A stretch of 36,130 nt of DNA, from NCBI GenBank assembly GCA_018334795.1, contig JAGXLH010000001.1:1-36130 (forward strand), read 5' to 3'. The notes beneath the pieces are model-generated. The model had not been told where the DNA came from. It ran no database searches and saw only the letters and a list, made by a program, of their open reading frames with translations. Both the position numbers and the translations under genes were made by a program. Below, piece after piece: positions 1-36,130 of the stretch; the stretch's first letter is position 1; the number at the start of each line of letters is the position of its first letter. This DNA comes from Thermoplasmatota archaeon. Lineage in GTDB: Archaea > Thermoplasmatota > E2 > DHVEG-1.

Positions 1-622
1 ATACTTTCACCATCAGTTCCCGATCATCTGTTTCATCCTCAGTGAACCATTCATCTCTAGATTCGTCAATGAGATGATATGATTTAACACCAACATGATA
101 CGGACCAGTTGGCTGAGGTAAAAAGGAACCATCATATGACCCAGAACCAGTAACTCTACCAATTTGTGGAATAAACAAAGAAAAAGAAAACGAAGGAAAT
201 TCTACTGTTAAAGAACCAAAAAAAATCGATGTTTTTGAGGACTCATCCAAGTTAATGGTTCCTAAAATAAACTGATTATAGACTACTACATTTAACTGAT
301 AAATGTTGGAGGAATCATTTTGAATGATAATTCCTTGAATCCATCCTGTTCTATCCGATCTTGCGAAACGGATAGACCCATTCATAACACCAGTCATGCT
401 TTGATCAACTGTTTGCCAAAATCCCTTAAAAGATCCATCTTCATCATTTTTTGACCAAAATCCCAGCTGGTTCCATTCATTGCTTTCGTTGACAATTGAA
501 TAACAAGTATCTTGTCCATAACTTGTCAATGGTGAAAGTAAACAGAAGAGAAAAAAAATAGATAGTAACCTGTTTACAGTTGATTGTTTAACTAACTTTG
601 AAAAAAAAATGTTCGATTGCAT
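1..622 (-). CDS. Secreted protein, N-terminal 207 codons only (CDS runs off the left edge); the end of the visible part resembles the entry motif of PAF-acetylhydrolase/COG4188-type alpha/beta hydrolases
   Basis: Absent from the ORF track because there is no stop in the window. ATG at 620-622 (complement), open to base 1. N-terminus MQSNIFFSKLVKQSTVNRLLSIFFLFCLLSPLTSYG looks like a signal peptide. The last visible residues PTGPYHVGVKSYHLIDESRDEWFTEDETDDRELMVKV fit the GPYxVG..D.SR...R.L.V pattern that precedes the WYP strand in that family. The catalytic domain is not in the window. Confidence 0.5.
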   Translation of the reverse strand, partial: MQSNIFFSKLVKQSTVNRLLSIFFLFCLLSPLTSYGQDTCYSIVNESNEWNQLGFWSKNDEDGSFKGFWQTVDQSMTGVMNGSIRFARSDRTGWIQGIIIQNDSSNIYQLNVVVYNQFILGTINLDESSKTSIFFGSLTVEFPSFSFSLFIPQIGRVTGSGSYDGSFLPQPTGPYHVGVKSYHLIDESRDEWFTEDETDDRELMVKV

Positions 623-682
623 AGATTAAGATATATATCAACTTCTTTATTTAAATATATTGAAAGAAAGAAAAAGTGAGAT

Positions 683-3600
683 TTATTCAACAAAAATTCC
701 TAGTCCTACCCCCGCAAACACTGGTGAATTCTTTCCTGCAATGCCAAAAAATAATTGCGCTGAACCAGACTGAAAACCCATTTTTCTAAAGACTCCATTA
801 GTTCCTGCTGATGCAGAAAAACCATCTTCAAAGTTCCATTGCAATTTACCTAAATGAAGACATGACGGTAATCGTTCAGTGATTACAGAAGAGGGAACGG
901 ATTCAACAACTGCATTTGACTGCCCTATCCCAATGATGATCCCTAATCCGTTAGTAAAACCACCAGATGACTCCCAATTAGTAATATACACCCATTTCTC
1001 GTCAATCCAACTTTGACCAGATTCATCAAAAGCTTGTGCTCGAATCATGACATTTACTCCAGTTAATCCAAGAGATGACCTGCTCCCATCTCCTTGTTCT
1101 ACATCACAATACCATTCATATGGAGGGTCAGTATCGACAAATGGAAGACCTTCTCGTTCTCCAAACGGTTCAATATCAAATTCAACCCGATCAATGCCAA
1201 CATTATCAGTTGGTTCTGCTTTCACCCAAAATGGTGTTTCAACTTGTTCTTCATTTGCTGGAGAAGATATTTGCACATATGGTAAATCTGCATCAATTTT
1301 TATCACTCGTTTATTTTCTGAATCATAACGACTTTCAATGTTACCATTACGATCCTTTGCCCAAAACACGACTTCCCATTCACCCATCCACTTAGATGAT
1401 TTAGATGTGCTCAACTGCAGTCCATTCTCGGCATTATACACTTGTTGGTCTCTACCATTCAAACTATAATAAATCGATTCTATACCACTTCCGGTATCCT
1501 TCGGAAAATCCTCTGCGTGTAACCAAAGAATAACACTTTCACTAATGTACCATTCATTCAATCCTTGAACTCCTTCAATATCTTCTACGGTTGTTTCAGG
1601 AGGTTCATTATCTTCGCCAACATACATCACACGCCAGGAATCCAAAAAGGGTGAAGAGGACGGATTATTTCGATGAAAGGTTGCCTTCAAACGGATGGAA
1701 GACGTAAGGATACTTCCAATATTTGCTCCAGAGGACACATCAGCCATGAGAATCTCCGTAGGATTCTTTCCATGAACAATATCAAAAGAGATATCTCCTT
1801 GCTTGGTTGCTTCAAACATATGCCAAGAATTTAGGTTTGATGGAGAAATAGGATCAGAAACAATATGGCTATTTAACACGAGACTATGTTCCCCGCTTGT
1901 ATTATAATAAATCTCTGAACAACCCGGTGTATTAAATGACCAAATATTCGTGTAAATATCGGGTAGATCTAATCCATCATACGGACTTGGATACTCAACG
2001 CGAAGATCCTCCCAAGCAACAAAAATGTGATCACCACTAGATGCAATATTTGCCCAATCAGCTGGATCAGATTCAGAATCACTAATCTGAAGGACATATG
2101 GATTAACGCTTCCTTCTGAATTGATAAGTTTTCCCCAGATGTCTCCACCACCATCATAAACAACGAAAAAAGATGAACTTAGATGAGGGACAATATTGGT
2201 TCGTTCAAAAGCTCCATTTGCGATTTTGAACGTGTCAACAGCCGCATTTCCATTTTCATCAAGGATTTTACCCCATATATGTCCATACCATTCTCCGCTA
2301 CTGATATCATCTTCCTGCCAGGTAATCAAAAACCGTTCGGTTAGCCTACAAAATGCAACACAGGGAAAATTATAATCTACAGTTGATGACCCTTGAGGAG
2401 AAATAAGAATTGCATCTCCTAATGGATCACCATTCGTGGTGAACAGCTGACCCCATATGTCAAATGGTCCATTTTCTGCGTTGACACCTTCCTCCCAAAC
2501 GATCATAAAATGATTATTCACATCATCAAAGGTCATCCATGGTTCACACTGGTTATTTGGTGCATCAGAAATGATTTTTTCAGAGCCAATAGGATTCCCC
2601 TCAATATCAAAGAATTTACCATATAAATTATAATTACTTGTTCCCTCTCTTCCATCTTCCCATACCACAAAGAAACGCTGATTCTCATCATCATACGCTA
2701 CCACAGGATCAGCTTGATTTCCAGAAGAAATGCAAATATCAAAATGAGTTACATCATAGATGGTACTTGCATCGGTAGCAACCAATGCTCCCTTAATATC
2801 TCGACTAACTGGATCGGAAGGAGTGTTATAATATTCATAGGCAACAAAAAAAATGTCTGTGTCTCCATCGGAACCATATGCAGAGGAGGGATTTTCACAT
2901 CGAAACGGAGTAGTGGGATCAGTATTCCATTCAGTGATATCAAATCGTTCACCTATTGGTTCACCCTCTTCTGAATAAAAACAACCACGGATTTGTTGTT
3001 TATAAATCATTCCTAATGGAATATACCGCGGAATACCTTCTTCCCAAGTTACAAAAAACTTGTTATCTCCCCAAATCACATCAGGATCCCATGCCCCTTC
3101 ATTTTCCATATGATAGGAGATTTTATGATCGTGGGCATAATAGTTTTGCCAACTATTTTCATCAAATACTGACCAGTAATCACTTCCATCAGTGGCATCT
3201 GGATTTCCATAAAACACACTAACATTGCTTTCTCCTTCAGGTAAAGAAGCAATTCGAATCCAAACGATTGCATATGGCTCATTTGATTGTGGATTTTTTT
3301 CCTCTATCCAATAAGGTAGCCAGTAATCATCATTATTAAATTTAAACCTGAGATCACCATAATCTGATCGCATATCACTATCATATTCCACAATCAATTT
3401 AACCAGGGCATCATCAAGCGCAATTTCACTTGAAAGTGTAACTATTTTCATTTGAGTCCATTCCGCATTAGTCCATTGTGGAAATGTTGCATACATTACT
3501 GCTTTTCCATCCTGAACGAGGAAATGATCTGAATTATTTTCATCAATGTATTGTGCATTATCAAACGAATCCTCCCAAGTATAATAATTATTATCACCGG

Positions 3601-3748
3601 GCAGTGGAAGTGACTGATCAAGAATATTACTCATCCGATTATCGCTATTTGTTGAAATCGAAATCGTTTGCATCATCGAACAAATCAATAAAAACAGAAC
3701 GATACTTGAAATCACTTGCAAACCATGTTTTCTCTTTAAATTATTCAT
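683..3748 (-). CDS. Large secreted/surface protein (1021 aa): signal anchor, DUF2341-like beta-sandwich, seven ~55-aa FxVxWxD repeats (propeller-like), Ig-like domains, Gly-rich hydrophobic C-terminus
   Basis: ORF track 683..3826. I prefer the internal ATG at 3746-3748 (MNNLKRKHGLQVISSIVLFLLICSMM, signal-like) because the longer start overlaps the upstream gene, whose stop is at 3750-3752. DUF2341-type motif DLRFKFNNDDYWLPYWIEE...YAIVWIRIASLPEGESNVSVFYGNPDA. Repeats: FFVTWEEG, FFVAYEYY, FFVVWEDG, FMIVWEEG, FLITWQED, FFVVYDGG, IFVAWEDL. Ig-like segment PFWVKAEPTDNVGIDRVEFDIE. Confidence 0.8.
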   Translation of the reverse strand: MNNLKRKHGLQVISSIVLFLLICSMMQTISISTNSDNRMSNILDQSLPLPGDNNYYTWEDSFDNAQYIDENNSDHFLVQDGKAVMYATFPQWTNAEWTQMKIVTLSSEIALDDALVKLIVEYDSDMRSDYGDLRFKFNNDDYWLPYWIEEKNPQSNEPYAIVWIRIASLPEGESNVSVFYGNPDATDGSDYWSVFDENSWQNYYAHDHKISYHMENEGAWDPDVIWGDNKFFVTWEEGIPRYIPLGMIYKQQIRGCFYSEEGEPIGERFDITEWNTDPTTPFRCENPSSAYGSDGDTDIFFVAYEYYNTPSDPVSRDIKGALVATDASTIYDVTHFDICISSGNQADPVVAYDDENQRFFVVWEDGREGTSNYNLYGKFFDIEGNPIGSEKIISDAPNNQCEPWMTFDDVNNHFMIVWEEGVNAENGPFDIWGQLFTTNGDPLGDAILISPQGSSTVDYNFPCVAFCRLTERFLITWQEDDISSGEWYGHIWGKILDENGNAAVDTFKIANGAFERTNIVPHLSSSFFVVYDGGGDIWGKLINSEGSVNPYVLQISDSESDPADWANIASSGDHIFVAWEDLRVEYPSPYDGLDLPDIYTNIWSFNTPGCSEIYYNTSGEHSLVLNSHIVSDPISPSNLNSWHMFEATKQGDISFDIVHGKNPTEILMADVSSGANIGSILTSSIRLKATFHRNNPSSSPFLDSWRVMYVGEDNEPPETTVEDIEGVQGLNEWYISESVILWLHAEDFPKDTGSGIESIYYSLNGRDQQVYNAENGLQLSTSKSSKWMGEWEVVFWAKDRNGNIESRYDSENKRVIKIDADLPYVQISSPANEEQVETPFWVKAEPTDNVGIDRVEFDIEPFGEREGLPFVDTDPPYEWYCDVEQGDGSRSSLGLTGVNVMIRAQAFDESGQSWIDEKWVYITNWESSGGFTNGLGIIIGIGQSNAVVESVPSSVITERLPSCLHLGKLQWNFEDGFSASAGTNGVFRKMGFQSGSAQLFFGIAGKNSPVFAGVGLGIFVE

Positions 3749-3749
3749 T

Positions 3750-6329
3750 TTACCATTCCTCCACGTTTTCATACCATTGCGTTTCTCCTTCCTGATTAGT
3801 CCATAATAAATCAACGTCAAAATCATCAGTGCTCACTTCATAATCAAGCCAAACGTACGGGAGTAATCGGTCACCCTTCCACCATTCAAGATTAAGGTAA
3901 AATTGAAGATTACTAAATTTGATGTCTATTCCATATAGTTCCTCGTAGGTTAGATAAAAGATAAACTCTTTGATTGTTGCTCCATCATTATATTTGTTAA
4001 TCGCAAAAAAACCAGGATCAACACTTCCATCTTGAGATCCCGATCCTTGTTCCAAATCCCAGCTCATATCAAAAATAATAGTTTCTGAAAGTGTGATTTT
4101 ACCACCAAAATCAAAATCAGTATTATTCATGGCAAAATCATTGAAATCAATGGAAAGATCATTTTCTTGGTCGATTTGAATTTGAAAACTTCCGGATTGT
4201 CCAATATACCAATCCATATGTAATGAGGTTGACTTTCCCAAATAACATAAATCAAGTTGAAGATCATTCATCACGTCAACCATGCCGCCCAAATGAAGAT
4301 CATTAATTTTTAAGGAATCACCCGATGTATCAATATTCCAATCCGCTTGTAGATTATCTGCTGAAATCTCATTAACAAATAATGACAAGGAATCGCCAGT
4401 ATCCATGTTGACTACATTAAGTTCATTGCCAAAGATACTTTCAGTGGTATCAAAAAAGAAATGTCCATCTTCTGCTAGTTTAAACTGAGTATTAATATGT
4501 CCATTTCTTATAGCCAAGACATCATGTATTGAAAATCCTTTGTAACCAATGTTTAGTTCAATAGGATCAGCTGGACCATGAGATCCACGCCATAATTCCA
4601 CATATCCTTCAAGTTTATTCCAATTTAATTTTCCTTTCGCTTCTGATTCCGCAGGAATCTCAGTTACGTTAATAATGGGTTTTATTTGTGCAGGAAGAAA
4701 TGCGCGAATGCATGCTACATTGTCACTACAGGTGTGTTGAATATCACCATACACATAATTTGCAGGATTTTGTAAATCATCTAAATCTAAGTTAAGGGTG
4801 GCCTCTGCATCAATTCGCATGTTTTCAGGTAGCCCTTGTGGTACATCAATAAAAATTTGATCGGTGACGGTTTCATCTAATTTCGGAAAAAACACGTTTA
4901 TGCCACCTAATGGGGAACTCATTGAAACATCAACAAATCCATCAACATGAGCATGAAACAGTGGATTAGTCATCAAAGAAAAATCTAAATCCCATGAAAC
5001 ATCAACTATTTTTGGAATATGAATCAATTCGATTTTTTCTTCAAAAAGTGGAGAATTAACAATAATGCCTACATCAAAAATGTGACTTGCTTCATAAGCA
5101 ATCTTTCCACCTAATAGTTCATGATCTCCTAAAACATCTGCATCAAACTTCATCCATCTTCCTACTTTGCCAAGGGTTTCATCTATTTTATCGAAAATCA
5201 GAGTTAATTCAATATCACCATCATCGCCTGATAAGACATTCGAGGTAAACGAAATCATCGTTTCATCACGCTGTTGACTACTTTCATCAAAATAGTAATA
5301 TATTAGGCCACCAGATGGGATAAATTTCGTTTTCAATGAGACTGCAGGATCAAATTCCACTGAGAATGCAATATCATATGTTGGATTTGTTGATCCCTCT
5401 TGAAAAGCACTAAATCCATATAAAACTTCAAAAGGGCCTTTACCTTTCGAAGAACCTGGATCCATCTCATGTTGGAAAATACTGGGACCAAACAATGTAT
5501 CACGGGCAAATGAAAAACGTTTTTCTGCAAAACGTGGAATGTCTTGTCCCAGTGGTGATTTGAAGCCCATACCAACAACAAAATAATCTGAATCATCTTC
5601 AGAAAAAATTGCCCCCAATCCAGATGGAAAATAAGATATGAATTGTTCAAAAATATTCAATTGATCTAAAAGTTGTTGAATCTTCATGGAAGAATAGGTG
5701 AATTTTTGTAAAGTTTCATGCAATTTATTAACCACCGATAATCTATGGATTTCTTTCTTGATTAAACCATAATTTACATGTAATTCTGACCAAACCTGCA
5801 TCTCCCCATCCTGATCTTCGATATAATTACCAGATTCCAATTGGCGAACTCGAATTCGTTTTTCTAATGATTTTACATCATTTCCATCTTCATTCTTAAT
5901 AATCGACCAGTAAAATCCAGCAATAACTTCAAGATCGTAGGCGTCATCCTCATCTAAGTTAAATGATATTCGTTCTCCATATTCCGGATGTTTAAGGAAT
6001 TTCTCCTTAAAATCTGAAATATCAACTGGAACTTGTTTCTCAAAAATCTCTCCATTATATTTAATTTTAATCCACCATTCCAATATATCAGATTGTTTGT
6101 TAATCCATGGGAGTTGAATAGACTTAATCTTTTTTTGTTCAGATCCGGTCACATAATTTGAGAACAACGTGGGTAGCTGTGAAAGTTCATTCGGATGATT
6201 GTCTTGATTTATAGAGTTAAGTGAGGAAGAACAATATCCTCCACTAGCCTTTTTATTGGCAAAATCAGGTTCTGCCATAAAAACACTAAGCAGTAAAAAA
6301 ATAACTATTATTGACAAGAATTTTTTCAT
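3750..6329 (-). CDS. Secreted protein of unknown function (859 aa), no family recognised
   Basis: Long ORF with N-terminal signal peptide MKKFLSIIVIFLLLSVFMAEP. Recurrent W-x-[LI]-[DE] strand motifs in the C-terminal half (SWDLDFS, NWNKLEG, DWNIDTSG, DWYIGQSG, SWDLEQGSG). The stop lies 1 nt before the next gene start, so it is probably co-transcribed. Confidence 0.75.
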   Translation of the reverse strand: MKKFLSIIVIFLLLSVFMAEPDFANKKASGGYCSSSLNSINQDNHPNELSQLPTLFSNYVTGSEQKKIKSIQLPWINKQSDILEWWIKIKYNGEIFEKQVPVDISDFKEKFLKHPEYGERISFNLDEDDAYDLEVIAGFYWSIIKNEDGNDVKSLEKRIRVRQLESGNYIEDQDGEMQVWSELHVNYGLIKKEIHRLSVVNKLHETLQKFTYSSMKIQQLLDQLNIFEQFISYFPSGLGAIFSEDDSDYFVVGMGFKSPLGQDIPRFAEKRFSFARDTLFGPSIFQHEMDPGSSKGKGPFEVLYGFSAFQEGSTNPTYDIAFSVEFDPAVSLKTKFIPSGGLIYYYFDESSQQRDETMISFTSNVLSGDDGDIELTLIFDKIDETLGKVGRWMKFDADVLGDHELLGGKIAYEASHIFDVGIIVNSPLFEEKIELIHIPKIVDVSWDLDFSLMTNPLFHAHVDGFVDVSMSSPLGGINVFFPKLDETVTDQIFIDVPQGLPENMRIDAEATLNLDLDDLQNPANYVYGDIQHTCSDNVACIRAFLPAQIKPIINVTEIPAESEAKGKLNWNKLEGYVELWRGSHGPADPIELNIGYKGFSIHDVLAIRNGHINTQFKLAEDGHFFFDTTESIFGNELNVVNMDTGDSLSLFVNEISADNLQADWNIDTSGDSLKINDLHLGGMVDVMNDLQLDLCYLGKSTSLHMDWYIGQSGSFQIQIDQENDLSIDFNDFAMNNTDFDFGGKITLSETIIFDMSWDLEQGSGSQDGSVDPGFFAINKYNDGATIKEFIFYLTYEELYGIDIKFSNLQFYLNLEWWKGDRLLPYVWLDYEVSTDDFDVDLLWTNQEGETQWYENVEEW

Positions 6330-6447
6330 GTCTCTTTCACCTCTTCCGGCAGCTCAACCATAATACATTTTATGAGTTAGTTTATTATAATATTTCGTTG
6401 TTTAATTAATTTGCGATTATGGGTGAGCGAAAAGAAATGAGGAGTAG

Positions 6448-6525
6448 GGGTTCTGGTTTCTAAATGAAAAAAGGGCAACTTAAAGGAGGCAAAAATAAAT
6501 CTTAAGGGTTTTAAAACCAGAACCC
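6448..6525. repeat. Perfect 12-bp inverted repeat GGGTTCTGGTTT (6448-6459) / AAACCAGAACCC (6514-6525) in a divergent promoter region
   Basis: Read directly from the sequence. The arms are GC-richer than the surrounding AT-rich spacer and are 54 nt apart. Confidence 0.6.
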
Positions 6526-6703
6526 ACATAGTGTTTTATTTGTCCCACATAAGGAAGATTTGAATTTTCATCGCGATTTTTAATCATAACCTTCCCTTTT
6601 TTCATCTATATGAATAATACCATTATTTATTAATAAAACGTATGATTGAAATTATGTTCAAAATAGGAAAAATATTTAATTGTAGAAGGTATATGAACAA
6701 ATA

Positions 6704-7675
6704 ATGGAAAATGTAGATTTGAAAGATCGGCGAATTCTTTATGAATTAGACCGAAATTCTCGTGAATCATTCACTCAAATTGGAAAAAAAGTAGGCCTAC
6801 ATAAAAATGTGGTCAATTATAGGATAAAAAGAATGCAAGATAAAGGAATCATCAATGATTTCTATACGGTTATCGACACGTTCAAACTTGGCTATAATAG
6901 TCTCAGATTTTATATCGTGTATCAAAATACTACGCCTTCCATTCGAGAAGAGATAATCTCTCATTTTGTTGAAAATAAATTTACTTGGTGGGTTGGGTCA
7001 TTTGAAGGGGAATACGATCTTGCAGTCGTAGTTTGGATAAAGAACCTTCAGGAATTTTATAGTTTTTGGGAATCAACGCTAAAAAAATATCACAAATATT
7101 TCAAGCAACAAATGTTTTCACTGTATGAACAACTCAGATTATTCCGACATAGTTTTTTAATGATAGGTGAGTACAATAAAAAAGACAGGGAAAAATTCGA
7201 AATTACTGGTGGTGGAAAAAAATTAAAGACTGATGAAATTGATTTTCAAATATTATCTTTATTAGCGAAAAACGCAAGAATTCCAACAGTCAGAATTGCT
7301 GAGAAGTTAGATATGACTGTCGATACTATATTGAGTAGAATACAAAATCTCGAATCGCTAGATATTATCCAAGCTTATAGAATCAACGTTGATTACGTAA
7401 AATTAGGGTATCATCTTTTCAAAGTTAATCTTACGCTAAATGATTATTCTAACAGAGGGAAAATAATCAATTATATTAAATATAATCCTCACTTAATCAT
7501 GATTGATAAAGCTATAGGGTTTTATGATCTTGAACTTGATTTTCATTTGAAAAATCTAGATCATTTACGTAGTGTCATGGATGATATCTCAGAAAAATTC
7601 CCTGAGGACATTAATTGTTACAATTTCGTCCATGATCCTATCAAACATAAAATGGTTTACATTCCGAAACAATAA
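6704..7675 (+). CDS. Lrp/AsnC-family transcriptional regulator, tandem (two complete HTH + effector-domain units in one chain)
   Basis: Two AsnC-type HTH segments: DLKDRRILYELDRNSRESFTQIGKKVGLHKNVVNYRIKRMQDKGII and DEIDFQILSLLAKNARIPTVRIAEKLDMTVDTILSRIQNLESLDIIQAY. Each is followed by a ~80-aa RAM-like segment. Confidence 0.8.
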   Translation: MENVDLKDRRILYELDRNSRESFTQIGKKVGLHKNVVNYRIKRMQDKGIINDFYTVIDTFKLGYNSLRFYIVYQNTTPSIREEIISHFVENKFTWWVGSFEGEYDLAVVVWIKNLQEFYSFWESTLKKYHKYFKQQMFSLYEQLRLFRHSFLMIGEYNKKDREKFEITGGGKKLKTDEIDFQILSLLAKNARIPTVRIAEKLDMTVDTILSRIQNLESLDIIQAYRINVDYVKLGYHLFKVNLTLNDYSNRGKIINYIKYNPHLIMIDKAIGFYDLELDFHLKNLDHLRSVMDDISEKFPEDINCYNFVHDPIKHKMVYIPKQ

Positions 7676-7686
7676 GAATCATCAAC

Positions 7687-7693
7687 TTTTTTT
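7687..7693 (+). terminator. Oligo-T (T7) archaeal-type terminator downstream of the Lrp/AsnC gene
   Basis: T7 run 12 nt after the stop codon. A second hairpin plus T-run (ATGAGTA-GAG-TACTCAT-TTTT) lies at 7734-7754. Confidence 0.4.
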
Positions 7694-7899
7694 ACATATC
7701 GTAATAAATATAGTATATGGATTATAATATTATATGAGTAGAGTACTCATTTTATAAGTTAGCGAGTTTGGCCGCGATGCACGTATGGAAAATACCTACT
7801 ATGATTAGTTTAATTCTTTGTTTTTTACTATTATTACCCAGTTTTTATCACCTATTTATCAATATCACGTGAATTTACCTAGCATGAATGCCGGGGCTT

Positions 7900-8470
7900 C
7901 TGGTTGGTCCAATTTGGGGGGACAATGAATGTCCTATAACGTTGTTTGTATCAGTCGCTGGTTTCTCATATAATTATTAACAGTTTCTAAATCAGCGTCA
8001 CCTGTTGATCTATAAAATTTTCCAGGGCTTCAAAAATGACCACCCCAATATCTTTTTCTAAAATTTGGTTTATGCTTGAACAATTCACGATTAGAAGCAC
8101 CCTTTAACAGATGTAATGCTTTTGAAACACTCATCGTGGGCAGTAACGATACTACAATATGAATGTAATCTGGTCTGGCATTATAGTTAGCTCAATAATT
8201 TTAATTTCATGGCGAGAAGCAACTGCTCGTATTATCTTTTCACAAAGGTTTTTATTCTCCTGCGTTCTTAATATTTTACACCTATACTCAGGACTCCACT
8301 GCAAGTGATACACATTCTGGCCAAACTATGGCTTGCGCTAATCAATTTCAATCAAGACACGTCCTACTTGGGTTTTCATGGCACTCAGCTAAGACATCGT
8401 AACATTTCAACAGATTAACTTTTACAAAAAAGTGAACAGACCGCCTTGAAAGGCGGGGATTTAAATTCTA
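7900..8470 (-). mobile_element. Decayed IS200-like element (tnpA only, no tnpB); boundaries approximate
   Basis: The tnpA remnant is flanked by GC-rich hairpins in an AT-rich context: CCGCCTT-GA-AAGGCGG at 8441-8456 (5' side of tnpA) and GGACA-ATGAA-TGTCC at 7920-7934 (3' side). Subterminal hairpins rather than terminal inverted repeats are typical of this family. Confidence 0.45.
7934..8351 (-). pseudogene. tnpA: IS200/IS605-family Y1 transposase (TnpA) pseudogene
   Basis: Minus-strand translation gives ..NVYHLQWSPEYRCKILR..IIELTIMPD / YIHIVVSLLPTMSVSKALHLLKGASNRELFKHKPNFRKRYWGGHF*SPGKFYRSTGDADLETVNNYMRNQ, which matches the HUH/Y1 TnpA pattern (YH.vW..KYR; MPDHvHllvs.P...SvS; LKG.S.R; YWG...WS.GYF..T.G). 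It is broken by a 5-bp tandem duplication (TCTGGTCTGG, 8169-8178), a TGA at the conserved Trp codon (8030-8032), and stops or a frameshift near the N-terminus (about 8320-8335). Confidence 0.8.
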
Positions 8471-8513
8471 AATGGCCATCACATATTCATTAAATAGGTG
8501 ATGAGAACATATA

Positions 8514-9641
8514 ATGAAAAAAATCATAACTAAAATTAAATCGAATCTTCTCCATAAGTGGTGGTTTCATCAACAACAGGACACGTTATTTGAACATATC
8601 ATCAACATACCTGTAATATGTAGCAAATATCTACCATTTCCTTTAAAAAAATCATTTGTGAAAATTATTGATGATGCTGGATTAGCACTGTTCAGATTTA
8701 TTCATGTACTTTTTTCGATTTTTCAACCATACTATATTTTTGTAGGGAATGAAAAAATAACATCAAAAAGCATAAAAATCCTATTTAAAGGAAATCCTAA
8801 AAATCTTCGGTTCATTACCAAAAGATTATATCATGATATCGTTCAGATTAAAAGAGTAAATAAAAAACAAGTAAAAGAATGGAAGAGTAAAAAAGGAAAG
8901 AAAACAACGCATCATCCTGACGTATCCATAACTGAATCTGATATATTTTACAGATCGTTTTTTCAAAAGAAAGGATGCATCATCATTCCAGAATACGTCA
9001 CATTTCTCTTGAATGCAACGAAATCAATGGATGAAATCATGGATAGTATCTCCTTTGATATGGCTCAGGATATACAAAAAGCAAAAAAAACAAATTATAC
9101 TTTTGAAGTAAGAAACGATGTGAACGCATTTAATTTATTTTATTATCAAATGTACTTACCATATCTTACCTGGAAACATAAAAATTCAAATCGAACTGCA
9201 TCACATGCAACTATGCAGCATCTGCAAATACAAGGAGCAGAAATACTGTTTATAAAACACGCAGATGAATACATTTTTGGAGGAATTTTTCACAAAGAAA
9301 AAAATATTATAAAAACCTATTATGCAGGATTGATGAACAATAAATTTAGCCATTTACATAACGGCATTATGGCTCTATCCTATTATTATCTGATTACTAT
9401 TGCAAAGAAAAGAAAGTGTCAATCTATAGATTTTGGTACCGCCGAACCTTTTACCGATGACGGCTTATACAATTACAAAAACAAATGGAAGATGGATATT
9501 ATTCAATCGCCACCTTATTCGTCAGACATCTTTGCAGTTCAAATCTTCAACAAGCAGAATACGTTCAACCAATTTATAGAAAATCATCCAGTTCATTATT
9601 TTGACGGGGCTAGATTAAGAATACTGGAAAAAATTGTTTAA
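8514..9641 (+). CDS. Hypothetical protein with C-terminal FemAB / BioF2-like (Acetyltransf_6, GNAT-fold) acyl/aminoacyl-transferase-like domain
   Basis: 375-aa ORF. The C-terminal half (..ILFIKHADEYIFGGIFHKEKNIIKTYYAGL...HNGIMALSYYYLITIAKKRKCQSIDFGTAEPFTDDGLYNYKNKWKMD) fits the family pattern ending in fDfG.....g...FK.k.G. This is a weak, pattern-level call. Confidence 0.4.
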   Translation: MKKIITKIKSNLLHKWWFHQQQDTLFEHIINIPVICSKYLPFPLKKSFVKIIDDAGLALFRFIHVLFSIFQPYYIFVGNEKITSKSIKILFKGNPKNLRFITKRLYHDIVQIKRVNKKQVKEWKSKKGKKTTHHPDVSITESDIFYRSFFQKKGCIIIPEYVTFLLNATKSMDEIMDSISFDMAQDIQKAKKTNYTFEVRNDVNAFNLFYYQMYLPYLTWKHKNSNRTASHATMQHLQIQGAEILFIKHADEYIFGGIFHKEKNIIKTYYAGLMNNKFSHLHNGIMALSYYYLITIAKKRKCQSIDFGTAEPFTDDGLYNYKNKWKMDIIQSPPYSSDIFAVQIFNKQNTFNQFIENHPVHYFDGARLRILEKIV

Positions 9642-9733
9642 CGAGGGCAAAAAAAGCATAATTATAAAATTCATCACTTCCTTTAGTTTAAGAAATAAAG
9701 ATAAGTACTAATCTCTAGGATTTCAGAGGGCTC

Positions 9734-10498
9734 ATGACCAAAGACAAAATGTATGGCTTCCCAATTTCAAGTGTTTTTTTTCAAATTTTCGGATTTATCT
9801 TTCTTCTTCTCATTTTATTTTTAACATTCATATTAGATTCACTTATTGGTAGTAGTATTGTCTTTTTTTTCATCCTTATTTTTTGGTATATATTTGTTTT
9901 TCATTTTAAACAGCGATTTTCAACGTTAAGAAACAAGATTTTACAATCAATGATATCTTTAGCTGATTTAAATGGATCAGAAAAGATTTTAGATTTAGGA
10001 ACAGGTGCTGGCTATGTAGCAATTGGTTTTTCTAAAGTGGTAAACTCGGGGTTGGTCGTTGGTGTTGATAAATTTGATCAAACTACGTCAATTCTTGGAA
10101 GTAACTTTTTTGAAGAGTTGAAAATTAATTTTTTTGGTAATTCGCTTAACCAAGCCAAAAAAAACGCTTATATTGAAAAACAATCAAATCAGATCATGTT
10201 TGTAAAATCAGATTTAAAACATTTTTTTCCATTTTCAGATGAGTCATTTCATGTTATTCTTTCAAGTCAATTCCTTTATTGCATCCCTACAAAAAAAAGA
10301 GATCGAGTATTAGCAGAAATTAATCGAGTGTTAAAACCTGAAGGAAAACTTATTTTCTTTGAATCAAAAAAATACGTAAACTGGGATATAGCACATGTAG
10401 AACAATATTTCAACAAATTGAACTATGAAACTAAGATTCATTCAATTTATTATATGAACAATAAATGCATCTTTTATGGGTACAAAAAAAATAGTTAG
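9734..10498 (+). CDS. Class I SAM-dependent methyltransferase with N-terminal double transmembrane anchor
   Basis: Motif I ILDLGTGAGYVAIGF, acidic loop VGVDKF, motif LKPEGKLIFFE. The first ~60 aa are two hydrophobic helices (FFQIFGFIFLLLILFLTFIL.., VFFFILIFWYIFVF). Confidence 0.75.
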   Translation: MTKDKMYGFPISSVFFQIFGFIFLLLILFLTFILDSLIGSSIVFFFILIFWYIFVFHFKQRFSTLRNKILQSMISLADLNGSEKILDLGTGAGYVAIGFSKVVNSGLVVGVDKFDQTTSILGSNFFEELKINFFGNSLNQAKKNAYIEKQSNQIMFVKSDLKHFFPFSDESFHVILSSQFLYCIPTKKRDRVLAEINRVLKPEGKLIFFESKKYVNWDIAHVEQYFNKLNYETKIHSIYYMNNKCIFYGYKKNS

Positions 10499-10650
10499 AT
10501 AAAAAAAATCAATTATTTCCAAATAGCAATATTGTAACTTTTTAAAAAAATGCATTCTTTTAAACTAATAACTTTTTATATTTTGAAGTTTATAATTATT
10601 ATTAAATAAAATTACAATAAAATACCTCATTCCGGTGGCACTAGAAACAA

Positions 10651-11838
10651 ATGATAGATTTACAAAAAAATCAATTAGCAAAATTCATATTATTCACAAG
10701 CCTTTATTTTGCAGAAGGAATACAACTAGCCATCACCACTATTCTTGTTCCCTTATTTCTATTAAATGAAAATATTTCACCAGCAATCACCACAATTGCA
10801 GCCAGCACCATCATGGTTCCATGGGCACTCAAATTTATTTTTGGTTGGATAGTAGATTCATACAGAATAATAAACAAAAAACAATACACTCTAATCGGCG
10901 GATTAATTTCAGCATTAGCACTCATCATCTTAGGAATAATTAATCCTTCCTCAAACATTTACACATTTATTCTCATACTTTTCACTGCACAATGTGGTAT
11001 CGGAATTTTAGATGTATCCATGGATGCATGGGCAATAACAGAAACCAAAAAAAAGGAACGAGGAAAAATAAATGGATCCATGATGGCGGGTTTCTTCAGC
11101 GGAACTGCATTTGGATCCGCCTTTCTAACATTTATAGCAGATCAATCCACCTTCTCAATATCATTTGTATCAGCTGGAATAATCATTCTCTCAATAATGA
11201 CAATACCAATTATAACAAAAAAACCAGTTCAACAAAAAAAACAAAAAAAATTAACCAAACTAGTATTAAAAGAATTCAAGAAAAAAACAACCCTCTCATT
11301 AGCAATACTTCTTCCCATCATTTCAATAAACAGTGGGATCATCACACTTGCAGCTCCTCTTTTCATGAACATAAAACTAAATCTCACAGTTACTCATATC
11401 GGACTAATTACCACAGTTTTTACCATAGCCCGAGTAATAGGATCATTAACCGGAGGATCGATATCAGATAAAATCAGTAGACAAAAAACCCTTTTTTTCA
11501 TTATAATCTCAACAATTCTCTCTACAATTTCTTTAATCTTAGTCAACAATTGGATAACCATGATACTCATCTATTCAATAATAGGTTTTCTCAACGGAGG
11601 ATTATTTACCGTGCTTTTAGCCTCATCAATGGATATTACAAATGCAAAAATAGGTGCATTTCAATTCTCCATTCTCATCAGTTTAATGAACGCAGGAGAA
11701 CTAACCGGAGAATTCATCAGTGGACCAGCAATCACAAACTTAGGATTCAACGGAATGTTTCTATTTTCCGCATGGATTCTAGGACCAAGTCTCTTATTTT
11801 TATATACCATAATTAAAAAAGGCTATTTTACTCACTAA
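10651..11838 (+). CDS. MFS transporter, AmpG/PAT (peptide-acetyl-CoA transporter)-like
   Basis: 395 aa, about 12 hydrophobic segments with a central K-rich loop. Loop 2-3 motif PWALKFIFGWIVDSY resembles the AmpG-type P-x-x-L-K-F-x-W-x-P-x-V-D motif. Confidence 0.65.
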   Translation: MIDLQKNQLAKFILFTSLYFAEGIQLAITTILVPLFLLNENISPAITTIAASTIMVPWALKFIFGWIVDSYRIINKKQYTLIGGLISALALIILGIINPSSNIYTFILILFTAQCGIGILDVSMDAWAITETKKKERGKINGSMMAGFFSGTAFGSAFLTFIADQSTFSISFVSAGIIILSIMTIPIITKKPVQQKKQKKLTKLVLKEFKKKTTLSLAILLPIISINSGIITLAAPLFMNIKLNLTVTHIGLITTVFTIARVIGSLTGGSISDKISRQKTLFFIIISTILSTISLILVNNWITMILIYSIIGFLNGGLFTVLLASSMDITNAKIGAFQFSILISLMNAGELTGEFISGPAITNLGFNGMFLFSAWILGPSLLFLYTIIKKGYFTH

Positions 11839-12059
11839 AAACTCTTTAAACAACCAATTTTTTTGGATGATAAAAAGTAACATAAAAAGTAACCTAAACA
11901 AACATCGAAAAATAATTTTTCATACCTAATAAGAAGAAAAACGAATTTAAGAGCATAAAAAGATCTGCATATACTAATTTTTTCCAAAAATAACATATTC
12001 ATAAAATGTTAAACAATATAAAAATCATCCAAAAATCACTAAACGGTGAAAATTAGGAT

Positions 12060-12289
12060 GGTTTGACAGCGTACCAAGAACAACTGAGTTTCAAGCAGTG
12101 AAGTTTACCTCAAAAAACTCCCGAAGGAGTAAATCAAGGCTCTCCACCTAGCTCAGAGGTTCCAGCCCCCTCAGGGGGGTAATCTTCCCATGGGCTCTCG
12201 CACCATAGTAACGAGGATTACGCAGGTAAGCTTAACTGCCGGGTTCGAGATGAGACCGGGTGTTTCCTTACCGCTTTGGCCGTCAAACC
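12060..12289 (-). rRNA. rrf: 5S rRNA, oversized (~230 nt) with a 108-nt internal insertion (12071-12178)
   Basis: Minus strand reads GGTTTGACGGCCAAAGCGGTAAGGAAACACCCGGTCTCATCTCGAACCCGGCAGTTAAGCTTACCTGCGTAATCCTCGTTACTATGGTGCGAGAGCCCATGGGAAGATTAC, covering canonical helices I(5')-II-III-IV-V with the conserved CCCGGTCTCAT.TCGAACCCGG.AGTTAAG core. The only sequence able to close helix I (GCTGTCAAACC, pairing with GGTTTGACGGC over 11 bp including one G.U) lies 108 nt further on. Confidence 0.8.
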
Positions 12290-12337
12290 ACCTCATATGA
12301 ACTAAATTAAATTGCAACCATAACCTGTCTAACGATT

Positions 12338-15254
<2,917 letters not shown>

Positions 15255-15265
<11 letters not shown>

Positions 15266-15292
15266 ATATTCGTCCAGGTTACGTTTGCAAAC
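15255..15292 (-). other. 23S processing stem, 5' flank (pairs with 12311-12349)
   Basis: 12 bp AACTGGCTCAAT (15257-15268) pair with ATTGAGCCAGTT (12335-12346). CAGGTTA (15275-15281) pairs with TAACCTG (12321-12327). TTGCAA (15285-15290) pairs with TTGCAA (12312-12317). This is typical of an archaeal pre-rRNA stem that presents a bulge-helix-bulge site. Confidence 0.6.
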
Positions 15293-15423
15293 CATCAACA
15301 ACGTGATGGTAACGATCATTGACAATCACTGCAGCACCTTCTTTTGCTGCTATGTCTACGTTTTCACTATCCATTCTCATGACAAAAATGGATAGCACTA
15401 CTTTGCGAATGATTATTCGGAAG

Positions 15424-15495
15424 TGGACCGGATGGGATTTGAACCCATGGCCTCCTGCTTGCAAAGCAGGCGATCTTCCGCTGATCTACCGGCCC
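15424..15495 (-). tRNA. tRNA-Ala (anticodon UGC) in the 16S-23S spacer
   Basis: Minus strand GGGCCGGTAGATCAGCGGAAGATCGCCTGCTTTGCAAGCAGGAGGCCATGGGTTCAAATCCCATCCGGTCCA folds as a cloverleaf. It has the G3:U70 alanine identity pair and anticodon loop TTTGCAA. CCA is not encoded. Confidence 0.95.
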
Positions 15496-15619
15496 ATAAC
15501 AAGAAAATCATCGAAAAAATCGATGAAGCGGACCGGCACATAATGATTTGTAATTAATATATTTTTTCCTGATCGACGTGTATTTCTAATGTCTATTCCA
15601 CCAACAATATTGTTTTCTT

Positions 15620-17088
<1,469 letters not shown>

Positions 17089-17142
17089 CATAAGTGCACA
17101 CTATTATTTGGTTTTGTATTTAGACTAAACTAAATGGTAAAT

Positions 17143-17181
17143 TGGTGGTGGAATAAATTTCACCAAACACGTCGATCGTCG
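17143..17181 (-). other. 16S processing stem, 5' flank (pairs with 15571-15606)
   Basis: ACACGTCGATC (17167-17177) pairs with GATCGACGTGT (15571-15581), 11 bp. TGGTGGAATA (17146-17155) pairs with TATTCCACCA (15594-15603), 10 bp. The two helices are separated by an 11x12-nt internal loop. Confidence 0.65.
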
Positions 17182-17371
17182 GATTTAAGAGTGCTCAAAC
17201 AAGATTGAGCCAAACAGCACAATCTGTCTTGATTTTCTTAAATCCCCATTAAGAGATTGTAACCCAGCACTGAAGCGATCCATGTCATCGAGGTGCATTA
17301 GCACCATTCTCTTAGATCAACCGGAATTGTCTGGGTCCTAAGTTGTGGGTTTAGATGGTATAGAATTGTCC

Positions 17372-17379
17372 TATTTAAA
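17372..17379 (-). promoter_or_regulatory. Candidate TATA box (TTTAAATA on the minus strand) for the rRNA operon
   Basis: Consensus-like archaeal TATA element about 190 nt upstream of the 16S processing stem. Other TATA-like boxes lie at about 17575-17585 and 17430-17438, so the assignment is tentative. Confidence 0.3.
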
Positions 17380-17690
17380 GGTTACAGTCAGGCAATAGTT
17401 GTCACGGTCATAACCATGCGTTTACTAACACTATATTTTCACAGCATGGCTATGCCTAGATGGTGTTGATTTTTTCTTTTTTGTAGCGTGATCATTCACG
17501 CTCCCCCATCTACATTACATTCAGTAACCTTTTTTGACGATTCACTGAACCACTACATTATAGGAGCCTGTCATATTTATACCTTTCTTCCATTTTCTCA
17601 AATTTATGGATGAATCACTTGAATTTAGCATAGTTTTTTTCCGAAAAGGTTTTAGCATTGATTCATCATCACCTCAAGGAAATACATGTT

Positions 17691-17773
17691 GCAGAGGTAC
17701 CCGAGTGGTCAAAGGGGCAGGGCTTAGGACCCTGTGACGTAGGTCTTCGAGCGTTCGAATCGCTCCCTCTGCA
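17691..17773 (+). tRNA. tRNA-Leu (anticodon UAG), class II with long variable arm
   Basis: GCAGAGG..CCTCTGCA acceptor stem, anticodon stem-loop CAGGG-CTTAGGA-CCCTG, T arm GAGCG-TTCGAAT-CGCTC, 14-nt variable arm. Confidence 0.9.
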
Positions 17774-17850
17774 TCCTAATAATCATATAAATATAAATTG
17801 ATTATTATTAGAAATTCAAAATTATATAACTGAATAGGTGGACTAACTGT

Positions 17851-18414
17851 ATGCAAACACTTGGGTTCACAGGTATGCCTTGGTCGGGAAAAACTGAAGC
17901 AGTATCTTTTGCCGACGAAAAAGGATTTCCTGTTTTTCGTATGGGTGATTTCATTTGGGATGAAGTAAAGAAAAGAAAATTGTCGATGAATGCTTCTACT
18001 GTTGGGAGTGTTGCTTCTGACATGAGAGAAAAATATGGATCTACGATCTGGGCAGAAAGAACTGTTGAAGCAATTGAAAAGGTTAATGATTCATCAATTG
18101 TAGTTATTGATGGTATTCGTAGTATATCTGAGGTGAATTATTTTAGGAGACATTTATCTGATTCGTTTCGTCTTGTAGCAATTATTGCTTCAGATAAGAT
18201 TCGTCATCAACGTGCAAAAAAAAGAGGAAGAGCTGATGATAGTAGTGATGATCAATCTATCAAACGACGAGATAATCGGGAGATAAAATGGGGTATTGAA
18301 CAAGTAATAAATGAATCAGATATTAAGATTAGTAATGAATCATCATTGGCATCATTTCGGGAAAAAATTACAAACTTGTTTTCTAATGAATTGATAGATG
18401 AATCGATAGATTAA
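17851..18414 (+). CDS. P-loop nucleotide kinase-like protein (UPF0200 / dephospho-CoA-kinase-like family)
   Basis: N-terminal Walker A GMPWSGKT directly after the start, and a C-terminal ..RGRADD...RRDNREIKWGIEQVINESD.. pattern typical of archaeal UPF0200 proteins. Confidence 0.6.
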   Translation: MQTLGFTGMPWSGKTEAVSFADEKGFPVFRMGDFIWDEVKKRKLSMNASTVGSVASDMREKYGSTIWAERTVEAIEKVNDSSIVVIDGIRSISEVNYFRRHLSDSFRLVAIIASDKIRHQRAKKRGRADDSSDDQSIKRRDNREIKWGIEQVINESDIKISNESSLASFREKITNLFSNELIDESID

Positions 18415-18447
18415 TTTAGCCATCGTAATATCCAGTGGAGAATGCTT

Positions 18448-18696
18448 ATGTTTGATGTTAGAGTAACGGTTCGGTTAAAAAAAGGAGTGAGTGACCCTGA
18501 GGGAAAAAACACAAAAAAAGCACTACATTTACTTGGATTTGATCAGGTTAAAAACGTAAATACCTTAAGAATTTTTGATATTCAACTTGACAGTGTAAGT
18601 AAAAAAGAGGCGCTTAATTCTGCTGAGCAGATGTGTCAACGATTGTTGACAAATCCAGTGGTTCATGATTATGATATTAGTATTGAAAAGATGTAA
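18448..18696 (+). CDS. purS: Phosphoribosylformylglycinamidine synthase subunit PurS
   Basis: MFDVRVTVRLKKGVSDPEGKNTKKALHLLGFDQV..VRIFDIQLD is the PurS signature (V.V.LK.GVLDP.G). The track starts at the ATG at 18442; the ATG at 18448 has better spacing to GGAG at 18437-18440. Confidence 0.85.
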   Translation: MFDVRVTVRLKKGVSDPEGKNTKKALHLLGFDQVKNVNTLRIFDIQLDSVSKKEALNSAEQMCQRLLTNPVVHDYDISIEKM

Positions 18697-18714
18697 TTTT
18701 GAGTGTGTTTGATA

Positions 18715-21075
18715 ATGATTAAAGAAACCATGGTTGATCAGTTTCAAGGTTTATCTAATGTGTCTGTTATTGATATTTCACAGTTTTCTGATGATCAGCT
18801 TATTTCGTTAAGTGAGGAGATGGGACTTGCTTTGTCTTTATCTGAAATGAAACGGATTAAAACGTATTTTGATGAGAGAAATCGACTGCCAACCGATATT
18901 GAACTTGAAGCGCTTGGACAGGCGTGGTCTGAACATAGTTGTTATAAATCATCCAAAGTTCCGTTGAAAAAATATGTATATGGGATTGCGGAGGAGAAAG
19001 TTTTAGCTCGGGAGGATGCTGGTGTTGTCAAATTTGATGATAATCATTATTATTGTGCTGCATTGGAATCACATAATCATCCTTCTGCCGTTGAACCATA
19101 TGGTGGTGCTGCAACAGGTGTTGGTGGTATCGTTCGTGATATCGTATGTATGGGTGCGCAGCCAATAGCATATATTGATCCTTTGTTTTTTGGTTCACTT
19201 CATATGGATCAAAACGAGTTGCCAAAAGGAGTGAAACATCCACGGTATTTATTTCAAGGCGTAATTGATGGTATTCGAGATTATGGGAATCGAATTGGTG
19301 TGCCAACACTTTCTGGTCAAGTATATTTTCATCCCGGCTATACCAGTAATTGCTTAGTGAATGTGGGTAGCATTGGCATTATGAAAAAAGAGGAGATGAT
19401 TCATAGTAGTGCTAAACAAAGTGGTGATGTGTATATTTATGTAGGAGGACGAACTGGTCGAGATGGTATCCATGGGGTAACATTTGCTTCAGCTGAACTC
19501 ACTGATGATAGTGAAAAGACCAGTAGAAGTGCAGTGCAAGTAGGCGATCCAATCACAAAGGAACCATTGATTCATGTTACTTTATTGTGTAATCGCCTTG
19601 GATTATTACAGGGATTGAAAGATTTTGGTGGCGGTGGTCTTTCTTGTGTTGCAGGAGAACTAGCGCATGCTGCAGGTCTTGGTGCAGAGATTCATTTGGA
19701 TGATATTCCATTGAAAGAAGAAGGATTATCTCCTTGGGAGATGTGGATTTCTGAAAGTCAGGAACGAATGATGTTTGTGGTAAGTCAAAAAGATGTTGAC
19801 CGGGTGCTTCATATTTGTAAGCAGTGGGATGTGAATGCGGTGGTGGTTGGAACTGTGATTGATGATCCAGTTGCTCGTGTGTTTTACAAAGGAAAAAAGA
19901 TTTTGGATATGGATCTTGAGTTTTACACTGGTGGACCAGTGTATGATGAAACAAAGCGACCGTATCAATTACCAACGATCAACAATGAGAATGTTTCTAT
20001 TTCTTCTTATGATCTGCCAAATTTTACTGATACATTATTGTCATTGTTGCAACAGGAAAACATTGCATCTAAGGAATGGGTGATTCGTCAATATGATCAT
20101 GAAGTTCAAGCTCATACCGTGGTAAAACCATTACAGGGAAGAATTAATCAGGAGACTCATGGTGATGCAACGGTGTTAAAACCATTGCAGGATTCTTTTA
20201 AAGGATTAGCAGTGACTGCAGATGTGAATCCTCGTTTTATGTTAAATGATCCTTATCATGGTGCTCGTGCAGCTATTGATGAAGCATGTCGTAATCTTAT
20301 TGCTGTTGGTGCAAAACCTGATGCATTACTGGACTGTTTGAATTTTGGAAATCCTGAAAAACCTGAACGGATGGGTGAGTTTTATGAAGCATTACGGGGC
20401 ATGGGAAAACTTGCTTCTGAGTTATCTCTTCCGTTTATGTCTGGGAATGTCAGTTTTTATAATGAAGCGGTGAACTCTTCTGTTCCGCCGACCCCTGAGA
20501 TTATGGGGATTGGGTTGATTGATGATATCCGAAAAAGTGTTACCGTTCCATTTAAACAAAATGATGATCTGATCTATATTGTTGGTCAGAAAACAAGTGA
20601 AGAGTTAAGTGGATCGGAATATTTTCATTTAAGAAAGATTTCTGGTGGAAAGGTTCCACGAACAGATAGTGGTTTATTAAAAAAATGTATGAATGGATTG
20701 CTTTCAGTAATGGATAAAAAACTTTTGAGTTCATGTCATGATATTAGTGAAGGTGGTTTAGCGGTTTGTATCACGGAAATGGCCATTGGAAATCAGATTG
20801 GATCGGTCATTGATTTAGCAAAGGTTCCAGGTAGTGACCGTGAAGATGTTTTATTATTTTCTGAAACAGCTACTCGATGGATTGTGACCGTTCCTAAAAA
20901 ATTTACAGCCGAATTTGAAAAAATCATGAATGCTTCTGATGCACCCTTTGCTTGTATTGGAGTAACACAAGGTAAAAATGTTTGTTTTAACCGTCATGAG
21001 ATCACCTTGATTGATGTAGAAATATCTCAACTGTATGAGCAATGGATGAATGGTATTGCTTCTGTGATGGGTTGA
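18715..21075 (+). CDS. purL: Phosphoribosylformylglycinamidine synthase subunit PurL (FGAM synthase II)
   Basis: Motifs AWSEHSCYKSSK, ESHNHPSAVEPYGGAATGVGGIVRD, GNRIGVPT, GRDGIHG, ISESQERM. The track start at 18703 is GTG; the first ATG is at 18715. Confidence 0.9.
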   Translation: MIKETMVDQFQGLSNVSVIDISQFSDDQLISLSEEMGLALSLSEMKRIKTYFDERNRLPTDIELEALGQAWSEHSCYKSSKVPLKKYVYGIAEEKVLAREDAGVVKFDDNHYYCAALESHNHPSAVEPYGGAATGVGGIVRDIVCMGAQPIAYIDPLFFGSLHMDQNELPKGVKHPRYLFQGVIDGIRDYGNRIGVPTLSGQVYFHPGYTSNCLVNVGSIGIMKKEEMIHSSAKQSGDVYIYVGGRTGRDGIHGVTFASAELTDDSEKTSRSAVQVGDPITKEPLIHVTLLCNRLGLLQGLKDFGGGGLSCVAGELAHAAGLGAEIHLDDIPLKEEGLSPWEMWISESQERMMFVVSQKDVDRVLHICKQWDVNAVVVGTVIDDPVARVFYKGKKILDMDLEFYTGGPVYDETKRPYQLPTINNENVSISSYDLPNFTDTLLSLLQQENIASKEWVIRQYDHEVQAHTVVKPLQGRINQETHGDATVLKPLQDSFKGLAVTADVNPRFMLNDPYHGARAAIDEACRNLIAVGAKPDALLDCLNFGNPEKPERMGEFYEALRGMGKLASELSLPFMSGNVSFYNEAVNSSVPPTPEIMGIGLIDDIRKSVTVPFKQNDDLIYIVGQKTSEELSGSEYFHLRKISGGKVPRTDSGLLKKCMNGLLSVMDKKLLSSCHDISEGGLAVCITEMAIGNQIGSVIDLAKVPGSDREDVLLFSETATRWIVTVPKKFTAEFEKIMNASDAPFACIGVTQGKNVCFNRHEITLIDVEISQLYEQWMNGIASVMG

Positions 21076-21157
21076 ACAGAAAGTTTAAAAATTAGTGAAG
21101 AGTTTGACTAGGTTACATGATGAGCGAACCCTTTCTGAGCTGAATTAAATAGTTATG

Positions 21158-21165
21158 TTTTTTTT
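21158..21165 (+). terminator. Oligo-T (T8) terminator after purL
   Basis: T8 run 83 nt downstream of the purL stop in a convergent intergenic region. Confidence 0.45.
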
Positions 21166-21191
21166 AGCGATGATGACGATCTTGAGTGCTG

Positions 21192-21198
21192 AAAAAAA
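21192..21198 (-). terminator. Oligo-T (T7 on the minus strand) terminator after the GAF gene
   Basis: The A7 run on the plus strand is T7 on the minus strand, 10 nt downstream of the stop at 21208. Confidence 0.45.
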
Positions 21199-21207
21199 GG
21201 GTGTAGT

Positions 21208-21660
21208 TTACTGATTGTGGATATGCTCTGATAGCATATCTGCAATTTCTTTTAAAAATAGATCATCTTCTTTGGTGAACGCATTTTTAGTATCTGAATC
21301 AATATCGATTTCTCCAATCGTTTTAGAATTTCTTTTTATTGGAACGACGATTTCAGATCGTGTTGAAATAAAACAGGATAAATATCGGTTATCTGCATGT
21401 ACATCTGAAACGATTTCGGTTTTACCGGTTTTTGCAGCTGCACCACAGATACCTTTTCCAATAGGGATTTTTGTATGTTCTGTCGCCTGATCTCCTCTCC
21501 AGGCCCCTAAATGTAAATAGTTATCTTTGACCATATAGATACCTACCCATGAATACACTTCAAAATTTGATTGAAGGAAATCAACCACTTGTTGAACAGG
21601 GTTTTCTTTGTTTTTCATTAGAATCTGTTTTATTTTTCGTTTTGCTTCATCTTTATCCAT
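21208..21660 (-). CDS. GAF-domain protein, free methionine-(R)-sulfoxide reductase (fRMsr/MsrC)-like
   Basis: 150 aa. WVGIYMV...IPIGKGICGAAAKTGKTEIVSDVHADNRYLSCFISTRSEIVVPI..GEIDIDS matches the G.CG.a....t..V.DV......C...s.SEivvPi....G.lDiDS pattern. Confidence 0.7.
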   Translation of the reverse strand: MDKDEAKRKIKQILMKNKENPVQQVVDFLQSNFEVYSWVGIYMVKDNYLHLGAWRGDQATEHTKIPIGKGICGAAAKTGKTEIVSDVHADNRYLSCFISTRSEIVVPIKRNSKTIGEIDIDSDTKNAFTKEDDLFLKEIADMLSEHIHNQ

Positions 21661-21868
21661 CTGCTAATCCTCACAGTTATTATTTTTATGTTTGTAAATC
21701 TGCATTTCTGATCCGCAATACTAGTTAGTATAGTATTTGTTCATCAGATATTTATGAAGCCAAATTTTTCACATTTTACATGTGATTAGCCTGCTTCAGC
21801 ACCAGATTTAATCACATTCACAATGTCAATATTTTAGTTAGTATTCTATCCTTTTTCATAAACACTAT

Positions 21869-23080
21869 TTATGTTTCTTTTTTTGAAGATAATCCTATTT
21901 TTAACTGTGGTTCTTCCCATGGAATAGTGACAGAACCATAATTTCCTCCACCGCCAGGATGAAAATGAACGGTCGCATTACGAAATGAATGAATTGCTTC
22001 TGCAAGTGCAGCTGGACCGATTTTTGAAAGGTCTTCAGTAGGAGTTGATAGTAAAGTATTGATTTCATTTCCAAAAATATTAATCAGTTTATGCCACTCT
22101 TCGTTTACCCGGTTAGTAAATGGATTTTGTTCATGATATACACGGGTGATGATCTCATGCAGTGGTAAAAATGAAGCATATTGTGGCCGGTGAATAGGAT
22201 GTTGAGATGGTCGATAGGATGATTTTTTATCAATTACATCTGTAACTCCTTGTTTTATTCTACCACCACAGGAACATTTCCATTGTTGTTCTGAAGCTTG
22301 ATAAAAAGAATACCTCATATGACATTTTTTACAAGCAGTATCAAAATATTTACCTTCTTCCGGGGGAATACCAACGTTTAATACCGGTTTGTTTCCATTT
22401 TGTCGTTTGATTGCAAATGCTAATTCATTAAACGTTGGTTTTTTCACTTTAAACTGGGTGAATTCTCTTGCTAACCGTATTGGGTGGGGATTATGAGTAT
22501 CTGAATTAGAAAGAAATGTAAACTTATGCAATTCATTGATTTTATCAGCTAAGTACGTATTCGATGCTAGTCCCAATTCTATAAAATGAATGGAGGGAGT
22601 CATATGCTGGTAGCAATCTTGGATGGAATCGTATTTTGTATATGCTCCTGAAAAAGTATCGAAAAGATGAGCTGGGCCAATTAAAGCTCCAACCTCAACG
22701 GCATGTTCTGCAGCATCGGCACTCATTAATTCAATTTTTGGTCGGCCATGTTTTGAAATATCAGGTGCATAAGGTTTGATACGCTCACGGAATTCAGTGG
22801 TTGCAGTAGCATCAGGAAATAAAACGAGATGATGAATGTGATCTTTTGTTTCAATTTCAGCGGTAAGAACAAATCGTGTATCTTCATATTGGTAAGTTCC
22901 GGAATCAACCTCTGTTAATTGTTGAATTTCTTGCATCCATCGTGGATGTAAACAATCTCCAGTTCCTAAAAGTTGAATACCTTTTAATTTCGCGTTTAAG
23001 GAGAATTGTTGTAGTGATATTGGTGTATCCAATCGTTTGGTGTAAGGTGAATGAAGATGTAAATCTGCTGAAATAATCAT
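21869..23080 (-). CDS. endoQ: Endonuclease Q (PHP-domain + zinc-finger, deaminated-base endonuclease; TIGR00375 family)
   Basis: MIISADLHLHSPYT, GTGDCLHPRW, HHLVLFP, GRPKI, IGPAHLFD, IELGLAS, LSNSDTHNPHPIRLAREF, C..C....WKCSCGGRIKQGV, PGGGGNYG. These run collinear with Pyrococcus EndoQ as I recall it. The track start at 23125 is TTG; the ATG at 23078-23080 gives the canonical N-terminus. Confidence 0.85.
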   Translation of the reverse strand: MIISADLHLHSPYTKRLDTPISLQQFSLNAKLKGIQLLGTGDCLHPRWMQEIQQLTEVDSGTYQYEDTRFVLTAEIETKDHIHHLVLFPDATATTEFRERIKPYAPDISKHGRPKIELMSADAAEHAVEVGALIGPAHLFDTFSGAYTKYDSIQDCYQHMTPSIHFIELGLASNTYLADKINELHKFTFLSNSDTHNPHPIRLAREFTQFKVKKPTFNELAFAIKRQNGNKPVLNVGIPPEEGKYFDTACKKCHMRYSFYQASEQQWKCSCGGRIKQGVTDVIDKKSSYRPSQHPIHRPQYASFLPLHEIITRVYHEQNPFTNRVNEEWHKLINIFGNEINTLLSTPTEDLSKIGPAALAEAIHSFRNATVHFHPGGGGNYGSVTIPWEEPQLKIGLSSKKET

Positions 23081-23525
23081 ATCATCATGAAACCCTTTTT
23101 CTATAGGAAAATGGGCAGATAACAACTAATTCATCTCTCACTTTGAAGATGTATGAAAAAGGATGAGTTATGCACTATTAACATACTTTAGATTACATTG
23201 GAAGCTGTAGTATGATGGTGAATAGTAAGCTCACCCTTTTCTCTTCTGAATTGTAATTTTTTTTCGGTACCCATTTACCCATATTATGAAACGGGATTAT
23301 GCTATTAAAAATTTCCATTTCTTTTACAATTTTTTTTTTAAAAGATAAATGCAGTTATTCTCCTTACATCTCCACATGCTAATAGTAATGTTTATTAGGA
23401 GAGAATTGATATGCTCTTTAATAAATTGTACCCTTATTGAGATGGGATGAAAAAAGGAACCAAAATCGATATGAAAATTGAGTAAATGTACTGTGATAAT
23501 TATTGATTATTTTATTGTGAAGTGA

Positions 23526-26750
<3,225 letters not shown>

Positions 26751-26765
26751 TGTGGTGGTAATTGT

Positions 26766-29306
26766 ATGACTGATGAAAATGTGAATAAACAACGGAATCG
26801 TGCTATTGAATCTGAGATGAAACGAGCATTCATTGATTATTCGATGAGTGTGATTATGAGTCGGGCGCTTCCTGATGTTCGTGATGGTTTGAAACCAGTA
26901 CATCGAAGAGTTTTATATGCAATGCATGACATGGGACTTACATATAATAAATCTCACAAGAAATCTGCTCGTGTTGTTGGTGAAGCTTTGGGTAAATACC
27001 ATCCTCATGGTGATCAGTCTGTTTATGACACCATGGTAAGGATGGCTCAAGATTTTTCGTTACGCTATCAGTTAGTTGATGGTCAGGGTAATTTTGGGAG
27101 TGTTGATGGTGATTCCGCTGCAGCTATGCGTTATACCGAGGCAAGATTAGCTAAGATTTCTCAGTTGATGCTTGAAGATATTAAAAAAGAAACGGTGGAT
27201 TGGGCAGATAATTTTGATGGTTCACTTCAGGAACCTGTGGTGTTACCTGCTAAACTTCCGAATTTACTGATTAATGGATCGTCAGGTATTGCGGTTGGGA
27301 TGGCAACGAATATGCCACCGCATAATCTAAATGAAGTCGTTGATGGAATAGTTAGGATTATTGATGATCCATATTGTTCGATTCCTGATTTGATGGAGGT
27401 TATTAGTGGACCGGATTTTCCAACGGGTGGTATTATTTATGGTAAAGGTGGTATTTTACAAGCGTATACTTCTGGTAAAGGATTGATTAAGCTTCGAGCG
27501 CGGACTCATGTTGAAGAAAAAGATAAGAGAAAAAGAATCATCGTTACTGAGATTCCGTATCAGGTGAACAAATCGAAGTTATTGCAGCATATTGCTGAAC
27601 TGGTGAAACAGAAACGGCTTGAGGGTATTTCTGATCTTCGTGATGAAAGTGATCGGAATGGTATGCGGATTGTTATTGAATTGAAACGTGATGCAATTGA
27701 GGATGTGGTGTTGAATCTGTTGTTTCGGCATACTCAGCTTCAGACTACTTTTGGCATTAATAATTTAGCATTGGTTGATGGTGAACCTAAATTTTTAGGA
27801 TTAAGGGATTTATTGCAGCATTATGTGGATTATCGGGTGGAAGTAATCACTCGTAAAACGATTTATGAATTAAATAAAGCGAAAGCAAGAATGCATATTC
27901 TTGAAGGATTAATGATAGCCTTAGATCATATTGATGCAGTGATTGCACTTATTCGGAATAGTAAGGATGCTGATGAAGCAAAAACGGGGTTGATGGAAGA
28001 ATTTGAATTGTCTGAAAAACAAGCGAAAGCGATTCTTGATATGAGATTGCAGAAGTTAACCGGTCTTGAAATTGAGTCAGTTAAATCTGAATATGAAGAG
28101 GTAAACGCATTAATCGAACAATTAGACTTATTATTGAGTGATAAACAACATATCCTTGATGAAATCAAACGTGAACTTTTAGAGATGAAGGACACTTTTG
28201 GTGATGAACGAAGATCTGATATTGTTGAAGGAGAGATTACGGTTGAAACTGAAGATCTTATTCCAGTGCAAGATGTGATTGTAACCATTACTGATAGTGG
28301 GTATATTAAACGGATTTCTTGTGATACATATCGGGTGCAGCATCGTGGTGGTAAAGGACTTATTGGAATGAAAACCAAGGAGGAAGATGTGGTCGTGGAT
28401 TCGTTTATGACCTCTACTCACGATTACATCATGTTTTTTACGAATCATGGAAAAGCATTTTGGTTGAAAGGATATAAGATTCCTGAAGGTAGCCGCCATT
28501 CTAAAGGTAAAGCTATTGTGAATTTGTTACCACGGCTTGATAAAGATGAATTCGTGCAAACCGCTATTCCAATTCATGAGTTTGATGATGATCATTTCTT
28601 AGTGTTTTCAACAAAGAAAGGACTGATTAAGAAAACAGTGCTTTCTGCCTATCAGAATGTGCGAGTGAATGGTATTAGGGCAGTGAAATTAGAAGATGAT
28701 GATGAACTTGTTGGTACTCGTTTATCTGATGGATCACAAACAATCATGCTTGCAACAGCTAAAGGTCAAGCTTGTCGGTTTGATGAAACTGAGGTGCGAC
28801 CGATGGGACGAGTTACTCGTGGTGTGATCGGGGTTCGTTTGAATCCTAAGGATTATGTTGTTTCTGTAGCAATTGTTGGTGAGGAGGGTGACTTGTTGAC
28901 CATTACCGAGAATGGTTTTGGGAAACGTACTCTTATTTCAGAGTATCGAAAAACCCATCGTGGTGGTAAGGGAGTGCGCACGATTATTACCAATGAACGA
29001 AATGGTCATGTAATCTTTGTTCGTGAACTTACAGATGAAGATGAGATTATGTTGACCAGTAGGGATGGTATGGTGGTTCGTATTCCTGTTAAAGATATTC
29101 GCAGACAGGGTCGTAATACGATGGGTGTTAGAGTGATGCGGTTGAACGAGGGTGATTCGGTTGTATCGGTGGCAAAGATGGTTGAATCCTCTGATGAAAA
29201 TGAGGATGAGGGATTTTGTGAACCTGATAGTGAAGATGAAGCGTCTGATGAATCTTCTGTTGAATCTGAAGGATCTGAATCTAGTGAAGAAAAAACAGAT
29301 GAGTAA
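26766..29306 (+). CDS. gyrA: DNA gyrase subunit A
   Basis: Catalytic region [10 protein letters not shown], GyrA box QHRGGKG (distinguishes gyrase from topo IV), six-bladed CTD repeats, and a D/E/S-rich tail of about 45 aa. Confidence 0.95.
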
Positions 29307-29337
29307 AAATAGTTTTACTCATTTTTTATTATTTTTT

Positions 29338-32151
29338 TTAGTTTAGTGGTTGATATGGATTGAATGCTGGATCGCCGTAAAGAGTGAATTCATGGACTGC
29401 GACGTATTTTTTGGCTAGTGCACGGGTTTCTTCAAAAATCTGAGGTTGTGGTTCTTGATTTTGTGATGACGGTTCGATGAAGTCGGGTATTGCTGAACTC
29501 ATAAGTGGTGGTGTCCAGTAAAACGTGGAATTTGCATCTTTAGGAAGATATTGGTTTTTTGCATCTCTTAAGGCCCTACCGGTTGTTGAATCATCACGAA
29601 TGAGACTAATAATGAAATCTTCTCCGAGAACGGCACCAAAATGAAAATCAGGATACTCATTTTTAACCAAATAGTTAAAGGTTGCTTTTAATAAGCCTAA
29701 GGTTCCAATTCCCCATCCACCTGGAAATGGTCGTGGATCTAGATATCCTGGATCTGCAGTAACCCGAGTTGCTCCAACATAAGCATTTATTCCAGCATGA
29801 AGAAATGTTTGTGAAATAGTGTTTTCTGGTTCTAATCCATCTGTTCTTCCAGTGATACAACTTACCACAAACATAACTGATGGCCCGTATTCCATATCAT
29901 GTACTGATCGGATGTCAAATGCTCCTTTTGCATTCAATCCACTTCCAAGTGGTGGAAAGATTCGGGCTAGTGGGGAGATCAATGGTATTCCCCGTGCATC
30001 CACAAGAATATCTCCGTGTTCGAAAAGATTAAATGAACCGTGAGCAAACGTAAATATGAGATTACTGTTGATATGGTCTTCTGCTCCCGTAACTTTTGTA
30101 TCTGAAGAAAGAAATGAAACCATTTTACTTGGAAATAAGATTCTATTAAGAAGTCCCGTTTGTTCGATGAGATCAATATCTTCTTTTGAAAATCCTTCTC
30201 GTTGAGATGCTGCTAAAAAGGTTCCCTTTACCTCCATAAAACCAGTTTCTAACGTATCCTGAAGGCGTAAGTTAATAAATGTGCTTTCACCAGTAGGGAA
30301 TTTTGTTGGTTCTCCTCTACCACCATACAAAAGATGGCTAAGTCGAGTGAGTACTGGTAAGTTTTGGAATTCAAGGCCACAACCTGTTGAAACTAATGCA
30401 TTATCTTTCCAATCATCATATCCTTTTAGTAACGTATCGTAAAACACAGTTCGTGCGATCAGAGCACTAGCATCCTGAACATCATACCCAGTTACTCTTC
30501 CTATGATGTTTTCTTGGTATGGCCAGTAACTATAAGAATTATTTTCAATGTCATCTGGTTTAGGATCGATATCTGCATAAATGAAATCACTGGGAAGCGC
30601 AAAACCGCTCATATATGCCGCATTGTTATCTGGCATTCCATCAGGGTTTTTGTAGTAATACATGGGTATCATGGTAGGATCGGCAGTGATTGCTATGTTA
30701 ATTGGATTTTTTTTGTAATGATTTCGTAGTTGCTGAAGGGAACTTATAGGTATATCTGCAAGTATTGCTAACAGTTGATTTACTTCTTCATGGATTTGTA
30801 ATGTGTGCTGGTTGGCCGTTTCAATTAATTGCGGATTAGATCCAGGTTGCGTAATCCCTGGGCATTGCTCACCATTGTTAAGAACATCATCATCTGCAGC
30901 GAATGCATATTCTGGTTTTGCAAGAATAATTCCTTGATGATACGCGGTTAAATAAGGAGCAATCATTGATAGTTTATCCATCAATGGAACTATCGGGTTG
31001 TCAAGTTTTTCAACAGTGATTTCTAGATCATAGGATCCTGATTGTGCTCCAAACCATTTTCCAAAAAGTTGAACTTGGTATTCACCAGGTTTATTATAAA
31101 TCGTGGTTTCAAAATGAATTTGATCCTGAATGATATCTCCTTGATTATTTCGAACAGGAATTCCGCCCATTGTTCCATCATACAGATAATTGATTCCTTC
31201 TGGACTTTTCATTAGAAAAACAATTTCATCTCCTAACTCACTTACATATTCTGAATTTTTGTTTTCAATGGTAATACTTACTTGAGCATATTTATAATTC
31301 GATGGAATGGTGAATGGATGAGTTGCTGCATTTCCTTTGGTTATCATACCAATAAGTTGAGATGGTAAAAATGCAGTTGATCCAACAGTTCCACTATAAG
31401 AATACTCAGTTGAATCAAGAACAGTTGGTTTGGTTACATCCAATGGATTTGCTAGGGTTAGATATTCAATTGGTTGGTTAAACGTCTGTTCATGAACTAT
31501 GATGAGTTCTTGATGAATATCCTCCATGGTGTTAAGAAGGCTTGTAGAAACATTAAATGAGGGATCTATGTTGAGATCTCCACAAACATATATTTTGTTT
31601 GTTTCTAATTCTGTTAACACATTTTTAATTTCGGAATCAAAAGAAGAAGTGATAAGAATTGGAATGTTTAAATACGAAGCAATTGGGGTGGCTAAAACTC
31701 CTAGATTATAGCCTTGTTGATCTTGTTTGATTATCATAACTGTTGGACTTGTTTCCCAAAATGTTTCAGCAACAAATAATGATGCATCTTTTGCAGAGAA
31801 CACATTTCCAATCACTAAATCCGTAAGAATTCCTAGTTCTCCCTCTGTTCTCAGAATAGTAGACGAAGGATTGGTGAAATTTTTCACATAAAAAGGTATC
31901 ACATTTTGTTGGCCGCTAGCATCATAATGAACAGCTAATGGGGTTGCAAGAAGTGCGTAAAAGGGATTTGCATCTGAAACGGTAACTGCTGTTGGTCTTG
32001 TTGCACTGATAACTGAAGGAATCGGATCAGTAAACACTGGTGCTATATTTTCATTTTGTTCAGCTAATCCTGCAAACGTGGCAAATCCAAGTGAGGAGAT
32101 AACAAGAACAAGGCTTAATACACTATTGAAAAGTTTTTGCCGGTTTTTCAT
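29338..32151 (-). CDS. Secreted peptidase C25 (gingipain-like, clan CD) with two N-terminal CWB2-like repeats
   Basis: Signal peptide MKNRQKLFNSVLSLVLVISSLGFATFAG. C25-type pattern ITADPTMIPMYYY, SDFIYADIDP, IIGRVTGYDVQDASALIARTVFYD. Catalytic His in IFTFAHGS (30040-30042) and Cys in MFVVSCITG (29857-29859). N-terminal LGVLATPIASYLNIPILITS...NKIYVCGD resembles cell-wall-binding repeat 2. Confidence 0.75.
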   Translation of the reverse strand: MKNRQKLFNSVLSLVLVISSLGFATFAGLAEQNENIAPVFTDPIPSVISATRPTAVTVSDANPFYALLATPLAVHYDASGQQNVIPFYVKNFTNPSSTILRTEGELGILTDLVIGNVFSAKDASLFVAETFWETSPTVMIIKQDQQGYNLGVLATPIASYLNIPILITSSFDSEIKNVLTELETNKIYVCGDLNIDPSFNVSTSLLNTMEDIHQELIIVHEQTFNQPIEYLTLANPLDVTKPTVLDSTEYSYSGTVGSTAFLPSQLIGMITKGNAATHPFTIPSNYKYAQVSITIENKNSEYVSELGDEIVFLMKSPEGINYLYDGTMGGIPVRNNQGDIIQDQIHFETTIYNKPGEYQVQLFGKWFGAQSGSYDLEITVEKLDNPIVPLMDKLSMIAPYLTAYHQGIILAKPEYAFAADDDVLNNGEQCPGITQPGSNPQLIETANQHTLQIHEEVNQLLAILADIPISSLQQLRNHYKKNPINIAITADPTMIPMYYYKNPDGMPDNNAAYMSGFALPSDFIYADIDPKPDDIENNSYSYWPYQENIIGRVTGYDVQDASALIARTVFYDTLLKGYDDWKDNALVSTGCGLEFQNLPVLTRLSHLLYGGRGEPTKFPTGESTFINLRLQDTLETGFMEVKGTFLAASQREGFSKEDIDLIEQTGLLNRILFPSKMVSFLSSDTKVTGAEDHINSNLIFTFAHGSFNLFEHGDILVDARGIPLISPLARIFPPLGSGLNAKGAFDIRSVHDMEYGPSVMFVVSCITGRTDGLEPENTISQTFLHAGINAYVGATRVTADPGYLDPRPFPGGWGIGTLGLLKATFNYLVKNEYPDFHFGAVLGEDFIISLIRDDSTTGRALRDAKNQYLPKDANSTFYWTPPLMSSAIPDFIEPSSQNQEPQPQIFEETRALAKKYVAVHEFTLYGDPAFNPYQPLN

Positions 32152-32237
32152 AACGGTTCACAATCACTAATAATATTATAATCTATTATTTATTTAAAAG
32201 TTATGAATGGTAGGAAAAAAGAGTAACAAAAAAATGA

Positions 32238-35072
32238 TTAAGAAAATTGATTCGCTGGTTCATACGGATTAAAAGCAGGATCCCCAAACACATTATATTC
32301 TAACTGACACGTATATTTCTTTTCCATACGAGTAAGATCACCATTGGAAGAAGATCTCATGTTATCTAAAAGAAAATCTAAATCTTGTTGAGTGTTAAGT
32401 TGTAATGATAATGGTGGCGTCCAGAAAAACTCTGAATCAGCATCATCCATGAATTGATTTCTAGCATTACGAAACGCAGTTCCAACATCTACATCGTCCT
32501 TAGTCAAATCCGTAAACATATCTGACGCGATTAATCCTGAGAAATGAGGCTCTTGTAAATCTGGGTTTCTTGTGGTTTTCCATAATTCAATTAAGCCTAA
32601 TCCCTTTGGTCTTGCACGAGCATCAAGATAACCTGGACCTGGGGAACCTCTAGATGACGCAATAAATGAATTTACTCCCGCATGTAAATATGCTTGACTT
32701 GTCGTACTTTTTGCAGGAAATCCATCAATACGACCAATATAACAACTCTCAACGAATACAACAGAGGGACCCATATCCATATTTTCAACATATCTTACGT
32801 TATATCCACCGACATTTCCAAGCCCTGATGACAACTGCGGAGCAATAGCAAAGAAAAATCGGTTAATAAGATTTCGAACGATAACTGGACGAGATCCTAT
32901 TGAATTCGTTTGCACGTCTCCATGGGAATAGCCCATTGGTTGACCGTGACCAAATGAGAATATATAATTACTATTCATTTGATCTTCTCCACCCGTGATA
33001 TCATCAGCTCCAACAATTAATTTTGCTCTTGGTTTTGGGAATAATAAAAAGTTTAAAACGCCTAATCGATTAATTTCATTGATGACTTCATCAGATAATC
33101 CTTTTCTCATTGATTTAGCATTTTCAGTTGAAATGATATTGAAATCTCCAGGTTCTAAATGTTCTTGGATAATTAGATTTTGGAAATGAGCTTCACCAGT
33201 TGGCCACTTAAATGTTAAATCATGAGCTCCAAGTATTTTTCTTAAAAAATCAATCCCAGGCACTCGTTGAAAATCAGTTCCACTCCCAGTTTGAACAACC
33301 GCAGTATTCTTCCAGTCATCAAGAGATTCTACCACGTGTTCATAAAAAACTGTTCGTGCCACAAGTGCACTTGCATCTTGAGCATCCCAACCAGTAATCC
33401 TTCCTACAATGTTTTCTTGATGAGGATATTTTTCATCATAAGTTGATAAAAATTTATCCTTTGGATGAATGGATAGTTTATCATCCCGAGGTACTGGATC
33501 TATATTTCCATAAATGAAATCACTGGCTACATCCCATCCGTATTGAATGGTACATGCATCTGGTGTATCGTAATAATAATATTGTGGGATCATCCGTGCA
33601 TCACCGACTAAGGTGATGTACACCGGATTTTTATCATAGGACTGTTTCAAAAATTCAAGGTCATCTTCAGTTGTAATATTGAGTTGTCGAATTGATGCAA
33701 GAAGTTCATTTATTGATTCATGGATTCTAAAGGTATGTTCATTAGATTCATCAATCAACTCGGGATTTGATGCAGGGAACACAACTCCAGGATTTGGATT
33801 TTCAACAATTTGTTCATCACCTACAAAAGTAAAATCTGGATTTGCAAAAAGAATTCCTTTATGATATGCGGTTAAATAAGGAGCTATTGAAGAAAGTCCA
33901 GGCATATTTGGATAAATTGCACTTTCCATATGATCAACGGTGATATCAACTTCATAATCACCTTCTTTAGATGTGAGATATTGTCCAAATAGATTCAAAG
34001 AATATGTTCCAGGTTTATCATAAATAGTTGTTTCCCATGTGATTTGATCAGAAACAATATTTCCAGATGAATCTCGTTTTGGTATGCCTCCCACCGTAAA
34101 GGTTAGACCTAAATTGGTTCCATCTGGATCATAGAACATGGATTGGAGTTGACTACCGGTTTCATCAATATCTTCATCAACCAGATTTTCAGTATGAATG
34201 GTTACTCTTGAATACGTATAATCCTTAGGTATATCAAATTCATGTGATACTTGAAAGGGAGCGCCAATAGGCATATTAACTATATTTGTTGGTGTAAAAG
34301 AATTTGAACTAAGACTTCCTTCAAAATGATATTTAGTAGAATTAATAACTTTTGGTTCAAGGATATCAGATGGATTGGTAAGTGTAATGTACTCAATGTT
34401 TTGAAAACGATGTTTTACAATTAATCTGGTAAGATCTAATATATCTTCTGGCGATTCAAGATTGATTATTTGTTTTCCATATCCACCAATATCACCACAA
34501 GTAAAAATGTAATTTGTATCTAATTTTTTTAATGTTGATTGTACATCTTGATCCATTTCATCAGTAACAATAATTGGAATTCGTAAATACGTAGCAATAG
34601 GTGTTGCTGCGACACCAAGATTATACCCAGTTTGATTATTTTCTATAACAAGGGCAGCTTCACTTTGTTTCCAATAAGTCTCAGCAAGTTCCAATGATAT
34701 ATCTGTCACAGTTTTTGTTTGAGAACAGCCAATGGTGAGATCAGCTGGCATGCCAATCATTGATTCTGCTCTAGTAACTGCTCTTGAAGGATCTTCAAAG
34801 TTTTCAATAAATAATGGGACGATATGTTGTTTTGCATCATCAGTATAATGAACCGCTAGTGGGGTTGCCATAAGTGCAAAATATGGATTTTCATCTGATA
34901 CTTTGATAGCGGATGGAAGTGTGTCCTTGAATGTACCAGTAAAGGTAACGATGTCATCGGTCGTTGGAGTTCTAGACGTTACTTGACTAGTATCAAAAGT
35001 GGATATTCCAACGATTGCTACACCCAATATTACAAGACCTAAAATAATAATTAATTTGTCATTTTTATTCAT
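32238..35072 (-). CDS. Secreted/membrane-anchored peptidase C25 (gingipain-like), paralog of 29338..32151
   Basis: Collinear with its neighbour along the whole length (roughly half the residues identical by eye). TLVGDARMIPQYYYY, SDFIYGNIDP, IVGRITGWDAQDASALVARTVFYE. His in IFSFGHGQ (32946-32948), Cys in VVFVESCYIG (32742-32744). The track start at 35090 is TTG; the ATG at 35070-35072 gives MNKNDKLIIILGLVILGVAIVG. Confidence 0.75.
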   Translation of the reverse strand: MNKNDKLIIILGLVILGVAIVGISTFDTSQVTSRTPTTDDIVTFTGTFKDTLPSAIKVSDENPYFALMATPLAVHYTDDAKQHIVPLFIENFEDPSRAVTRAESMIGMPADLTIGCSQTKTVTDISLELAETYWKQSEAALVIENNQTGYNLGVAATPIATYLRIPIIVTDEMDQDVQSTLKKLDTNYIFTCGDIGGYGKQIINLESPEDILDLTRLIVKHRFQNIEYITLTNPSDILEPKVINSTKYHFEGSLSSNSFTPTNIVNMPIGAPFQVSHEFDIPKDYTYSRVTIHTENLVDEDIDETGSQLQSMFYDPDGTNLGLTFTVGGIPKRDSSGNIVSDQITWETTIYDKPGTYSLNLFGQYLTSKEGDYEVDITVDHMESAIYPNMPGLSSIAPYLTAYHKGILFANPDFTFVGDEQIVENPNPGVVFPASNPELIDESNEHTFRIHESINELLASIRQLNITTEDDLEFLKQSYDKNPVYITLVGDARMIPQYYYYDTPDACTIQYGWDVASDFIYGNIDPVPRDDKLSIHPKDKFLSTYDEKYPHQENIVGRITGWDAQDASALVARTVFYEHVVESLDDWKNTAVVQTGSGTDFQRVPGIDFLRKILGAHDLTFKWPTGEAHFQNLIIQEHLEPGDFNIISTENAKSMRKGLSDEVINEINRLGVLNFLLFPKPRAKLIVGADDITGGEDQMNSNYIFSFGHGQPMGYSHGDVQTNSIGSRPVIVRNLINRFFFAIAPQLSSGLGNVGGYNVRYVENMDMGPSVVFVESCYIGRIDGFPAKSTTSQAYLHAGVNSFIASSRGSPGPGYLDARARPKGLGLIELWKTTRNPDLQEPHFSGLIASDMFTDLTKDDVDVGTAFRNARNQFMDDADSEFFWTPPLSLQLNTQQDLDFLLDNMRSSSNGDLTRMEKKYTCQLEYNVFGDPAFNPYEPANQFS

Positions 35073-35275
35073 ACTTTGAGGTTCCCCCAAATGAACAATA
35101 AGATTGTGATAACTCTGTATATTTATATTACTCTATATAATGTTTTTCATTAGATAATTTTAAGGAATATTATTTATTATTTACATCTTTTTATTTTTTA
35201 TGTGTGCTACACAAAAGTAAGCATATTTAAGCATCAATTTTATTATTTAAGAGCATCATCATGCTGTTCAATACA

Positions 35276-35283
35276 TTTAAAAA
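35276..35283 (+). promoter_or_regulatory. Candidate TATA box (TTTAAAAA) for the prefoldin gene
   Basis: Lies 41-48 nt upstream of the ATG. A GGTGA Shine-Dalgarno-like element lies 8-12 nt before the start. Confidence 0.35.
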
Positions 35284-35323
35284 CCCTTTGGATTATTATG
35301 GCTAACGCTTAGGTGAAAGTATT

Positions 35324-35692
35324 ATGGCTAAAGGAGAAATGTCTCAACAAGTTCAAGATCAAATGGGTAGACTTCAACAATTACAAAATCAATTGCAAGT
35401 CATTCAACAACAACGCGTTCAAGTGGATCAACGATTAAAGGAAATCGAAGAAGCATTAGAAGAACTAGAGAATGCTACTGACAAAACCCCTATCTTCAAA
35501 AGCGTTGGTTCGGTATTAATCAAATCAGATGGAAAAAAGAAAATAGTTGAAGAATTAACTGAAAATAAGGAATCACTTGACATTAGAAGGAATTCTTTGC
35601 ATAAACAGGAAGGTCAGACACGTGAAAAAATTAATGAATTGCAAAGCAAGGTTCAAAATGCATTGGGCATGTCAAGCGGAGATAATGCATAA
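35324..35692 (+). CDS. pfdB: Prefoldin subunit beta
   Basis: 122 aa with a coiled coil - beta hairpin - coiled coil layout: QQLQNQLQVIQQQRVQVDQRLKEIEEALEELE...PIFKSVGSVLIKSDGKK..EL..N.ESLDIR...L.KQE. Confidence 0.85.
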   Translation: MAKGEMSQQVQDQMGRLQQLQNQLQVIQQQRVQVDQRLKEIEEALEELENATDKTPIFKSVGSVLIKSDGKKKIVEELTENKESLDIRRNSLHKQEGQTREKINELQSKVQNALGMSSGDNA

Positions 35693-35735
35693 ATAATAAA
35701 AAATACTATTAATTTAAGGAGTCATCATTCGTATC

Positions 35736-36002
35736 ATGATTAAAGAAAAACATTTTTCAGCGAAATATGATTTTCATACAGGACTCCTTTCAAAAACTTG
35801 TTTTTTTCTTGGTTTTATCTTATTTTTAATATCTCTAGTTGAGTTCATACTTGAAATCAATATATTATTGGAACCTGGATCGTATTTTGCATTAGGCCTA
35901 CTTTTCGTTGGATTTGGTGGTATTTCATGGTTTTTTCATTCCCAGTTCGCCAAGCTTTCTGAAATTGCTGCTGAAATTGAAAATGAACAACACAAAAAAT
36001 AG
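35736..36002 (+). CDS. Small membrane protein (88 aa, two predicted TM helices), unknown function
   Basis: ORF with two hydrophobic stretches (CFFLGFILFLISLVEFIL, YFALGLLFVGFGGISWFF). It sits 43 nt downstream of pfdB on the same strand. Confidence 0.45.
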   Translation: MIKEKHFSAKYDFHTGLLSKTCFFLGFILFLISLVEFILEINILLEPGSYFALGLLFVGFGGISWFFHSQFAKLSEIAAEIENEQHKK

Positions 36003-36018
36003 TATTTTTTATTGTTGA

Positions 36019-36130
36019 TTAATTACCATATCGTCGTTTTCGTTGTTGATATGAGTTAATTGCTTTTAGAAAATCTCTCTTTTGAAAAGCTGGCCAGTAT
36101 ACATCAGTGAAATAGAACTCAGAATATGCC
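36019..36130 (-). CDS. uppS: cis-Prenyltransferase (undecaprenyl/tritrans,polycis-polyprenyl diphosphate synthase), C-terminal 36 codons only
   Basis: Not in the ORF track because the start lies outside the window. The minus strand reads [36 protein letters not shown], matching the conserved UppS C-terminus (YAElyFtd.lWPdF....f..Al..y..R.RRfG). Confidence 0.7.

Follow-up and report, generated by a model that had tools for sequence, protein, structure and literature searches.

An rRNA operon of an uncultured Thermoplasmatota archaeon ends in a 5S rRNA gene of 230 nt (12060–12289, minus strand), into which a structured segment of 108 nt is built. The gene lies in a 36,130-nt stretch of DNA (assembly GCA_018334795.1, contig JAGXLH010000001.1), the whole of which is called the window herein. 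[quoted passage not shown] That selection maintains the insert as a structured part of the 5S gene can be regarded as close to certain, given its covariation and its conservation. [quoted passage not shown]

The operon runs in the order 16S (17088–15620), tRNA-Ala (15495–15424), 23S (15265–12337), and 5S, and the same order, with the 5S in last position, is common to the relatives. Rfam detected a single 5S match in the whole 36-kb window. Outside the rRNA genes, the GC content of the window is about 30–40%. The preliminary description of this DNA had taken its host for an AT-rich archaeon that is not a haloarchaeon, and the host lineage is indeed the Thermoprofundales/MBG-D, within the Thermoplasmata. 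As for the surroundings of the operon, the proteins of three nearby genes were looked up by exact match. Two had no database record, and the third was found in Great Salt Lake sequencing runs and in the MAG GCA_018335115.1, on a contig that is interrupted at the rRNA operon.

The first 111 positions of the gene (12179–12289) form the canonical 5S core, comprising the 5′ strand of helix I, loop A, helices II and III, loop C, and helices IV and V. The core pairings noted earlier, GUAAUC/GAUUAC and CUAUGG/CCAUGG, are all present on the minus strand. In the Rfam scan of the window, RF00001 matched positions 12287–12168 with 75.5 bits, against a gathering score of 38, and loop C, loop E, and helices II–V were recognized above threshold, as befits a 5S rRNA. 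It had been anticipated that this alignment would be split by the insert. The core match was obtained, but the alignment is contiguous and closes with a defective proximal helix I, in which three of the nine pairs are non-standard in the window. A helix I made from the 5′ and 3′ termini is found solely with the distal strand: GGUUUGACGGC, at the 5′ end (12279–12289), pairs at 11 of 11 positions with its complement GCUGUCAAACC (12070–12060), which is the true 3′ end of the gene. This distal helix, with its one G·U and its partner 108 nt downstream, is as it had first been proposed. In the MFE fold of the 230 nt, the distal strand closes the 5S core, and the insert is folded as a short hairpin and a long arm; its energy is −93.3 kcal/mol (z = −4.6), and none of 200 shuffles folded equally well. 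When folded alone, the insert gave a z of −2.9. Despite the insert, all the canonical helices I–V and loops A–E of the core are kept.

Besides the boundaries first drawn for the segment (12071–12178), limits of 12075–12182 are equally valid, and the strict Halococcus register would be 12076–12183. This ambiguity of 4–5 nt arises because the 5′ strand of helix V has two possible partners, the UUAC that precedes the insert and the GUAC (or GUGC) that follows it. The post-insert strand, GGUAC in the window (12071–12075) and GGUGC in most relatives, can pair with GUAAU (12217–12221) to make up the lower helix V. The segment is composed of two arms. The short arm (12166–12179) is a hairpin of 4–5 G-C pairs, whose tetraloop is CUGA in the window and GCAA, GUAA, UUCG, or UUAA in relatives. 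The long arm (12077–12163) is unbranched and is built, in order, of a basal stem, an asymmetric internal loop, a G·U-rich middle stem, an upper stem, and a distal hairpin. Here, its upper part reads as a 7-bp stem, a 2 × 2 loop, a 6-bp stem, and the UUCG loop. The three helices pointed out in the preliminary description (CCCCC-UGA-GGGGG, ACUCC-UUCG-GGAGU, and CUGAG…CUCAG) are all present. Across the carriers described below, the segment measures 105–108 nt, with a short arm of 14 nt and a long arm of 87 nt. An expansion has been defined as an addition of at least 13 nt to the conserved core that is internally paired and leaves the core intact (PMC7812874), and the window gene fits this definition with 108 nt and 35 internal pairs.

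Among 50 distinct sequences, the invariant or near-invariant blocks of the insert are CUAGGUGGAGAGC, the UUCGG tetraloop, and GUAA-CU-CACUG-UUGAAA. The 3′ side of the internal loop, GCUUGAAA (12089–12096), which stands opposite CUA at 12149–12151, is itself nearly invariant, since all its positions are invariant or at least 90% conserved in these sequences, with the exception of one C-or-U position below 90%. This GCUUGAAA/CUA loop is a candidate ligand or tertiary-contact site. When it was inspected by eye for K-turn or tetraloop-receptor identity, no defensible match was seen. The distal hairpin (12116–12131) ends in the tetraloop C(UUCG)G, whose loop occupies 12122–12125; the UUCGG core is invariant, and the closing C is kept in at least 90% of the sequences. 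Searching positions 12040–12200 against the families of Rfam 15 gave no match to the insert, even at E ≤ 10, and the insert contains neither terminal repeats nor an ORF.

To find carriers, one genome per GTDB species was scanned with a 23-mer from loop C. At least 119 loci were returned, most of them irrelevant because this 23-mer is also typical of Chloroflexota 5S. In at least 12 archaeal MAGs, one of them cut by the contig end, the partner of helix I lies 229–230 nt downstream and not at about 120, and at least 11 further complete expanded 5S genes, besides that of the window, came from GTDB species genomes. With one anchor in the core directly ahead of the insert and another in the distal helix I strand, we also found 51 metagenome (JGI) contigs with the same architecture, representing 47 distinct sequences. 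The same anchors separated by a gap of 2–9 nt, as expected of an insert-less junction at the DNA level, be it an allele or a spliced copy, were found in none of the metagenome contigs. In every locus containing the 23S, the expanded 5S is the sole 5S of the operon, and no second 5S contig from any carrier MAG was present among the matches listed. Copies of the insert occur exactly once per locus and only in the 5S, and none was found elsewhere in 1.1 Mb of sequence. Searching PLSDB with the 230 nt returned matches to the 5S core alone, on bacterial and haloarchaeal plasmids, with none to the insert and none from Halococcus.

Among the carriers, SM1-50 and 3300003432D have been published as Thermoprofundales (MBG-D) MAGs (PMC6461988). 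Ordinary 5S genes of about 125 nt were found in the other Thermoplasmata of the scan (L011, L025, L046, L092, and Methanomethylophilus). The 16S of the window is 98% identical to that of one metagenome contig and 91–92% identical to that of members of the main carrier clade, which includes UBA346. With identities to the window 16S ranging from 98% down to 91%, the trait spans a deep lineage. In the window and in all the relatives examined, Rfam cuts the gene to about 120 nt and assigns a wrong 3′ end; the scores in relatives were 73.9–75.3 bits.

The 12 complete genome sequences, window included, align over 230 columns with a single gap, and the 47 distinct metagenome sequences likewise preserve the unit with hardly any gaps. 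For the analysis of covariation, 50 distinct sequences with 12-nt flanks were aligned (alignment A2), and pairs were counted in an explicit canonical structure, which was adopted because RNAalifold, when run on the full alignment, wrongly joined parts of helices II and V to the 3′ linker. Standard pairs made up 95–96% of the cells. Changes on both sides were counted at 31–32 pairs (212–213 cells), and none of 500 shuffles reached the observed values. By contrast, when the partner was slid by 1–3 columns, only 34–47% of the cells were paired and 6–14 pairs had double changes. Within the insert, 22 of the 35 pairs show compensatory double changes, distributed over the short arm (three of four pairs), the basal stem (eight of 11), the middle stem (two of seven), and the upper and distal stems (nine of 13). 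For example, alignment columns 127/134 of the short arm, a helix that is 99% paired, hold C-G in 33 sequences and U-A in 16, and the stem of the distal hairpin covaries at columns 173–176/183–186.

Conservation points in the same direction. Mean pairwise identity among the 50 relatives is 93% in the 5S core and 65–68% in the 12-nt flanks, while within the insert it reaches 90% at unpaired positions and 76% at paired ones. Loops more conserved than stems, between flanks of low identity, indicate a functional RNA and not a spacer. The proposal that these nucleotides are a folded expansion segment is thereby borne out, and the covariation that was to be looked for in related genomes and MAGs is strong.

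Retention of the segment in the mature 5S is probable, in view of the conservation of the insert loops and the analogy with Halococcus. An intron is nevertheless a serious rival, because precise removal of 12071–12178 would leave a normal 5S of 122 nt, in which helix V (GUAAUC/GAUUAC) directly abuts helix I, as in a textbook 5S. The 108 nt would then be an intervening sequence removed after transcription, either by endonuclease and ligase splicing, yielding a 5S of about 122 nt, or by cutting without ligation, yielding two pieces held together by helix I. Introns occur in archaeal rRNA genes, and group I introns are present in the 23S of close relatives, which shows that interruptions of rRNA genes are tolerated in this lineage. 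However, the layout of helix, bulge, helix, bulge, and helix expected for archaeal splicing is missing at the boundaries, which do not pair with each other and have a hairpin arm between them. A simple scan of the window sequence for the bulge-helix-bulge (BHB) motif, in which a 4-bp helix separates two 3-nt bulges, gave no candidate whose flanking helices each reached three pairs, and none that could coexist with the fold supported by covariation. Such a motif had been named beforehand as the sign of excision. Also at odds with removal, the interior loops of the insert are 90% identical among lineages whose 23S are about 87% identical, which is unexpected for a discarded spacer. No intron or ribozyme family of Rfam matched at E ≤ 10, and no insert-free allele was present among the metagenome contigs (0 vs. 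51). Finally, the structurally equivalent insert of Halococcus stays in the mature 5S (PMC7530397). We therefore regard excision as unlikely.

According to another explanation, the mature 5S would be the Rfam match of about 120 nt (12287–12168), and the next 110 nt would be a 3′ trailer containing a processing stem and a hairpin followed by T6 (12130–12112). In its favour, all 120 positions of the Rfam model align to 12287–12168, and ACUCCUUCGGGAGU followed by UUUUUU fits a terminator-like pattern. The T6 run lies inside the insert at 12112–12117, directly after the UUCG hairpin, and belongs to the window's own clade. But although the hairpin is conserved, an internal run of five or more T is absent in 47 of 56 loci, where the longest run is of at most four, and the distal hairpin with T6 was for this reason rejected as an intrinsic terminator. 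T5 runs also occur within the 16S and 23S of the window operon. The first run of at least five T past the distal 3′ end is found 10–61 nt beyond it in 53 of 56 loci. In the window, two T5 runs at 12020–12035 are the likely archaeal transcription stop. The gene is thus the distal one of its operon with a terminator downstream, as expected of a 5S.

The pairing of the termini also stands against the short form. The proximal helix I of the Rfam alignment is paired in 65.6% of the cells, compared with up to 67% in shifted controls. It shows no covariation, and at two of its nine positions pairing never occurs. An alternative helix I at this place, which would have counted against the long gene, is thus no better than chance displacement. 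Helix I with the distal strand, in turn, is paired in 100% of the 50 sequences. Covariation is not seen in this helix because its strands are nearly invariant, the GGUUUGACGGC strand being invariant and always perfectly complementary to the distal one. Beyond it, the 3′ trailer (12052–12059) pairs with the 5′ leader (12290–12297) and extends helix I in the precursor. Columns 11/246 of this helix are G-C in 38 sequences, A-U in nine, and G-U in three, and columns 5/252 show six double changes. Since leader and trailer covary just outside the 230 nt, the precursor helix brackets the long form, and not one of 120 nt. A mature 5S ending near 12168 is accordingly very improbable.

MAG rRNA regions are prone to misassembly. 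A third explanation would make the locus a pseudogene, a chimera of the assembly, or a 5S broken up by a mobile element, and the oversized 5S pseudogenes of some bacteria lend it some precedent (PMC7812874). It is effectively refuted by the recurrence of the same structure in more than 60 independent assemblies from many projects, by an intact core under purifying selection in what is the operon's single 5S wherever the locus includes a 23S, and by an insert that is present a single time in each locus and absent from the rest of the 1.1 Mb, with no terminal repeats or ORF.

For the expanded gene preferred here, two placements of the segment relative to helix V were compared. In model A, helix V is continuous and the insert is located at the loop-A junction itself; in model B, the lower part of helix V is built with the post-insert strand, and the insert splits helix V 4–5 bp above loop A. 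Pairing amounts to 93% of the cells under model B and 86% under model A. In L134, an A to G change that is compensated by U to C favours model B, and a U to C change in three sequences breaks model A only. On these sequence comparisons, model B appears slightly better supported. The preliminary description had proposed that the three-way junction of loop A becomes a four-way one. Since the segment has two arms, placing it at loop A would instead produce a five-way junction; the alternative, an insert within helix V, would produce a separate four-way junction, as in Halococcus.

The halobacterial 5S rRNA expansion segment was reportedly described by Luehrsen et al. in 1981. In the survey of Stepanov and Fox, archaeal expanded 5S rRNAs were confined to the Halobacteria, namely Halococcus, Halalkalicoccus, Halomarina, and Halodesulfurarchaeum (PMC7812874). 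The halobacterial insert has 108 nt and is flanked by core positions 104.1 and 105; it interrupts the 3′ strand of helix V on the stretch from loop E to the three-way junction (PMC7812874). Its two arms, one a short hairpin and the other long and unbranched, give it the shape of an “asymmetric V” (PMC7812874). In H. morrhuae, the 108-nt insert is part of the mature 5S, and cryo-EM revealed a four-way junction with the core intact (PMC7530397). Full-text literature searches retrieved no report of an archaeal expanded 5S outside the Halobacteria, and the Thermoprofundales genome paper does not mention the 5S (PMC6461988). The cases in uncultured lineages were likely missed earlier because the survey used RefSeq genomes and curated 5S databases. 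The suspicion that the window gene was an unreported instance holds in so far as the archaeal cases retrieved are halobacterial alone, but the trait is not that of one genome, being lineage-wide.

We compared the Thermoprofundales segment with the halobacterial sequences deposited by Stepanov and Fox (bioRxiv supplement). The site is the same to within 4–5 nt, and under model B the position is homologous. The sizes are alike (108 nt there, 105–108 nt here), and both have the asymmetric V, with a hairpin of 4–5 G-C pairs often capped by GCAA and an unbranched arm of 87 nt. In both, 5 nt separate GGGAA from the short arm, an asymmetric internal loop of 3 nt and 8–9 nt follows the basal stem, and the return strand is GGU(U/G/A)C, which in Halobacteria is GGUUC and in Halococcus forms the lower helix V. 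The halobacterial short arm is CCUC-GCAA-GAGG, and one Thermoprofundales MAG (L082) has CCUCGCAAGAGGG, identical to that of Halococcus. In Halobacteria, as here, the core is untouched, and the segment is carried by every clade member examined. The differences concern the hosts, sediment Thermoplasmatota of about 34% GC as against Halobacteria of about 65%; the distal domain, which has UUCG-capped stems here and a conserved GUACACGCAGGGUCCGUCCCGGUGGAA element in Halobacteria; and the kind of evidence, presence in mature ribosomes being experimental for the halobacterial insert, while the Thermoprofundales segment is known from DNA.

In sequence, the two segments could not be related. Global alignment of the Thermoprofundales and halobacterial inserts gave z ≤ 1.9 against shuffles. 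The halobacterial covariance model returned no match with default filters and, with filters off, scored 4.1 bits on the insert (E = 4.5), which was no better than noise in the 23S. A nhmmer profile of the Thermoprofundales insert detected no halobacterial insert above shuffled decoys. Hence, the segment has the site and layout of the Halococcus segment, but these searches give no support for membership in its sequence family. The shared site, near-equal length, two arms, GCAA cap, 87-nt arm with a 3-nt/8-nt loop, and GGUKC return strand nevertheless suggest, tentatively, that both could go back to one RNA module, shared through common inheritance or an inter-phylum transfer, whose sequences have diverged beyond recognition. 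We consider this possible but doubtful.

Other rRNA expansions share some of these properties. The bacterial 5S expansions (Thermoanaerobacterium, Desulfotomaculum and relatives, Halanaerobiales, and Pseudoalteromonas) are likewise self-folding helical modules on an intact core and, as here, were overlooked by standard annotation, but their sites (helix III bulge, loop C, and helix IV) differ from that of the Thermoprofundales (PMC7812874). In addition, they usually exist beside normal 5S copies, are patchy by strain, and are often linked to pseudogenes (PMC7812874), whereas the Thermoprofundales insert is fixed across up to 9% 16S difference in an apparently single rRNA operon. Archaeal BHB and group I rRNA introns also add sequence to rRNA genes, and their precise removal restores a normal RNA (PMC6125680); unlike them, the Thermoprofundales insert has no BHB motif, no Rfam signature, and no presence/absence polymorphism, and its loops show rRNA-like conservation. 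The LSU rRNA expansions of eukaryotes and Asgard archaea grow by the same “accretion,” in which a helical module extends outward via a new junction and the parent helix is barely changed (PMC7594248). They are, however, long, variable, and of low complexity and belong to the 23S/28S (PMC7594248), while the segment described here is a small, sequence-conserved part of the 5S.

In sum, a segment of about 105–108 nt interrupts the 3′ strand of helix V, either at the loop-A junction or 4–5 bp above it, and folds independently into a short tetraloop hairpin and an unbranched, UUCG-tipped arm of 87 nt. The gene would be transcribed last in the 16S-tRNAAla-23S-5S operon, and the leader–trailer helix around the 230 nt probably guides the maturation of its ends. 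Like its Halococcus counterpart, the retained segment would project from the central protuberance into the solvent, and at this equivalent site it would not be expected to disturb ribosome function. Its near-invariant loops may most plausibly serve as the docking site for a lineage-specific protein or as an rRNA contact; our best guess for its function is that of a docking module, exposed to the solvent, on the central protuberance.

With this finding, large archaeal 5S expansions, once believed confined to a few halophile genera, reach a globally abundant, uncultured sediment lineage, an entire lineage that appears to make ribosomes with a double-length 5S. It offers a second case in which rRNA has grown by accretion at this permissive site, either independent of the first or very anciently related to it, and with two examples one may ask whether site and shape are set by ribosome geometry or by a shared function. 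There is also an annotation blind spot, as Rfam-based pipelines miscall the 3′ end in these genomes and report a gene of 120 nt. The segment is a lineage marker and a possible probe or pulldown handle for MBG-D ribosomes in environmental samples. If the Thermoprofundales and halobacterial segments were indeed the same module, it would be a functional add-on of the central protuberance, for instance a docking site for a dedicated factor, and would mark out as specialised the ribosomes of an archaeal group that ranks among the most abundant in sediments worldwide.

The Rfam 5S model returned a full-length match of 120 nt in every carrier of the ~230-nt 5S rRNA examined, among them the window (12168–12287) and the related loci L164 (4338–4457), L109 (569–688), and L143 (1824–1943). 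In these carriers, the 120-nt match was achieved by imposing a poor helix I on the short-arm hairpin of the expansion segment. Automated annotation therefore assigns a wrong 3′ end to the 5S gene and conceals the expansion.

Two pairs of positions in the 5S core varied across the alignment of 50 distinct expanded sequences. In helix II of the main clade, 5S positions 17/67 (alignment columns 29/79) form a conserved C·A mismatch, present in 32 of the 50 sequences; the pair is C-G in the window's clade and U-A in SM1-50. Positions 72/79 (columns 84/91) covary between C-G and A-U, a pattern compatible with an alternative local hairpin, GUAC...GUAC, competing with helix V; the covariation may reflect such an alternative conformer or a coincidence. 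Among the matches listed (loci L005–L122), the loop-C/helix-III 23-mer used in the genome scan, CATCTCGAACCCGGCAGTTAAGC, is shared exactly by Thermoplasmata 5S and many 5S genes of Chloroflexota (Anaerolineae, Caldilineae). In one Anaerolineae locus (L059), unrelated sequence replaces the first ~35 nt of the 5S, and in locus L112 the 5S is present as two tandem copies.

In several relatives (among them L164:3071–3280), the 23S gene is interrupted at sites where that of the window is uninterrupted. A 260-nt insert in L164, at window-23S position ~1986, matched the Rfam Group I intron model RF00028 (74.6 bits, E = 1.7e-17), and at the same site L143 carries ~700 nt (2939–3636) enclosing a 159-aa ORF (3041–3520, minus strand) with the LAGLIDADG-type motif GFVDGEGCF. 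Interruptions were also found in L154 (~1944–2213) and in L109 (~2516–2748), the latter with ~230 additional nt around position 1150–1170. Group I introns have previously been reported in archaeal rRNA genes (PMC6125680). The window itself has an intein-containing DNA gyrase B gene (23526–26750, plus strand; counterpart at L001:6997–10215), and precomputed domain matches for the corresponding MAG gene place Pfam Intein_splicing between the DNA_gyraseB and Toprim domains.

Within the expansion segment, a T6 run lies immediately 3′ of the UUCG hairpin (12112–12117, minus strand). Internal runs of five to six Ts occurred in only 9 of the 56 loci, and those inspected belong to the window's own clade, in which the T6 run after the hairpin could cause partial premature termination by the archaeal RNA polymerase.
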